Below, piece after piece: positions 1-64,000 of a stretch of DNA of 64,000 nt (its first letter is position 1; each line of letters begins with the position of its first letter). Source of the stretch: an uncultured virus (IMG/VR IMGVR_UViG_3300025009_000077) (Duplodnaviria > Heunggongvirae > Uroviricota > Caudoviricetes). The notes beneath the pieces were generated by a model. That model had not been told where the DNA came from. It did no database searches and worked only from the letters and a program-made list of their open reading frames with translations. The position numbers and the translations under genes are program-made. The stretch covers positions 1-64,000 of the IMG/VR virus record IMGVR_UViG_3300025009_000077; one strand, 5' to 3'.

Positions 1-2
1 AG

Positions 3-272
3 AAGTTCGAGGATGTTCAAGATGTCCTTCAAAATAAACCTAGGTCTGGCGGAGGAACATGCTTCAGGGTATGTTTTGAAGCTATCCATAAAAGGGATGA
101 TTTTAGAACTGAAGACATAGCTGGTATAGTTCTATTGACAGACGGTGAATGTTACTATGACGAATGTGAGGAACTCGCAGAGGGCATCCCTACCCTTTGG
201 ATATTCACTCAAAATCATATACAAGAAGCTCCCTTTGGACGTTCTGTATATCTAAACGATGGTAAGAAATAA
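3..272 (+). CDS. C-terminal fragment of vWA-like protein (DUF2201-type), partner of the MoxR ATPase
   Basis: Frame 3 reads ...SGGGTCF...IVLLTDGECY...PTLW...APFG to TAA at 270-272; GGGT and TDG are vWA motifs; lies directly upstream of a MoxR ATPase. Confidence 0.75.
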   Translation, partial: KFEDVQDVLQNKPRSGGGTCFRVCFEAIHKRDDFRTEDIAGIVLLTDGECYYDECEELAEGIPTLWIFTQNHIQEAPFGRSVYLNDGKK

Positions 273-307
273 TTGTAACAAATAACTTAACATAAAAAGA
301 AAAAGTA

Positions 308-336
308 TTGACTTAATTAAATTATATTGTTAGTAT
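308..336 (+). promoter_or_regulatory. sigma70/sigmaA-type early promoter
   Basis: TTGACT-N17-TAGTAT with upstream TG. Confidence 0.55.
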
Positions 337-391
337 AATAATATGAAAAGAATTCAAGTAGAAAATTTATTTAAAAAGGAGAACTTTATTT

Positions 392-1552
392 ATGGCTGAA
401 AACTTAGGACAAAAACTCAAAGTGAATGAATTAATTAATCTTATGGTTAATTATGCAGGAAATGTTTACACAAAAACAGGCTCATTTAAAAAAGTACAAC
501 CTATCATGTTGTGGGGAAGCCCTGGTATAGGTAAATCTCAAGCTATGGGTCAAGTAGTTGAAAAACTGGGTAAAAAATTTAGTAAAAAAACTCATACGAG
601 TGATGTAAGATTATTATTATTTAATCCAGTGGATTTAAGAGGTATCCCTGTTCCATCTGTGGATGACCAAGACATACTAGATAATCCATCTCAAGAAAAT
701 ATTGATAAATTAAAACCAACTGTGGCTAAATGGTTAAGACCTCAATTATTCAACATGAATCCTTCTAACGAATACATGAACTTTTTAATCTTGGATGAAA
801 TATCAGCAGCACCTCCCACTGTACAAGCAGCAGCTTATCAGATAACTTTAGATAGACAGATAGGAGAGCACAAATTACCTGATAACTGTTTAGTTATGTG
901 TGCTGGTAACGAAGTAACCGATAAGTCTGTAGCTTATAAAATGCCTAAAGCATTAGCTAATAGATTAGCCCATCTTAAAATAACCGTAGAAATTGATGAC
1001 TGGAAAGCTTGGGCTTTACCTAATGGCATCTCTGAAAAAGTAGTAGGATATCTTAACTATCAAAATTCTATGTTACATAAATTTGATGCTAATTCTGATG
1101 ATAACGCATTCCCCACACCTCGTTCTTGGGAAAAAGTATCCGAAGTTCTTAACTATTTAAGTGTAGAAGATGCTATGCCTTTAATCTCTGGATTAATAGG
1201 AGAAGGAAATAGTTTTGACTTTTATCAATACACTAAATTGTATTCTAAACTTCCTAATCCAGAATACATTTTAGAAGGTAATTTCAAACAAGCCCCTATC
1301 CCTAATTCCCCTGATGTAATGTTTGCTCTTTGTTCTAGCTTAACAGCTAAAGCACTGAAAGCAGATAAACAACAATTGGAAAATATATTTAGATATACAC
1401 TACAAGACGGTTTCGTTGGTGAATATGCAGTATTGTTGGCTAGAGATATCCTAAGATTAGACGCTAACATTCAAACTATAATGGCTTCTACTCAAACTTT
1501 CTTAGACTTCAGTAAAAAATATAAGTTCATTCTTGGTGCAACTAGAGGATAA
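392..1552 (+). CDS. MoxR-like AAA+ ATPase
   Basis: Walker A GSPGIGKS, DLRG, Walker B LILDE, ALANR and PTPRSW motifs; AGGAG RBS. Confidence 0.9.
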   Translation: MAENLGQKLKVNELINLMVNYAGNVYTKTGSFKKVQPIMLWGSPGIGKSQAMGQVVEKLGKKFSKKTHTSDVRLLLFNPVDLRGIPVPSVDDQDILDNPSQENIDKLKPTVAKWLRPQLFNMNPSNEYMNFLILDEISAAPPTVQAAAYQITLDRQIGEHKLPDNCLVMCAGNEVTDKSVAYKMPKALANRLAHLKITVEIDDWKAWALPNGISEKVVGYLNYQNSMLHKFDANSDDNAFPTPRSWEKVSEVLNYLSVEDAMPLISGLIGEGNSFDFYQYTKLYSKLPNPEYILEGNFKQAPIPNSPDVMFALCSSLTAKALKADKQQLENIFRYTLQDGFVGEYAVLLARDILRLDANIQTIMASTQTFLDFSKKYKFILGATRG

Positions 1553-1563
1553 ATTATAAATAT

Positions 1564-1593
1564 GGGAAGGTACTAACCTACCTTCCCTATTTT
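1564..1593 (+). terminator. intrinsic terminator
   Basis: GGGAAGGTA/TACCTTCCC stem followed by TATTTT. Confidence 0.7.
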
Positions 1594-1609
1594 AACTTCG
1601 GAGTGTGAT

Positions 1610-2662
1610 ATGATTCAAATAGCTGTAACAAAAAATAAATTAATAGAATTGCAAGAATCCAATATATCTTATAATATATTAAACAGCTATTATGAAAAGG
1701 ATTGCAATAGTGAAAGGTACAGAAAAATATACGAGGTAATGCTACAAAATAAACCAATATTTATTCCTAATAAAGAAAAAGATTTAGTTATTTTAGCAAA
1801 ACTATCCAAATTTGAAAATTTGAAAAATTTTAAGATAGACTACGATTTGACTGGTGGTAAGATATCTAATATATTAGACGTAAATGAAATAAAAATGTGT
1901 TGTGGTTTGAAAGAAATTAAAAAATCGTACCTTTTAGTGAACGAAGTATCTAGGAAAAAATGTACTACTGCTTTATACTGTAAAGACTGTTTGAAGACTA
2001 TTAAAGTAGATATCTTAGATAATAAAATGATAAATAGTTTACAAGATAGAACAAGTAGTATAGCTAACTATTTTCCTATAGAAATATTTTTAGCCAGTGT
2101 TATACAGGTATGTGAAGAAGAAAGTGCTTTTGGGGGATGGACATATAATAAAGAAGATACTTCTAATAATACTCCTATAATAGCATGGAATAAATTAATG
2201 AAAAATGATATCCCTCGTGAGGAATATATTGAAGAAGCTAAAAATTATATTAATTTGTACAATACAAATATAATGTCTGGAAGGGTATCCGAGTTTTTAG
2301 CCAGTATAAAATTATTATCCGATAAAAAATTTGTGTCATACCAAGATATAAATACAGTATCCTTTCTTTATAAAAGTGTTAGAGATTTCTTGGATAGAAA
2401 TAATCAAAGTTTTGTGGGGGAGGTAGGTAAAGACTTTCAAGGTACCGTAAAATTCTTAACTAGAATACAAACAGAAACAAGATTTGGGTTATGTAACATT
2501 TATAAATTTCAACATGAAGGTAATGATTTAACATACATGTCTAATACGTTTTTAGATTTAACAGCAGGTAGTTTTTATCCTATAAAAGGAAAGATAAAAG
2601 AACATAGTATATATAAAGATAATAAACAAACAAGAATAAGTAATGTAGAAATGGGAGTTTAA
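1610..2662 (+). CDS. hypothetical protein with C-terminal OB-fold-like domain
   Basis: C-terminus FVGEVG...TRFG...YKF..EGN...KGKIKEH..YK..KQT resembles a common phage OB-fold family; CxxC present. Confidence 0.5.
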   Translation: MIQIAVTKNKLIELQESNISYNILNSYYEKDCNSERYRKIYEVMLQNKPIFIPNKEKDLVILAKLSKFENLKNFKIDYDLTGGKISNILDVNEIKMCCGLKEIKKSYLLVNEVSRKKCTTALYCKDCLKTIKVDILDNKMINSLQDRTSSIANYFPIEIFLASVIQVCEEESAFGGWTYNKEDTSNNTPIIAWNKLMKNDIPREEYIEEAKNYINLYNTNIMSGRVSEFLASIKLLSDKKFVSYQDINTVSFLYKSVRDFLDRNNQSFVGEVGKDFQGTVKFLTRIQTETRFGLCNIYKFQHEGNDLTYMSNTFLDLTAGSFYPIKGKIKEHSIYKDNKQTRISNVEMGV

Positions 2663-2665
2663 AAA

Positions 2666-2941
2666 ATGATTAAAAGAGCAGAAAAGAATAGTCAAGTTTT
2701 ATTTGGTCTTCATGAACTACAAGTATCCTTGGGTATTTGTAGAACTAAAGTTAATAATACTTTAAGGATAGAAGATAAAATAACTGAAGAAGGAGTAGAT
2801 ATTATATTTTTTGATTCAGGTGCCATATCCTTAGTTATTAGAAAATTACAAGAATTAAAAAAGGGCATTGTTTCAGAAGAAATTAGAATAAAAAAAGAAA
2901 GTAAAAAGAGCAAAAAGAAGGAAGAACCAAAAAATGATTAA
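2666..2941 (+). CDS. hypothetical protein
   Basis: ORF with GGAG RBS, operon packing. Confidence 0.6.
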   Translation: MIKRAEKNSQVLFGLHELQVSLGICRTKVNNTLRIEDKITEEGVDIIFFDSGAISLVIRKLQELKKGIVSEEIRIKKESKKSKKKEEPKND

Positions 2942-3239
2942 TGAACAACTCTACAACTATGATGATTGTGTGGAAAATACCTCTCCTGAAATAAGCCTAT
3001 ATGAACACGGAGTAGTACGTAATTCCTATACGGGAGAAACTCTATTCTATAATAAGAAGGAAGAAAAAGTTTCTGAACGTATTATAAGCTTAGAAGATGT
3101 TCAGTATGCTTTAGATAATGTAGATGAAGATTTCTTTTCATATACAGATAAAGACAGAGAACATTATGACGGATTATCTGAAGATAGTTTATCAGAAACT
3201 ATAATGCACTTAAATGAATATTCGAGGTTTTTTCTATAA
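2934..3239 (+). CDS. hypothetical acidic protein
   Basis: ORF overlapping previous stop. Confidence 0.6.
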   Translation: MINEQLYNYDDCVENTSPEISLYEHGVVRNSYTGETLFYNKKEEKVSERIISLEDVQYALDNVDEDFFSYTDKDREHYDGLSEDSLSETIMHLNEYSRFFL

Positions 3240-3240
3240 A

Positions 3241-3675
3241 ATGAACAATCTTAATATCCAAGATTTATTATTCATAGAAAATAATAAAGATAAGAAATTT
3301 AAGATATTTATATATAATTTTCTTAAATCGGAGTTTAGTAGGTCGGATATATTTAATAATCCCGATTGTTTTTTCTTCGGTGAAAGAATTACTGAGTCTA
3401 ATTATACCATGTATGATTTGGGAGATTACCCTATAATGTCAGATTTAGAACCTTCTGACTATCCCATAAAAGGAGAACTCTATGAAGTCAATTCAGAGAT
3501 ATTATTATACCTAGATAAAATACACCATATTTGCAATAGGACGGAGATAAAATTAAACGATGGAACTATATGTGAATCCTATATAGCATCTATAAAATTA
3601 AATAATAAAAAGATATTACCCGACATAGATAATAGTTTATCATGGAGAATTAAAAATGATAGTAAACGTAGTTAA
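3241..3675 (+). CDS. gamma-glutamylcyclotransferase (AIG2)-like protein, degenerate active site
   Basis: IFIYNFLK (cf. FVYGTL), MYDLGDYP, IKGELYEV motifs; start moved to ATG 3241 after GAGG. Confidence 0.65.
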   Translation: MNNLNIQDLLFIENNKDKKFKIFIYNFLKSEFSRSDIFNNPDCFFFGERITESNYTMYDLGDYPIMSDLEPSDYPIKGELYEVNSEILLYLDKIHHICNRTEIKLNDGTICESYIASIKLNNKKILPDIDNSLSWRIKNDSKRS

Positions 3676-4018
3676 AAATACTATATTAATATCTACTGAA
3701 GATAAAAAAGTAGCTATAAATGCCTATCTTAATTTTGAAAGAGTGGTGGACTCCGAAGATTTAACAGGAGAGGTGGGAATACTTCCAATATTTTCTATAT
3801 ATGCTATGATTTTAGATACCTCAGAAGAAGCTAAGTCTTTATATAAAGATATGTATAAAGAACTTCTGATAGTTATGGGAGCTCTGTTTCCAGAACCCTA
3901 TTATATAAATAATTTTGAATCTGTTGAAAAAATATATACCCTAAAAGAAGGTTTATTAGAACAAACTCAAGGTACAAAATTACCCCAACTTACTACTATG
4001 AAATTATATAAAGACTAA
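3656..4018 (+). CDS. hypothetical protein
   Basis: ORF with GGAG RBS. Confidence 0.6.
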   Translation: MIVNVVKNTILISTEDKKVAINAYLNFERVVDSEDLTGEVGILPIFSIYAMILDTSEEAKSLYKDMYKELLIVMGALFPEPYYINNFESVEKIYTLKEGLLEQTQGTKLPQLTTMKLYKD

Positions 4019-4050
4019 AAATTGTCAGCCATAAATACGTATTTATTTCT

Positions 4051-4076
4051 ACCCAATCCCAAAAGGATTGGGTTTA
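4051..4076 (+). terminator. intrinsic terminator ending the early block
   Basis: ACCCAATCC/GGATTGGGT stem then TT, abutting a late motif. Confidence 0.7.
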
Positions 4077-4121
4077 TATTATATTTGAGAACTGACTCTA
4101 TTTCATTTATATTATAAATAG
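4073..4121 (+). promoter_or_regulatory. tandem late promoter motifs (4073, 4106)
   Basis: TTTATATTATATTTGA and TTTATATTATAAATAG. Confidence 0.75.
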
Positions 4122-4137
4122 TAGAGAGGAATAAATA

Positions 4138-4743
4138 ATGAGAATTAAAAATAAATCATTAAAAAATACAGCTTATGTGTACCTATTAGGAAATCTAAAG
4201 ATAGCAGAAGATACGACTATAAACGTACCTTTACAATTTACAGAAGCTCAGGTAAGGGAAGCCATATCTCCTTTCCCAGACTTAGTTTTATTGGATGGGT
4301 ATGTTGTAAGTCAGGACGATATATTGGACGGTAAACAACTTGGTCATGACGGTATCATGGTTAAAGACGTTTACGATGCTAACTTAAATAACATAGTAGA
4401 CGAAGCTGAAGTTGCTTTATCTGGAGGAAACCCTTCAATAGAGTTAGATTTCATATATTCTGATTTTATCTCTGGTTCCTTAGATATCGGGATATTAAAA
4501 GCTAATTTAAATATAGAAGAAATAAAACTTATAATAGATAATCCTTTCGATGTGGGAAGTATAACAGTTGGGGATGCTGGAGACAATTCAAGATTAATGA
4601 CTTCTACCGATAATGATGTAACCTATGCAAGTAGCTACATAGTTGGAAGCGAATATGTATACCCAGCAGATACTACAGTAAAAATATACTTTACAGGAAA
4701 TCCTATAACTGGTTCTGGAAAGATTGTAATATTTTCAAGTTAG
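4138..4743 (+). CDS. putative virion structural protein
   Basis: Late motif upstream; C-terminal beta-rich domain resembles the C-terminus of the next protein. Confidence 0.55.
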   Translation: MRIKNKSLKNTAYVYLLGNLKIAEDTTINVPLQFTEAQVREAISPFPDLVLLDGYVVSQDDILDGKQLGHDGIMVKDVYDANLNNIVDEAEVALSGGNPSIELDFIYSDFISGSLDIGILKANLNIEEIKLIIDNPFDVGSITVGDAGDNSRLMTSTDNDVTYASSYIVGSEYVYPADTTVKIYFTGNPITGSGKIVIFSS

Positions 4744-4757
4744 TACAAATTTTTTAA

Positions 4758-4773
4758 TTTATATTATATATGA
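4758..4773 (+). promoter_or_regulatory. late promoter motif
   Basis: TTTATATTATATATGA. Confidence 0.7.
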
Positions 4774-4836
4774 AGGCTTGTTGCCAAAAATTAATATAAT
4801 TATACATACGTAGTAGAAAAGAGTAGGAGAATTAGA

Positions 4837-7161
4837 ATGTCATTATTTTCAGTGTTATTAGGTACTATGAAAACTGATTTCTTAATCGGTGGTCCTAAAG
4901 GCATTATGCTTAGAAAAGTAACCAACGGTTTTGAAGTTAGAAGTTTTGATGGTTCGGCTTTAAAAAATCTTACAGTAGACAGTTTAACAGCCAATACTTC
5001 AGTTTTAACAGATACTATCACAGAAAAAACAACCGATGCTGGTGTTACCATTGAAACAGTTCTTATTAAAGATGGTTTAGTAGATGGTATGGATGTTTCA
5101 ACATTAGCAGTTGACTCCACAGTTATTAAAAAAGATGGTACGGTTGCATTTACGGCAGCTCAATCAATGGGTGGTTTTAAATTAACAAGTGTGGCAGACC
5201 CTACAGTAGCTCAAGATGCAGCCACAAAAGCATACGTAGACTCAGTAGCTCAGGGTTTAACAGTACATGCTCCTGTTAGACTAGCTAGTGTGGACGTGTT
5301 ACCTGCTTGTACACCTTCTGGTTCTCAAGTTGGTAAGACTTTAACAGCAGATGCTAATGGTGCTTTATCTATAGATGGTATTGCTGTTGTGGCAGGTGAT
5401 AGAATATTAGTTAAAAACCAAGTAGCAGGAGTAGATAACGGTATTTATGTTGTAACTGCTGTCGGTGATGTATCCAATCCATTCGTATTAACAAGAGCTA
5501 CAGATTTTGATGGAAGCCCTGCATCCGAAGTAGTATCGGGTTCATTCTTCTTCGTAGAAGCAGGTAGTACCTTAGCCGATGCAGGTTTTGTATTAACTAC
5601 AGATAATCCTATCACAGTTGATACAACAGCGTTAGCATTTGCTCAATTCTCTGGTGCTGGTCAAGTTCTGGCTGGTGATGGACTTTCAAAAACAGGTAAT
5701 ACCCTAAGTGTAAACGTAGATGCTACTACTATAGAAATTAATACAGATACGTTAAGAGTTAAAGACTTAGGAATATCTACAGCAAAATTAGCAAACGATT
5801 CAGTAGATAAAGATAAAATTAACGCTGATGTGGCGGGTTCTGGTTTAGGTCAAAATGTCGACGGTTCTTTAGAAGTTAAAGTCGACGATTCTACCATTGA
5901 AATAAATACAGATATATTAAGAGTTAAAGCTGGCGGAATCACAAACAACGAGGTTTCTGCTACAGCAGCTATAGCATGGTCTAAAATAGACAAAACAGGT
6001 TCTTCCTTAGCAGATTTAGCTACAAAAGCTTATACTGATTTAACTGGAAGACCTGCTGACGATAACTTTAATACATTAACAGAAGAAACAAGCATAGCAG
6101 ATGGAGATTTCTTACCTATATACGATGCTTCTGCTACAGCTTATAGAAAAATGCAAAAATCAAACTTGGTTGCTGGCTTGGCAGTCGATTCCGCAGTTGT
6201 CCACTTAGCTGGTGCTGAAGCAATAACTGGTCAAAAAGATTTCCAAGATGACCTTAAAACAGATAATATCTTAGAATCTACCCTTAACGCTGGTGTTACT
6301 GTTGATGGAGTTCTTATCAAAGACGGTTTAGTCGATGGTATGGATGTTTCAACATTAGCTACAGATTCAGCAGTTGTCCATTTATCAGGTGCTGAAGTTG
6401 TTACAGGTCAAAAAGATTTCTCGGGTGGTATAAAAACTGATGATATCGTAGAATCTACTCTTGATGCTGGTGTTACCATTGAAACAGTTCTTATTAAAGA
6501 TGGTTTAGTCGATGGTAAAGACGTTTCAACATTAGCTACAGATTCAGCAGTTGTCCATTTAGCTGGTACTGAAACAGTAACAGGAGACAAATCCTTCTCT
6601 GGAGCTGTTAAAGTGGACACTATCTCTGAATTAACACCTGCTAATGGTGTTAGCATAGACGGTGTTTTACTTAAAGATAGTAAAGTTTCTGGTAGTTATG
6701 TAGACATCGCTAGTCTAACGGCTGCAACATCAGCAGACGACAGTGATGAATTGTTAATTAACGATTCTGGCACTAACAAGAAAATAACAAAAGCTAACTT
6801 ACTTTCTGGTATCGCTACATCTAACGGTTTAGCAAAACACATAGCGATAACAGTTGGTACTTCGAGCGTAAGTTCCACTACATCAATCCCTGAAAATGCT
6901 ATTGTTAAATCAGTAACAACTAGAATAAACTCAGTTTATTCAGCAGGTGCTACTCTTCAAGTTATCGTAGACGGTGCTACCGACTTAGAAATTCAAGCTA
7001 CTGGAGATAATGATGCTGAAACAGCTAACGCATACGAATCAAGACCTTTCTTGACAGTAGGTGCAACTAACGTAGGTGTTGCTAGAGTCGTAGTAGCTGG
7101 TTCTCCTGTTATAGGTTCTGCTACGGTACTTATCGAATACGTAGAAGCTCCTTTAGCATAA
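4837..7161 (+). CDS. fiber/decoration structural protein with internal repeats
   Basis: DAATKAYVD, GDRILVKNQ..NGIYVV..TRATDFD and AGDGLSKTGNTL motifs typical of phage fibers; 59-aa repeats. Confidence 0.7.
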   Translation: MSLFSVLLGTMKTDFLIGGPKGIMLRKVTNGFEVRSFDGSALKNLTVDSLTANTSVLTDTITEKTTDAGVTIETVLIKDGLVDGMDVSTLAVDSTVIKKDGTVAFTAAQSMGGFKLTSVADPTVAQDAATKAYVDSVAQGLTVHAPVRLASVDVLPACTPSGSQVGKTLTADANGALSIDGIAVVAGDRILVKNQVAGVDNGIYVVTAVGDVSNPFVLTRATDFDGSPASEVVSGSFFFVEAGSTLADAGFVLTTDNPITVDTTALAFAQFSGAGQVLAGDGLSKTGNTLSVNVDATTIEINTDTLRVKDLGISTAKLANDSVDKDKINADVAGSGLGQNVDGSLEVKVDDSTIEINTDILRVKAGGITNNEVSATAAIAWSKIDKTGSSLADLATKAYTDLTGRPADDNFNTLTEETSIADGDFLPIYDASATAYRKMQKSNLVAGLAVDSAVVHLAGAEAITGQKDFQDDLKTDNILESTLNAGVTVDGVLIKDGLVDGMDVSTLATDSAVVHLSGAEVVTGQKDFSGGIKTDDIVESTLDAGVTIETVLIKDGLVDGKDVSTLATDSAVVHLAGTETVTGDKSFSGAVKVDTISELTPANGVSIDGVLLKDSKVSGSYVDIASLTAATSADDSDELLINDSGTNKKITKANLLSGIATSNGLAKHIAITVGTSSVSSTTSIPENAIVKSVTTRINSVYSAGATLQVIVDGATDLEIQATGDNDAETANAYESRPFLTVGATNVGVARVVVAGSPVIGSATVLIEYVEAPLA
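6286..6680 (+). repeat. 177-nt (59-aa) tandem coding repeats, with a dispersed copy near 5035
   Basis: GVT[IV]..VLIKDGLVDG.DVSTLA units at 6286, 6463 and partly 6640; 5035-5081 matches 6463-6509. Confidence 0.85.
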
Positions 7162-7181
7162 TAGTTAATCTAAAAAATAAA

Positions 7182-7215
7182 TAAACAAGAGGGTGTAAAA
7201 AGCCCTCTTGTTTTA
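7182..7215 (+). terminator. intrinsic terminator
   Basis: AAACAAGAGGG/CCCTCTTGTTT stem. Confidence 0.75.
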
Positions 7216-7225
7216 TTATGGTTGA

Positions 7226-7241
7226 TTTATATTATATTTAG
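7226..7241 (+). promoter_or_regulatory. late promoter motif
   Basis: TTTATATTATATTTAG. Confidence 0.75.
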
Positions 7242-7269
7242 GGAATGGTATTTTACGAGGAAATTAAAT

Positions 7270-7725
7270 ATGATAGATTTAGGTGCTACTACATTAAAAG
7301 ATTGTTTATCCTTTTTAAGTATACCAGCTTACTATGCCAGTAGCATTGGTATCATAGTATTAATTATAAAATATGCAGGTAAGTGGATATTTAAGAAAGT
7401 AGTAGAAGATATAATTAAAAAATATTATGAGGACAATTTGCAAAAAGGGGTAAGCTCTGAGATAGATAAAAAAGTAAAAGACTGTAAAGAAGAATTAAAA
7501 GAAGAATTAAAAGAAGAAATATTTGAAGAAACAGAGAATTTAATAGAGAACCATACTATTAAATGTAAAAATACTAACTTAGAACACAATGACCAAAGAT
7601 ATCTATTGAGACAAGAGTTCAAAATGTTCTTAGACAGTCAAGCAAAAACTAATGAAAAATTAGAGATATCTATATCTGAGATAAGAAATACATGTAATCA
7701 GATATTGTTAAAATTAACAGATTAA
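7270..7725 (+). CDS. single-TM coiled-coil membrane protein, holin candidate
   Basis: Hydrophobic N-terminus then charged coiled coil; own late motif; start moved to ATG 7270 after GAGG. Confidence 0.45.
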   Translation: MIDLGATTLKDCLSFLSIPAYYASSIGIIVLIIKYAGKWIFKKVVEDIIKKYYEDNLQKGVSSEIDKKVKDCKEELKEELKEEIFEETENLIENHTIKCKNTNLEHNDQRYLLRQEFKMFLDSQAKTNEKLEISISEIRNTCNQILLKLTD

Positions 7726-7770
7726 TCATTACTCGTATATCATCTGTATAAATCGAAATACGTAGTCGTT

Positions 7771-7795
7771 ATAGAGCCTTTATGAGGCTCTATTT
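7771..7795. terminator. hairpin/terminator between convergent units
   Basis: ATAGAGCCT/AGGCTCTAT stem. Confidence 0.6.
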
Positions 7796-7814
7796 CTATA
7801 TTCAAAATATAACA

Positions 7815-7897
7815 AATAAAAACTGAGCAGTAAAGGAGGAAACCTGCTCAGAAAAACTTCATAGTAAATTGTATATAGTATTCAATTATAATATAAA
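7815..7897 (-). ncRNA. candidate late small RNA with anti-SD loop (promoter plus terminator unit)
   Basis: Minus-strand TTTATATTATAATTGA (7897-7882), then CTGAGCAG-GTTTCCTCCTTTA-CTGCTCAG-TTTTT. Confidence 0.45.
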
Positions 7898-7907
7898 ATA
7901 CAATTTC

Positions 7908-8111
7908 TTATATTATTAAATTTTTTGCTGTTTCTAATAAACTTTTTGCTGTTAATTGTACTTCTGAATCTTTATCAATATTTGCTAGATTAATAAAAGT
8001 ACAGATTAAAGACTTCAATAACTCTTCCCTATTTTCCCCAGACTGGTAAAGTTCAAAAACCAGCTCCTCTAGGCTATCCTTCCCTAAACCCATTATCCAG
8101 TATCCTCTCAA
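7908..8111 (-). CDS. hypothetical protein
   Basis: ORF co-oriented with and overlapping the DenV-like gene. Confidence 0.5.
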   Translation of the reverse strand: MRGYWIMGLGKDSLEELVFELYQSGENREELLKSLICTFINLANIDKDSEVQLTAKSLLETAKNLII

Positions 8112-8730
8112 TCAGTATTTGCTCTTCTAAAGTTAAGTTACCTAAGGATACCCAACTATCCTCTAATTTTTTTTGTATAACAATACCTGTATCACTATCC
8201 CTGTATATTCTTAAATTGGTACCTATGTGTTCAAAATAATCCATGTATAGAGTTCTCTGGGTCTCGTCTAATTTATTTAAAAACCAATCTGGAGCTTTTT
8301 GTCTATAATTGGATATTTTAGCTTTTTCCATAACATAATAATTTCTATAGGCTTCTACAGAATTTCCTTCCATTTTATACCTATCTGGAAGTAACTGAGG
8401 AAATTCCATAAGTCCTCCTTTGGGTAATTCAGGAACTATAATGGAAGATAAATCTATAGTAGTATTATGATATTTACCATAAATGGTATAAAAATGACGT
8501 TGCACGGATTGAGCGTATTCTACTAACCATTCAAAATTAGATTTAGAGATACTAGCCCAACTAACTACAGCGTTACTTTTATTTATTACTTTTTGAGGCA
8601 TAGAAGAATCGGTGTAATTTTCCAATACCGTACAAATTACAGTACAAGCACTTCCCAGTTGACAAGATAGATGTTTATCCGACAAATAGATTCCTGCTAA
8701 TTCTGGATTATTGTCTAAAAAATAAATCAT
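8074..8730 (-). CDS. pyrimidine-dimer DNA glycosylase / endonuclease V (DenV)-family protein
   Basis: MIYFLDNNP..A....DKH, W...S..NFEWL, PQ.LPD.Y, VEAYRNYY...K motifs. Confidence 0.75.
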   Translation of the reverse strand: MIYFLDNNPELAGIYLSDKHLSCQLGSACTVICTVLENYTDSSMPQKVINKSNAVVSWASISKSNFEWLVEYAQSVQRHFYTIYGKYHNTTIDLSSIIVPELPKGGLMEFPQLLPDRYKMEGNSVEAYRNYYVMEKAKISNYRQKAPDWFLNKLDETQRTLYMDYFEHIGTNLRIYRDSDTGIVIQKKLEDSWVSLGNLTLEEQILIERILDNGFREG

Positions 8731-8762
8731 AATTTTAATATTTCCTTATTTATTATATATAC

Positions 8763-8826
8763 ATTGTAACATATTGTTAATGTTTTGTCAAGATGTATTG
8801 ATATAATTGATTATTGGTGGTATGAT
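8763..8826. promoter_or_regulatory. divergent sigma70-type promoters
   Basis: Minus strand TTGACA(8791-8786)-N17-TACAAT; plus strand TTGATA(8798)-N17-TATGAT; both with TG. Confidence 0.7.
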
Positions 8827-8850
8827 ATACACTATATTAAGGAGTTAATT

Positions 8851-9186
8851 ATGAATGATTTAGATTGCCAAATAACCCTCTGGAACAAGAACTTAACTAA
8901 TTACTACAATCCAAAAAGAGTGGCAGAGATTAGATACTACAGTAAAAACAGGCTTTCATTTAAATTATATATTAAAAAAGAAAGTGAACTATTAGATAAC
9001 AATTTTAGAAAATTTTTTCAGGATAAAAGAAACAGTACTAAGTTAGGGGGAATTTTAAAAAAATTATTAAACGATTATAAATTTATTCAAGATTCTGGGT
9101 CATTCTTCAAAGGATTTTTTAACCCGATAAATTGGAAAAGATATGAGAAAGATTATATAGTTTACGAATATTTTATATCTAAGTAA
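8851..9186 (+). CDS. hypothetical protein
   Basis: Start moved to ATG 8851 after AGGAG, downstream of the promoter. Confidence 0.6.
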   Translation: MNDLDCQITLWNKNLTNYYNPKRVAEIRYYSKNRLSFKLYIKKESELLDNNFRKFFQDKRNSTKLGGILKKLLNDYKFIQDSGSFFKGFFNPINWKRYEKDYIVYEYFISK

Positions 9187-9188
9187 GG

Positions 9189-9204
9189 TTTATATTATAT
9201 TTAG
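9189..9204 (+). promoter_or_regulatory. late promoter motif
   Basis: TTTATATTATATTTAG. Confidence 0.75.
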
Positions 9205-9228
9205 GCTTAGATAATCAAGTATAAGGGT

Positions 9229-10008
9229 ATGATTAAAGATAAAGATATAAGATTAAAGTATATTTTAGAAAATAAAGAATTTTTTAATCAGGGAATTTTT
9301 ATTAACGAATATGATATAAATGGGAAGAATAGAGTTGACTTCGCATTACTTAAAGATGAGCATTTTATAGGATATGAAATAAAGTCCGAGGCAGATAATC
9401 TAAAGAGATTTATACCTCAGCTAAGGACATATCTTAAATTTTTTGACTACATCTACTTAATTATACATCATAAACATTCTGAAGAAGTTTGTAGCGTTTT
9501 AAAGAGATATAAATTAAATAAGGTGGGGATTGTTTCAGTTAAGGATGATTTATCTTTTGAAATAAGCAGGGAAGCTCTTATAAATGATAAAATAAATAAG
9601 TTACATAGTAAACTAAGAAATTTAAAACAAGAAGATTTATTAGATTTATGTAAAAATAAAAATTTGAAGATAAATAATTTATTAAAAGAAACTTTATTGA
9701 ATCAGTTAATAGGTAAAATAACTTTAGAAGAGGTCTCTAATAAGCTGACACAGAGGTTAAAAGATACTTATGTTCACAATTGCCCTAAATGTAGAAGTAA
9801 CCTAACTTTTAGGACAATTACAAAAAATATAAAAGAAACAATAGATAAAAAAATAGATGTTTTAGAGAACAAATGTAAAATAACTTGTTTTGAAGTAATA
9901 GTAACTTCAAAAATTATTAAATGTATTGAATGTTCCCATGAATTTAAACATTCCGAAAGTAGAGTATCTAGTAAAAAAATAAAATACATAAAGGAATATA
10001 AACTGTAG
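9229..10008 (+). CDS. PD-(D/E)XK nuclease (sce7726-like) with SAP-like helix and Zn ribbon
   Basis: RVDFALL...GYEIKSEADNLKRF..QL..Y...FD; CPKC and CIEC. Confidence 0.7.
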   Translation: MIKDKDIRLKYILENKEFFNQGIFINEYDINGKNRVDFALLKDEHFIGYEIKSEADNLKRFIPQLRTYLKFFDYIYLIIHHKHSEEVCSVLKRYKLNKVGIVSVKDDLSFEISREALINDKINKLHSKLRNLKQEDLLDLCKNKNLKINNLLKETLLNQLIGKITLEEVSNKLTQRLKDTYVHNCPKCRSNLTFRTITKNIKETIDKKIDVLENKCKITCFEVIVTSKIIKCIECSHEFKHSESRVSSKKIKYIKEYKL

Positions 10009-10018
10009 AAGACATTAG

Positions 10019-10034
10019 TTTATATTATAAATAG
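10019..10034 (+). promoter_or_regulatory. late promoter motif
   Basis: TTTATATTATAAATAG. Confidence 0.75.
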
Positions 10035-10055
10035 ATATATTATAAGGAACTCACT

Positions 10056-10286
10056 ATGATTAGTAAATTTCAAAAAATAATAGAATTTTGTAGTGTTCTT
10101 AATGAAAAAGAGACTTGTAATGTTTATGGGGATAACTATAAAGTACAAGACATTATAAACTTTGCTAGAAAATTTGACCCAACTTTAATTACTTTATCCA
10201 AAGCTCTTGAAGTAATAGATAATATGGAGTTGGAACAAGAACTAAAGAGAGTTTTAAAAAATAAAGACACAAGTTATAATTATTAA
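10056..10286 (+). CDS. small late protein, candidate internal head protein
   Basis: Leader MISKFQKIIEFCSVLNE. Confidence 0.55.
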   Translation: MISKFQKIIEFCSVLNEKETCNVYGDNYKVQDIINFARKFDPTLITLSKALEVIDNMELEQELKRVLKNKDTSYNY

Positions 10287-10300
10287 ACAGGAGTATTAAA

Positions 10301-10819
10301 ATGAACGAAAGATTCGACAGCTCTTATGACTTTATAGCTAGACTGCAATTAAGAAAGATGCAAGAATCAGCTAAAGAAGTAGAAATACAACACACTACCC
10401 CTAGTGATATATCTGGGGAAGGTACTACTCAAAAAGTAGACCTTAAGAGAGTTAAAAAAAGAGTGGATAAAGCTCAACTAGCTAAATCTAAAGACGATAA
10501 AGCTCCAGACATTGAACACACTGTTCCTAAAAGTATATCTGGAGAAGGTAAAGCTAAGGCTAAGTCAGAAGAATTAATGAATGAAAATATTCTTATGTTG
10601 AGTGCTTTGGAAAAAATTATGAATCCTAACTCAACTGGAAAAGAAGGGGCTCTAGGAGTTGCTGAATATCTTAAATCTGCTATGGGAGGTCAGATGGACC
10701 CACAACTTCAACAGTATATTGATAACATTATGGGTATCATAACAAGGAAAAGTACTGCTGATAAAGTAGACAAAAATGTACAATCTGGAGGCAACCCTTC
10801 AATTAAACCTAGCGTATAA
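10301..10819 (+). CDS. late protein with internal repeat, candidate internal head protein
   Basis: I.HT.P..ISGEG occurs twice; AGGAG RBS. Confidence 0.55.
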   Translation: MNERFDSSYDFIARLQLRKMQESAKEVEIQHTTPSDISGEGTTQKVDLKRVKKRVDKAQLAKSKDDKAPDIEHTVPKSISGEGKAKAKSEELMNENILMLSALEKIMNPNSTGKEGALGVAEYLKSAMGGQMDPQLQQYIDNIMGIITRKSTADKVDKNVQSGGNPSIKPSV

Positions 10820-10840
10820 TAATTAACTATAATAAGTTTG

Positions 10841-10872
10841 TATCCGTCGACCCTAAATCGACGGATATTTTT
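10841..10872 (+). terminator. intrinsic terminator overlapping the late motif at 10870
   Basis: TATCCGTCGA/TCGACGGATA stem, TTTTT, then TTTATATTATATTTAG. Confidence 0.75.
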
Positions 10873-10911
10873 ATATTATATTTAGAAAACATAATACGTC
10901 AGGGTGGATTT

Positions 10912-11316
10912 ATGTCTTTAGATTTTATAAAACAGATAATGGATAAGTTAGATTTAGAAAAAGAAGATGTTCTTCATGACGAAGAAGAGGAAATAATTAA
11001 ATCAGATATCTACGATGTCATGAAAATTTTAGACAGGTATAAAAAAGAGGAAGCTTTAGGAAAGTTGTATAAAGCAAAATTTGATTATCATAGAGACGGT
11101 AATTCTATATGCTTAATAGTTAGTTTTAACAATCTTAAGAAAACAGATAGATTACATAACCTATTTAATTCTGAATTTATTCAGAATCTTTTCAATGAAT
11201 TAGCAGAGTTAAATATTAGTAATAATTTTAAAAAAAGAATAGCAGATAAAAGAAATTATAAGTTAGACTTATTTGGAGATATGGGAGTTTATAAAACTCC
11301 TTATTATAGAGTTTAA
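10912..11316 (+). CDS. hypothetical late protein
   Basis: ORF after late motif. Confidence 0.6.
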   Translation: MSLDFIKQIMDKLDLEKEDVLHDEEEEIIKSDIYDVMKILDRYKKEEALGKLYKAKFDYHRDGNSICLIVSFNNLKKTDRLHNLFNSEFIQNLFNELAELNISNNFKKRIADKRNYKLDLFGDMGVYKTPYYRV

Positions 11317-11356
11317 TATTATATAAATATATTTATATTTCTTTTCTCTTTAGAGA

Positions 11357-11418
11357 ATTAATCTTAATAACAAGAAATGAAACTATACAAACTTACATAG
11401 TAGTAATTGTATCTTGTC
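11357..11418 (+). repeat. 62-bp perfect direct repeat, copy 1
   Basis: Identical to 11775-11836. Confidence 0.95.
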
Positions 11419-11440
11419 GGAAACTGAAGGAATTAAAATC

Positions 11441-11469
11441 TTGACATAATTGTTATAATATGCTAAAAT
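11441..11469 (+). promoter_or_regulatory. sigma70-type promoter with no downstream ORF
   Basis: TTGACA-N17-TAAAAT with TG. Confidence 0.7.
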
Positions 11470-11474
11470 GTTAT

Positions 11475-11836
11475 CAGATGGGTAAAATGCTGAAGAAATG
11501 GTTAATACTCTTCTGTATGCAACAACGAAATCTCCCTGTAAGTAAATTGTTAAACCATCTCGTAGAGATGAATGTACTGGGTGAAACGCTGATAAAAAAA
11601 GCAATCTCACTTAAATAGTTACAGAAGTTTCCCATACAGTTGTTCTTTTAAAGCCCTAACCTGTTATAATAATAGGTTAAAAAGCACGTTCACAGTTATC
11701 TCTCTTTGAGGAGAATAGGTTATTAATACCTGTTAAGAAGAGTAAGCTTGGATTGTATATGGAAAACTACTATCATTAATCTTAATAACAAGAAATGAAA
11801 CTATACAAACTTACATAGTAGTAATTGTATCTTGTC
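11475..11836 (+). ncRNA. candidate structured ncRNA or origin-priming transcript
   Basis: Promoter, multiple nested stems, no credible + strand ORF. Confidence 0.4.
11775..11836 (+). repeat. 62-bp perfect direct repeat, copy 2
   Basis: Identical to 11357-11418. Confidence 0.95.
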
Positions 11837-11943
11837 ATCACTGACTTTAGGCTAAATTACTTTTGCTCATTGACCACACTCTGTCATCTTAGCGTTTTGT
11901 AATACTTGCCTCATTTTAATTAAAATTTAATCTTGTAACGGTA

Positions 11944-11972
11944 TTGACATATCCTTTGTGTTATGTTATAAT
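11944..11972 (+). promoter_or_regulatory. sigma70-type promoter
   Basis: TTGACA-N17-TATAAT with TG. Confidence 0.8.
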
Positions 11973-11996
11973 GTTGTTATGGGTGAATATTGAGGA

Positions 11997-12728
11997 TTGG
12001 GTTTGTTAGAGGATTTTATAAAACTTTATAAACATTCTATACCTGTGTGTGGGTTAGTTCCAGAAACTAATGAAAACTATACATGTTTTCAATTGAAGAA
12101 GGGATTACCTGTGGGTTTAGTTTTTGTTAAGGATACTATAAAATATCAGTATCCTATTAAAAGTTTTTGGAAGTATTTTGAAGAAAATCCTTGTTTTTGG
12201 ATGATTCCTTTAGCTACCCCCAGTAAAAAAATCATAGGTTTTGTTTTGAGAAGTTATGATAAAAAAGAGTATAGAACTATTTTTGATTATAAAAACAACA
12301 TTCCCCCTATATTTGGGTGGGAGGATTTTTCTGATTTTGACTATACCAAACCTGTTATAATTTGTGAAGGTGTTAAAGATGCTATATGGTTAAAACAATA
12401 TTACAAATATTGCCTAGCTTTAAATGGCTCTGAGATAACTATTAGCAATTTAGAAATATTTAAGAATACTGTCTCTAAGATAATATTTTGTTACGATAAT
12501 GATGAAGATAAAATAGACAACGTAGGTAAGAAATCTGTAAATAAAGAAGAAAATAGAATACATAGAATTTTAACTACTTCCACAGATTGGCATGTTCAGC
12601 ATAAAGTTGTTACTCCAGCACATAAAGATTGTGCTATGTTTTTAAGTAATCCTTCGGGATTAAATATTTTTTTAGATAAACTAAAATTTGCTATAGAAGA
12701 TTTAGGAGGAATATATGAAACTAATTAG
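11997..12728 (+). CDS. DNA primase, TOPRIM catalytic part lacking the Zn-binding domain
   Basis: IGFVLRS, IICEGVKDAI, CYDNDE, KD motifs. Confidence 0.75.
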   Translation: MGLLEDFIKLYKHSIPVCGLVPETNENYTCFQLKKGLPVGLVFVKDTIKYQYPIKSFWKYFEENPCFWMIPLATPSKKIIGFVLRSYDKKEYRTIFDYKNNIPPIFGWEDFSDFDYTKPVIICEGVKDAIWLKQYYKYCLALNGSEITISNLEIFKNTVSKIIFCYDNDEDKIDNVGKKSVNKEENRIHRILTTSTDWHVQHKVVTPAHKDCAMFLSNPSGLNIFLDKLKFAIEDLGGIYETN

Positions 12729-13650
12729 GGATAAATACTTAAACGGGGAAATCTATAATTTAAGTGTTAAGGAGATTGATAAATTTTTCGAGGACAATTA
12801 TCCTTTTAAAATGTCTAATTCAGGTATTGAAACCTTTCTTAAAACCTTAAAAATACCTGTAAATTATTTTATAAAACAGCCCGTAGAAACTCAGATGGAA
12901 TTATTATTAAATCAGAAACAGCTATTTACTCCTCAAGACAAGGAATTAATAATTTTAAAAAGAAATGATATAGTGGAATTTGTTACTTTGTTAGATTCTG
13001 ATTATTTTACTGAGTTGGGAGATAGGGTTCCTATTAGCAATGATTGGATTTTTATAGAGGAGGATTTAAAAGCGGGATATCAAAGATATTTTATGACTGC
13101 GGATAAGGTGGTTAATGATACCTATATGCTCGGAACTTTTATTGACTATCCTATTTTATTCTCTAAATCGATGGTGGTTAATGTAGGTTTCTACAAAATT
13201 AGTTCGGTGGATTCGGAGAAAAATTCTGAAATATTGATTCCAGATACGAAGATAAAATTAAAAAATGAAGTTCTTCCAGAGACAGACCATAATAGATATT
13301 TTTTAGATTTAATCGACAATACTAAGAAAACTAATATTGACAAAACTATTCAACATTTACAAAATATTAATACTGATTCTGAATCCTGCATCAATCTTTT
13401 ATTATCCTTCGAGAAAGATAAACTCATAAATAAATCTCAGAGTAAGAAAATAAGAAGGTACATAGAAAAAGAAGAACTTCAATTATTAAATGTGTTAGAA
13501 CTTGTAGAATTAAGTAATTTATTTTTACCTAATTTAAGAACATACAGTTCTAAATTTAAATTTAAACATGATGTTATCTATTCCATTTTATTGAAACACA
13601 ATAAACTACCTAATGTGGATTTTATACAAGACTTTCAGGAGGGATACTAG
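12715..13650 (+). CDS. hypothetical protein (weak DUF932-like N-terminus)
   Basis: LKIPVNYF.KQP pattern; GGAGG RBS. Confidence 0.5.
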   Translation: MKLIRDKYLNGEIYNLSVKEIDKFFEDNYPFKMSNSGIETFLKTLKIPVNYFIKQPVETQMELLLNQKQLFTPQDKELIILKRNDIVEFVTLLDSDYFTELGDRVPISNDWIFIEEDLKAGYQRYFMTADKVVNDTYMLGTFIDYPILFSKSMVVNVGFYKISSVDSEKNSEILIPDTKIKLKNEVLPETDHNRYFLDLIDNTKKTNIDKTIQHLQNINTDSESCINLLLSFEKDKLINKSQSKKIRRYIEKEELQLLNVLELVELSNLFLPNLRTYSSKFKFKHDVIYSILLKHNKLPNVDFIQDFQEGY

Positions 13651-13651
13651 A

Positions 13652-13819
13652 ATGGGAGAAGACCATAAACACGAGGAATTAGAGTTAGAATGTCCTAATT
13701 GTAAATGCAAGCTGAAAGTGGTTCCAGAAGAACCCCAAAAAGAAAATAAAACAGAAGATAAAAAAATGAATTTAAATGATAATATAGATAATTCACATAA
13801 CTTCAATTTGAATGATTAA
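13652..13819 (+). CDS. small Zn-ribbon protein
   Basis: CPNC; ATG 13652 after GGAGG. Confidence 0.5.
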   Translation: MGEDHKHEELELECPNCKCKLKVVPEEPQKENKTEDKKMNLNDNIDNSHNFNLND

Positions 13820-13828
13820 GGAAACTAT

Positions 13829-14425
13829 ATGTCTGAAACACCAAAAAAATTATACGGCAATTATAAAAAGATACAGGATATCTATGATAACGAAGGTCTC
13901 TGTAGTAGAGAGTTCTATTTTCAAATAATTGCTTATGTTAAAAGACTTTTAAATAAATATCTGTTACAAAAACAATTCAATGAGGATAATATCAATGATT
14001 GTTTTGTAGTTATTTATGAGAAAGTTTCCCAAAACTATGATGTTAATAAAGGATGTTTAGGGACTTTTATTCATACAATAGTTAGGAATTACTGTACTAA
14101 GGTTAATTATCGTTTGATAAATAATCAAAATCCTATATCTTTAGACTTTGAATATATAAATAAAGATGAGTTAAGGCTAAAGGCTAACGACTCGTTAGAA
14201 GATGAGGAAATAGAAGACGATAATTTAGACAACGTAGAAAATTATTGTGGTAAGCTAAAGTATGACGATGCTTATGAGGATATAGAATACTATTGTGATA
14301 TCGTAAAGCAATATGAAAAGTTAAAAGAATTAGAAAATGTTGATATAAATGAGTTACATAAGCTAGATGTGGTGAGGAAAGATTTATTATGGAACATGCT
14401 GAAACAACAGTTCAACCATCGTTAA
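13829..14425 (+). CDS. sigma70-family factor with region 2 only (T4 gp55-like late sigma candidate)
   Basis: DNINDCF...YD.NKG.LGTFIHTIVRNY resembles sigma region 2; acidic tail; no evident region 4. Confidence 0.6.
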   Translation: MSETPKKLYGNYKKIQDIYDNEGLCSREFYFQIIAYVKRLLNKYLLQKQFNEDNINDCFVVIYEKVSQNYDVNKGCLGTFIHTIVRNYCTKVNYRLINNQNPISLDFEYINKDELRLKANDSLEDEEIEDDNLDNVENYCGKLKYDDAYEDIEYYCDIVKQYEKLKELENVDINELHKLDVVRKDLLWNMLKQQFNHR

Positions 14426-14736
14426 AAATACCAGTGAATAGAACCACTTGTATCTTGTTCTATATTAGTAGGAACATGAATATAGACTTTCCTACTTTAT
14501 ATTCTATATACAAAGATGTTGGAGTAGATATCTTTAAGTTCTTTTTTATGTGTGCTGGTAAGAAGGTAAGTTTTCCTAAAGAAGAAAAGTTATATGGGTT
14601 TATACAAGAAGCTGAAGAGATATTCTCTAAGGTTACTGTCAATCCTAAAAAGAAAATAGATAAAGCTAAGACTTTAGATATTTATCAAGAATTTATAGAA
14701 ATAATCGACAACGATTCTATGGAAATAAACATTTAG
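14389..14736 (+). CDS. Mor-like transcription factor candidate
   Basis: F...AGKKVSFP resembles Mor-family GG..IYIP; adjacent to the sigma gene. Confidence 0.35.
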   Translation: MEHAETTVQPSLKIPVNRTTCILFYISRNMNIDFPTLYSIYKDVGVDIFKFFFMCAGKKVSFPKEEKLYGFIQEAEEIFSKVTVNPKKKIDKAKTLDIYQEFIEIIDNDSMEINI

Positions 14737-14759
14737 TTGATTAAGGGTACGGGGTTAAG

Positions 14760-15206
14760 ATGGATTCTAACGACAATAAAGATAAAATAATAGATATCAC
14801 TTCTGAGGTAAAATCTTTAGTTGAGAATAAAACTCGTATTAAGAGGAATTTGACACCTGACAAGTTTATGAGTCTTGTTTCAAACGAAATGGGATGTATT
14901 AGAAAATGTAACAGGATAATTAGAAAGATAGAGAAGTATTTGTGTTCCGATGAATTTATCTTTGCGTTAGAACCTAAAGATTTAATACAGCTATTGAATA
15001 GCGTGGTTAAGTCTAAGTACGCTAGTCTTGGTTTTTTGACTAAACTGTATGATATTTCAACAAAAAATGAGATAATAAGAGCTTATTTTCAAGATAGTCC
15101 TCCTGCTAAAGGAGGAAATCTTCCACAGGATGCCCGAATAAGAGAATTTGTTAATGAAATGAAACGAAGGGCTAGAGAAAATAATGACTTACCTTCAGAG
15201 GATTAA
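14760..15206 (+). CDS. putative terminase small subunit
   Basis: Helical 148 aa protein overlapping the TerL start. Confidence 0.45.
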   Translation: MDSNDNKDKIIDITSEVKSLVENKTRIKRNLTPDKFMSLVSNEMGCIRKCNRIIRKIEKYLCSDEFIFALEPKDLIQLLNSVVKSKYASLGFLTKLYDISTKNEIIRAYFQDSPPAKGGNLPQDARIREFVNEMKRRARENNDLPSED

Positions 15207-17079
15207 TTATACTGAAGATGTTTTTACCAATTACAAAGACCTTTCCATTTGGGATAAAGGGGAGGCTATTTATTATGCTGAAGAAGATTCTTATACGGAG
15301 AAACCTGTAGATATAGTTACTTTTATAAAAGACCCTTATTATTTAGGAAATTCTTTAGGGGACGAGATATACGATTACTGGTTAGAACTACTTCAAGAAG
15401 TACATCCGCACCCTTGTATTAACATGTATAACGAATTTATTCTCTCAACTGCAATAGGAGTAGGTAAGACGACTATAGCAATAGCCTCTATGGTATATGA
15501 AATGTACAAATTGATGTGTTTAAAAGACCCCTATACCTATTATTTACAGACAAAACGCTTAGACCCTTTTGCTTTTACAATAATGACACCAGATAAAGCT
15601 CAGGGAAGTTCTGTTGCTTTCTCTAAGTTTTTGGGGATGGTTAATACTTCTCCCTATTTTATAGAGAGAAAAGCAACTCCAAAAGCTAGAACCACTGCTT
15701 CAGACGAGGGTGTTATAATTAACGATATCATCCTAGTTAATATTGGTTCAAATATTAACCATTTATTAGGTAAGATGAATTTCGGGTGTTTAATGGACGA
15801 AGTTTCTTATTACTTAGGGAAGGAGTCTATAAAAAAAGCTCAAGATATTCATAACCTGTTCAAGACGAGAAGAAAATCTAGGTTTGATAAATTTAGCGAT
15901 TTTATGCCTGGTATTTTATGGTTAGTAAGTTCCCCCATAGACGAACAAGACTATTTAAATACTGCTATTGAAGAAATACAGACTAACCCATTCGGAAATT
16001 TTAGGGATAACTTGTCAGCTTGGCAAGTTAAGGGTACTTTTACAAAAGATACTTTTAGGGTTTTCTTAGGGGATTCTAAAAGAGACCCCCGATTAGTTGA
16101 TGATGAAGAAATAATTTCTCCAGAGATGGAAGAAAATACAATAGATGTTCCTTATACTTATTATGAAGATTTTAGTGGTACTAGATTAATAGGGAGTATA
16201 AGGGATGTAGCTGGACGTAGGGTTCATGCAGATATATCTTTGTTTAAATCTAAACAACTCGTTAGGAACTTATTTGTTAATCCAAACAGATTCAAAAATG
16301 ATATTATTAGCATGAGTTTTAATGACCCAAACGATAAGTTAGAGAATTATGTTCATAGTTTAGATTATTTTAAAAAACCTCTTCATCAGGATAGTTACAG
16401 GTTTGTTCATTTAGATATAGCTACTAAGAAAGATAGATTTGGACTATCTTCAGTATATAGCACACTAGAGGAATTTGAAATAAGACCTACTATAGAGAAT
16501 CCTAGTATTCCTGTAACTAAAAAAAGAGAAAGAATGTTCTATGTAGATTTTGCTATAGGGATAGAAGCCAAAAAAGGGGAAGAAATAAATATAATTAAAG
16601 TCATAGATTTTTTATTTTTATTGATAAAAATGGGATACCCTATTAAAGTTATAACTACTGACATGTTTCAAGGAGATGTTACTCGTCAGTTACTTAGAAC
16701 AAGTAATGTAGAAACAGAATATTTATCTGTGGATAGAACTAAGGAACCTTATTACACTTTAAGAGAATTAATGTATACTAATAAACTAATAGGGGTTAAA
16801 AACGAACTACTAATAACAGAACTGTTAGGGCTAAGAGATTTAGAAAAGAAGATAGACCATATATCAAATAACAGCAAAGATATTGCTGACTCTGTGTGTG
16901 GGGGTATCTGGAAATGTATCAATTCTAAAGATTATATGAACAGAAATCAGGTTTACGTAGACCTGTCTAATAAAGATGGACTGACTCCAGATTTAGGACT
17001 TGGTTTATCTCAGTTAATGAGACAGGCTAGGACACAACAACAAAAAGAACAGATAAATAAAACATGGAACTTTAAATAA
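15184..17079 (+). CDS. terL: terminase large subunit
   Basis: Walker A AIGVGKT, Walker B LMDE, VSS, RNase H HLDIA and C-terminal DH...SKDIADS. Confidence 0.9.
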   Translation: MTYLQRINYTEDVFTNYKDLSIWDKGEAIYYAEEDSYTEKPVDIVTFIKDPYYLGNSLGDEIYDYWLELLQEVHPHPCINMYNEFILSTAIGVGKTTIAIASMVYEMYKLMCLKDPYTYYLQTKRLDPFAFTIMTPDKAQGSSVAFSKFLGMVNTSPYFIERKATPKARTTASDEGVIINDIILVNIGSNINHLLGKMNFGCLMDEVSYYLGKESIKKAQDIHNLFKTRRKSRFDKFSDFMPGILWLVSSPIDEQDYLNTAIEEIQTNPFGNFRDNLSAWQVKGTFTKDTFRVFLGDSKRDPRLVDDEEIISPEMEENTIDVPYTYYEDFSGTRLIGSIRDVAGRRVHADISLFKSKQLVRNLFVNPNRFKNDIISMSFNDPNDKLENYVHSLDYFKKPLHQDSYRFVHLDIATKKDRFGLSSVYSTLEEFEIRPTIENPSIPVTKKRERMFYVDFAIGIEAKKGEEINIIKVIDFLFLLIKMGYPIKVITTDMFQGDVTRQLLRTSNVETEYLSVDRTKEPYYTLRELMYTNKLIGVKNELLITELLGLRDLEKKIDHISNNSKDIADSVCGGIWKCINSKDYMNRNQVYVDLSNKDGLTPDLGLGLSQLMRQARTQQQKEQINKTWNFK

Positions 17080-17095
17080 TTTATATTATAAGTAG
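17080..17095 (+). promoter_or_regulatory. late promoter motif
   Basis: TTTATATTATAAGTAG. Confidence 0.75.
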
Positions 17096-17115
17096 ATTTA
17101 TTCGGAGGTTTTTAT

Positions 17116-18840
17116 ATGCCTTTTGGTGGCGGTTTTGAATTAAGTCAAGCAATGAACATATTTAGAGGACTAACGGGACATTATGATTTAAAACCCGACA
17201 GTACTAAGACGTTTGATTTAACTAACAGATATAATTTACCCGTGGACTCTTATGGGGACTATTCCAGAAGTAATGTTATCGGTCAGATAATGAAACAGAT
17301 GGGGGCTAGTTTCAAGTCTAGGGAAGATTTAATAAAAAATTTAATGACTGTACGAGATAATGAACTTGTACAAACTTTATTGACTTCTTTATATAACGAT
17401 GCTTTCAGTAGTGTATCTGATGATAAATTTATATCCATAGAATATTCTCCTAATAGAGAAAAAAGATATAAAACAGATGAAGATATACAAAAAATAATGG
17501 ACGGGTTTGTAGACCAGCATGATTTAGCTGGTCTCTCTTCGGATATTCTTCCAGACTTTATGCTAATGGGAGAATACTTCCTTAAGACTAAGATAGTAAA
17601 AGGTGTTGGAGTAGTAGAAATTACAGATAATTGTGATTTAGACGATTACTTGGCTATTTATAAGGGAAGAGATATTGATTCATTTTTCAGATTTAACAGA
17701 AAGGCTTCTAAGTTTGAGCTTATAGATAAGGACGAGATAGTACACTTCTGTTTAAATAACAACAGACTGAGAGTAAAAGTAGAAACAGATACAGATATTA
17801 TAGATGTTCCAGAGTCTGTAAGAGTTGGAACATCGGTAATATATCCCGTATTATCTTCAGTTAAAAAATTAAGTGTATTAGAGACTACTGCCCTAGCCTC
17901 AGAGTTGAAAAGGGTATTAGCCCCCATTATAGTATCTGTAGACATGAACGCAGATATGGATAATACTAATACTTCAGAAGCTATAGACAGATACGAGAAC
18001 ATACTTAACAGTATGAACACTGAAGCCTTAAATATGGAAAATCTTAACGTAGGAGATATTCTACAGACAGCTTCTAGGTTTAAAGTTATCCCAAGATTCT
18101 CAGACGGTAAGGGTGGTATAGAACAAATACAGTTTAATTTTGATAGTTCTGATTTAAATAATAGAATAAACGATGTAAGGAAAAACATAGCTTTGGCTAT
18201 GGGAGTTCCTTCTTTTTATTTAGCATACGGAGACCAATTATTAGGTAAGACAGATATGCTAAAAGTTTATTCTGCTTACTCTACCAAGCTAGTAAATATT
18301 CAAACATGTTACGGTAATGGTATCAAAGATATAATGTGGAAACATTTATTCCATAAGGGGTATTATGTTGAGAAAAATGATATAAAAGTAAAATTTAAAT
18401 CTGTTACTAATGTGGATTTAATGGACGATATGGAAGTAATAGTAGCAGTAATGACTACACTTAAAGATTTTGTAGCTTTATTAAACGAGATTTCTTCATC
18501 TGACCAGATAGCTTTAGAAGTAGACAGTAAAGAGTTACTTGAATTCTTTAAAATGTATACCGCTGCTTTCCCTAAAATGCAAAAAGTTTTAAAATTATAT
18601 GCTGATGGTAAGGGTAGGGTATCATTACCCGATAGGGGGGGAGAACTTATGACTCCTTCTGGAACTCCTAGCAGAGGAAATACTTCTTTCCAAGGTCCTC
18701 AATTATCTACTCAATCTCCTCAAGGAGCTCCTAGTACTTCTAGTACTCCTACAGGAGAAACTCCAACTATAACAGCAGAGGCTCCAACACCTCCAGAAAC
18801 CCCTAGTGGTGGTAGTGTTAATGTAGCTGATACGTTTTAA
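17116..18840 (+). CDS. portal protein (gp20-like)
   Basis: Follows TerL; GEYF, IVHF, GTSVI, AMGVP..YL motifs; Pro/Thr-rich tail. Confidence 0.8.
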   Translation: MPFGGGFELSQAMNIFRGLTGHYDLKPDSTKTFDLTNRYNLPVDSYGDYSRSNVIGQIMKQMGASFKSREDLIKNLMTVRDNELVQTLLTSLYNDAFSSVSDDKFISIEYSPNREKRYKTDEDIQKIMDGFVDQHDLAGLSSDILPDFMLMGEYFLKTKIVKGVGVVEITDNCDLDDYLAIYKGRDIDSFFRFNRKASKFELIDKDEIVHFCLNNNRLRVKVETDTDIIDVPESVRVGTSVIYPVLSSVKKLSVLETTALASELKRVLAPIIVSVDMNADMDNTNTSEAIDRYENILNSMNTEALNMENLNVGDILQTASRFKVIPRFSDGKGGIEQIQFNFDSSDLNNRINDVRKNIALAMGVPSFYLAYGDQLLGKTDMLKVYSAYSTKLVNIQTCYGNGIKDIMWKHLFHKGYYVEKNDIKVKFKSVTNVDLMDDMEVIVAVMTTLKDFVALLNEISSSDQIALEVDSKELLEFFKMYTAAFPKMQKVLKLYADGKGRVSLPDRGGELMTPSGTPSRGNTSFQGPQLSTQSPQGAPSTSSTPTGETPTITAEAPTPPETPSGGSVNVADTF

Positions 18841-18862
18841 TTTTATAATTAATTAAGTCTAA

Positions 18863-18878
18863 TTTATATTATAATTAG
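18863..18878 (+). promoter_or_regulatory. late promoter motif
   Basis: TTTATATTATAATTAG. Confidence 0.75.
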
Positions 18879-18925
18879 AGGCTTAATACATAATATGTAT
18901 ATTATATAAGTTTGGAGAATTGAAG

Positions 18926-19558
18926 ATGGATAAGAAAAAATCACTTTTAGAAAGTCTTAGAGAACTAACTCCTAGTTTTAAATATGAAAAAGACGACGAG
19001 TTGGAAGATTTATCTGTTAGAGCTATAGCAGAACCAGAAGAAGACGATGAAGAATCTTTGGATAGTCAAAGTTTGGATGATGAAGAACATTCAGACCACG
19101 AAGAAGATGACGAAAATGGAGAAGATGTTGACGGAGATGGAGATGAGGATAATGTTCATGCTTTATCTAAATTAACAAATGCTTTTGAATCATCTCCAGA
19201 AGAAGTTCAGCATGCTTTAATAATGTTTACTAGAATTATGATAGATACAAACGTAGACATAGACACTCTTCAACAATTTATAGACGATGTAGATGAGGGC
19301 GAAGAGGAAGAAAGCGAAGAAGATTACGAAGATGACGGTGAAGGTTTCGACAACGAAGATGATATGTATGGCGAAGAGGATGAAGAAGGCGAAGAAAGTT
19401 CAGAAGAAGATGAAGAAGAGCCAAATGAATCCTTAAGCGACGAAGATGAAGAATATAACGAATTTAAAAATGAGTTGTTTGAATCAAGTAGAAGTACTTA
19501 TTTTACTAACGAGTCTATAGTAGCTGATGAATTCGACATGTTTGATTTATTGGATTAA
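18926..19558 (+). CDS. highly acidic prohead core/scaffold-like protein
   Basis: Extreme D/E content; position after portal like T4 gp67. Confidence 0.5.
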   Translation: MDKKKSLLESLRELTPSFKYEKDDELEDLSVRAIAEPEEDDEESLDSQSLDDEEHSDHEEDDENGEDVDGDGDEDNVHALSKLTNAFESSPEEVQHALIMFTRIMIDTNVDIDTLQQFIDDVDEGEEEESEEDYEDDGEGFDNEDDMYGEEDEEGEESSEEDEEEPNESLSDEDEEYNEFKNELFESSRSTYFTNESIVADEFDMFDLLD

Positions 19559-19560
19559 TA

Positions 19561-19893
19561 ATGTTTAAAAGAATTAATGAACTAGTTAGAATAATTTGCG
19601 AAGGTGGTGGGTCTGCTGTGGAGATAACAGAATCACCACGTCGCCATGATGGTGAAGAGACCAACTCTGAAGACGAGGAGGACGAGTTAAAGGAGGAACT
19701 TTTCACTAAAAAAGTTGAACACGGAAGAGTTAAGAACATTAGAAATAAGTTGGGGGATGTGGAAGAGGTAGACGATTTACACAATAAAGCTACTTTAATA
19801 AAAGCTAGGTTGAAATCGAGAACCCCCCAAGCAAAATTAGCCAAAAAACATTCACTATTAATAAGAAGAAGGAAAGTAGACGGTGAAAGGTAA
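19561..19893 (+). CDS. prohead core protein candidate (gp68-like)
   Basis: Basic C-terminus, leader MFKRINELVRIICE, synteny. Confidence 0.45.
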   Translation: MFKRINELVRIICEGGGSAVEITESPRRHDGEETNSEDEEDELKEELFTKKVEHGRVKNIRNKLGDVEEVDDLHNKATLIKARLKSRTPQAKLAKKHSLLIRRRKVDGER

Positions 19894-20305
19894 ATTACAA
19901 AAAGTATTAGAGTTGACTGAAAAAGTAGGGATACCCAGAGATGTAAATATAGAAAGTCCTCTAGTTTCCTTAAGTTTAAGACACTTTAAATACGATTTAA
20001 ATTCTACCACAGCACCTCTTATCTGGGATATAACATCAGAAAATCAGAATAAAACTATAAAAGTAAAGATAACAATAGACAAAAGAGCTATGGACGAGGA
20101 TACAGAAATAGAAGAATATGTATTAAAATCAATTAAGAATAATGAAAGTTTTTCAGATTTGGTACATGCTCTTCAACAATTCGAGCCTCACAATAAACAA
20201 ATTAAAAATTTATTTAATTTAGCATCTTGGAAAAAAACGGAAACAACTAATCAAGTCATCTATTCAAAAACAATAAATTTTGGAGAGTATGAAAGTAATG
20301 AGTAA
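19883..20305 (+). CDS. head-module protein with candidate targeting leader
   Basis: MKGKLQKVLELTE leader. Confidence 0.55.
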   Translation: MKGKLQKVLELTEKVGIPRDVNIESPLVSLSLRHFKYDLNSTTAPLIWDITSENQNKTIKVKITIDKRAMDEDTEIEEYVLKSIKNNESFSDLVHALQQFEPHNKQIKNLFNLASWKKTETTNQVIYSKTINFGEYESNE

Positions 20306-21716
20306 AAATTTTCAATATGAGCTTTGGGACATACCCGATAATAAATGGGAATTAAAAGAAGATTATTTAAATGAATCTTCTAATAAATCTGTTGCAGACG
20401 GTAGAAATATCTTGGCAGTTGTTCAAGGTGTTTTCTTTGTTCCAGACGGTGTTTCAAGAAATGAAAGATATTATCCTAAAGTATTTTGGGAAACTATTAT
20501 AGGTCATCCAGATTTAAGAAGAAGACTGGACGATAAAGTTATGTTTGGTTGTATAGGTCATGAAGATAGAGGTATAACTGAATCAGATATAACGGATGGC
20601 AAAGTTTCTCATATTGTTACTAAATTATGGATTGACGAAGAAACTAAGATGGGTATGGGCGAGGCATATATTCTAGGTACTCCTGCTGGAAGAAACCTTT
20701 ATGTTGTTATGAAAGCAGGTTCGAGAATAAAAGTATCTTCCAGAGCATCTGGGGACTATAAATCCAACGAGACTCACGAAGGTATGCCAATAGTTGACGA
20801 AAATAGTTATTATTTGGAAACTTTTGACTTCGTATTGAATCCAGGTTTTACAGAAACTAATCCTTTGATTAAAGAAAATATCAAAAAGATAAAAGAAGAC
20901 ATGAGGAGACTAGAGATGGAATTTACCCAAAAAATTTATGAAGACTTAAGAACAGAAAAGAATTCTCTTAACGAAGAAGTTATGAAACTTAGGGAAGAGA
21001 AAGCTATTTCTGAAGCTAAAGCAAAACAATTAGATGAAGAAGTTATTAAGAAAAATGCTGAGATAGCTAGTCTTACAGAAAAATTAGCTAAAGCAGAAGA
21101 AGTAGAAACAGAAAAAAATCAGATTTCAGAAAAATTAGCAGTTATTGAGAATCATTTGAAAGAGTGTGAAATAGAAGATATTACCACTCTTAAAGAAGAT
21201 TTAGAGAAGTCTGGTTCATTACTCGAAGCTTATGCTAAATTAGGAAGACCTGAACAGATTGAAAGAAAAGTTAAAAAATTAACAGAAGACAATGAAAAGT
21301 GGTCAGAACTTGGTGAGTTAGATTCTATCGTAGAAGCTATACCTGTTATTGAATATGTTCTTGAAGAAACTGTTAATTTAGGTATTCCTCTTAGTGAAGT
21401 TAAAGAAATAATTTCAAGAGCGGAACATTTAGTAAATGAAGAAAAAGAAAAACAAAATGAAAATTTAGTTCTTTCTATTTCGAGAGAATACAATGCTCCT
21501 ATAGAAAACGTAAGAAGCATGTTAGAAACATTGGGAGAAGTTCAAACAGTTGGTATTCTTCAATCACTTAACCTTAAAAACAAAAAAATTGTTAAAGAAG
21601 AAGTTAGAATGGAAGAGAAAAAAGTTGTTGATAAAAAACAGCAACAGTCTTTGAAAGAGGATAAACCACCTGTCTATAATTTGTTCAGACAGTACAAAAA
21701 TGAAAAATCAAAATAG
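20289..21716 (+). CDS. prohead protease (gp21/U9-like) fused to coiled-coil scaffold
   Basis: SRNERYY, G.IGH, VSH, ILGTPAG, VSSRASG, TFDFV.NPG; long coiled coil. Confidence 0.85.
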   Translation: MKVMSKNFQYELWDIPDNKWELKEDYLNESSNKSVADGRNILAVVQGVFFVPDGVSRNERYYPKVFWETIIGHPDLRRRLDDKVMFGCIGHEDRGITESDITDGKVSHIVTKLWIDEETKMGMGEAYILGTPAGRNLYVVMKAGSRIKVSSRASGDYKSNETHEGMPIVDENSYYLETFDFVLNPGFTETNPLIKENIKKIKEDMRRLEMEFTQKIYEDLRTEKNSLNEEVMKLREEKAISEAKAKQLDEEVIKKNAEIASLTEKLAKAEEVETEKNQISEKLAVIENHLKECEIEDITTLKEDLEKSGSLLEAYAKLGRPEQIERKVKKLTEDNEKWSELGELDSIVEAIPVIEYVLEETVNLGIPLSEVKEIISRAEHLVNEEKEKQNENLVLSISREYNAPIENVRSMLETLGEVQTVGILQSLNLKNKKIVKEEVRMEEKKVVDKKQQQSLKEDKPPVYNLFRQYKNEKSK

Positions 21717-21719
21717 TTC

Positions 21720-21735
21720 TTTATATTATATATAG
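21720..21735 (+). promoter_or_regulatory. late promoter motif
   Basis: TTTATATTATATATAG. Confidence 0.75.
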
Positions 21736-21797
21736 ATGTATTGTTAGATAGTTTGTAAGATATAAGTAACGTCAGACCACAGGAGTGATTTAAAATT

Positions 21798-23210
21798 ATG
21801 AAGATGACTCAGAATGAAAAAGTATTAAGAGGTGCGGAATACTTCTTAAAGAACCCTACCTACAAGCCTTACATGGAATCCTTGGAAGAATCACCACTTG
21901 CAAGAGTAAGAGCTATTTCCCCTATGGATTATGTAATCTTAGGAAAACAATTTAGACAGTTTGAAAACTACAAAAAAATGGTAAGTGAAACATTTGGTAC
22001 ATTAAAAGATTTAGGTCAATTACCTAAATACGCTTATGATGTTATCACAGCTAACTACGCAGCTTCCATTCTTCCTTTACTAGCTTCAGTTCAACCTATT
22101 AAAGGTCAACAAGGTATTGTTTATTTCAAACAAATCAAAGCTAGAACAACTAGAGGAAATGTTAGTGAAAATGACATCCTTAGAAATGCTATTGCTAAAC
22201 CTCAAGTACAAGCAGTAGGTTTCGCTGGTGAGAAAGTTTATCAGAACTTAGGAACATTGATAGCTGCTCAACAAAGTTATACTTTCAACTTAACTCCAGC
22301 ACCTGTTAGAGAAAGACAATTAACAATCAGTCTTTCCACGACAACCCAAACCTTAATAGATGATGGTAATGGAAACATTGTTCCAGTTGGTGGAGCATTA
22401 GGTACAGGTACTATTAACTATGCTACAGGTTTAGTAACTATCGACTTCATCACCCCTATTACTGGTGTAGAAGTTGCTAGAGCTGAGTTTGGTACAGAAT
22501 ACGAAGAAAACGGAAACCTTCCTACGATTCAATCAAGTTTCGATTCCGCTGATGTTAGAGCCGAAGTGTTCGCATTAAGAAGTGAAATGGGTAGCTTGAA
22601 AGCGTTTGAATTAAAACAAACCTTTGGTAAGGATGCTGAAACAGAAATGATTAACGACCTTACAATGGAAATAAACGCTGAATTGGGAAACACTCTTATT
22701 AGCAGAATAGCTAATGCTTCTTTCGGTACTCCTATCGTATGGGATTCAGCAGCTCCAGCAGGAACCTCCGAAGTCGAACACAAACTTGCTTTCAGAAACA
22801 GAATCGCTGAAGCTTCTTCCCACATTGCTCAAAACGCAGGTCGTGGTGAAGTAACAGCTATTATCTGTGGTGTTAAAGCAGCAGCCTTGTTTGACCAATT
22901 AGGAACCTTATTTGAAAGAACTGGATTTGCTTCTTCAGGACCTACACTTTATGGTATGTACAACAAAAATATTCCAGTAATCAGAGCGATAGACGTAATA
23001 GACGACAGTGCTGTATATTGTATCTACAAAGGTACAGGCAACTTCGATGCTCCTGCTGTTTACTGTCCATATATGCCTTTAGTTGTAAACGGAAGTTTAC
23101 CAGTATTAAACAATGTGTTAAAAACCCAAGGGTACGCATTGGTTTGGTCAGCCATGAAGGTCATCGTGAACAGGTTTATTACTAAGATTGACGTGCAGAA
23201 CTTAGTATAA
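21798..23210 (+). CDS. major capsid protein (gp23-like)
   Basis: SVQPI.GQQGIVY, DAETE...L..EINAE, AVYCPYMPL motifs; highly biased codon usage. Confidence 0.92.
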   Translation: MKMTQNEKVLRGAEYFLKNPTYKPYMESLEESPLARVRAISPMDYVILGKQFRQFENYKKMVSETFGTLKDLGQLPKYAYDVITANYAASILPLLASVQPIKGQQGIVYFKQIKARTTRGNVSENDILRNAIAKPQVQAVGFAGEKVYQNLGTLIAAQQSYTFNLTPAPVRERQLTISLSTTTQTLIDDGNGNIVPVGGALGTGTINYATGLVTIDFITPITGVEVARAEFGTEYEENGNLPTIQSSFDSADVRAEVFALRSEMGSLKAFELKQTFGKDAETEMINDLTMEINAELGNTLISRIANASFGTPIVWDSAAPAGTSEVEHKLAFRNRIAEASSHIAQNAGRGEVTAIICGVKAAALFDQLGTLFERTGFASSGPTLYGMYNKNIPVIRAIDVIDDSAVYCIYKGTGNFDAPAVYCPYMPLVVNGSLPVLNNVLKTQGYALVWSAMKVIVNRFITKIDVQNLV

Positions 23211-23236
23211 GACTCTGTAATAAACATAGAATCAAT

Positions 23237-23268
23237 AATAGAGATGGTTTAAAAACCATCTCTATTTC
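23237..23268 (+). terminator. intrinsic terminator after the capsid gene
   Basis: AATAGAGATGGTT/AACCATCTCTATT stem. Confidence 0.75.
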
Positions 23269-23272
23269 TATA

Positions 23273-23357
23273 TTGACATTATATAATAATCATGGTATAC
23301 TATAGGCATAATCTAAGATATCCTAATGTTGACTTTTTAAATTAGGTATGTTATAAT
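23273..23357 (+). promoter_or_regulatory. two tandem sigma70-type promoters
   Basis: TTGACA(23273)-N17-TATACT and TTGACT(23329)-N17-TATAAT. Confidence 0.75.
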
Positions 23358-23386
23358 ATATTAGTAGTTCGATAAGGAGTTTTTTA

Positions 23387-24133
23387 ATGGATAAAAGATA
23401 TAAATTAATAAATAAATCTAATAGGGTTATCGGTGTGAGTGTTAATGGAATGAAACAAGTATTTAATATTCCTCCAGACGGTGAAGAGGAATTATTAGAT
23501 AACTATTATATAAATCATCTTACTGAGACTATAAGAATATTTAAAGGCGATATAATTTTAGAAGAAATTATAGAAGAAGATGGATTGAGTAAACTTTCAA
23601 GGCTTTCCCAAGAGATGGGATTGTACGACGAGGAACCAGAAGAATCTTTATTCAACCAAGTTACTGACGAGGGAAAGTTAATTCCTATTAATAGGAGAGT
23701 AACTGGAGATGTGGCTATTAATATAAATAAAAATGTAAATGAGGATTTAAACGAACTATATGTTTCTTTGAAAACTGATTCCTCTGAGGATATAAAATCT
23801 GAACTGATGCCCTTATCTGAAGAAGAAATAGAAACTTACTTGAAGACTACATTTAATTTTGAAGATAGTGAACCTAACTTAGCCATAGTTAAAGGGATTA
23901 AAGAAGAAATAGCATTTAGTAAAAAGAATATAGAGCTATTAGATAAATTAAAAGATTTTAATCACGACGATGCTTCTGTATTAGATGCAGACGAATTATC
24001 AGATAATAATTATCCAGAAGATGAAGAGTTAGTAGGAGATGTTACGATAGACCCTAACCTAGAAATAAAAGAGTCGGAAAATACATTACCTGCTAAGAAG
24101 AAAGGTTCTAAGAAGAATACTCCTAAATCATAA
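23387..24133 (+). CDS. acidic hypothetical protein with early promoters inside the structural module
   Basis: ORF with AGGAG RBS. Confidence 0.65.
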   Translation: MDKRYKLINKSNRVIGVSVNGMKQVFNIPPDGEEELLDNYYINHLTETIRIFKGDIILEEIIEEDGLSKLSRLSQEMGLYDEEPEESLFNQVTDEGKLIPINRRVTGDVAININKNVNEDLNELYVSLKTDSSEDIKSELMPLSEEEIETYLKTTFNFEDSEPNLAIVKGIKEEIAFSKKNIELLDKLKDFNHDDASVLDADELSDNNYPEDEELVGDVTIDPNLEIKESENTLPAKKKGSKKNTPKS

Positions 24134-24191
24134 TATTTTTAACAAAGATAGTTTATATTTTAAGTAGGATAAAACTATCTTTGGAGTATTT

Positions 24192-25049
24192 ATATGGTTT
24201 ATAAAGCAAGTTAAGATAAGTGAAGGTCAACTTCTTATACCTTTACAAGCTTTAAGACTTGATGATGATAATTTAGAACAACTATTTGTATACACTGCTA
24301 AACAATTGCAGAACAAGAGACCTGTTAGAGATATTTTAAATGTGAATGTAAATCAAAATGGTGTTAGCATTCCTAATGCTTTATCTGTTTTAGCTTTAAA
24401 ATATCCACTATACCCAAATCTTGACAGAAATAGTGCTCCCATAGCACGTAATTTGTGGTGGTTTGACCCTCATACTAGGATATTAAAGTCTATTTTTTCA
24501 TCTACTTTTAACGTAGTATATCTTAGAGAGTATGTAATAGGTAATTTTCAGATAAGTGATACTCCCACATATACCATTGACGGGGAATCTGTTATAGATT
24601 TCTTTTTAAGATGTAATTATAAACAAGGTAGCTTAGAAATATCTAAAACGGATGTTCTTAATGTTAAACATATAGCTACGGAAGTATCACGTGTAGGTAA
24701 TATTGTTACACTAGGAGGTACTTTAGGCTCTGGAACTATAGATTTGAGTACTTTGAAAGTAAATATGACCCTTACTGATACAAGTGCGGGTAATATAACT
24801 GTTACTATGTACAATAAAAGAAAAGCTATAAGAGACTTTGATATAAGTAATAGACCCTTTATGTTAGCTTTCACTGTAGCTGTACTAAGGTCATTCGGTA
24901 GCTTGAAATATCAAGCAACATTAGACCCTTCTGCGGGACTTCCTTTCTCTCTGCAAGCGGATACCATGCTAGACCGTGCTAGAGTATTAGAAGACCAGTT
25001 ACAAACGATGCTTAATAACAATGATAAGTGGTACGAGTTCGGGTATTGA
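24192..25049 (+). CDS. neck/head-completion protein (gp13-like); start uncertain
   Basis: Frame open from 24168, RBS at 24183; C-terminal KY...LPF.L.A..M...A..LE pattern; synteny. Confidence 0.55.
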   Translation: MWFIKQVKISEGQLLIPLQALRLDDDNLEQLFVYTAKQLQNKRPVRDILNVNVNQNGVSIPNALSVLALKYPLYPNLDRNSAPIARNLWWFDPHTRILKSIFSSTFNVVYLREYVIGNFQISDTPTYTIDGESVIDFFLRCNYKQGSLEISKTDVLNVKHIATEVSRVGNIVTLGGTLGSGTIDLSTLKVNMTLTDTSAGNITVTMYNKRKAIRDFDISNRPFMLAFTVAVLRSFGSLKYQATLDPSAGLPFSLQADTMLDRARVLEDQLQTMLNNNDKWYEFGY

Positions 25050-25055
25050 TTCGAC

Positions 25056-25487
25056 ATGTTTGACAAAATATTAAAACTATGTAATAATGTTAAAGAAGAG
25101 TGGGCGGGTTCTGTAAAAACCAGTTGGAAAAAAGATGCCCTCATAGATGTTTTTGTTAATCCCAGTAAAGGGGAGATATTAAAAATGACTAGAGGAGGTA
25201 AAACTCCTGTTAGATTTTTTATAGCTCTTAACGGAGACTTTTACGTATGGGCTTTTGATGATGCAGAACATGATGAAGTAGCTAATCAATTAAAGAAGAA
25301 CTATAAAGTAAAGGGTGTTTACTATAATCCTGATTATATTGAATTTTTTAAGGTTAAAACACCAGAGAGAGTATATCCAGAAGTGGAGAGTAGCAAAATA
25401 ATGAATGTTCTGGATAAAGACTTTCATGATAACTTACTAAGACAAAAGTTAGTTCACGGGGTTCCTATGAGTAAGTTAGTATATTAG
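25056..25487 (+). CDS. candidate internal head (ejected) protein
   Basis: Leader MFDKILKLCNNVKE. Confidence 0.6.
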   Translation: MFDKILKLCNNVKEEWAGSVKTSWKKDALIDVFVNPSKGEILKMTRGGKTPVRFFIALNGDFYVWAFDDAEHDEVANQLKKNYKVKGVYYNPDYIEFFKVKTPERVYPEVESSKIMNVLDKDFHDNLLRQKLVHGVPMSKLVY

Positions 25488-25494
25488 GTGTATT

Positions 25495-26112
25495 ATGTCC
25501 ATTAAAAAGATTAAAAATTTGATAGAGATGTTAGAAGGTAAACAGGTAGGAACTCTTTATCATTTTACTAATGCTGATAAATTTATACATATTCTTAAAG
25601 AGAATTCTCTTAAATCTAGTAGGAGACAACCAGATAGCGGTTATGGTGGTTATGGGTACATATCTTTTACTAGGGATAAAAATTTTAACAAAGTACCTAG
25701 GGGAAGTATATCTGGTACAGCTATAGTTTTTATAGTGGATGGGGATAAATTATCTAATAAGTATAAAATAGAACCTTTTAATTACTATAACTATGCAGAT
25801 AAAAGTAACCCAGAACGTGTAGAAGCAGAGGAAAGAGTAGTAGGTAAAGGTATTTATGCTATAGAGGGTATAGAAATACCTAATTTTTTAGATTATGTAA
25901 CAAAGATTATAATATATAGAGATAAATTTCTACAAGAGATGAGAGTAGGGGGCATGCTTAGGTCTGAAAGAAGAGACTTAAGAGATGAGCTTAATTTGAA
26001 TATAGAGAATGGAGAACTAGATTCTCCCAATATTTTAATAGCTAATCAATTTTATGATGCTTTTATAAAATATCTAAATGATAACAATGTAACCTATGAG
26101 GTTATAGAATAA
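25495..26112 (+). CDS. ADP-ribosyltransferase-fold protein, candidate internal head protein
   Basis: LYHFT, YISFTR, EAEER motifs; leader MSIKKIKNLIEMLE. Confidence 0.55.
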   Translation: MSIKKIKNLIEMLEGKQVGTLYHFTNADKFIHILKENSLKSSRRQPDSGYGGYGYISFTRDKNFNKVPRGSISGTAIVFIVDGDKLSNKYKIEPFNYYNYADKSNPERVEAEERVVGKGIYAIEGIEIPNFLDYVTKIIIYRDKFLQEMRVGGMLRSERRDLRDELNLNIENGELDSPNILIANQFYDAFIKYLNDNNVTYEVIE

Positions 26113-28193
26113 TGAATTATTCTAAATTGATATTAGCACATAACACTACCAAGGAAGCAAAGATTAACATATTAGGAAGTGGCTTTAATTTAAATAAGTT
26201 TGGAGAAACTTCCAAAGTTTGGGGTATGGACTATAAGAAAGATTTATACGGTATTAGTTTTTCTGTTACCAATGAACCCTACGACGAAGAAACCTTGTCA
26301 TGGAAAGGTTTAGGTAAAACTGCTACTATATATGCTAAATTTAACTCTAAAGCTAACCCGTTAGAATTAGGATTCTATACTGATGGTAAGTTTTGGAAAG
26401 ATTATCTTCATGGTAAGTACAAGACTACTAATGGGAAAATATTAGCTAAAAGAATTATGAGAGAAGGTTATACTTCTGTTATAACTAAGGATGAAGATAG
26501 TCATATAATGGAAGTAGTTGTTTTGGATTTATCTACCATAAATTTATTCAATAGCTTTCCTAAAAATGAAAATAAATCTTTAAAAGATATAAAAGATATT
26601 ATTAATGAAATATCTTGGACTGATTTATATCCCAAAGATTTTATTAAATTCAGAAAAGACTATACTAAGAAGAAAGACGATTATGGAGTATATGTTAATT
26701 TTTCAAATTTTAATGATAACACTATAGATAAGAATCCCTACGACAATCCTAACCACACAGACCCCGTAGGCATATATGGGTATCCTTTAAAGTATGTTAT
26801 AGATTACCCTGCTGATATATGGTATGGAAGAAACGCTAAATATCTTAGGGTTATTCAAGATAATTCTAAGAATCCCCTGTATATAACAGAGATGACTGAT
26901 AGGCAAATAGAGATAATTTTAAATAACATGGGGTTTAAGCCTTCTCAAATCGAAGACCTTTTGAAAAGAGCTAAGAAGTATTTTGGATATACAGGGTCTA
27001 ATGCTATGAGAAAAGCTTTTATGTCCGTAGTTCAGATAAAAAATGTAAATGAATTATCGGGAAAGAAACCTTTTTGGAGTAGTGATGAGAAAGTAAAATT
27101 GGAGATGCGTTCTGGAAAAGAGCAGACAGGTTTATTTCTGAAAGCAGGTTTTGATTGTATAATAGATAATGCTAAGAATCAAAAAGGTGCTGTTATTAAT
27201 CCTAGGGAACCTCAACAAACCATATTTTTAACTAGAGATTCTTTTAAAATTGTAGATATCTATGAGTTAAGGGGAGGAAAAGAGGACTATATAGCTGGCA
27301 GTATGTCTTCTCAAGACGAAGAAAGGTTATCCAGAAAATTAGCATCTATGATACTTGCTATGATAGATGGGGATAAATTGTTATCTCAAGAAGCTTTAAG
27401 AACTAATCAAAACGGCTATAGTGTGTACTGGACTAATAAAGGCAGGAGAATAGCGATAAAATTTGATGTAGATGACGATTATTATAAAAATAAATCTTGG
27501 GGAGAAAAAACACATAAGGAAAACAAATGGTCAGATTATCACAGACCTAAGATTATGATATATGCCGAAAAGAAATTTCTAACTATCACTTTTTCTAAAG
27601 ATACTACTTTTGAGGAAATAGCTAGACAGATAGCTAGTGATTGGGATACTTCCCCAGATAATCCAGATTTCAAACCAGAAAATCAACAATCTTATTTAAG
27701 TAAAGAAGAAGTGGCTAGAAGTGAAGCTAGTATTAATAAATTAGTACAGTGGTTTGAGACACAGTTAAAATCTATTATTGAGTTATGTATACATTATGGA
27801 TTTTCTTTTACACCCACTAGCGATAAGTCTACCTTGTTCCTACTTTATTTATTATTTACAAGAATTCACTTTGCTACAGAGGAGAAACCTTACAGTAATC
27901 AATTATTCACTGAAACTTTGAATGGCATAAAAACGTCTAGTGATGATAAATACCATTATGATAAGTATCTCCAAGATAGAGTATCTTTTAATGAGCCTCA
28001 GATAGAACAATTCAGAAGATTACTTGAGAGGATGTTTAACGAGGATACTATAATAAATGATGGTCAGAAAGAAATGACTCTAGGAGAGTACTTCAGGACT
28101 AGAGTTTTTGAGTTGGGGGACAAGAAAGTTCCCCTGTTTGATATTTTTAATAAACTTATTAATGAAAATAAGGTTAGTAATAATGAAGTTTAA
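26112..28193 (+). CDS. multi-domain (polyvalent-like) protein with two ART-like domains
   Basis: Domain 1 LAHNT..GF..GISFS..GYTSVI..EVVVLD; domain 2 PVGIYGYP..GFDCIID..INPREPQQ.IFL. Confidence 0.5.
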   Translation: MNYSKLILAHNTTKEAKINILGSGFNLNKFGETSKVWGMDYKKDLYGISFSVTNEPYDEETLSWKGLGKTATIYAKFNSKANPLELGFYTDGKFWKDYLHGKYKTTNGKILAKRIMREGYTSVITKDEDSHIMEVVVLDLSTINLFNSFPKNENKSLKDIKDIINEISWTDLYPKDFIKFRKDYTKKKDDYGVYVNFSNFNDNTIDKNPYDNPNHTDPVGIYGYPLKYVIDYPADIWYGRNAKYLRVIQDNSKNPLYITEMTDRQIEIILNNMGFKPSQIEDLLKRAKKYFGYTGSNAMRKAFMSVVQIKNVNELSGKKPFWSSDEKVKLEMRSGKEQTGLFLKAGFDCIIDNAKNQKGAVINPREPQQTIFLTRDSFKIVDIYELRGGKEDYIAGSMSSQDEERLSRKLASMILAMIDGDKLLSQEALRTNQNGYSVYWTNKGRRIAIKFDVDDDYYKNKSWGEKTHKENKWSDYHRPKIMIYAEKKFLTITFSKDTTFEEIARQIASDWDTSPDNPDFKPENQQSYLSKEEVARSEASINKLVQWFETQLKSIIELCIHYGFSFTPTSDKSTLFLLYLLFTRIHFATEEKPYSNQLFTETLNGIKTSSDDKYHYDKYLQDRVSFNEPQIEQFRRLLERMFNEDTIINDGQKEMTLGEYFRTRVFELGDKKVPLFDIFNKLINENKVSNNEV

Positions 28194-28764
28194 TAAAATA
28201 ATAGAATTGAGTAATAAAATAAATGAAGAAAATCCTGCTTTGTCCTTATTGAAGGGAGTAGGAAAAAGTGTTTTATCCACGGTAGGAAACGAATTAGCTG
28301 ATGTTTTGGGAGGATTAGCTACTGGATTTTTAAGAGCAGTCCCCCTGCCTCTAGTAAACGCTTTTTCAGATATGATAGGAAAAACTATCTCTAAAACTTT
28401 TATAGAAAAGATACATGAAAAAGATAGAAATGAAATAAGAAATTGGTACTATGGTAATAAATTATATTATAGAGAATTACCTAAATTACCTATTACTTAT
28501 GAAGTAGTGGATAAGGTGAATAAGTTACTATTACCAGCCTTTAATAAAAAAGGGTACTTAGTTCAAGTTACGGGTAAACTTAGAAGCCCTAGTTTTTATT
28601 TAGCTCAGTTATTTATATTGTCTAATAGAAAACCTATATTAGATACTAAAAGAAATCCCAGAGTATTTCCAATACCCGTAGCATGGTTGGAAAACATGGA
28701 TACGGAAGATGAGGCTAGTTTTGTAGTAGAATATTTAAATGAATTATGGGAATTAAAATCATGA
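28183..28764 (+). CDS. candidate internal head protein
   Basis: Start moved to ATG 28183; leader MKFNKIIELSNKINE, then an amphipathic Gly-rich helix. Confidence 0.6.
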   Translation: MKFNKIIELSNKINEENPALSLLKGVGKSVLSTVGNELADVLGGLATGFLRAVPLPLVNAFSDMIGKTISKTFIEKIHEKDRNEIRNWYYGNKLYYRELPKLPITYEVVDKVNKLLLPAFNKKGYLVQVTGKLRSPSFYLAQLFILSNRKPILDTKRNPRVFPIPVAWLENMDTEDEASFVVEYLNELWELKS

Positions 28765-29048
28765 TGAAAAGGATATTAAAATTAGTAGAAGGAGTTTTAA
28801 GTCCAGAAGAAGTGGGTATATTGGATACTTATTCCAAACCCACACCTAACTATGAATTGGATAATGTAATTAAATTAGCTAGAGAAAAAGGTTACGACAT
28901 AAAGACTGTTAAAGAATATCCTAATAAATTTTTATTGGATGTATTTAAGGGAGGAGATAAGATTAATTCTATATCAATAGATAAAAAAGACTTACTGAAT
29001 AATAATGTAGATATAATAAACTTAATACGCAATAGGGAAGACTATTGA
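28761..29048 (+). CDS. candidate internal head protein
   Basis: ATGA overlap; leader MMKRILKLVE. Confidence 0.6.
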   Translation: MMKRILKLVEGVLSPEEVGILDTYSKPTPNYELDNVIKLAREKGYDIKTVKEYPNKFLLDVFKGGDKINSISIDKKDLLNNNVDIINLIRNREDY

Positions 29049-29073
29049 TATTTTAATTAATTTATGATATAAT
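29045..29073 (+). promoter_or_regulatory. sigma70-type promoter
   Basis: TTGATA-N17-TATAAT with TG. Confidence 0.65.
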
Positions 29074-29102
29074 ATTAGTAATAAGTTGTCGGGGAAAATT
29101 AA

Positions 29103-29747
29103 ATGGCTAGATTAACGCTAGAACAAATATGGATAAAGGCTACACAAATACCCAATGCTAAAGGGCAACCAGCGGTTTGGAGAAGAAATTATTCTCAATC
29201 TCCTAAGAGACAAATAAACCAGATAGTTCCTTTTTTAGGAACTAAGACGGTTCTTATATCCGCTTCTTTCTGGGGATTGACTGAAAACTCAGTTCACTTA
29301 TCCAATATATTATTTATGAATTGTGAAATAATAGAAGAGGTAGCGGAAACAGTACAGGCAGAAGAAGAAACTCAAGAACCTACTATAATAGATTCAGAGA
29401 AACCTCAGATACCTGTAAGAAAACCTATAGTTAATACTAATGTTAATCCTACCTATGACCCCAATACACATTTTAGGATACAGTATCAAAATAAGTTTTA
29501 TTGGATAAAGAAGTTTGATATGAAAAGACAATCTGTATTGGTGCGTTGCTCCTGTAGCGATTATTACTTCACATGGTCTTGGTCTAATATGCTTGCTGGT
29601 ATTCAATTTGGAGGAAGATTTAAACCTTATGTCAGGAAAACAAAAACTCATGCCCCCAGAAATCCAGATGTTAGAAAATATCAAGGTCTTTGTAAGCACC
29701 TAGCTCAGTTTGCAGCCATGTTACAGAATAATGGATTATCTTTATAG
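29103..29747 (+). CDS. SWIM Zn-finger protein
   Basis: VRCSCSDY...LCKHL. Confidence 0.7.
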   Translation: MARLTLEQIWIKATQIPNAKGQPAVWRRNYSQSPKRQINQIVPFLGTKTVLISASFWGLTENSVHLSNILFMNCEIIEEVAETVQAEEETQEPTIIDSEKPQIPVRKPIVNTNVNPTYDPNTHFRIQYQNKFYWIKKFDMKRQSVLVRCSCSDYYFTWSWSNMLAGIQFGGRFKPYVRKTKTHAPRNPDVRKYQGLCKHLAQFAAMLQNNGLSL

Positions 29748-29773
29748 TATATAAAGTTTAAGGGGAGGATAAC

Positions 29774-29983
29774 ATGTCAGAAGATACGAGAGCTTTCTGT
29801 CCCAGTTGCGGTGAGATAGATATAAAAGAGGACACCTGTGGTTCCTGCGGTTTTAGTTTGGGAACTATATTAACTTGTCCTCAAAAACAAGTTAATGGAA
29901 CTTGTAGTAAAACTAAAATTACCTGTGGTGTTGAAGATATGTCTTGGGAGGTTTGTCCCACGTTTAGGGGGGAAGAAGAATAA
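29774..29983 (+). CDS. small Cys-rich Zn-ribbon protein
   Basis: CPSC, CGSC; GGAGG RBS. Confidence 0.65.
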   Translation: MSEDTRAFCPSCGEIDIKEDTCGSCGFSLGTILTCPQKQVNGTCSKTKITCGVEDMSWEVCPTFRGEEE

Positions 29984-30012
29984 ATCAATAATAAGTATTG
30001 TAACAAACTTAT

Positions 30013-30051
30013 AGAAGAAGACTTGAAATATAGTCTTCTTTTTGTTATTAT
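30013..30051 (+). terminator. terminator hairpin overlapping a sigma70-type promoter
   Basis: AAGAAGACT/AGTCTTCTT stem plus T tract; TTGAAA(30023)-N17-TATTAT. Confidence 0.55.
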
Positions 30052-30077
30052 AAAATTATATTGTTAAAGGAGATACT

Positions 30078-30287
30078 ATGAGAATATTGAAAGACGGGTC
30101 AATAAGTTTAAATAAAAAAGATAAAGTTAAATTGTTAAAACAACTTTCTTATAAAGTTCAGATAAAACAGTTACCTTTTTCTATTTTAGTAGATGTGATG
30201 AATTTGACTAAGGATGGAAATAAGATAGGAAAAGAATATTCTTGTTATGGCACTATATTACAAGTATGGAACGAATTAGGAGTTTAA
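30078..30287 (+). CDS. hypothetical protein
   Basis: AAGGAG RBS. Confidence 0.6.
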   Translation: MRILKDGSISLNKKDKVKLLKQLSYKVQIKQLPFSILVDVMNLTKDGNKIGKEYSCYGTILQVWNELGV

Positions 30288-30289
30288 CC

Positions 30290-30460
30290 ATGAATACTTA
30301 TTCTATCTTAGAATGTCATTCTTGTGGAAATATTAAACTAGTATCTAATACTTTGGAACTAGGAAGTAAGGAAACTTCTTGTGATTGTGATAAAGAGTCT
30401 ATTATATTATATGGATTAATAAACGATAAAAAGTTTGAGTTTAGAAAAACAAGGTTGTAA
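30290..30460 (+). CDS. small Zn-ribbon protein
   Basis: CHSC, CDC; ATG 30290 after AGGAG. Confidence 0.55.
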   Translation: MNTYSILECHSCGNIKLVSNTLELGSKETSCDCDKESIILYGLINDKKFEFRKTRL

Positions 30461-30462
30461 TA

Positions 30463-30478
30463 TTTATATTATATTTAG
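30463..30478 (+). promoter_or_regulatory. late promoter motif
   Basis: TTTATATTATATTTAG. Confidence 0.75.
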
Positions 30479-30502
30479 GAAAACTAAATTCGGAGATTAA
30501 AA

Positions 30503-31648
30503 ATGCTAACCTCAGAGCAAAGAACTATTTTTTCAGATGTGGAAAAAGTACTAAGAGGAAAGTCTGGAAAGAATTTAAGTATTGGTATTATTACTGCTGA
30601 AAATAGTATGGGTAAAAGATTACCCGACTCTGTTAATAATAAAAGAAATTATACTCTTTTAAAGAAATTTAAAACTCATCCCAATACGAGGGTATTTCCC
30701 CTTCAAGGAAATTTTGAAGGAGTTTTGGAAAATTCTTATTTAGTTACTGGATTATCTTTAGATGAATTAGAAGAGTTAGCTAAGGAATTCGGACAACTTT
30801 CTTTTATATATGGAAATGGTGTTGATGACAATATGATATTTCATTATATGGAAGTAGACGATGATGGAAATTATAACAGTACTCAAGTAAGAAGAACTTT
30901 TGTTTTTAGAGACAAAGCAGAAGAAAATTATTCTTCTTATAAGGGAGTGAAGTTTGTAATACCTTTTTTTGACGATGAATATGTAAATAAAAAATGGAAT
31001 CAATTATCTACGGAAGATAAAGGGGGAGAAGAAGAATCTCCTAAAGATAAAATGGATAGAATTGATAATAAAGATAATGGGGAAAATAAGATGGAGAGTA
31101 AAAATTTCGGACGAATTAATCAATTGATTGATTCTCTAAAACTCGACGAAAAAGCCAAAGTCAAGATTAAAGTTAAACATAGTGATTTATTAGAGATACC
31201 AGAGGATAAAAACTTCTGGCAAGTTCCTTTTAAACATTATGTTGACTTAGTAGATAAAAAAGGGTATGCCAAGGTAATAAGAGCTTTAAACAATATTAAA
31301 GTTTGGCATAAATCGGAAGACCCAGAGATTGGTAATAAAGCTGATGCTCTCATGGATAAACTTAAAGTTAAATTCCGTCCAGAAAAAAGTGAAGGCTTTA
31401 TGGATAATATAAAAAATAACATTCCTAAACTCCATGCGATAGATGTTCAGGGTGGAACTGGAGGTGCTGTCGGAGCAGGAACTCCAGAACAGATAGAGAA
31501 AGCTAAATTTATAGCTAAGGTTAAAGCTATGCAAGCTCAAAAAGAAGGAAGACGTATGGGTGTTGGCTCAGTGTCTAAAGCAGATTTAGATAACTATGAC
31601 CACTATGTACAACTACACAAAGAATTATCTGGAGACGAGGAAGAATAA
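30503..31648 (+). CDS. multi-domain late protein with N-terminal DUF3293/SAM-lyase-like domain
   Basis: GIITAEN..G......N..RN..L, G.F.G..ENS, LA.EFGQ.S pattern; internal leader at 31091. Confidence 0.5.
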   Translation: MLTSEQRTIFSDVEKVLRGKSGKNLSIGIITAENSMGKRLPDSVNNKRNYTLLKKFKTHPNTRVFPLQGNFEGVLENSYLVTGLSLDELEELAKEFGQLSFIYGNGVDDNMIFHYMEVDDDGNYNSTQVRRTFVFRDKAEENYSSYKGVKFVIPFFDDEYVNKKWNQLSTEDKGGEEESPKDKMDRIDNKDNGENKMESKNFGRINQLIDSLKLDEKAKVKIKVKHSDLLEIPEDKNFWQVPFKHYVDLVDKKGYAKVIRALNNIKVWHKSEDPEIGNKADALMDKLKVKFRPEKSEGFMDNIKNNIPKLHAIDVQGGTGGAVGAGTPEQIEKAKFIAKVKAMQAQKEGRRMGVGSVSKADLDNYDHYVQLHKELSGDEEE

Positions 31649-31881
31649 TGACTGGGTATTGCCACGAGTGTAAATTTTATAAAGAGAATGAATCTTCCAG
31701 ACTGATGGGTGAATGTACTAGCGAAGATGTCAATGAACATAATGAACTAAACATAGATGGTGCTGGAGTGTATGTAGAAGAAGGAAACCACATGGTTGGT
31801 ATGAACTTTGGATGTATCCATTTTGAACAGTCAGAAGAAGACAGTTACGATGATTACGATAACGAAGAAGATGGATGGTAA
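31648..31881 (+). CDS. small Cys-containing acidic protein
   Basis: CHECKFY...GEC...FGCIHF. Confidence 0.6.
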   Translation: MTGYCHECKFYKENESSRLMGECTSEDVNEHNELNIDGAGVYVEEGNHMVGMNFGCIHFEQSEEDSYDDYDNEEDGW

Positions 31882-31886
31882 TAAAA

Positions 31887-32465
31887 ATGTCTTTCAAGAG
31901 AATAAAAAAAGTAATAAACGAAAACTATGATATATATGAAGATACTCTACAAAGTACTCTTGACGATATACACAATTCTCTCGAGACCTTAGACAGCATA
32001 ATAAAAGACGAAGGAATGTCCTACGGAGCATCCGACGATGTAGTAGAAAGAGCTAAACAGGTAAAAGAACATTTAATACAAGCTATAAATGTAGGAAGAG
32101 CAAAAATACAAGAGGACGGAACGGTAGCTGACTTAGGAGCACTTCCTAAACTTCCTTTGAGCGTAGTAGATGCCAGAGGTCAGAATTATAACTTATCGGG
32201 TGCTGGTGCCTCTAAGAAAATGAAATCGACTAAAAAGAAAAAGAAACATGAAGGGGTAGGAGACTTTGGAGGAGGAAATCATAAAACAGGTTATACTGGA
32301 ACTATAGAACGGATAGAGAACAACATAAAAAATAGATGGAAGGATTTGAGCAAAGAAGAGGTATGGAAAGAGATACAGAAATACCACCACGCTACAGAGT
32401 CTGATAAAAGAGAAGTTCTCTTCTATTTTAGTAAACATTTAGATAATCTCATAAACGAAAGATAA
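31887..32465 (+). CDS. candidate internal head protein
   Basis: Leader MSFKRIKKVINE. Confidence 0.6.
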   Translation: MSFKRIKKVINENYDIYEDTLQSTLDDIHNSLETLDSIIKDEGMSYGASDDVVERAKQVKEHLIQAINVGRAKIQEDGTVADLGALPKLPLSVVDARGQNYNLSGAGASKKMKSTKKKKKHEGVGDFGGGNHKTGYTGTIERIENNIKNRWKDLSKEEVWKEIQKYHHATESDKREVLFYFSKHLDNLINER

Positions 32466-32466
32466 T

Positions 32467-32532
32467 TTTATATTATAATTACTAAGGGACAACCGAGAGG
32501 TCTGTCCCATTTTTGTTTTATATTATATTTAG
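32467..32532 (+). promoter_or_regulatory. late motif - hairpin terminator - late motif
   Basis: Motifs at 32467 and 32517 flank GGGACA-ACC-GAGA-GGT-C-TGTCCC-ATTTTT. Confidence 0.7.
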
Positions 32533-32549
32533 ATTGAGAGGATTATTAG

Positions 32550-33011
32550 ATGTCGTCAATTCTTACAGATTTATTGCAGATTTTTACGGATTTAACACCA
32601 GATATTTTAGACATATACGAAGATTTGTTTGGACTCCCTTGTAGTGTATACTTACCAGATAAGTTGGATGATATGTTTGATGATTTTGGAAAAGTAAGAT
32701 ATAAGGCTATTCCAGATGAAACGAATAGAAAAATCCTTATAGTTAATTTTATAAAACCAGATGCTATGAGAGGAAATTTAACTCAGTTTGAAAGCTTCTT
32801 TGGAGACGAAAGACCTTACATAATAACTCATGAACAGAAAAGGATACCCCCAAGAGCTAGGATAGATGCTTTCTTAGGAGGGGCTAAGATGTCTTTCCAA
32901 ACAGAAATAGATAAAGTGGTTACTGGTGCCTTAGCTACAGATGCTAATGGAGTTGTTACTGGAGACCACAGCACTATTATGATTAAACAATACTTACGTC
33001 CACTTACTTAA
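32550..33011 (+). CDS. putative head-tail connector (gp14-like)
   Basis: FGLPCSVYLP pattern; synteny before terminator and sheath. Confidence 0.45.
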   Translation: MSSILTDLLQIFTDLTPDILDIYEDLFGLPCSVYLPDKLDDMFDDFGKVRYKAIPDETNRKILIVNFIKPDAMRGNLTQFESFFGDERPYIITHEQKRIPPRARIDAFLGGAKMSFQTEIDKVVTGALATDANGVVTGDHSTIMIKQYLRPLT

Positions 33012-33021
33012 AGGAAAGAAT

Positions 33022-33954
33022 ATGTTTTATCAGTTTGCAGTACAAAGATTCTTTATAGATATGAAAGTTAATTCTGGCTTTAATTTTTTAGAGTTTCCAG
33101 ATATAGGGAACAAGCATTATTTTTATAATATTAATTTTAGCTTTGAAGACAAGGTATACAAAAGATTATCTCAATTTGTTTATGAGGATAGGGGGGAACC
33201 TTTTATTTTTGCTATGTATAATAGAGGAGTTTTAAATGCTGTTCCCACACAACCAAGACAATTTAAAGCATCTCATAGAAACGTAGGAGCATTATCGGCA
33301 GATTTATATACTGTTAAGAATGTGCAAGCTCAAACTAATATTTGTTGGGTATCTAACGACCCTACCTATTTAATGGAGTTTGAAGAATATTTTTTAATGG
33401 CTTACGACAGAACCAAACATTATCAGACTACTTATCAAGTTCCAACAGATTATTTGGATTTGGATACTGTAATTGGAGTAGACCAAGGACTTAAAAAATT
33501 TACTTTGAATGCAGAATTTACTTTAGAACCTCTAAACTCTCTGTTACTTATAAACTCTACTGGTAATAACGGTTCTTATACCGTAGTAAGTTCAATCATA
33601 GTAGCGGGAACCACAGAAATAATAGTTCAAGAATCTATAAATTCTGCTATAGCTGATGGAATCATGATTAAACAAAATACGATAATGGAAGTTCCAGCTA
33701 CAATATTTTTAAAAGATATTGAATCTAACCAATTTGAAAACTATAACGACCAATCAAGAGGGGAAATATGCTTTTTAGTTAATTCGTTTAATTTAGAGTA
33801 TCCCGTCATAAAAAAAGAAAATGCTTCAGGGGGTCCTTCTGGAATTGCAAGTTCTAAGCTAATAAAACATATATCTTTAAAGATAAAAAATGTTCCAGAT
33901 ATGGGAAATTTAATTATGAACCAACCATACGAGGAAATAAATATAGATGGTTGA
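33022..33954 (+). CDS. putative tail terminator/completion protein with inserted domain
   Basis: Synteny; insertion homologous to sheath repeats (NSTGNNGSYTVVS). Confidence 0.5.
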   Translation: MFYQFAVQRFFIDMKVNSGFNFLEFPDIGNKHYFYNINFSFEDKVYKRLSQFVYEDRGEPFIFAMYNRGVLNAVPTQPRQFKASHRNVGALSADLYTVKNVQAQTNICWVSNDPTYLMEFEEYFLMAYDRTKHYQTTYQVPTDYLDLDTVIGVDQGLKKFTLNAEFTLEPLNSLLLINSTGNNGSYTVVSSIIVAGTTEIIVQESINSAIADGIMIKQNTIMEVPATIFLKDIESNQFENYNDQSRGEICFLVNSFNLEYPVIKKENASGGPSGIASSKLIKHISLKIKNVPDMGNLIMNQPYEEINIDG

Positions 33955-33957
33955 TAG

Positions 33958-33973
33958 TTTATATTATAAATAG
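33958..33973 (+). promoter_or_regulatory. late promoter motif
   Basis: TTTATATTATAAATAG. Confidence 0.75.
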
Positions 33974-34004
33974 GATTGAAGTATTAATTAGGAGTTATAA
34001 TAAA

Positions 34005-34166
34005 ATGTTTGAAGCAAAAATCGTTTCCAGAGCAGATTACCCTATAAATATAGTTCTTAAAGGAGAATCTAAAGTAGTATCTCCTAGGGAAAGTTTCTTT
34101 GTTGAGAAAATCTCCGATATAGAAGGAGCACTTAATCCTCTGTTAAAAATACAAAAATTAATATAA
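34005..34166 (+). CDS. small late protein
   Basis: ATG 34005 after AGGAG. Confidence 0.6.
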   Translation: MFEAKIVSRADYPINIVLKGESKVVSPRESFFVEKISDIEGALNPLLKIQKLI

Positions 34167-34187
34167 TTTGATACGGGAGAATTAATA

Positions 34188-36245
34188 ATGACAGCACCTC
34201 GCATAAATGTAAAAGAGATTGATATCTCTACAAGAGTTCCAAGTTCCTTAGGAACTTATGCAGCTATAGCTATCCCAGCACCAAAAGGTGATATTAATAA
34301 GCCTATATTTGTAACTTCGGATACAGACTTATTAAACTATTTTACTCCTAATCAAAGAGTAGAAGTGGGATATAATATGGCTTTTTATTCTGCCTTAGCC
34401 TATTTATCAAAAGCTAATAGATTATGGGTTGTAAGAGCCGATAATGGTTCCACATACGGTGGTTTAGTTGTGAGAAAAACTCCTATATTAGTTAATACTC
34501 TAATAGGAGCTATCACAGCAGTAGACCAACCTAACAAAAAATTCACATTAACTGGAGATTTAACAGCTTCCTTTACAGGAGTTACTTCTATAAATGTTCA
34601 AGGCTCTACTGGAAATGACGGAGTTTATACAGTAGTAAGTGCTACTTTAGTAGCAGGAGATACAGAAGTTGTAGTATCCGAAGTTGTTCCCGATGCTACA
34701 GCAGACGGTAGCATATACAAAGAGGTATCTACTATTAATACCAACATCCAATTAACTGATGTTGAGATAGGAGCTATTACAGCAGTAGACCAACCTAACA
34801 AAAAATTCACAATGGCTACAGATTTAACATCTTTTTGTCATGTTGGAGATAAAATAGGAGTTCAAGGCTCTACGGGAAATGATGGAGTTTATACAGTAGT
34901 AAGTGCTACTTTAGTAGCAGGAGATACAGAAGTTGTAGTATCCGAAACATTAGCTAGTAACGTAGTAGACGGTACCATTTTTAGAAACAGTTTAGTAAAT
35001 CCACAAACTTATGAATTTCAATCAGATGACTTATTCCTTATAACAGGAGCTAATCAAGGTTCTTGGGCTAATGATATTGAGATAAAATTATTTACTTATG
35101 CTAATAGTCCAGACGTTGTAAAAGAACCAGATGCGTTTCAGATTCAAGTGTATAAACAATCTACTGGAGAAACTTTAGAGGTATTTACATGTTCGAGAGA
35201 TGTAAATGCTAAAGATGGATATGGTAAAAACATCTACATAGAAGATGTTCTATTAGGTTCTAGTTATATTAGGGCAATAGATAATACTTCTCTTGTCAGT
35301 ACTGAGACTATAAAAGAACAAACTACCTTCTTGACATTAACTGGAGCATTAGACGGATTATCAGTAACTGATACTAATATGATTAGTGCTCTTAATACAT
35401 TGAATAACAAAGCAGAGATACCTTTAACAGTAATAATGGACGGAGGATGGGCTACCGTAGCATATCAACAAGCTATAGATAGTTTGTGCCAAAGCAGAAA
35501 AGACTGTGTTGGTATATTGTCTACTCCATATTATACTGAAGATTCAAGTAACTATATGACGGACATAGTTACTTATAGAAAAACCACTCTTAACCTGAAT
35601 TCTTCATACTCTGCTCTATACTCACCCCACGTTAAAATTAGAGACAGGTTTAATGATAGAGATATATTCGTGGCACCTGACGGATACGCAGCAGCAGCTA
35701 TATCAGATACCTCTTCAAATTACGAAATATGGTTCGCTCCAGCAGGTTTCAAAAGAGGTATGATTAATGTACTTGACACCAAAAGAAGATTTACTGAAGG
35801 GGAATTGGATTTACTCTATGATTCAGGAATTAACCCTATTAAATTTTCTGTGGGAAAAGGGATAGCTATCTGGGGTCAAAAAACATTATCTGCTAGACCT
35901 TCAGCACTAGATAGATTGAACGTGAGATTACTTTTAATAACCATAGAACCAGCTTTAGCAGCTTTCTTAGAAGATTATCTGTTTGAATTTAATGACGACT
36001 TCACAAGATTATTAATAAGAACAGGTATGGAATCTTATATGGATAACATAAAATCCAGAAAAGGTGTCTATGATTATAAAGTTGTTTGTGATGAAACAAA
36101 CAATACTCCAGCCGATATAGACAATAACATAATGAACGTCTGGTTATTTGTGCAACCAACTAAAACAGCAGAATTTATTACACTGTCAGTGGTTATCACA
36201 AGAACTGGATTTGACTTAAATTTAGCTCAGAACTTACTAGGATAA
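34188..36245 (+). CDS. tail sheath protein (gp18-like)
   Basis: P.INVKEID, WFAPAG..RG, INPI, WGQKT, LNVRLL, VVCDETNNTP, PTKTAEFI. Confidence 0.95.
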   Translation: MTAPRINVKEIDISTRVPSSLGTYAAIAIPAPKGDINKPIFVTSDTDLLNYFTPNQRVEVGYNMAFYSALAYLSKANRLWVVRADNGSTYGGLVVRKTPILVNTLIGAITAVDQPNKKFTLTGDLTASFTGVTSINVQGSTGNDGVYTVVSATLVAGDTEVVVSEVVPDATADGSIYKEVSTINTNIQLTDVEIGAITAVDQPNKKFTMATDLTSFCHVGDKIGVQGSTGNDGVYTVVSATLVAGDTEVVVSETLASNVVDGTIFRNSLVNPQTYEFQSDDLFLITGANQGSWANDIEIKLFTYANSPDVVKEPDAFQIQVYKQSTGETLEVFTCSRDVNAKDGYGKNIYIEDVLLGSSYIRAIDNTSLVSTETIKEQTTFLTLTGALDGLSVTDTNMISALNTLNNKAEIPLTVIMDGGWATVAYQQAIDSLCQSRKDCVGILSTPYYTEDSSNYMTDIVTYRKTTLNLNSSYSALYSPHVKIRDRFNDRDIFVAPDGYAAAAISDTSSNYEIWFAPAGFKRGMINVLDTKRRFTEGELDLLYDSGINPIKFSVGKGIAIWGQKTLSARPSALDRLNVRLLLITIEPALAAFLEDYLFEFNDDFTRLLIRTGMESYMDNIKSRKGVYDYKVVCDETNNTPADIDNNIMNVWLFVQPTKTAEFITLSVVITRTGFDLNLAQNLLG
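34503..34980 (+). repeat. duplicated domain in the sheath gene, copies 264 nt apart with long identical DNA runs
   Basis: IGAITAVDQPNKKFT...QGSTGNDGVYTVVSATLVAGDTEVVVSE at 34503 and 34767. Confidence 0.9.
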
Positions 36246-36265
36246 TATAGATAGGAGTCTTTTAG

Positions 36266-36802
36266 ATGACTAGACCAGACATAATTCAAATCATCAACAA
36301 TCAGGATTTTGCTGTTCTGTATAGATGGGAAGTTATTATACCTACCCTTCCATCGGCTATAGCTAATGCTGGAAATTACAACAGCGATTCTTTGAACGCT
36401 CGTGCTCTTTCTTCAGAATACCCTAAATTTTCTAATGAAGAAATAGAGGTTGGTATTCATGGACACAAAGTATACCAAGCAGGATTAAGGACGTATGACC
36501 CCATCACTTTAACATTTGTTGAAAGTGATAATGGTATCATTGAAAGATTTATCAGAGACTGGGGAGAGTTACTTTGGAAACCAGGGGCAGGTACCCAAAA
36601 AAGAAAACCTGAGTATATTTGTCCTACTATAGTATTAAGACCTCTAGCCAGTGAAAATGCTAAGATATTTGAGTATACTCTTAAAAATTGCTGGATGCAG
36701 TCTCATACCATAGGAAGCCCTGCGGGAGATTCTAATGCTACAATAAACCCAGAAATAACTTTGAGATTCGATTATTTCTTGGCAGATGGACAAAAGGTAT
36801 AA
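36266..36802 (+). CDS. tail tube protein (gp19-like)
   Basis: Follows sheath; AG.RTYDPITLTF, Y.LKNCW, ITLRFDY. Confidence 0.85.
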   Translation: MTRPDIIQIINNQDFAVLYRWEVIIPTLPSAIANAGNYNSDSLNARALSSEYPKFSNEEIEVGIHGHKVYQAGLRTYDPITLTFVESDNGIIERFIRDWGELLWKPGAGTQKRKPEYICPTIVLRPLASENAKIFEYTLKNCWMQSHTIGSPAGDSNATINPEITLRFDYFLADGQKV

Positions 36803-36829
36803 TACGTTACAAAAGTTCATAATACGCTT

Positions 36830-36866
36830 AAAGAGGGTTGACAACAACCCTCTTTTATATTATACT
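36830..36866 (+). terminator. terminator overlapping a sigma70-type promoter and a late core motif
   Basis: AAAGAGGGTTG/CAACCCTCTTT; TTGACA(36838)-N17-TATACT; TTTATATTATA at 36854. Confidence 0.7.
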
Positions 36867-36898
36867 AATTATATAAGGTTAAGATAGAGGACTGAATT

Positions 36899-37273
36899 AT
36901 GTTAGATATAGAAAGATACCAAACCAAGGAAGACAATTTTGTTTCTAATATCTTGATAGGTATCCTAGTTATGGGTTCTTTAATAGCTATGATGATTAAT
37001 CCAGTTGTTATTTTAGTAGTAGCTTTCATAGCTTTTGTAGTTTGGGTTATGTTTAATACTCCTCCAGCAATTTCTTGTTCCAAGGAAACGAAAGAAGAAA
37101 CTGTTAGCAATAATATTTATGGGAGTAACTATTATCAATATAGAATAGACTGTACTATTAAAGGTTTTGCTCAATCTAAGAAATTTGTTTACGCTACTTG
37201 TGTTAATGAAGCGAGTGCTTTAGCTAAAAGCGACCCATCAATAGAACGTATCTTAGCTATCTACCGAGTTTAA
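36899..37273 (+). CDS. membrane protein with two TM segments
   Basis: Long hydrophobic hairpin; GAGG RBS. Confidence 0.65.
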   Translation: MLDIERYQTKEDNFVSNILIGILVMGSLIAMMINPVVILVVAFIAFVVWVMFNTPPAISCSKETKEETVSNNIYGSNYYQYRIDCTIKGFAQSKKFVYATCVNEASALAKSDPSIERILAIYRV

Positions 37274-37284
37274 ATTTAAAAATA

Positions 37285-37325
37285 CTACCTCAAGATAATT
37301 TATATTATAAATAGGAATGAGGTAG
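37285..37325 (+). promoter_or_regulatory. late motif inside an RBS-sequestering inverted repeat
   Basis: CTACCTCA(37285)...TTTATATTATAAATAG(37299)...TGAGGTAG(37318). Confidence 0.65.
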
Positions 37326-37334
37326 GATTTAATT

Positions 37335-38003
37335 ATGGTTGATAAATACACTCCTAAATTATTAACTGGAGCGATATCTCAGACAGCGGATTCTGTAGCT
37401 AAAGAAGGAATTCAAAATGCTAAGGATAGCTTAGGTAAGATATCCTCTCTAGGAGCATTGTCAGATAAGGTAGGCGATATTCAAAGACTTCTTTCTTCTG
37501 GAGTTGTTAATAATTCTTCGAGGGACGATTTATCCACCGTTTTCGATATTACTTGGGGAGCTAAATATCTATTCATGGTAAGACTTCAGGGGGGTATAAA
37601 TAGTCCTTTGGATAATTACATCATTCCCGCTAGTACCGTTACAGAAAACTTACCAGAGATAGTTACCCAAGATATAGCATTACCAAACTATAATAATTTC
37701 AGGATACCTTCTCAAAAAGGTATACCAGAAATAAGTATGACAATATATGATACAGAAGAATGTATAATAGAAAAATCATTACGTGCTTGGTTTTTAGAGG
37801 TGCATGATGGAGTTACTTGTAACTATTTAGAAGATTCCTATCGAGATTTATCTGTGTATAAATTAAATTTTGAGAGAAATATCGTATTAGAAACTAAATA
37901 TAAAGTAATTCCTAGGGGGGATGTTAAAGTAGAAATGTCCTCTCGGGATTCCTCTGCTAGAGAATTAACAGTTAATTTTTTAGTAATTGATTATTTAGGA
38001 TAA
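37335..38003 (+). CDS. tube-like baseplate-tail junction protein (gp54-like)
   Basis: ISMTIYD...LRAW...LTVNF tube-fold pattern; synteny. Confidence 0.5.
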   Translation: MVDKYTPKLLTGAISQTADSVAKEGIQNAKDSLGKISSLGALSDKVGDIQRLLSSGVVNNSSRDDLSTVFDITWGAKYLFMVRLQGGINSPLDNYIIPASTVTENLPEIVTQDIALPNYNNFRIPSQKGIPEISMTIYDTEECIIEKSLRAWFLEVHDGVTCNYLEDSYRDLSVYKLNFERNIVLETKYKVIPRGDVKVEMSSRDSSARELTVNFLVIDYLG

Positions 38004-38019
38004 CAGGAGAGGTTGTTGG

Positions 38020-38745
38020 ATGGAAAACAAATTTTTACCAGAAGTGGAGATTAAGAATCTACCTTCTAAAAAACTATCTTACCCAGAAGCTACTAGGATT
38101 TATTATAATCCTTATACATTGGGAGATTTACAAAAGATAAATAACTCTAATATGGATGCTGTACAATTATATGAATATCTTTTACAGGGTGTAAGGGCTA
38201 CTGGAATGGATAAATATGAATTAACTTTCTATGATGTTGTTTATATTGGATGGTTAAGAAAGATAGCAAGTCTTGGAACTCCTTTGTTTCAAATGCAAGC
38301 TTTCTGTCCTAACTGTGATTTAAAAAACTCGAGAACCCTAGAATTAAAAGATATGGATTTTGAGGATACTGAGATTCCTAAGATGCCTATAAGAATTAGA
38401 ATTAAAGAAACAGAAGTTTCTTTTAAATTTTTAACTATTAGGGATTACTTGGAGATATTAAAGTTAGATAAAATAAGAGATGTCATATATGTTTTTGCTA
38501 AACACGTGGATAACTTACCTTCGGGAGAAGCCTATAACTTAATATATAGCCTAGTAGGAGATGATGTAGAAAAAGTAGAATATATCAATAAATTACTTTA
38601 TCATGGATTATCTAAGATACCATTCAAATGTTCTGATTGTCATTTTGAATATCTTGTTAATCCTGCGAATTATGCGGAGGCAGAAATAACCAGACCCTTT
38701 CGTGGACAGGAATATGATATTAGAAATGAAATATCATTTGGCTAG
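38020..38745 (+). CDS. baseplate hub/tail assembly chaperone (gp26-like)
   Basis: LPS, P.T..D, LR..S.G, CPNC, CSDC. Confidence 0.7.
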   Translation: MENKFLPEVEIKNLPSKKLSYPEATRIYYNPYTLGDLQKINNSNMDAVQLYEYLLQGVRATGMDKYELTFYDVVYIGWLRKIASLGTPLFQMQAFCPNCDLKNSRTLELKDMDFEDTEIPKMPIRIRIKETEVSFKFLTIRDYLEILKLDKIRDVIYVFAKHVDNLPSGEAYNLIYSLVGDDVEKVEYINKLLYHGLSKIPFKCSDCHFEYLVNPANYAEAEITRPFRGQEYDIRNEISFG

Positions 38746-38839
38746 AAATGAAGTAGCAGATATTGTAAATATTATGGATATACCTTATTCAGAAATATTA
38801 TATATGTGGGAATCCTTAATAAAAGAGAAAAAGAAATAG
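38714..38839 (+). CDS. small chaperone ORF (gp51/GT-like), absent from the ORF track, possibly reached by +1 frameshift
   Basis: MILEMKYHLARNEVADIVNIMDIPYSEILYMWESLIKEKKK* fills the gap before the tape-measure-like gene. Confidence 0.55.
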   Translation: MILEMKYHLARNEVADIVNIMDIPYSEILYMWESLIKEKKK

Positions 38840-38844
38840 GAATC

Positions 38845-41010
38845 ATGGCTTTAAACGAACCAAAAGAACCAATAAAGAATAATCCATTTTTGGATTTAAC
38901 ATCTTCAATGTCGAAGATGTTTTCTGGCATGGAACAAAGGGAGAAAGCCACTAATGATAAATTAGACAAACTTATAAAACAAATGGTTCTCTATTATAAA
39001 TTATTGGAGAATTCTTACAATAAAGATAAAGTTTCTAGTAAAAAGGGAAGAGAAGAGAGTCTTAATGACGATAAGGGATTTTTAAAGTTAATAGACCTCA
39101 TGACTAAGATAGACGGTAACTTTAAAAAAACTATGGATAGATATGTATCTGGACAGAGATTACAGTTAGAAGAGAAAAAAGAACTAGCTAAATTTGTACA
39201 GACTATGAAAGATGCTTTGTCGGATAGTCAAGAACAGATAGGAGTGCCTATAAAAGATATCTTGACTAATTTTAAGAAGATGGTTAAAGATGAGAAGATT
39301 AGTAATGATTTTAAATTAGACCTGTTTAGTTTTCTCAGAGATTATTCTGATGAGGATTTAGCTTTGAGCAAAGAACTCAAAGGATTGTTAGATAGTACTT
39401 TAAAGACGGGTAAAGTTAATGATGAGAAGATTGTAAATATTTTAATGGAGCTAGATAAAAATTTAGAATATTATGCAGAAAACGAGAAGGAATTTAAAAC
39501 TGCTACCTTTGCCCCTTATAAGAAATTAGATACTGATTTGAAAGAAGCTAACGTATCTTTAGAAGAGGTAGTTAGACTATTAACCGATAATCAAAGAAGT
39601 AATGATAAGATAGAAGGTTATCTGGAAGAACAGGGGGAAACTGGAGGCAAGGGAGGAAAAGGCAAAGATGAAGGGGGAGCAGTATCACATTTAGCTAGAG
39701 AGCTTAAAAAGACTACTGCTGATTTAGCAGATTTTGCAGTAGTAATGACAGGGAAAACCGCTGCTTTAGGCATGGCTGAAAATCCAATGTTAAGAGGAGC
39801 TAGTCCCGCTGTTTTCTCCTCTGCTGAAATGATGGGTAAAGGTGTTGGGGATATGGTAAAGAATTTTAATCCAGCTACAGATTTACCTAAATTAACCGCT
39901 GCTGCTGGAGCATTGGCTCCATTACTTCCTTATTTAGCGGGAGGAGCTCTAGTGGTGGGAGGAGGAATAGCTCTAAGTAATGCTACTAATACTGCTGGTA
40001 AGGGAATAGATGCCATGGCTAAAAGACAGGGCAAAACCCCAGCTCAAGTACAAAGTGAGTATACTGGAGTGGGTGCTGGAATTCTTAAGGGGTTAAAAGG
40101 GCTATTACCCACTAAAGGAAAAATAACAGATACTTTTAGTTCGCCTAGAGACTATGGAATACATGGTGCCCTAGATTTAGCACAGCCTTATGGAAGTCCA
40201 GTTAAATCATCTTTGGGGGGCGGGAAAGTTACAAAAATAGGAAGCGATAAACTTTCAGGTAACTATGTCTTTGTTAAAAATCCCAAAGGAACTACTGAAT
40301 CTTTTTCTCACTTAAGTAAACAGAATGTTAAACTCGGAGACATAGTACCTACTGGAGGGGTTGTAGGAGAGACTGGGACTACTGGTAGAGTTGTGGGAGT
40401 AGGAAAGGGTCAATCTGTTCTACATTATAAAGTAAGGGATACTTCTGGAAAAGCTATAGACCCCACAAAGGTAATTCCAGCCTATCAAAAGAATAAAAGT
40501 ACTGTTAGTTCATTGGGGGATAAATTATCCTCTGCTAGTCCGTCTATTTGGGAGCAAAGACAAAAATTTATGATGGATGCCAGTAACGTGGATACTACAA
40601 AATTAGCATTATCTAATAAAGGACAGGCAGTAGATACAACTAACTACGATAACTTTAAAAATAAATACAATATTAAGAACATAACTCAGGATAAAGATGG
40701 TAATTATAAAGTTTTAGCCTCCAATAAAACTACAGGAGAGATGAAGAGCTTAAACGCATCTGACGTATTAACTTACGATGTAGGGGGTCAAAATAAATGG
40801 GTGAAAAATCCTGCCGAGTTTTCAAACATAGGTAACGAAGTAGCTACTATGCCAGAACAAAAATCCATATCTCAGACAGTAGGAAATATAGCGGATAATA
40901 AAGCTCAGATGATACCTATTCCTCAGCCAGCTAAAGATAAATCAACTAGAAAATTAAAATCAGACAACGAATTACTTAATCATCATATAGATTATGGGGA
41001 TATAGCATAA
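38845..41010 (+). CDS. tape-measure-like protein with M23 peptidase domain
   Basis: Coiled coil, Ala/Gly hydrophobic stretch, HGALD...FSHL...VLHY; start moved to ATG 38845. Confidence 0.7.
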   Translation: MALNEPKEPIKNNPFLDLTSSMSKMFSGMEQREKATNDKLDKLIKQMVLYYKLLENSYNKDKVSSKKGREESLNDDKGFLKLIDLMTKIDGNFKKTMDRYVSGQRLQLEEKKELAKFVQTMKDALSDSQEQIGVPIKDILTNFKKMVKDEKISNDFKLDLFSFLRDYSDEDLALSKELKGLLDSTLKTGKVNDEKIVNILMELDKNLEYYAENEKEFKTATFAPYKKLDTDLKEANVSLEEVVRLLTDNQRSNDKIEGYLEEQGETGGKGGKGKDEGGAVSHLARELKKTTADLADFAVVMTGKTAALGMAENPMLRGASPAVFSSAEMMGKGVGDMVKNFNPATDLPKLTAAAGALAPLLPYLAGGALVVGGGIALSNATNTAGKGIDAMAKRQGKTPAQVQSEYTGVGAGILKGLKGLLPTKGKITDTFSSPRDYGIHGALDLAQPYGSPVKSSLGGGKVTKIGSDKLSGNYVFVKNPKGTTESFSHLSKQNVKLGDIVPTGGVVGETGTTGRVVGVGKGQSVLHYKVRDTSGKAIDPTKVIPAYQKNKSTVSSLGDKLSSASPSIWEQRQKFMMDASNVDTTKLALSNKGQAVDTTNYDNFKNKYNIKNITQDKDGNYKVLASNKTTGEMKSLNASDVLTYDVGGQNKWVKNPAEFSNIGNEVATMPEQKSISQTVGNIADNKAQMIPIPQPAKDKSTRKLKSDNELLNHHIDYGDIA

Positions 41011-41693
41011 TGAATATTTTCGATAGAGTTATAAATGATGATAGACTAAAGGTAAAATTAATACTACCAAAACAAACTGGAGGAGAACCAGACCAAGGTA
41101 ATGTTATTTTGGGGTATCTTGAGGGACCTTTTGATTTTCAAAACGAAGCTAACTGGTCTGACCAGTTATTCGGAAGAGAATATTCTACTAAAGCTAATCA
41201 ATGGTTAGCTAGGCTAGGAAGCGACATTCAAATATTGAATCACCTAGACACTACTCAGCAGTGGACTGGAGCCAATATACCTGTATTCAATCTTAGCTTT
41301 TATATCATAGCAACTAACAGTACTATTAAACCAACAGAGATAGTTAATAAACTATACCAAGCTATTTATCCAGAGAATTCTCCAGTATTAGGAGTTCCTG
41401 TAGCTGTTAAATATCATTGGGGGTACCAACCAGTCAACTTAGCACAATATGGTAATAATATAGGTATTAATAGGAAACCATTAAAAGGAACAGTGATATT
41501 GACTATAGGTCAATGGTTTAGAGCTATGAATCTTTTAATTAAAGGTTTTAGACCAGAATACTCCACTACCCTTACTCCTGATGGTCAGCCATATTGGACT
41601 AAACTTACAGTTACTTTAAGTCCTACCAGACTTCCCTACTATGATGAAATGCAGTCTATGTTTTTACAAACACCAAATATGGAGATACAATAA
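41010..41693 (+). CDS. baseplate/tube initiator (gp48-like)
   Basis: IGQWF, PDGQP..TKLTVTL; synteny. Confidence 0.5.
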   Translation: MNIFDRVINDDRLKVKLILPKQTGGEPDQGNVILGYLEGPFDFQNEANWSDQLFGREYSTKANQWLARLGSDIQILNHLDTTQQWTGANIPVFNLSFYIIATNSTIKPTEIVNKLYQAIYPENSPVLGVPVAVKYHWGYQPVNLAQYGNNIGINRKPLKGTVILTIGQWFRAMNLLIKGFRPEYSTTLTPDGQPYWTKLTVTLSPTRLPYYDEMQSMFLQTPNMEIQ

Positions 41694-42025
41694 TGTTTTT
41701 TGTCAACCCAGAATATATAAGTAAGGAGAGATATGATTTAGGAAAACTTCTTCCTTGGAAAGATGATAATTTTGACGTATTGGATTCTTATTTTTTAGAA
41801 AATTTTAAAAATCTTCCAGTAAAAGGAGTTTTTACTATAACCGTAGAAGAGGAAAGACCAGACTTAATATCGTATAGAATATATGATACTGTAATATATA
41901 CTCATTTAATAATGTTGTATAATAATATAATAGATTTATCAGAATTAAAAACGGGGAGATTGTTAAACTATTTTAGTGTATCTGACTTAGAATCTTTATA
42001 CTATAGTTTAAAAAGTCTTCAATAG
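41693..42025 (+). CDS. baseplate wedge LysM-like protein (gp53-like)
   Basis: EERPDLISYRIY...IMLYNNI. Confidence 0.75.
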   Translation: MFFVNPEYISKERYDLGKLLPWKDDNFDVLDSYFLENFKNLPVKGVFTITVEEERPDLISYRIYDTVIYTHLIMLYNNIIDLSELKTGRLLNYFSVSDLESLYYSLKSLQ

Positions 42026-42032
42026 GATAATC

Positions 42033-44087
42033 ATGATAGAAATTCAAGGACAATATATTTTTGATATGCAAGTAGGTAACTATAAGGATTTTATAGAATC
42101 CAGAGACCTTGTAGAATTTACTTTAATAGAGGAAGCAGGTAACACTCTTCCTAGTTTTGACTTGAAGTTCCGTTTTTCTATTCCAGAACTAAGAAGTTAT
42201 TTAATAGAAAATAATGTTATAAGAATAACTATAGGAAGTTCTGACGAGGATAAAGTCTCGATACCCCTAAGAATATTTAAAAAAGATTTACAGAATTACG
42301 GACAGAATAGATTTTATATAGAGATATCTGGATTCTACGATGCTTTAGGATATATGAAGGGAAGCCATACAGAATCTGTTACTTCTGACTCAAATACTGA
42401 AGTATCTGGATTTGGAGCCATAAAACAAGTAGTATCTAGGTTTTTCACTTTTGAAACAAATATAGATGGGGAAGATTCAGGATTACAAAAATGGTTATGC
42501 TGTAGAAAAAGTTATAGGGAATTTATAACCGATATTTGGTATAGGATGGGATTATCTAATAAGGCTATTCCTTTGGTAGCTATTACTAAGAACGGAGCAT
42601 TCAGATTATTTAATTCTGATACTCAAGTGAAAAGTAAACCCAAGTATAGGTTAAGTAACAGACCTGCAATTAACTCAAATGATATACGGATAAATGGTAC
42701 TCCAGAAATAACTAACGATGCTGGGGCAGTTAATAGTATGGTTCAAAATAGAATAAACAGGGTTTATGATATGATTAAGGGAGGTTATCAAGAGGTAAAG
42801 TTTACCCAATCCCCTATTATAGCCATGACCTCTGATTTAGATTCTTTTAATGTAGAAAGAAAAGATGGTTATGATTTTCTTTCTAACGATAATGTTTTTT
42901 CTGGATATTGGAATAACTATCTACATAATATATCAAGTTTGATTAACTTGTCGACTGCTAGATTAACCGTATCCTTTATTGGTAAATATATAGAGGATTT
43001 ACATGTTTTAGATATGGTAGAGTACCTAGAGGGTACCGATAGTAATATTAATATAACAGAGGGATTATATTCTGGGAAATATCTAATATCTAAAGTTGTT
43101 AGAACTATAGGAGAAAATAAAAATTTTCAAACTCATCTAGTTCTTACTAGAGAGTCTTTTAATGAATTAATTGATTATACTAGGGAGGTGAATAGCGTGT
43201 CTTTGGAGGTACAAGAGAATAATGATTATACACAAGCTATATCTAAAATAAATGATGTAATGAATCAAATAAAAGACTTATTATCCTTAAAAGGACTAAA
43301 ATTAAATTTACCTAATATAAGAATACTTGCTCAGGAGTTAGAAAGTTTAACCTCCACTTTATTTGGATTTGATGATAATGGAATTTGGATTAAGTTAGAA
43401 CATGTTTTAAGCTCTTTATCGGATAGTTTAATATTTGATATACTTAAGACTACCTTTGATTATTTATCGACTAGAGGAGAGACGGTATATCTTTCAGAGG
43501 ATAATTCTATCATATTAGAACTAACTTCAGGAACTTACGATAGTTTCATAGATATGGGTTATTTAGTTATACCTAATATGGGAGCTACCTCCTTGAAAGC
43601 AACCGAATATACTGCTAGTACCTTCGGGTGGTATGTACAGGATAAATTAACAGATACTGTAGAGACAGGAAATGCTAGTTTGAATAATCTTTTATTAGAA
43701 ACATTAGCATATCTTAAAGACGGAGCTATAATAAATCAACAGGATTCAGCAGTATTCAGAAGATATTGGGGCTCCTATAATGATATTAATATCAATGAAG
43801 ATGAATTAAAACAACTGTACAGTGATGAAAGCATAAGAAGATATATACATAAAATATTCGTTCCTAAAGGATATGTGTACATAGCCTATCCATCTTATAT
43901 GGAAGTAGGAACTGTTAGGGTTGATGGGGAAGACTATAAAGTTTATCTTCCAGACGAAGATATCGTGGATAAGAAAAGTTTTAAGGTTAATTATAAGAGT
44001 ATAAAAATAAATAACAAATATTACGATTATATAATATATCGTAGTAATGTAAAATTTTCAAACAAAATAACACTGGAGATAATTTAG
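42033..44087 (+). CDS. baseplate hub (gp27-like) with C-terminal extension
   Basis: YSGKYLISKV..T...F.T.L.L.R pattern; precedes the spike gene. Confidence 0.6.
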   Translation: MIEIQGQYIFDMQVGNYKDFIESRDLVEFTLIEEAGNTLPSFDLKFRFSIPELRSYLIENNVIRITIGSSDEDKVSIPLRIFKKDLQNYGQNRFYIEISGFYDALGYMKGSHTESVTSDSNTEVSGFGAIKQVVSRFFTFETNIDGEDSGLQKWLCCRKSYREFITDIWYRMGLSNKAIPLVAITKNGAFRLFNSDTQVKSKPKYRLSNRPAINSNDIRINGTPEITNDAGAVNSMVQNRINRVYDMIKGGYQEVKFTQSPIIAMTSDLDSFNVERKDGYDFLSNDNVFSGYWNNYLHNISSLINLSTARLTVSFIGKYIEDLHVLDMVEYLEGTDSNINITEGLYSGKYLISKVVRTIGENKNFQTHLVLTRESFNELIDYTREVNSVSLEVQENNDYTQAISKINDVMNQIKDLLSLKGLKLNLPNIRILAQELESLTSTLFGFDDNGIWIKLEHVLSSLSDSLIFDILKTTFDYLSTRGETVYLSEDNSIILELTSGTYDSFIDMGYLVIPNMGATSLKATEYTASTFGWYVQDKLTDTVETGNASLNNLLLETLAYLKDGAIINQQDSAVFRRYWGSYNDININEDELKQLYSDESIRRYIHKIFVPKGYVYIAYPSYMEVGTVRVDGEDYKVYLPDEDIVDKKSFKVNYKSIKINNKYYDYIIYRSNVKFSNKITLEII

Positions 44088-44088
44088 T

Positions 44089-44805
44089 ATGTTAGCTAAA
44101 CCTCTTATATGGCTTAAAGATAAAAATAGAAAGACATCTTCGTTTGAGGGAACTATAACAGACAATAATGACCCTTTAAAATTAGGTAGAGTTAGAGTTA
44201 GAGTTCCTCAGTATCACGGATTTGTAGGAACGTCTGAGTATATTCCAGACGACGACTTACCTTGGATAAATCAGGTACCCTCTTCATTTTTAGGCAATAG
44301 TACTAACTCTGGAATGTTTTCAGTACCAGATATAGGAACTAAAGTAACTGTTGAATATCCTACCTCAGACCCCTATTTCGGATATTATAAAGGAGGGGTT
44401 ACTTCTTTAGAAACTAGAACTACTGCCTTTGATGAGGACTACCCTCATTCTTATGGGTTTGTTGACCCTACTGGAACCACCTTTAGAATCAACAAACAAA
44501 AACAAACTTGGGAATTTTTACATCCTTCGGGTAACTATGTTAAAATTCATCAAGATACTACGATAGATATTTTTCAAGTCTCTGGTAATGTTTTGAGGAT
44601 GAATCCTGATGGAACCACCGATTTAATAACTACTGTATATAATATAACAGCTACCACTACTAATATATCGGGAGATGTCAACATAGGAGGAGCTGTTAAT
44701 GTTGTTGGAACTGTTACAGCCAATGATAATATTTCTAGTGGTAAATCTGGAAAAAGTCATATACACATCGACCCTCAAGGCGGTACAACTTCTCCCCCTC
44801 TATAG
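44089..44805 (+). CDS. baseplate central spike (gp5 OB-fold/gpV-like)
   Basis: DNNDPLKLGRVRVRVP, LPW, VP.IGT.V; C-terminal HIH...TSPP tip. Confidence 0.88.
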   Translation: MLAKPLIWLKDKNRKTSSFEGTITDNNDPLKLGRVRVRVPQYHGFVGTSEYIPDDDLPWINQVPSSFLGNSTNSGMFSVPDIGTKVTVEYPTSDPYFGYYKGGVTSLETRTTAFDEDYPHSYGFVDPTGTTFRINKQKQTWEFLHPSGNYVKIHQDTTIDIFQVSGNVLRMNPDGTTDLITTVYNITATTTNISGDVNIGGAVNVVGTVTANDNISSGKSGKSHIHIDPQGGTTSPPL

Positions 44806-44806
44806 A

Positions 44807-44822
44807 TTTATATTATATGTAG
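44807..44822 (+). promoter_or_regulatory. late promoter motif
   Basis: TTTATATTATATGTAG. Confidence 0.75.
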
Positions 44823-44845
44823 AAGTTTAACGAAAGAGAAAATAA

Positions 44846-45208
44846 ATGTTGTATTCTGATATAAATGCTAATGATTCCTACAAAAGACCTGAAGTTATAG
44901 ATTTAGATTCTGTAATTCAGAGTATTAGTAGTATAATAAAAACCAGAAAGACGGAAGTACTGTATCTTCCAGATTTTGGATTTGAGAGGGATGATTATCT
45001 TTTTGATGTTATAGATGATACAAATGCTATAATACTTTTTCAGGATATAGTAAATAATATAACTTTTTGGGATGATAGAGTATTGTTAGATATGAATATG
45101 TCTAGGGTTGTTACAGACATAGATAATAATGCTTATAAAGCTTTTATCTATTTCAAGATAAAAGGATTTACTGAAAAATTTTCAGTTGTAGAAACAGTTA
45201 GGGGTTAG
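44846..45208 (+). CDS. baseplate wedge gp25-like protein
   Basis: YSDI, SI..II.T.K.E....PDFG, W.DRV. Confidence 0.8.
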   Translation: MLYSDINANDSYKRPEVIDLDSVIQSISSIIKTRKTEVLYLPDFGFERDDYLFDVIDDTNAIILFQDIVNNITFWDDRVLLDMNMSRVVTDIDNNAYKAFIYFKIKGFTEKFSVVETVRG

Positions 45209-45217
45209 ATATATAAA

Positions 45218-47329
45218 ATGGTTATTAAATTAGATTCATTATCGTTTTCTCAGATATTTGATAGTTTGACTGAGTACTATAATAGTCAAGCCCAATCTCA
45301 GAAGTGGAAAGATTTTTACGAATCTTCTACAGGTAGGTTGTTAATAAGACTGTTATCAGCTTTTGCTTCATTTATATCTTATCTAGTTACCATAGCTAGA
45401 CGAGAGAACTATATTACTTATGCACAAAATAGAACTTCTTTGGTAGGAATATCTCAGAACTTAGGATATTCTGTAATCAGGGGTAAGAATGAGATAATAG
45501 AATTAAATATAATACCTAATACTACTGGATTTATTCCAGAATACACTCAAGTGGGAACTATACAAAACTTAGAAATCATAACAGTAGATAAAACACAATT
45601 AAATAAAAACGTAGCTTCCACTATCAAAGTATATATAGGTAATTTAAAAACAGAAGATTTGATAGTAGACACAGACAAATTGAAAGTTTTTAGATTTATA
45701 TCTGAAAATGTGAGTGATTACATAAGGATACTATTGAATGGAACAATAGTTCCTCTCAGTAGCAATCTTAAAGACTTATTTAACGATATGTATGTAGCTT
45801 TGTCTAATCCTCTAGGAGCTGTAGATGTTTCATACATACAAGAGGGTAGCTATTTATATTCTCCCTCAGATACATTAACGCTTCAGTACATAGAGTTAGC
45901 TACCGTATCTTATTCTCTATCAGATATTAAATTTGACTTTGGTTCCGTAACTTCAGTAACTAGTACTTTTCCATATATAGCTCCAGAGAGTAACGATAGT
46001 ATAAGGGTAAATGCTCCTTTGTATCACGAAACACAAGTACTTATAAGAGCTAGAAATGACTATTTGAAAGAATTTAGAAATTTAGGATATAACTTTGCAG
46101 ATACTAATAGTACTGATTTTTCTCCAGCTATAGTAAATTTGACTTATATTAAGAATGACTATACTATTATGACAGATGATGAGAAGTCTAGTGTTCTTAG
46201 TTCTTTGGATATAAGAAGGGCTATGGGAGTTCCTATGCCTAGAATATCAGACCCCAGACATTTTAAATTAGAATTGAATTTTAACTTAAGAAAGTATCTT
46301 AATAATGTAATAGCCATAACTGATGTAGAAAGTGATGTAGCTTCTTTAATGTCTGCTTATGAGAAATCTCTAAGTACTGAATTTGATTTAGAACAATTAG
46401 AACACGATATGGATAATTTTTCTTATATAAAAAGAACCAGAGTAACTGTTAATACCACAGTTAGAGACAATAGTACTAAATACAGATTGGGAGATTTCAT
46501 AACTCTCTCCCCAGATAACGGAAAAATATATATGGCTTCTGATTTTATACAACAATCGGGAGCTACAGAACCCGCTTGGTCTTATGTTGATGGAGATTTA
46601 ATTATAGATAATGGAATGACATGGAAATGTATACAAAGATACGGTAAGCTAGTTCCTACATGGTACCCTAGCAGATATTATAAATTGGGCGATTTAGTTC
46701 AAGGTACTTTAATAAATGCTTTATCTATAGATGTTATGTTTGAGCTTGTAGATATTGTTAAGTATTCTGGTTCTTCTATTCCTACATTTACTACCACACT
46801 AGGTGATTTTACCGAGGACAACGACATAATATGGGTATGTAAGACCAAGGTAGAGGGAGACCCAAACTGGCAAGCTAATCATCACTATCAAATAGGGGAT
46901 TCGGTGTTGTCTGGTAATTTCTCTTATGAGTGCGTAGGGTTTTTAGATTCTTCCAATAGTTCTTTACCCTTATTTAAAACCACAGATAGGTACTCTATAA
47001 TAGCTGTTAATAATTCTAGTCCGTATACTTTTACTGTTTCTGGAGATAAGACATCTCATTTTCTACCTAATGACGTAGTGAGGGTTCAGAGTTCTAACGG
47101 AAATGATGGATATTATAATGTTATTTCAGCTACAATATCTAGTGGTAACACCGTAGTACAAGTATCTAATCCTATTCCTACTAGTAATGTGGGAGGAGAT
47201 TTAGTTATGGAAGATACTCTTACTAAGGATGGAGGTATCCTTTGGAAGTACTATGATAGTGATAATATCTTATTCCAATATAATTGGAATGAATATATAA
47301 AAATTAAAACCAATGTAGCCATAGTATAG
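45218..47329 (+). CDS. baseplate wedge gp6/J-like protein with C-terminal CBM-like repeats
   Basis: W.DF..SS.G, A..R.S......LGY, ES.DSIR.NAP; W.....Y..GD repeats. Confidence 0.8.
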   Translation: MVIKLDSLSFSQIFDSLTEYYNSQAQSQKWKDFYESSTGRLLIRLLSAFASFISYLVTIARRENYITYAQNRTSLVGISQNLGYSVIRGKNEIIELNIIPNTTGFIPEYTQVGTIQNLEIITVDKTQLNKNVASTIKVYIGNLKTEDLIVDTDKLKVFRFISENVSDYIRILLNGTIVPLSSNLKDLFNDMYVALSNPLGAVDVSYIQEGSYLYSPSDTLTLQYIELATVSYSLSDIKFDFGSVTSVTSTFPYIAPESNDSIRVNAPLYHETQVLIRARNDYLKEFRNLGYNFADTNSTDFSPAIVNLTYIKNDYTIMTDDEKSSVLSSLDIRRAMGVPMPRISDPRHFKLELNFNLRKYLNNVIAITDVESDVASLMSAYEKSLSTEFDLEQLEHDMDNFSYIKRTRVTVNTTVRDNSTKYRLGDFITLSPDNGKIYMASDFIQQSGATEPAWSYVDGDLIIDNGMTWKCIQRYGKLVPTWYPSRYYKLGDLVQGTLINALSIDVMFELVDIVKYSGSSIPTFTTTLGDFTEDNDIIWVCKTKVEGDPNWQANHHYQIGDSVLSGNFSYECVGFLDSSNSSLPLFKTTDRYSIIAVNNSSPYTFTVSGDKTSHFLPNDVVRVQSSNGNDGYYNVISATISSGNTVVQVSNPIPTSNVGGDLVMEDTLTKDGGILWKYYDSDNILFQYNWNEYIKIKTNVAIV

Positions 47330-47411
47330 TCTCTTACCAAAGGTAAGAGATGTATAAAGGTTTTGACCGTTGAACCATCAATCAACGGTTTTTTATTTAT
47401 ATTATAGGTAG
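47330..47411 (+). terminator. two hairpins, T tract, then late motif at 47396
   Basis: TCTCTTACC/GGTAAGAGA; ACCGTTGA/TCAACGGT-TTTTT; TTTATATTATAGGTAG. Confidence 0.7.
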
Positions 47412-47440
47412 GAATTCGGGAGGGTGGATTTTATAAAGAC

Positions 47441-48148
47441 ATGTTTAATCATTCAATAAGAAAATGGATACCCGAAAATAGAAGAGAAGAAGAAACTATG
47501 CAACAATTTGCAGACTCTGTAGATTGGCTTCTTAGTGTTGATTATCCATACTCTGATAAATTAGCTCAAAGATTTTACTCTGTTAAGAGTAAATATAGAA
47601 GTTTAAAAGATATTCCTTTGGAGGATGTGTATTCTCTGATTAATGAATTTGGTTACGGGTATATAATAGATACTCTTTACTTAGAGGAAGAGTCAGTAAG
47701 GACATTTTTATCTTTTATAAATTTTATACATATCAATAAGGGGAGCAGAAAAGGTTTTGAGTTTGCTTTAAAACTTTTAGATATAGATTTTGAATTATCT
47801 GATTGGTATGAACAAACTCCAGTAGGAGAGCCTCATACCATTTCTTTGGATTTAGTATCTTTTAGCCCTACTAAAGTTAGAGGTTTTGAAGTTGTAGATA
47901 AGATAGTAAATTTTGCTAGGAATTATATTTATCCTATTATAAATAAACTTACCTTAGAATTCGCTTTAGACAAGTCTACATACTATATAGGAATTGCGAG
48001 TCAGGGTACGTTAATGTATACAGCTTATCCAGACACCGAATACCTTATATGGGACGTGTTTAACTGGGATGAGAAAAAATGGTATTTCGGAATAGATTTT
48101 ATGATTTGGGATATTTCAGATTGGGATACATCCAAATGGAATTGGTGA
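47441..48148 (+). CDS. baseplate wedge / tail protein I-like
   Basis: KGSRKG....L, DWYE...GEPHT; WD repeats at the C-terminus. Confidence 0.65.
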   Translation: MFNHSIRKWIPENRREEETMQQFADSVDWLLSVDYPYSDKLAQRFYSVKSKYRSLKDIPLEDVYSLINEFGYGYIIDTLYLEEESVRTFLSFINFIHINKGSRKGFEFALKLLDIDFELSDWYEQTPVGEPHTISLDLVSFSPTKVRGFEVVDKIVNFARNYIYPIINKLTLEFALDKSTYYIGIASQGTLMYTAYPDTEYLIWDVFNWDEKKWYFGIDFMIWDISDWDTSKWNW

Positions 48149-48205
48149 GCGGACGGTTTTTATATATATATTATAAAAGTTATTTACATATAGAGGATAC
48201 AAATT

Positions 48206-49279
48206 ATGGTTACTATTTATAATCCAATACTTACTACTGTAGGACAAACCTTAGTTTTAGAAAGTTTGGCTCACGGAACTCCTATCAATTTAAAATACTT
48301 TGCTTGGGGCGACGGAGGAGGATTTAATGTAAATCCTAGTCAATCCCAACAAAATTTAGTTAATGAAGTATATAGACAAAATATAACTTCATTATATATT
48401 AATAGCAATGTAGCTATATGGTTAGAAATTTTAACTATAGTTCCTGCTAGTGTTGGAGGATTCTATATAAGAGAAGTAGGAATATTTACAGATAACAATG
48501 AACTATTCTGTGTAGCAGCTCACCCAGAGGTGTATAAAAATGTACCGAGCGAAGGAGCCGTATATGATTTTAGGGAGAAGTTATTAATAGAAATAGTAAA
48601 TTTACCCGAAGTAACAATAAATTTGAGTGCTTCTACGGTTTATGTAACTCAGGACGACCTTCAGATACACAAACATAATGCTTTAGGATTCAATCCCACT
48701 AAAGTAATGCTAACTGGAGGAGAAGAAGTTCAAGGTCTTCTTCCTACCAACATGTTAGCTGAACCCGTTATTCTCACTGATGGGTCAGTAGCCATGGCGG
48801 GAAGTTTAAATCTTAATAACAACAACATAATAAATCTCAATAATCCTTCTAATCCTCAAGATGCAATGACTAAGGGATATGCAGACGGAACCTATGCTGG
48901 AATAGCTGGCTCCTCTACTCAATTATTTAGTGCTTCAGACGGAACTACTGGAAATCAGGTAGTTAATATAAGTCAATTCCCAAGTTCTCTTACAACTGAT
49001 GGATATTGTACTTTACCTAATGGCTTAATAATGCAATGGGGATTTAACTCTGCCACTATTTCAGAAGGTTCCTATCCAATAACTTTCCCCCAAGCATTTC
49101 CTACAGCATGCTTAAATATCACTGGAACTCTGAGCAATAGTATAGCTGATATTACTTCAGATATGATACTACAAATAGTATCTTTGTCTACCACGGGAGC
49201 TACTCTATTTGCTCAACATCCTTCGGGAGGCGGTTCTGGGAATCCTGATGGTTTCTATTGGTTTGCAATTGGACATTAA
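48206..49279 (+). CDS. tail fiber (collar domain DUF3751-like plus gp53-like C-terminus)
   Basis: LT..G, GDGGG, GGFYIREVGIF; GY..LPNGLIMQWG, FP.AFP, WFAIGH. Confidence 0.85.
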   Translation: MVTIYNPILTTVGQTLVLESLAHGTPINLKYFAWGDGGGFNVNPSQSQQNLVNEVYRQNITSLYINSNVAIWLEILTIVPASVGGFYIREVGIFTDNNELFCVAAHPEVYKNVPSEGAVYDFREKLLIEIVNLPEVTINLSASTVYVTQDDLQIHKHNALGFNPTKVMLTGGEEVQGLLPTNMLAEPVILTDGSVAMAGSLNLNNNNIINLNNPSNPQDAMTKGYADGTYAGIAGSSTQLFSASDGTTGNQVVNISQFPSSLTTDGYCTLPNGLIMQWGFNSATISEGSYPITFPQAFPTACLNITGTLSNSIADITSDMILQIVSLSTTGATLFAQHPSGGGSGNPDGFYWFAIGH

Positions 49280-49294
49280 TAAGAGAGGTGTAAT

Positions 49295-49783
49295 ATGAAT
49301 ATGTTAAGTAAATACATATCCGAGAGGGAGTTTACTGTAACTCAGGTTAGGGGAGTAGATAATTCACTTCCAACAGGTACTATTAAAAATAATGCTATAA
49401 TTTTATGTAATGATTATTTGGATATTATAAGAGCTTACTACAATAAGCCTCTTATAATAACTTCTGGGTATAGAAGTCCCGCAGTTAATAAGAAGGTGGG
49501 GGGAAGTGTAAAACCACCTTCTAAGCACATGGGCGGTAATGCTACGGATTTTCATGTCATAGGAGTATCTTTACAACAACTATTTAATGATATAGTTTTG
49601 GGGAACATTAAACAATCTAACGGAAAACCATTGATGGATATAGTAGACCAAGTTATATTCGAGAACCCGTCTAACCCTTGGATTCATATAGGAAGATGTA
49701 ATGGTACTCCAAGAAGACAAAAGATGAAAGCTGTTTTTAATAAAGCAGGTAAACCCATATACACTAATGTAAATAAAATTTAA
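49295..49783 (+). CDS. peptidase M15A endolysin
   Basis: ITSGYRS..VN..VGG...SKH..GNATD, DQVIFE, WIH. Confidence 0.88.
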   Translation: MNMLSKYISEREFTVTQVRGVDNSLPTGTIKNNAIILCNDYLDIIRAYYNKPLIITSGYRSPAVNKKVGGSVKPPSKHMGGNATDFHVIGVSLQQLFNDIVLGNIKQSNGKPLMDIVDQVIFENPSNPWIHIGRCNGTPRRQKMKAVFNKAGKPIYTNVNKI

Positions 49784-49811
49784 TAGAATCCACCTCCGAC
49801 AACCCTTTTAT

Positions 49812-49840
49812 GAGCTGTAAGAAATTACGGCTCTTTTTTT
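49812..49840 (+). terminator. intrinsic terminator ending the late block
   Basis: GAGCTGTAA-GAAA-TTACGGCTC-T7. Confidence 0.8.
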
Positions 49841-49849
49841 ACTTTGGTA

Positions 49850-49878
49850 TTGACATTTATAATTTCATGTGGTAAAAT
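49850..49878 (+). promoter_or_regulatory. sigma70-type promoter for the replication block
   Basis: TTGACA-N17-TAAAAT with TG. Confidence 0.75.
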
Positions 49879-49907
49879 GGTATTAAATAGTAATAATAGG
49901 AATTAGT

Positions 49908-50240
49908 ATGTTTATACCTGATTTTATTTTTGAGCCAGAAGATATAGAATATTTAAAAGAAGAAGATATTTTTATGGGAGAATATCCTCATAAGAAAAGT
50001 GGTACTCTATATTTTAAATTGAACGAGTACAGATTCGATAGACTAATAGATATTATTTACGGTAATCCAATGTTTAAGGATAAAGATAAATCAGACATTG
50101 AATTTGATTTGAGGGTACTGTCTCATTTATTTACTGATTTAGTATCGGGAAGTGTATCAAAGGAACTTTTGATATTAGGTATAATTGGATACAATCAGAT
50201 AAATCCCAATAACGCAAAGGTGCTTATGACTTTAATATAA
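49908..50240 (+). CDS. hypothetical protein
   Basis: First ORF after the promoter. Confidence 0.6.
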   Translation: MFIPDFIFEPEDIEYLKEEDIFMGEYPHKKSGTLYFKLNEYRFDRLIDIIYGNPMFKDKDKSDIEFDLRVLSHLFTDLVSGSVSKELLILGIIGYNQINPNNAKVLMTLI

Positions 50241-50243
50241 TTT

Positions 50244-51158
50244 ATGTTAAGAGGAGGAATTTTGGGAAAATTTATTATAGTAGATTTTTCGTGGTGTTTA
50301 AATCGTTTTCATTTTGGATTCAAGGACCATTACATTAAAAAAGACGAAGAGAATATATTTGTAGGAAGTATAAAAGGTTTTTCTTTTTTAGTGGAGAGGC
50401 TATATAAAAAATATCCAGAGCATAAAGTTATCTTTGTGATGGATGGGAAATGTTCTAAAAAAGAAATAAATGAAGAATATAAAGCTAATAGGGACAAAGA
50501 TAAAACTAAAGTATATATGGATACTTCACATATCGTAAATATATTATCCAACTTAAACCATATAGCTTTTGCAAAGAACGAGGAATGTGAGGCTGATGAC
50601 CTTATAGCTAACATAGCTTTTGAATTAAAAGAAAAAGGCAATGAAGAAATAATAATTTATTCAGGAGATAAAGATTTTTGGCAATTATCTCAGATATTTA
50701 AAGTTTCTAACGATTACGATAAAGGATTTAAATTTGTAGATAATAACTTAGTTTTTAGTAAATTCGGAGTTTCTACTGAGAACCTATTATCCTTTAGAAT
50801 TTTGGATGGGGATAAGTCAGATAATTTAAAAGCTCCCGTTCCTTTTGTTAAGACAGAGTTTAAGAAGTTATTTGCTGAGAGATGGAATCCTACTACACCC
50901 GAGAAGTTCTTAGAAGCAGTTAATTCTTTTGAGGGAACAAAGTGGGAAGCAACAGCTAAAAAATATTTGGATGTTATAGATGTTGTTGATAACTACTTGG
51001 AATTGATGGACTTACGTAAATATAATGATAAAGAGAATAGAATAGAATATAAATTATTTAGGGGAACCCCGAACAGAGATTTAATCTCGTATTATGAACT
51101 AAGACAATTTGAAGTTTTTCTTTATGACATACTTAAGGGAGCTAGTGTTAATGTTTAA
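50244..51158 (+). CDS. 5'-3' exonuclease / flap endonuclease (T4 RNase H-like)
   Basis: YKANR, EADD, SGDKD..QL, GDKSDN; true start may be TTG 50262. Confidence 0.88.
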   Translation: MLRGGILGKFIIVDFSWCLNRFHFGFKDHYIKKDEENIFVGSIKGFSFLVERLYKKYPEHKVIFVMDGKCSKKEINEEYKANRDKDKTKVYMDTSHIVNILSNLNHIAFAKNEECEADDLIANIAFELKEKGNEEIIIYSGDKDFWQLSQIFKVSNDYDKGFKFVDNNLVFSKFGVSTENLLSFRILDGDKSDNLKAPVPFVKTEFKKLFAERWNPTTPEKFLEAVNSFEGTKWEATAKKYLDVIDVVDNYLELMDLRKYNDKENRIEYKLFRGTPNRDLISYYELRQFEVFLYDILKGASVNV

Positions 51159-51708
51159 TGTGGGTATATATTCTTCTGCGATGAGGATGGGAAAATCAGA
51201 AACGGCTAAATATTTTGTAAAAGAATATAAATATAATATGCTTACGTTTGCAGAGCCCATGAAAGATATGATTGAAATAATATTAAAAGGACTAGGTTAC
51301 GATAAAATTAAAATTTATGATATGCTTTATGGTAATTTAAAAGAGGTTATCATACCAGAGCTAGGAGTTACCCCCAGATTCTTACTTGTTACTTTGGGTA
51401 GCAAGTGGGGAAGAGGAATGATTAATGACGATATGTGGATTAAGATAGCCCTCGGGAATTTAGACCCTAACTTAAGATATGTGTGCGAGGATGTAAGACT
51501 TTTCAACGAGGCAGAACATTTAAGAGAAAAAGGATTTAAACTCATAAGAGTTATTAATCCTAGAGTACCTTTAGTAGAAAGTATATCTGAAGGTAAGTTG
51601 GATGATTATTCCTTTGATTATATACTAATGAACGATGGTTCTATAGAAGATTTGCATAAACAGGTAGAGAGTATAATATGTGGGGATTGGGGAGTAATCT
51701 ATGAGTAA
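51151..51708 (+). CDS. deoxynucleoside monophosphate kinase (gp1-like)
   Basis: GKS, FAEPMK, TPR.LL..LG..WGR, DVR..NE, SE. Confidence 0.85.
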   Translation: MFNVGIYSSAMRMGKSETAKYFVKEYKYNMLTFAEPMKDMIEIILKGLGYDKIKIYDMLYGNLKEVIIPELGVTPRFLLVTLGSKWGRGMINDDMWIKIALGNLDPNLRYVCEDVRLFNEAEHLREKGFKLIRVINPRVPLVESISEGKLDDYSFDYILMNDGSIEDLHKQVESIICGDWGVIYE

Positions 51709-52135
51709 GAAGAATAAATGTATTGTATTCGATTTTGACGGAACTATTGCCGATTACTCAAAAAGGGACTATCTAAGGGACATAGATTGGGATGCTTATA
51801 TAGCTGCTTCTTTCTCAGATGTTCCTAGTAAACCAGTAGTTGAAATAATAGAGAGATTTAAAAGCGACTACAACATAATTATTCTTTCTGCTAGAAGTGA
51901 GAAGAGTAGGGAAGAAACAGAAGAATGGTTAAATAAATATAGCATATATCATGATGACTTGATTCTTAAACCCGATAATACAACTGAAGAAGATTGTGAT
52001 ATAAAAGTAAAACTTATTAAGGACATACCTGAAAAGTACGGGGAAATATTATTTTGTATAGATGACCGTAGCTCATGTGTTCAAAGCTTTAGAAGTTCTG
52101 GATTGTATGTGTTTCAATGCGGGAATGGATACTAA
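51701..52135 (+). CDS. HAD phosphatase (PNKP 3'-phosphatase-like)
   Basis: FDFDGT, SAR, T..WL, DDR. Confidence 0.85.
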   Translation: MSKKNKCIVFDFDGTIADYSKRDYLRDIDWDAYIAASFSDVPSKPVVEIIERFKSDYNIIILSARSEKSREETEEWLNKYSIYHDDLILKPDNTTEEDCDIKVKLIKDIPEKYGEILFCIDDRSSCVQSFRSSGLYVFQCGNGY

Positions 52136-52152
52136 TATATAAGGGATAGAAA

Positions 52153-53568
52153 TTGTTAAAGTTAAATGATGATATAGTTTTAAAAGACTATCAAGTACAG
52201 GCTGTGGATTTTTCCACATCTCGACCTGCTTCTTTGATGAGTATGAAGACGGGAACGGGCAAGAGTGTAATTATTATTAAGTCTTCCATGGATTTAATAA
52301 ATAATAATTTATGCGATAAGATTTTAGTGCTATGTACTAAATCTGCATTGTTGGAAGTTCAAGACGATTTTAACGGAAAGACTAACTATAGACCCGATAT
52401 TTTAATAACAGACATAGACATAGAAGATTTTTTTAAGGGTAGTTCTAAGATAGCTTTACTTCAATATGAAAATTTTAACAAAATAGATTTAAGTAAACTC
52501 TTTAAGTTTCTAACTAAATTTAGAACGGCTTGTTATGCGGACGAAGCCCATAAGCTTAAAACTCCTAAAGCTATGTTGACTAGGAGTATGATAGCAATAA
52601 GGAGGGGATTTAAATACCTTGTCTTCTTAACTGCTACTCCTTTAACAACCTCGTTAATGGACTTATTTCATATCGTACATATATTGGATAAAAGTATTTT
52701 TAAAAACAAAACGGCTTTTACTAATACATTCGTAGAAATTAAAATGATTAAGAATTGGCAAACGGGTCATCAGTACCCAGAAATAACGGGATATAAAAAT
52801 TTAGAACTTTTGAGAGAGCTTATAGCTCCCGTATGTTTTCAATATTATCCCGAACAAGATACTCAGTATATTGAACATTCTATTAAGATAAAGGATATAG
52901 ATTCTTACATAGAAGCTTCTGAGGGATTATTTAAAACGAAGGATACTAAGATACATGCTACTAGGTTGATAGATTTACAACAAGTGGTGGACAAGGACGA
53001 GAATAAACTTAAACTGTATCTCATGGCTATTAAACCTATTCTTAGAGAGGGTCTTATAACTTATTGTCATTTCAGAGAAACAATAGATACTCTATCTTCT
53101 ATTTTTGATAAGATAGGAATAGACTATAGAGTTATTAGTGGTAAAGTTAATACTAAAGAAAGAAGAGAAATTAAACAGTGGTTTAACTCAGACCCTGCTA
53201 AAAAAGTTTTATTAATATCAAGTGCGGGTTCTCAAAGTTTGAATCTTCAATCTGTAAACAATATGTTCTTTTATAATATTCCGTTTGGGTTTGGGGCTTT
53301 TAGTCAGGCTAAGGGAAGAATAGAAAGATTATTTAGCCAACATACTAATTTTAAAATTCATTTTATACTTACAGATATAGAAGTAGAAGGAAAGATAACT
53401 GGAACTGTTGATAGATATAAACACGAACTCATATCTTCTTATGGGGAAATAACAGAAAAAGTATTTAATGCCAAAGAAGTTCCTAAAGCAGAATTGACTT
53501 CTTTTAATGCTCGATTAATAAAAAAACTTAAAGAACAAATGTTGTGGATTTACAAGAGAAAGAAGTAA
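52153..53568 (+). CDS. SNF2-like helicase
   Basis: YQ, GTGKS, DEAH, TATP, SLNLQ, QAKGRIER. Confidence 0.85.
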   Translation: MLKLNDDIVLKDYQVQAVDFSTSRPASLMSMKTGTGKSVIIIKSSMDLINNNLCDKILVLCTKSALLEVQDDFNGKTNYRPDILITDIDIEDFFKGSSKIALLQYENFNKIDLSKLFKFLTKFRTACYADEAHKLKTPKAMLTRSMIAIRRGFKYLVFLTATPLTTSLMDLFHIVHILDKSIFKNKTAFTNTFVEIKMIKNWQTGHQYPEITGYKNLELLRELIAPVCFQYYPEQDTQYIEHSIKIKDIDSYIEASEGLFKTKDTKIHATRLIDLQQVVDKDENKLKLYLMAIKPILREGLITYCHFRETIDTLSSIFDKIGIDYRVISGKVNTKERREIKQWFNSDPAKKVLLISSAGSQSLNLQSVNNMFFYNIPFGFGAFSQAKGRIERLFSQHTNFKIHFILTDIEVEGKITGTVDRYKHELISSYGEITEKVFNAKEVPKAELTSFNARLIKKLKEQMLWIYKRKK

Positions 53569-53572
53569 CCAC

Positions 53573-53601
53573 TTTACAAAAAGATATATTTGTGGTATAA
53601 T
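53573..53601 (+). promoter_or_regulatory. sigma70-type promoter
   Basis: TTTACA-N17-TATAAT with TG. Confidence 0.65.
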
Positions 53602-53629
53602 ATATTTCAAGAGGAGGAGAATATTATCT

Positions 53630-54232
53630 ATGCCGTTTGATAATAATATTACGGAAGAACAGTATAGAAATGCTTATATATCGGGCATGGGGTTTTTAAT
53701 GAAGCATTTCTTAAAAGTTACTTCTAATCCCAAGAAGTTTGAAACTCTTGATAGTTTGATACATAGAGGAAATAACTATTTTATAAAGTCCAATAGCACG
53801 GATACTCTAATGCAAGTTGCTTCTTTTGTCGTACATAAAAATATTTATTATATAGGTAATACAGGGTATCCTAATTTTAAAGGATTTTCTTTTAGACATT
53901 ATAAAAAACTAATGGATGACATGATGTCCAAAAATTATGAGTATGATAATGCCAAAGAAAATGATATTTTAATGTTATATTTTCCAAGGGATATATATAG
54001 TTTTGATAAGATAGTACAATGTTTATCTCCTGTGATATCTGCTAGGGATAATGAGAGACATATTAATTTAATATTAACTACCAATCCAAATTTAAAAGAG
54101 CATCTTAAAATTTCTGATATGACTTCAGATAGAAGTTTAATATATAAAGATGTTAATTTATTACAAGATAAAACTGTTAAAGTATTAAGTAGTACTAAAA
54201 CTAAATCTATAGGGACATCTGAAAATTTTTAA
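53630..54232 (+). CDS. hypothetical protein, possibly a degenerate DnaC-like helicase loader
   Basis: Precedes DnaB; I..R......ILTTN resembles the DnaC/IstB C-terminus but there is no Walker A. Confidence 0.4.
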   Translation: MPFDNNITEEQYRNAYISGMGFLMKHFLKVTSNPKKFETLDSLIHRGNNYFIKSNSTDTLMQVASFVVHKNIYYIGNTGYPNFKGFSFRHYKKLMDDMMSKNYEYDNAKENDILMLYFPRDIYSFDKIVQCLSPVISARDNERHINLILTTNPNLKEHLKISDMTSDRSLIYKDVNLLQDKTVKVLSSTKTKSIGTSENF

Positions 54233-54244
54233 AGGGGAGTAGTT

Positions 54245-55837
54245 TTGGCTAATAACGAATTAGTAAATCCAATGGATTCGGAAGAACTAAGCGATTATAT
54301 TATTATAGTATTAAATCATTTAGATAAGATAACTGATATCTCATCCATGGATGAGTTAATAGAATTACTTGAGTTTAGTCCAGATGGTATTAAATTATAT
54401 TCTAAAGTACTTCAAGATTGTAAAAAGTTTTATACAGATAATAAAAGATTCCCTGATATAAATTATATTATATCTTTGCATAATATTTTAGTTCATAAAA
54501 AGGATTGTCCTTTTAGTTTAGATATTCTCATAAAACTTAAGAAGGAATTAATAAGACATAAACAAATTAGTGAAGTAAAAAATGCTATTGATAAGAATGA
54601 TATATCCAAAGTAAGAGATATACTCAGACAGGATGTGGATGTAACTAAACCTAAACTTCTAGGTATGGAAGATATATTTGATGTATACGAACGTCAAGAA
54701 CTTATGCCTAGGGGAGTAATGATTGGTATCCCTGAAGTAGACCACTATTTAAAAGGTTTGGATTACGGGACACTGAATGTAATTGGGGCTCCTCCTCAAT
54801 CATTTAAAACTACATTTGCTATATCAACAGCATACACCGCCTCTTATAGAGAGGGTAAAAAAGTATTATTCATAACCTTAGAGGTTGTTCCTAGAAATGT
54901 TTTATACAATATCGTATCAAGGCACTCTTATGAAATGTACGGAAAACAGGGAGCCATTCCAGCCGTAGACTTGAAAAAGACTCTACTATTAGAAGATAGC
55001 AAGGAGAAGTTTAAAGAAGTAAAAGATAACTTTCTTCAAACCTGTAAAGGAGATTTAAGAATAGCAGGAGTTAATGATTTAGAAGAGTATTCTATGGAAT
55101 ACATAGAAGCTTTTATACTCAGGATGAGGGACGAGATGGGGGGTTTAGACTTAGTTTATGTGGACTACTTAAACCTGTTTAAGAACAAAATACCTCCTAA
55201 ATTAAAGTTAGACCAGTACCAAGCTTTAAATTATTATGTTGATACCTTACAAGAGATAGCGGTTAAGCATAATTTAATAATAGTACTATTATTAAATTAT
55301 AAAACAGAAGCTATAGATAAATTGGAAGCTATTGTGGAGAAGGCAGAGAAGAGTGGGACACCCTCTTCTAATACTAAACTAGCATCTTCTACATACTTCG
55401 CTGAAGCCAATGCTCTTGGGAGAACTGCTATGACTGCTATGATTTTTCACTGTACCACCGCCATGAGGAATGCTAAGGTAGTAAACATACACATAGTAAA
55501 GAACAGAGATTTTGAATCCCCAGATAAACCTATTCCTTCTCCTATTATGCCAGAGTTTTTTGTGTTTGGGACTCAGGGGAGTAACTTTACTAACTGTTCT
55601 GTGTTATCCCCATCCTTTAACAATAGTGTATCTACTGGAACTCAAGATATCAATTCTCTTGCGGATGATTTTGTTGTGGGGGATATCGAAGACATAGGGA
55701 TGGATGATAACGTACCTACTTCAGAAATTGCCAATACCGAAGGAGTAACTGTTATAGGAGAGGAGGTTCTTCCAAATATAGAAGATATTATAACATTAGA
55801 TGATTTAATGAAGGAACCCAACGATGAATCTAAATGA
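54245..55837 (+). CDS. DnaB-like replicative helicase
   Basis: G...VD....G, GAPPQSFKT, FITLE, VDYL, KNRD. Confidence 0.8.
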   Translation: MANNELVNPMDSEELSDYIIIVLNHLDKITDISSMDELIELLEFSPDGIKLYSKVLQDCKKFYTDNKRFPDINYIISLHNILVHKKDCPFSLDILIKLKKELIRHKQISEVKNAIDKNDISKVRDILRQDVDVTKPKLLGMEDIFDVYERQELMPRGVMIGIPEVDHYLKGLDYGTLNVIGAPPQSFKTTFAISTAYTASYREGKKVLFITLEVVPRNVLYNIVSRHSYEMYGKQGAIPAVDLKKTLLLEDSKEKFKEVKDNFLQTCKGDLRIAGVNDLEEYSMEYIEAFILRMRDEMGGLDLVYVDYLNLFKNKIPPKLKLDQYQALNYYVDTLQEIAVKHNLIIVLLLNYKTEAIDKLEAIVEKAEKSGTPSSNTKLASSTYFAEANALGRTAMTAMIFHCTTAMRNAKVVNIHIVKNRDFESPDKPIPSPIMPEFFVFGTQGSNFTNCSVLSPSFNNSVSTGTQDINSLADDFVVGDIEDIGMDDNVPTSEIANTEGVTVIGEEVLPNIEDIITLDDLMKEPNDESK

Positions 55838-56267
55838 GAGAGAGGTTAGAATACTTATAGAAAAATTAGTTCCTTTTGATTCTTTGATTGATGTTGGATA
55901 CGGTAATGTCTTTTGTCCTTTCCACGAAGACCCTAGGTACAGTAAGTCTAAGTCTGCTAGATTTTATTTCGATGATGATGGAGTAATTAGATTACATTGT
56001 TGGGGAGAACATAGATTTTTTACTTCTTATGATTATTTAAAATTAAAATTAAATATAAATCCATTTAAATATCTTAAAGATAATTTTTCCGATAAAGAAA
56101 TAAAAGATTACAGTAAACTTATAAAAGACTTGGGATTGTTAAAAAATGGATTAAGGGATGAGGAAGTAATATTAAAAGTAAATAATACTTGGGTGGATAG
56201 CTTTGAAAGAATAGATGTCTTTTTAGACAATCTATATCACGGTTACAGATTAGATGAAGTTAATTGA
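55824..56267 (+). CDS. stand-alone primase CHC2-type Zn-binding domain protein
   Basis: FCPFHED...SA......HCWG. Confidence 0.65.
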   Translation: MNLNEREVRILIEKLVPFDSLIDVGYGNVFCPFHEDPRYSKSKSARFYFDDDGVIRLHCWGEHRFFTSYDYLKLKLNINPFKYLKDNFSDKEIKDYSKLIKDLGLLKNGLRDEEVILKVNNTWVDSFERIDVFLDNLYHGYRLDEVN

Positions 56268-56279
56268 GGAGATTTTATA

Positions 56280-58784
56280 GTGAGCATAGCAAATAAAATA
56301 GACTACCGACATTATTTTGACCCAGTACCATTAGATTTTAATTGGGAAGATAAATTTAAATATAAGTTGATAGAGTCAGAACAAGAATTAAAAGACTTGT
56401 TAGGAGATTGTACTGGAAGAGTAATGGCTTATGACTGTGAGACGGACGGACTGGACTACAGGAGAAATGAAATGATAGGATTCTCTTTTAGTTTTGATGC
56501 TTGGTCGGGATATTATATTCCCATTCGACATGTCCTTTCGTGGGATGAGGAAGGGAAAGAAGAAAAAAGATATGAAGATACAGGATTAATTCATTTCAAG
56601 AAACCTACTCAAGATAAGATTCTTAAAAAATTAATTAAAGCTAATGAAAGTATCGAGGGATTTTCTCCAGATGATGATAGTGTCATAGACTATCCTAATA
56701 TATTTTTAGAATCCTTAATGGAAGCTAAGTCCCTCGATAAGGACTATCTTGAAATAATTAAAGAGAAGATAGAAGAAGCTACTTGTATCTATCCTCTTGA
56801 TTTAGAAGAACATTTCCCAGAGTCATTAAAAATTCTTAAAGAGAATTTTTATACTCTTGAACCTTCTATGAAAAAAATTAAAATCAAGAAGTATAAAGAA
56901 AGTGAAAAGAATTTAAATCCTAAAAATTGTTTAGATATAATTTATGATGCTTTACGTAAATCAAAATTAACCTTATGTCATAATGCCACATTTGATATGT
57001 CAATGCTTAAGAAGGAAGGTTATGATACTTCAAAGATAAATATTTTTGATACTATGGTATTGACCTATAATTCAGATACAAATGCTAAAGGTATGATGGG
57101 ATTAAAACCAGCAACGGAACATTTCTTGGGAAGACGTGCTACTAAATTTAAAGAAGTATTAGGTACCAACAAGACATTAAAAGACGTAGACCCTTCTGCT
57201 TGTGCTTTTTATGCTTCTTGTGATACTGGAAATACTTTTGGGCTATTTCAAGTTCTCTATCCAACTTTGAAAAGGGAAGGTTGCGAAAAAATATTATCCT
57301 TAGATAATAAGCTTGTTAAGGCATTTGCTGATTACTATGTAGAGAATCCTTTGTACATAGATAAGCTTGTTATGAACGAGTACAAAGATACTATATTAAA
57401 GAGAATAGAAGAACTAGAGATGAGTATCTTCCAAACAGTAGGATACCCTTTTAACATACGTTCTAGGACTAAAGAGCTACCAGCAGCCTTAATGTCCTTG
57501 GGAATAGATACGGGAGTCAGAACAGAGACTGGTTGTATGAGTACTGCTAAGGATGCTTTATTGCAAGTATCTGGTCAGCATCCTATAGTCAAAGAGTTGA
57601 TAGAGCTTAGTTCTTTGGAGAAACAATTAAATTCTTATATAGATAAACTATCTAAGTGTGATTCGCTTCCAGATAACCCTAACATAGGAATATGCAGGAT
57701 TAACTATAAATTATTCGACACTGCTTCTGGAAGGTTAGCTTCTGGAACGGGGGGTAAGTCTAAAGCCGAGGACAATGATTATTTCATAAATTTAAATATA
57801 CAGAATTTAACTAAGCCTAAACCAGCTATATACGAAGCTATCAAGTTGGATAATGACTACCAAGGCATTCTTGGGTATGAGTTTAAATTAATCGGTAAGC
57901 CAGATGATGTTAAGGAATATGTATCTCAGAATCCTAATAAGTATTTTGTAGAGGGATTAAGCCCAGACCTTAATGTAAGAAAAGCTATACGGGTTAAGAA
58001 CGATGATGAGTTAATCCTATCAGTGGATTATTCAGCACAAGAACTTAAGTTAGCTGGTGTTATTAGCGGGGAACCTAACTTCGTAGAACCTTTTAAAGAA
58101 GGTAGGGACGTTCATACTGAAATGGCTAAGAAATTATTCGGAGAAGAGAATTACGATAAAGAAAAAAGAAAAGCAGCTAAGGTAGCTAACTTTGGTTTAT
58201 TATACGGAGGAAGTCCTCCAGTCTTGAAAGCGGTAGCTGAACAGATGGGAGTTATGATGTCTGAAGAGGAATCTCAAGAGCTGTATAATAAATGGTGGAA
58301 TGCTAACATAACTCTTAAAGTTTGGAAAGACCTAGAGTTGAATAAGGCAGAGAAGGAAACTAACTTTACAGTAACCGATATGTTCGGAAGACCTCGGAGA
58401 GTTAAACACTACTTAACTTCCGATGATAGAGGAACTTATAACTTTGGAGTTAGGACAATAGCTTCTCATAAAATTCAAGGTTCTGGAAGTTCTATTATGA
58501 GGCAATTGTTAGTGAACTTAGCTAATAAGATATTTCTTAATCCTAAGTACTCTAGTGAGGTAGCTTATGTCTCATCCGTACATGATGAATGTAATTATAG
58601 AATAAACAAAAGAAGATTTACTCAGTGGGCTAAAGTAATAGAAGATTTGATGGTATTCAATCCTCCTAACTTCCCAATACCTATAGATTGTTCTATAGAG
58701 GTGGGAGACAGTCTTGGACACCTATTTGCTTTCAAATGGGAAGACGACAGCAGAGTAAGACTGATTCCTAAACGCTGTAATTAA
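56280..58784 (+). CDS. polA: DNA polymerase family A with 3'-5' exonuclease
   Basis: DCETDG, HNA.FD, SGRL, DYSAQEL, R..AK..NFGLLYG, VHDE. Confidence 0.93.
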   Translation: MSIANKIDYRHYFDPVPLDFNWEDKFKYKLIESEQELKDLLGDCTGRVMAYDCETDGLDYRRNEMIGFSFSFDAWSGYYIPIRHVLSWDEEGKEEKRYEDTGLIHFKKPTQDKILKKLIKANESIEGFSPDDDSVIDYPNIFLESLMEAKSLDKDYLEIIKEKIEEATCIYPLDLEEHFPESLKILKENFYTLEPSMKKIKIKKYKESEKNLNPKNCLDIIYDALRKSKLTLCHNATFDMSMLKKEGYDTSKINIFDTMVLTYNSDTNAKGMMGLKPATEHFLGRRATKFKEVLGTNKTLKDVDPSACAFYASCDTGNTFGLFQVLYPTLKREGCEKILSLDNKLVKAFADYYVENPLYIDKLVMNEYKDTILKRIEELEMSIFQTVGYPFNIRSRTKELPAALMSLGIDTGVRTETGCMSTAKDALLQVSGQHPIVKELIELSSLEKQLNSYIDKLSKCDSLPDNPNIGICRINYKLFDTASGRLASGTGGKSKAEDNDYFINLNIQNLTKPKPAIYEAIKLDNDYQGILGYEFKLIGKPDDVKEYVSQNPNKYFVEGLSPDLNVRKAIRVKNDDELILSVDYSAQELKLAGVISGEPNFVEPFKEGRDVHTEMAKKLFGEENYDKEKRKAAKVANFGLLYGGSPPVLKAVAEQMGVMMSEEESQELYNKWWNANITLKVWKDLELNKAEKETNFTVTDMFGRPRRVKHYLTSDDRGTYNFGVRTIASHKIQGSGSSIMRQLLVNLANKIFLNPKYSSEVAYVSSVHDECNYRINKRRFTQWAKVIEDLMVFNPPNFPIPIDCSIEVGDSLGHLFAFKWEDDSRVRLIPKRCN

Positions 58785-58790
58785 TCTTAA

Positions 58791-58806
58791 GTTATATTAT
58801 ATATAG
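58791..58806 (+). promoter_or_regulatory. late promoter motif variant within the replication block
   Basis: GTTATATTATATATAG. Confidence 0.6.
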
Positions 58807-58828
58807 ATAAAACGGAAGAGGGAAGACG

Positions 58829-60163
58829 ATGGAAAAATTTGAAAAGCTTTTTGAGTTATTGTATCAAGGGTGTATCTCAGAAGGTAAATACAGGGGAAGA
58901 AGTTACTGGAGAAAAAGAATAAGAGAAGTATCTAATGAGTACACAACTAATGATATTAATATGTTCTTTAGTTCGGAATATAGAGATAAATTAGTATTAG
59001 AATTATCTAAGTCAGATATATATCCTTCTGATTTGTCTAAGCAGAAACAACAAGAATTAAAAGAGGATGTAGAGAAAGAAGTAGATGAGGATGTTTTAAT
59101 TGCTAACATTCAATTAAGACGTAAGGTTCAAAAGCTTCAAGATATTAATAGAATAGAACGTAAGGGGCTTAGACACGAAGATAGATTAACTAACGCTTTA
59201 GAGGAATCTAATTTAGAATTAATACAGTTATTGAAAAGTATTAATCTTTCAGAGAAAACAATTAAACATACTAACGTAAGCTCAGATTGTATGGGTATCA
59301 TTCAACTATCTGATTTACATTTTAACGAGTTAATCAATTTAAAGAATAATAAATATGATTTTCATATAGCTTCTAAGAGATTAAAGTTGTTAGCAGATAG
59401 AGCAGTTAGCTATTTTAAATTAAACGGTATTAAAAGTGTTGCTGTCTGTTCTACGGGGGATTTACTCAACAAAGACGATATCCTAGATAAGTTATTAAAC
59501 AATGCTACTAATAGAATGAAGGCTTGTTTACTTGCTACAAGTTTGTTGTCCCAATTTATCTTGGACTTAAATAAAGATTTTAAAATTACTTTTTGCGGTG
59601 TAACGGGTAATGAAACTAGAATGGCTAAAGATATTGCATGGACAGATATTATAGCTTCTGACAATTATGATTTGATGTTATATAATATGCTTAACGCTAG
59701 ATTCATGGGTTCTCCGTCAGTGTCTTTTCATTTAGAAGACCCACTAGAACAAGTCATAGATGTTGCAGGTAACAATGTTTTGTTAATTCACGGGCATCAA
59801 TTTAAATCTGATTTAGCTAACGGAATCAAGAAGGCTGTAGCGAAGTATGCTTATGATGGAATTTTTATTGACTATGTGCTTAGTGGACATTTACATGAAG
59901 CTTGTGTGTCTGATAATTATAGTAGGTCGGCTAGTATGTGTGGTCAGAATGCTTACTCCGATAGAGGATTACAATTATCGGGAAGAGCTTCTCAGAATAT
60001 AGGAATTTTCTATAAGAATAAGAACAGGGATATAATTAAGGTGGATTTACAAAATTACGGAGACGTAGTTGGTTACGATGTTACTAAAGAGATAGAAGCG
60101 TACAATGCTAAGAGCCACGATAAACTTTGTGATAATAAAACTATTATTAAAGTTGTTATATAA
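58829..60163 (+). CDS. calcineurin-like metallophosphoesterase
   Basis: SDLH, GD, GNE, HGH, GHLH. Confidence 0.8.
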   Translation: MEKFEKLFELLYQGCISEGKYRGRSYWRKRIREVSNEYTTNDINMFFSSEYRDKLVLELSKSDIYPSDLSKQKQQELKEDVEKEVDEDVLIANIQLRRKVQKLQDINRIERKGLRHEDRLTNALEESNLELIQLLKSINLSEKTIKHTNVSSDCMGIIQLSDLHFNELINLKNNKYDFHIASKRLKLLADRAVSYFKLNGIKSVAVCSTGDLLNKDDILDKLLNNATNRMKACLLATSLLSQFILDLNKDFKITFCGVTGNETRMAKDIAWTDIIASDNYDLMLYNMLNARFMGSPSVSFHLEDPLEQVIDVAGNNVLLIHGHQFKSDLANGIKKAVAKYAYDGIFIDYVLSGHLHEACVSDNYSRSASMCGQNAYSDRGLQLSGRASQNIGIFYKNKNRDIIKVDLQNYGDVVGYDVTKEIEAYNAKSHDKLCDNKTIIKVVI

Positions 60164-60169
60164 TTTAAA

Positions 60170-60198
60170 TTGACATATCTTAAATATTGTGATATAAT
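60170..60198 (+). promoter_or_regulatory. sigma70-type promoter
   Basis: TTGACA-N17-TATAAT with TG. Confidence 0.8.
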
Positions 60199-60226
60199 GG
60201 ATTAAGAATGATATAAAGGAGAAGGG

Positions 60227-60814
60227 ATGTATCTGTTTTTATCCACGGCTACTACTGGATTGAATTCAGAGTATGACGATATAATAAAATTATGTTATAG
60301 AGTAGAACACAATAATGCTATAGTAGACCAGAATACATTTCATATTAAGCCCAGACGAGGTAGACTTCCTTCCACTATAGCTAAAGAAGCTTTAGATTTT
60401 AATGGAATAGACATAGATACTCTTAGAGGTTATGGAAATCCAGAAGAAGCTTGTTATAAGTTCATATCTACTCTTAAAGAAGTTACCAATAAAGGAAAAG
60501 ATAAATTGACTGTCGTGGGGCATAATATTAAATTCGATTTAGAATTTCTTAATAACTTTATAAAATTATATACGGAGTATAATCTATATAGTTATATTAA
60601 GTTTGGAGGGTATGACTTACTTTACATAGCTCCATTAATAGAGAATGCTACTAGAGAATCTTATAGGGATTATAAATTTGCTACTCTGTGCAAAACATTT
60701 TCATTACACTACGACTCGAAAGATATAGAGTCGAAGACAGAGAATATTAGAAATTTATTTGATGTTTTCAATAAAATAGTAGGTTATAATAGTTCAGTGG
60801 GGGATTTTTCATGA
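60227..60814 (+). CDS. DnaQ/DEDDh exonuclease-fold protein, catalytic residues substituted
   Basis: LSTATTGL (cf. D.ETTGL), GHNIKFD. Confidence 0.7.
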   Translation: MYLFLSTATTGLNSEYDDIIKLCYRVEHNNAIVDQNTFHIKPRRGRLPSTIAKEALDFNGIDIDTLRGYGNPEEACYKFISTLKEVTNKGKDKLTVVGHNIKFDLEFLNNFIKLYTEYNLYSYIKFGGYDLLYIAPLIENATRESYRDYKFATLCKTFSLHYDSKDIESKTENIRNLFDVFNKIVGYNSSVGDFS

Positions 60815-61620
60815 CTTGTGTAGTAGGGATACGGACTGAGGATTATGTATACTTAGGAACTGATAGTTTTGGTTCTAATAGTTTTACTGGAGCTAAGATA
60901 AATTATCCGAGAAAAGTTTTTCAAGTAGGAGATTTTATCATAGGAGTTTGTGGAAGTTTTAGGATGATACAGATATTAACTCACAAGTTAGTTGTAGTTC
61001 CTAGATTTATTGACCAAGATATATATGAGTATGTATATACTTCTTTTTATGATTCACTTATTAATTGTTTAAGACAAGAGAAATTTCTCATAGATGTGAA
61101 TGGTGTAGAACTTATGGGAGGAGGCAGTGAACTCATTGTAGGTATAGAGAATAAGTTATTTGTAGTTCAAACAGACTTATCTATATTAGAACCTGCTGAT
61201 AATTTTGTTTGTATAGGCTCTGGAGAATATCACTCCCAAGCTATCTTAGAATCATTACAGGATACGAAGTTGTCTCCTGCTGAGAAGATACTTAAGGCTA
61301 TTCAGAAAACAAGTAAGTATGTTGTATCTGTAAATGAAGATGTATATATAATGACCAATGATGAAGATGCAGTTACGACAGATTCTTTAAAAGATTTAGA
61401 AGATGATGAGACGGAAGAAGAGAAACCCAAAAAGAAAAGAAAAAGTAAGAAGCAGAAAGAACAAGAAGCTTTAGCTGAAGAAGTTAGATTAGCTTTAGAA
61501 GAGCAGACAAGAAGAGACTTAGAAGAGAAAAAAGAACTTCAAAGGGATAAACGTATTAAGAAAAAACTTGAGAAGTTAATAAATCCCGAAGAGGATTCTC
61601 AAGAGGGTACTCCAGATTAA
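60811..61620 (+). CDS. Ntn-hydrolase, proteasome beta/HslV-like protease with charged tail
   Basis: N-terminal MTCVVG, GTDS, K, IGSG. Confidence 0.75.
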   Translation: MTCVVGIRTEDYVYLGTDSFGSNSFTGAKINYPRKVFQVGDFIIGVCGSFRMIQILTHKLVVVPRFIDQDIYEYVYTSFYDSLINCLRQEKFLIDVNGVELMGGGSELIVGIENKLFVVQTDLSILEPADNFVCIGSGEYHSQAILESLQDTKLSPAEKILKAIQKTSKYVVSVNEDVYIMTNDEDAVTTDSLKDLEDDETEEEKPKKKRKSKKQKEQEALAEEVRLALEEQTRRDLEEKKELQRDKRIKKKLEKLINPEEDSQEGTPD

Positions 61621-61631
61621 CGGAGGGGATT

Positions 61632-62891
61632 ATGAAAAAGGAGGAAATATTACAACATTTCAAGGTACGAGGTATTCCTATACCATCTAATCCTAAGACT
61701 ACCAACAAAGAGCTTGAAAAAATATTGGGAATAGATTACTATAATAAGTATCCTAAAGTTCAAACATGGGGGATGTATAAACGATTGTTTGAATTACATA
61801 CTCCACAACTATGTTTTTCTTTTAAAGAACTTAAACCAGAGGAACAAAAACACCTCTTGACATCAGAGGACTGGTTGGGCGAGGTTAAGATTGATGGATG
61901 CCGTGTTATAATAACTTATCACCCCGACTGGGGATTTGAGTTTTTCTCTAGGGATATATCAGATATAACTTTTCTACCTAATTGTTATACGGAAAAAATA
62001 TTATTAATAACTAAAGATGGTAAAGTTAGAACCCCCCAGAGTTATAGAGGGGTGTTCAAACAATCTTTTATCTTGGATGCTGAGGTTTTAGTATCTAATA
62101 AAACTTTAGATACTACTTCAAGGGGCGGAACATTCTCAGCTACTGAGTTGAATGCCACTGTTTCTATCTTAGGTTCCCATGCAGAAAGAGCTATAGAGAT
62201 TCAGATGGATGGGAATCCTTTGAAGTTTTGTGTGTTTGATATGTTGGAGTTTGATAACCAAGACCTTAAACCTAAAACACTCAGACAACGCAGACAACTA
62301 TTAACTAGCTTTATGAAAAAGATTGAAGGGATAACTCCTTTTGAGTTACCAGAAAGTACTATAATAAATAAACAAGAATTCTTTGATGGGATAGTAGCTA
62401 ACGGGGGAGAAGGGATAGTACTAAAGAATCTTAACGAGCAATACTATGCTACTACTTCTCGTAAGAGACATGTTCAAGTTAAGATGAAGAGAACACTATC
62501 TGGAAGTAAGAATGAAGATATAGATTGTTTTATCTCAGGTTCCATACTTCCTAAAAAGAATTCAGCCCTAGCAGTACAGAATTTAATAGGAGGCATCAAA
62601 GTTTCTTGTTATGTTGAGGAAGAAGATGAATCTTTAACTGAACAATGGATTGGAACTATCTCTGGAATAACTGATTCTTTGAGAAGAAAGATGACAGTAA
62701 TAGATGAACAAGGTAATCCTACATTGAATACTGAATACCTAGGATTGGTATTAGCTTGTGAGGGTCAGGATTTTAGCTCAAAAAATAATAGAATGTCCCA
62801 TTGCAGGGCTATGGATTGGAACTTTAGGATTGATAAGAAGCCAGACGATTGTATAATTACTCGAGAATTTATAAACAGCATGATTTTGTAG
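61632..62891 (+). CDS. ATP-dependent DNA ligase
   Basis: KIDGCR, LDAE, VFD, EGIVLK, K.K, FR.DK. Confidence 0.88.
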   Translation: MKKEEILQHFKVRGIPIPSNPKTTNKELEKILGIDYYNKYPKVQTWGMYKRLFELHTPQLCFSFKELKPEEQKHLLTSEDWLGEVKIDGCRVIITYHPDWGFEFFSRDISDITFLPNCYTEKILLITKDGKVRTPQSYRGVFKQSFILDAEVLVSNKTLDTTSRGGTFSATELNATVSILGSHAERAIEIQMDGNPLKFCVFDMLEFDNQDLKPKTLRQRRQLLTSFMKKIEGITPFELPESTIINKQEFFDGIVANGGEGIVLKNLNEQYYATTSRKRHVQVKMKRTLSGSKNEDIDCFISGSILPKKNSALAVQNLIGGIKVSCYVEEEDESLTEQWIGTISGITDSLRRKMTVIDEQGNPTLNTEYLGLVLACEGQDFSSKNNRMSHCRAMDWNFRIDKKPDDCIITREFINSMIL

Positions 62892-62920
62892 TTGACATTT
62901 ATTTACATTAATGATATAAT
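62892..62920 (+). promoter_or_regulatory. sigma70-type promoter
   Basis: TTGACA-N17-TATAAT with TG. Confidence 0.8.
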
Positions 62921-62931
62921 GTATTATAAGG

Positions 62932-63372
62932 ATGGGTTTTATTATGGACATGATAAATATTTCTAGTAAGTACGATTCATTAATAAATAATTATATGTTA
63001 GGTATCCAATCCAAAGAAGATGTTATACTTGAAGTAGAACATAAATTTGGAGAACATTCTTGGTTAGATATATCTTATTTGCCTAATTTACCAGAGAAGT
63101 TTATAAATTCTTTTAAAGACTATTTAACTTGGGACGGTATCTCTACTAACCCTAATTTGGGAAAAGAATTTATAATGGACAATATAAGTAATCTTAATTT
63201 AAATAATTTACTCATAACTTCTAAGTTGGACATAGGAATTATATTATCTATAATATCTTCAACGAGAAGTAAAGAATTAAAAAACAGATATTACTCCTTG
63301 ATACTTGCTTACCAGAATTTGGGAGAGGAAGATTTAGGTAGAGTAAAATTTTTAAAGGAGATTTGTGAATGA
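62932..63372 (+). CDS. hypothetical protein with W..IS...NL...FI repeats
   Basis: Two short Trp repeats. Confidence 0.55.
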   Translation: MGFIMDMINISSKYDSLINNYMLGIQSKEDVILEVEHKFGEHSWLDISYLPNLPEKFINSFKDYLTWDGISTNPNLGKEFIMDNISNLNLNNLLITSKLDIGIILSIISSTRSKELKNRYYSLILAYQNLGEEDLGRVKFLKEICE

Positions 63373-63761
63373 GTTGGGAAGGAATATCTAGGCTAAGGAC
63401 AGACTTAGGAAATAGTATAAATGTATTCAAGACTGTGTTAGCGGATAACAGAGACGACTTAGAAAATTTAAACTTGTCTATAACAGAGTATGAAAGTAGG
63501 ATAAATGTTAGCTTAGAGCTACAATATAATGCTAGTTACATTGTTTCCATTCTATACAATTTGTCCAGTCTTATTAAGGATAAAGTAAAAAAAGGAGGAA
63601 CTGTATCAGAACAAGTTCAATCCAAGAAAGCTTATGAGGAAGTTAATTCCATGTTAGAAGAATATAAGAACCATGTATATACTTTTTCTCAAAGGGCTAG
63701 AACCTTGGCGGACTTGTTAAAAATTAAACAAATGGCAAATCCTGATACACGCAGGTATTAG
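63369..63761 (+). CDS. coiled-coil hypothetical protein
   Basis: ATGA overlap, AGGAG RBS. Confidence 0.6.
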   Translation: MSWEGISRLRTDLGNSINVFKTVLADNRDDLENLNLSITEYESRINVSLELQYNASYIVSILYNLSSLIKDKVKKGGTVSEQVQSKKAYEEVNSMLEEYKNHVYTFSQRARTLADLLKIKQMANPDTRRY

Positions 63762-63763
63762 AC

Positions 63764-64000
63764 TTGAAAGCTGATGATTTATATACAGGTATATGCAATG
63801 ACCTAGCTGAGTTAGGAATATATTTAAATAAGAGAGATGTTCACTTACTATTGTATATAATTTTAAAGAACATGAAGGAGGTTTGTAGAAATACAGATAG
63901 GTTATATTTATCTAAGTATAAAAAGATAAGTGCTTCATTAGTCAAAGGGAACATAGAAATAAATATTTGTGATGACTATATTCCTAAAAGCAAAACATTA
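63764..64000 (+). CDS. partial ORF running off the window, weak HU/IHF-like pattern
   Basis: TTG start, frame open to the end: LKADDLY..I...L....NKRDV... Confidence 0.35.
   Translation, partial: MKADDLYTGICNDLAELGIYLNKRDVHLLLYIILKNMKEVCRNTDRLYLSKYKKISASLVKGNIEINICDDYIPKSKTL

Follow-up and report, generated by a model that had tools for sequence, protein, structure and literature searches.

What does a phage do with a terminator-like hairpin that displays an anti-Shine-Dalgarno sequence in its loop and lies just behind a promoter motif pointing into an intergenic gap? We addressed this question for a locus in a stretch of 64,000 nt from an uncultured virus (IMG/VR IMGVR_UViG_3300025009_000077; this whole stretch is the window below). 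To our knowledge, regulatory RNAs have hardly been explored in lytic phages, and we are aware of none reported from distant T4-like phages whose hosts are uncultured. At about 31% G+C, the window carries nearly all of its genes on the plus strand; its PHROG matches comprise structural proteins (major head protein, head maturation protease, tail sheath, tail tube, baseplate parts, and tail fibres) as well as an endolysin, helicases, DNA polymerase, and ligase. The capsid protein shares 37% identity with the capsids of T4-like Rhizobium phages and matched hundreds of cyanophage records. This gene content and the capsid matches mark the source phage as a large myovirus of a distant T4-like kind. 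A virus record of 158,517 bp that is nearly identical (G001) spans positions 1-48,762 of the window in reverse orientation and includes, on its minus strand, three paralogues of about 740 aa (L010 13050-15290, L010 15308-17518, and L011 6988-9201; PHROG 27227, E 1e-91 to 6e-124). The locus is also present in a relative of about 88% DNA identity (G002, 190,151 bp, with terminal repeats and rated complete), whose copy is L003 below. Relatives are otherwise scarce: a DNA search of GenBank phages with positions 7000-9200 gave no match, and the same phages returned only short AT-rich chance matches (best E 0.02) when the 94-nt stretch was the query; viral contigs yielded three close relatives only, plus one contig ending within gene 1; the species genomes searched held no relative of the locus; and one metagenome scan provided L018, L019, and L020 as further lineages. 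At the protein level, ten additional homologues of gene 1 share 53-74% identity with it. Since most changes are common to L003 and L004, these two are not mutually independent, and the independent lineages compared here are three, namely the window group, L020, and L018/L019. The features on which the argument turns are the following.

8752..8791, minus strand: two overlapping sigma70-type promoters (TTGACA-17-TACAAT with TG; TTAACA-17-TATAAT), predicted to drive the minus-strand operon
8074..8730, minus strand: gene 1, 218 aa, PHROG 624 'DNA binding protein', no Pfam match
7908..8093, minus strand: small gene of 61 aa, overlapped by the last part of gene 1 and matching no family; its stop codon ends at 7908
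7897-7882, minus strand: putative phage promoter motif TTTATATTATAATTGA of the structural-gene class, between stop codon and hairpin (11-mer part, 7897-7887)
7881-7852, minus strand: 30-nt leader of the candidate RNA, invariant in L003 and with one change in L004
7851-7844, minus strand: 5' arm of the hairpin, CTGAGCAG
7843-7831, minus strand: 13-nt hairpin loop, GTTTCCTCCTTTA (GUUUCCUCCUUUA), anti-Shine-Dalgarno
7830-7823, minus strand: 3' arm of the hairpin, CTGCTCAG
7822-7814, minus strand: U tract UUUUUAUUU (TTTTTATTT; TTTTT at 7822-7818, then ATTT), completing the intrinsic terminator
7771..7793, plus strand: separate hairpin, the terminator of the convergent plus-strand gene, ordinary and fast-evolving, used as a contrast
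7226..7725, plus strand: convergent gene (7267-7725, 152 aa) preceded by a motif copy of its own (7226-7241); synteny is kept in L018 and L020
32467-32549, plus strand: stop codon, motif copy, terminator (GNRA loop GAGA), and second motif copy, followed by the gene at 32550

The stem of the minus-strand hairpin has eight perfect pairs, five of them G-C, and RNAfold retains it with the 13-nt loop open; the loop is likewise unpaired in the predicted folds of all three lineages. The region 7770-7910, which also takes in the second hairpin, folds at -38 kcal/mol (z -6.09), and the 64-nt candidate RNA at -12.7 kcal/mol (z -2.83), a stability equalled by 2 of 200 shuffles. Both the perfect 8-bp stem with a 13-nt loop and U5 tail some 30 nt past the motif and the lack of a credible reading frame between promoter and terminator, as described in an initial annotation of this DNA, are borne out: the sole frame from motif to hairpin is AUG AAG UUU UUC UGA (4 codons), which has no Shine-Dalgarno sequence and is absent in L020. 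Within the 173,755-nt composite of the window and the near-identical record, 57 hairpins combine a perfect stem of at least 6 bp with a CTCC loop, and among these the 7851-7823 hairpin alone has an 8-bp stem with five G-C pairs followed by a T run. Its loop, complementary to UAAAGGAGGAAAC, has CCUCCUUU (core CUCCUUUA) in common with the usual 3' tail of 16S rRNA. If initiation is spaced as at other copies of the motif, the candidate RNA would be about 60 nt long, starting near 7877 and ending near 7814-7818. When RNA evidence was sought, four sequencing runs gave two contigs, both from one run, that cover 6779-6977 only and do not reach the locus, a result that speaks neither for nor against such an RNA.

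How the motif is to be read depends on its distribution. We counted 19 copies of the 11-mer TTTATATTATA in the window, where 0.92 +/- 0.99 would be expected; none of 100 shuffles reached this number. Eighteen of these copies lie on the plus strand and one, at 7897-7887, on the minus strand, as the initial annotation had noticed in describing a single minus-strand copy directed into an intergenic gap. The plus-strand copies are found in gaps, 30-80 nt ahead of a start codon or of a second copy and often just past a terminator, and the genes behind motif copies include those for a fibre (4837), the capsid (21798), the sheath region (33958), tube-proximal genes, and the baseplate (44846, 47441). 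In G001, 22 of 24 copies are on the gene-rich strand, and the second opposite-strand copy stands ahead of an ordinary gene on that strand; 17 of the 24 extend as WWTAG, giving TATAWWTAG, a form that resembles the late promoter of T4 (TATAAATA), whose reader is gp55. In the copy at 7897-7882 the 3' part is ATTGA rather than the commonest WWTAG, as it also is in the copies at 4073 and 4758, and the corresponding part in L020 is ACCAT. The motif is kept ahead of orthologous genes in L018, L020, and L024, and no TTTATATTATA copy occurs in the replication-gene region (50-64 kb). Near-consensus sigma70-type promoters, on the other side, number 18 against 4.9 +/- 2.1 in shuffles, and are located in the replication-gene region, at the primase gene, and at the minus-strand operon; L018 has TTGCAA-17-TATAAT at the equivalent operon promoter position. 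With the motif ahead of structural genes and sigma70-type sites ahead of replication genes and the operon, the phage has, as far as its sequence signals tell, two promoter classes, which we call 'early' and 'late' from the genes that they appear to serve. Counts, positions, and orthologous genes in relatives support reading the motif, called late in the initial annotation, as a phage promoter of the structural-gene class; we regard it as a promoter-like signal and infer that transcription would begin from it. A 175-aa protein with sigma70 region 4 (PF04545, 1.7e-13; PHROG 351), encoded at G001 L015 14923-15450 on the minus strand, is the sole sigma-like protein found among stronger matches of ORFs of at least 110 aa, and may be what recognizes one of the two promoter classes. 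T4 gp55 is not known to have a sigma70 region 4.

The motif also occurs in other settings. The arrangement at 32467 is kept in G002, where one stem pair is changed on both sides and one loop base is changed, the loop becoming GAAA; this pairing of motif and terminator has no evident RNA role, so that a promoter ahead of a terminator is not unique to the locus at 7897. Tandem copies 33 nt apart lie at 4073-4121 on the plus strand, just past a terminator and ahead of the gene at 4138. On the minus strand of G001, L014 3791-5175 holds 14 tRNA genes and a permuted two-piece tmRNA (RF04321, 93.8 bits; ARAGORN tag GNNTVSLDFGRKMALVA, then stop), with an additional tRNA-Trp at L012 7304-7381; a TTTATATTATA copy at L014 5525 (minus strand) lies about 350 nt upstream of the tRNA/tmRNA cluster, and the motif may thus also drive RNA genes. 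As to sigma70-type sites, two near-consensus promoters (11441 and 11944) fall in a 680-nt gap without a credible gene (window 11317-11996), in which a perfect 62-nt direct repeat (11357-11418, 11775-11836) surrounds a 356-nt insert-like segment; a 115-nt run that is identical in the 88% relative (11263-11377) overlaps this gap, for which a small mobile insert, an origin, and an RNA region are all conceivable.

On the minus strand, the 7851-7823 hairpin is the only one with a U tract downstream of the two-gene operon (8730-7908), whose small gene has orthologues in L020 (61 aa) and L018. The G+C-rich stem followed by a U tract, 57 nt past the small-gene stop codon, is what an intrinsic terminator is expected to show; the 13-nt loop is longer than the 3-8 nt common in terminators, and a consensus terminator scanner, which considers loops of 3-8 nt, does not list the hairpin. 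By these sequence features it is the sole terminator of the operon. Being the terminator of an early operon, it follows that the anti-Shine-Dalgarno loop would be made early, whatever the motif does.

Comparison with the close relatives L003 and L004 indicates how unevenly this region evolves. Relative to the window, gene 1 differs by 12%, the small gene by 8-11%, the spacer past the U tract (7813-7794) by 30%, and the neighbouring terminator (7771-7793) by 17-23%, with compensatory pairs; such compensatory changes in that terminator are seen in L003 and L020. From the stop codon to the hairpin only 1-2 of 56 positions differ, the motif being unchanged, and in the hairpin with its U tract none of 38. 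The 95-nt identical run at 7811-7905 is the second longest in 6.6 kb with an overall difference of 12.4%. At two other copies of the motif in a close relative, the motif is invariant and the leaders diverge by 16% and 37%. The promoter-hairpin stretch is the best-conserved segment of the locus, and its conservation from promoter to U tail, as read from these alignments, argues against a plain terminator.

The distant lineages separate what is constant from what is free to vary. L020, a metagenome contig with 58% identity in the gene 1 protein and 65-68% DNA identity in the genes, displays the same order as the window: stop codon, TTTATATTATA (11/11), leader (partly kept as ATATACAA and TACTAT), hairpin, and U tract (AUUUUUUU, with a T7 run). 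Two pairs of its stem, CGGGCAG/CTGCCCG, are changed on both sides with respect to the window, and its loop, ATTTCCTCCTTTA, keeps 12 of 13 bases. In L018 and L019 (52% and 48% protein identity, respectively) the hairpin begins at the stop codon and has the stem GTATGAG/CTCACAC, which extends outward in the predicted fold; three pairs are changed on both sides and one cell is A.C, which is G.U on the other strand, while the loop, TTATCTCCTTTA or UUAUCUCCUUUA, retains the core CUCCUUUA. This hairpin has no U tract and a separate 10-bp terminator lies downstream; it is thus kept in these lineages without terminator duty. Upstream of the hairpin, L018 and L019 have no TTTATATTATA, only a TATAAATAG overlapping the next stem. 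It follows that the conserved element is the 3'-UTR hairpin and the separate promoter an addition in two of the three lineages, and that a separate small RNA is not a conserved feature. Counted by eye from the sequences of the three lineages, because MAFFT moved the one-base difference in loop length to the sequence ends, changes on both sides are found in 5 of 7 stem pairs, and 10 of 12 loop columns do not vary, CTCCTTTACT being fixed. The pattern supports selection on the loop sequence and, in two lineages, on the promoter motif and leader as well. The initial annotation had proposed checking the loop in related phages, and had counted a loop that is not conserved against its small RNA; since the loop is kept in three lineages while the stems covary, that objection fails. 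Its independent small RNA stands in part, with motif, leader, and hairpin conserved in two lineages and the motif absent upstream of the hairpin in L018 and L019. Pattern searches for the motif followed by the loop gave, in viral contigs with TYTCCTCCTTTA, seven loci, of which three are the known close relatives and four are unrelated ribosome sites read backward; in species genomes with CTCCTTTACT, they gave 27 loci, which we take as chance because none has a stem of more than 6 pairs and a U tract.

Is the hairpin then anything beyond a terminator? That it is a plain intrinsic terminator of the operon, its loop having no function of its own and the 3'-UTR motif being inactive or incidental, is somewhat unlikely, yet deserves the closest weighing. 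No other U-tract hairpin lies downstream of the operon, the motif copy at 32467 also precedes a terminator with no evident RNA product, and the target searches described below gave no result. Moreover, 12 of 13 loop bases kept in L020 is only marginally unusual (about 0.05, an estimate) against a background identity of about 0.68. Such a reading must, however, account for a stretch far better kept than two ordinary terminators of the same genomes, for a leader conserved along with it, and for a fixed loop within a covarying stem in three lineages; a loop of 13 nt is also large when most strong terminators of the genome have loops of 3-9 nt. The initial annotation had allowed that the hairpin might merely end the 8730-7908 transcript: it is indeed the sole terminator there, but L018 keeps the hairpin although another one terminates.

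We therefore turn to a regulatory role. A stretch far better conserved than the surrounding genes and equipped with its own promoter is probably a small RNA that blocks translation. According to the model that we favour, the hairpin would be an RNA element at the 3' end of the early operon that doubles as its intrinsic terminator, its large loop displaying a conserved anti-Shine-Dalgarno sequence whose core, CUCCUUUA, would be that of the usual 16S rRNA tail. This element could be made by two routes: as the tail of an early mRNA begun at the sigma70-type promoters near 8790 and, in the window phage and one distant lineage, as a separate RNA of about 60 nt begun at the phage promoter ahead of the hairpin. 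Ribosome-binding sites of the GGAG type, in messages of the phage or of the host, would then be bound by the loop, and translation initiation would be blocked. To the whole proposition, a 3'-end anti-Shine-Dalgarno hairpin that serves as terminator and, in two lineages, as an RNA of about 60 nt, most likely blocking ribosome-binding sites, we give about an even chance of being right; a late, separate small RNA acting as translation repressor is the best-supported, still tentative reading of the element. The locus is in any case a small, sharply bounded, and strongly conserved candidate, in which the terminator loop is at the same time the anti-ribosome-site loop and both early- and late-class promoters appear to be present. 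Should it work as proposed, phages would re-use an mRNA 3' end as a translation-control RNA, and CCUCC in terminator loops would offer a sequence signature for similar elements in phage genomes; should it be a terminator only, its unusual conservation would still call for explanation.

Pairing partners were sought with both loop and leader. A search of the window for sites complementary to the loop placed the best ones mostly within genes; many GGAG sites can pair with it and none is prominent. Neither the leader nor the whole 64-nt RNA gave a target above chance, and within the loci no site covaries with the loop variant of L018. The ribosome sites of gene 1 and of the small gene themselves offer only 5-7 generic pairs with the loop. 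The AAAGGAG ribosome sites to which the initial annotation had pointed ahead of 392, 30078, and 60227 are all present, and 53630 likewise has a strong ribosome site ahead of it; a specific early target, which it had also envisaged, did not emerge from the complementarity search of the window or from the covariation search. A broader version of the model, distinctly unlikely in our estimation, extends to many mRNAs: as a mimic of the 16S tail, supplied early as an mRNA tail and later boosted by its promoter, the loop would compete with ribosomes for their strong Shine-Dalgarno sequences and so shift translation off early or host messages.

Less probable again is a purely cis-acting 3'-UTR element, whose loop would pair with a ribosome site of its own mRNA and thereby limit translation or set decay, as in the precedent of icaR (PMC3868564). 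It would suit the position of the hairpin 3' of the small gene in three lineages, asks for no promoter of its own in L018, and finds 5-6 possible pairs between the loop and the small-gene ribosome site (GAGAGGA or GAAAGGA). Yet that complementarity is generic and does not follow the L018 loop variant, the gene 1 ribosome site differs among lineages, and the conserved promoter motif and leader are left unexplained. We see a slimmer prospect for a block that owes its identity to protein binding (for example, of an operon protein) or to recent recombination, instead of a pairing RNA. The block is identical in close relatives and has sharp edges, gene 1 belongs to a PHROG family named 'DNA binding protein', and a 95-nt identical run could arise by recent recombination; against this, the limits of the block coincide with stop codon and U tract, a search by eye for repeats gave no operator-like site, and recombination leaves unexplained L020 and L018, where stems differ yet the loop is kept. 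It is very improbable that the plus strand is the functional one, its hairpin presenting the perfect ribosome-binding sequence UAAAGGAGGAAAC to start an unannotated tiny gene or to act as a ribosome-binding decoy when late transcripts read through. No site in the window comes closer to an ideal ribosome site than UAAAGGAGGAAAC, and the L018 stem is fully paired (with G.U) only on this strand (-26.1 vs. -23.7 kcal/mol for the two-hairpin stretch). Against this, the plus-strand hairpin lies past the terminator of the convergent gene and has A runs after it, in two lineages the U tract belongs to the minus strand, and a plus-strand gene behind the loop was rejected, as no ATG, GTG, or TTG occurs 4-12 nt downstream and the frames after the loop (6, about 27, and 3 codons) are unrelated among the three lineages.

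The preferred reading, an anti-Shine-Dalgarno hairpin that blocks ribosome-binding sites, can be set beside several known systems. In LhrC of Listeria monocytogenes (RF00616), the CU-rich terminator loop is a proven binding site for the ribosome-site region of a target, whose translation is blocked (PMC4132741); by analogy, the loop described here would most likely pair with ribosome sites and block translation in the same manner. Unlike LhrC, the element is about 60 nt long, has one site rather than three, is phage-encoded, and ends at a terminator that also serves an mRNA. Nor does it belong to the family, as RF00616 scores 16.8 bits on the locus (E 4.4) against a gathering score of 110. Across the whole window, no Rfam family reached its gathering score, and permissive E-values gave chance-level rows only. 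The 3' UTR of icaR in Staphylococcus aureus likewise places an anti-Shine-Dalgarno sequence in an mRNA 3' UTR: its UCCCCUG motif pairs with the ribosome site of the same mRNA, blocks translation initiation, and yields an RNase III substrate (PMC3868564). The present locus departs from it in that complementarity to its own sites is generic and a separate promoter appears to be present.

DapZ and MicL are small RNAs derived from 3' UTRs; each is transcribed from a separate promoter, located within or past the preceding gene, and has its terminator in common with the mRNA. The promoter at a gene end, the shared terminator, and the possibility of producing the same RNA end from a longer mRNA are all features in which our candidate resembles them; it differs in that its promoter is a phage motif of the structural-gene class that follows an early operon, and in using the terminator loop as the putative pairing region. 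RsaE/RoxS and RNAIII expose C-rich loops with UCCC motifs that pair with ribosome sites; no kinship in sequence or structure links them to the present hairpin, whose loop copies the full CCUCCUUU of the 16S tail. In T4, early mRNAs are inactivated by the endoribonuclease RegB, which acts through the GGAG in their ribosome sites. That nuclease is a protein, whereas the locus described here would supply an RNA to mask such sites; if the 16S-tail mimic were true, the outcome would be the same and the element would be an RNA counterpart of RegB. Overall, the element is closest in its proposed action to anti-Shine-Dalgarno regulators of the LhrC/RsaE type and to small RNAs derived from 3' UTRs, and is a member of none of these groups.
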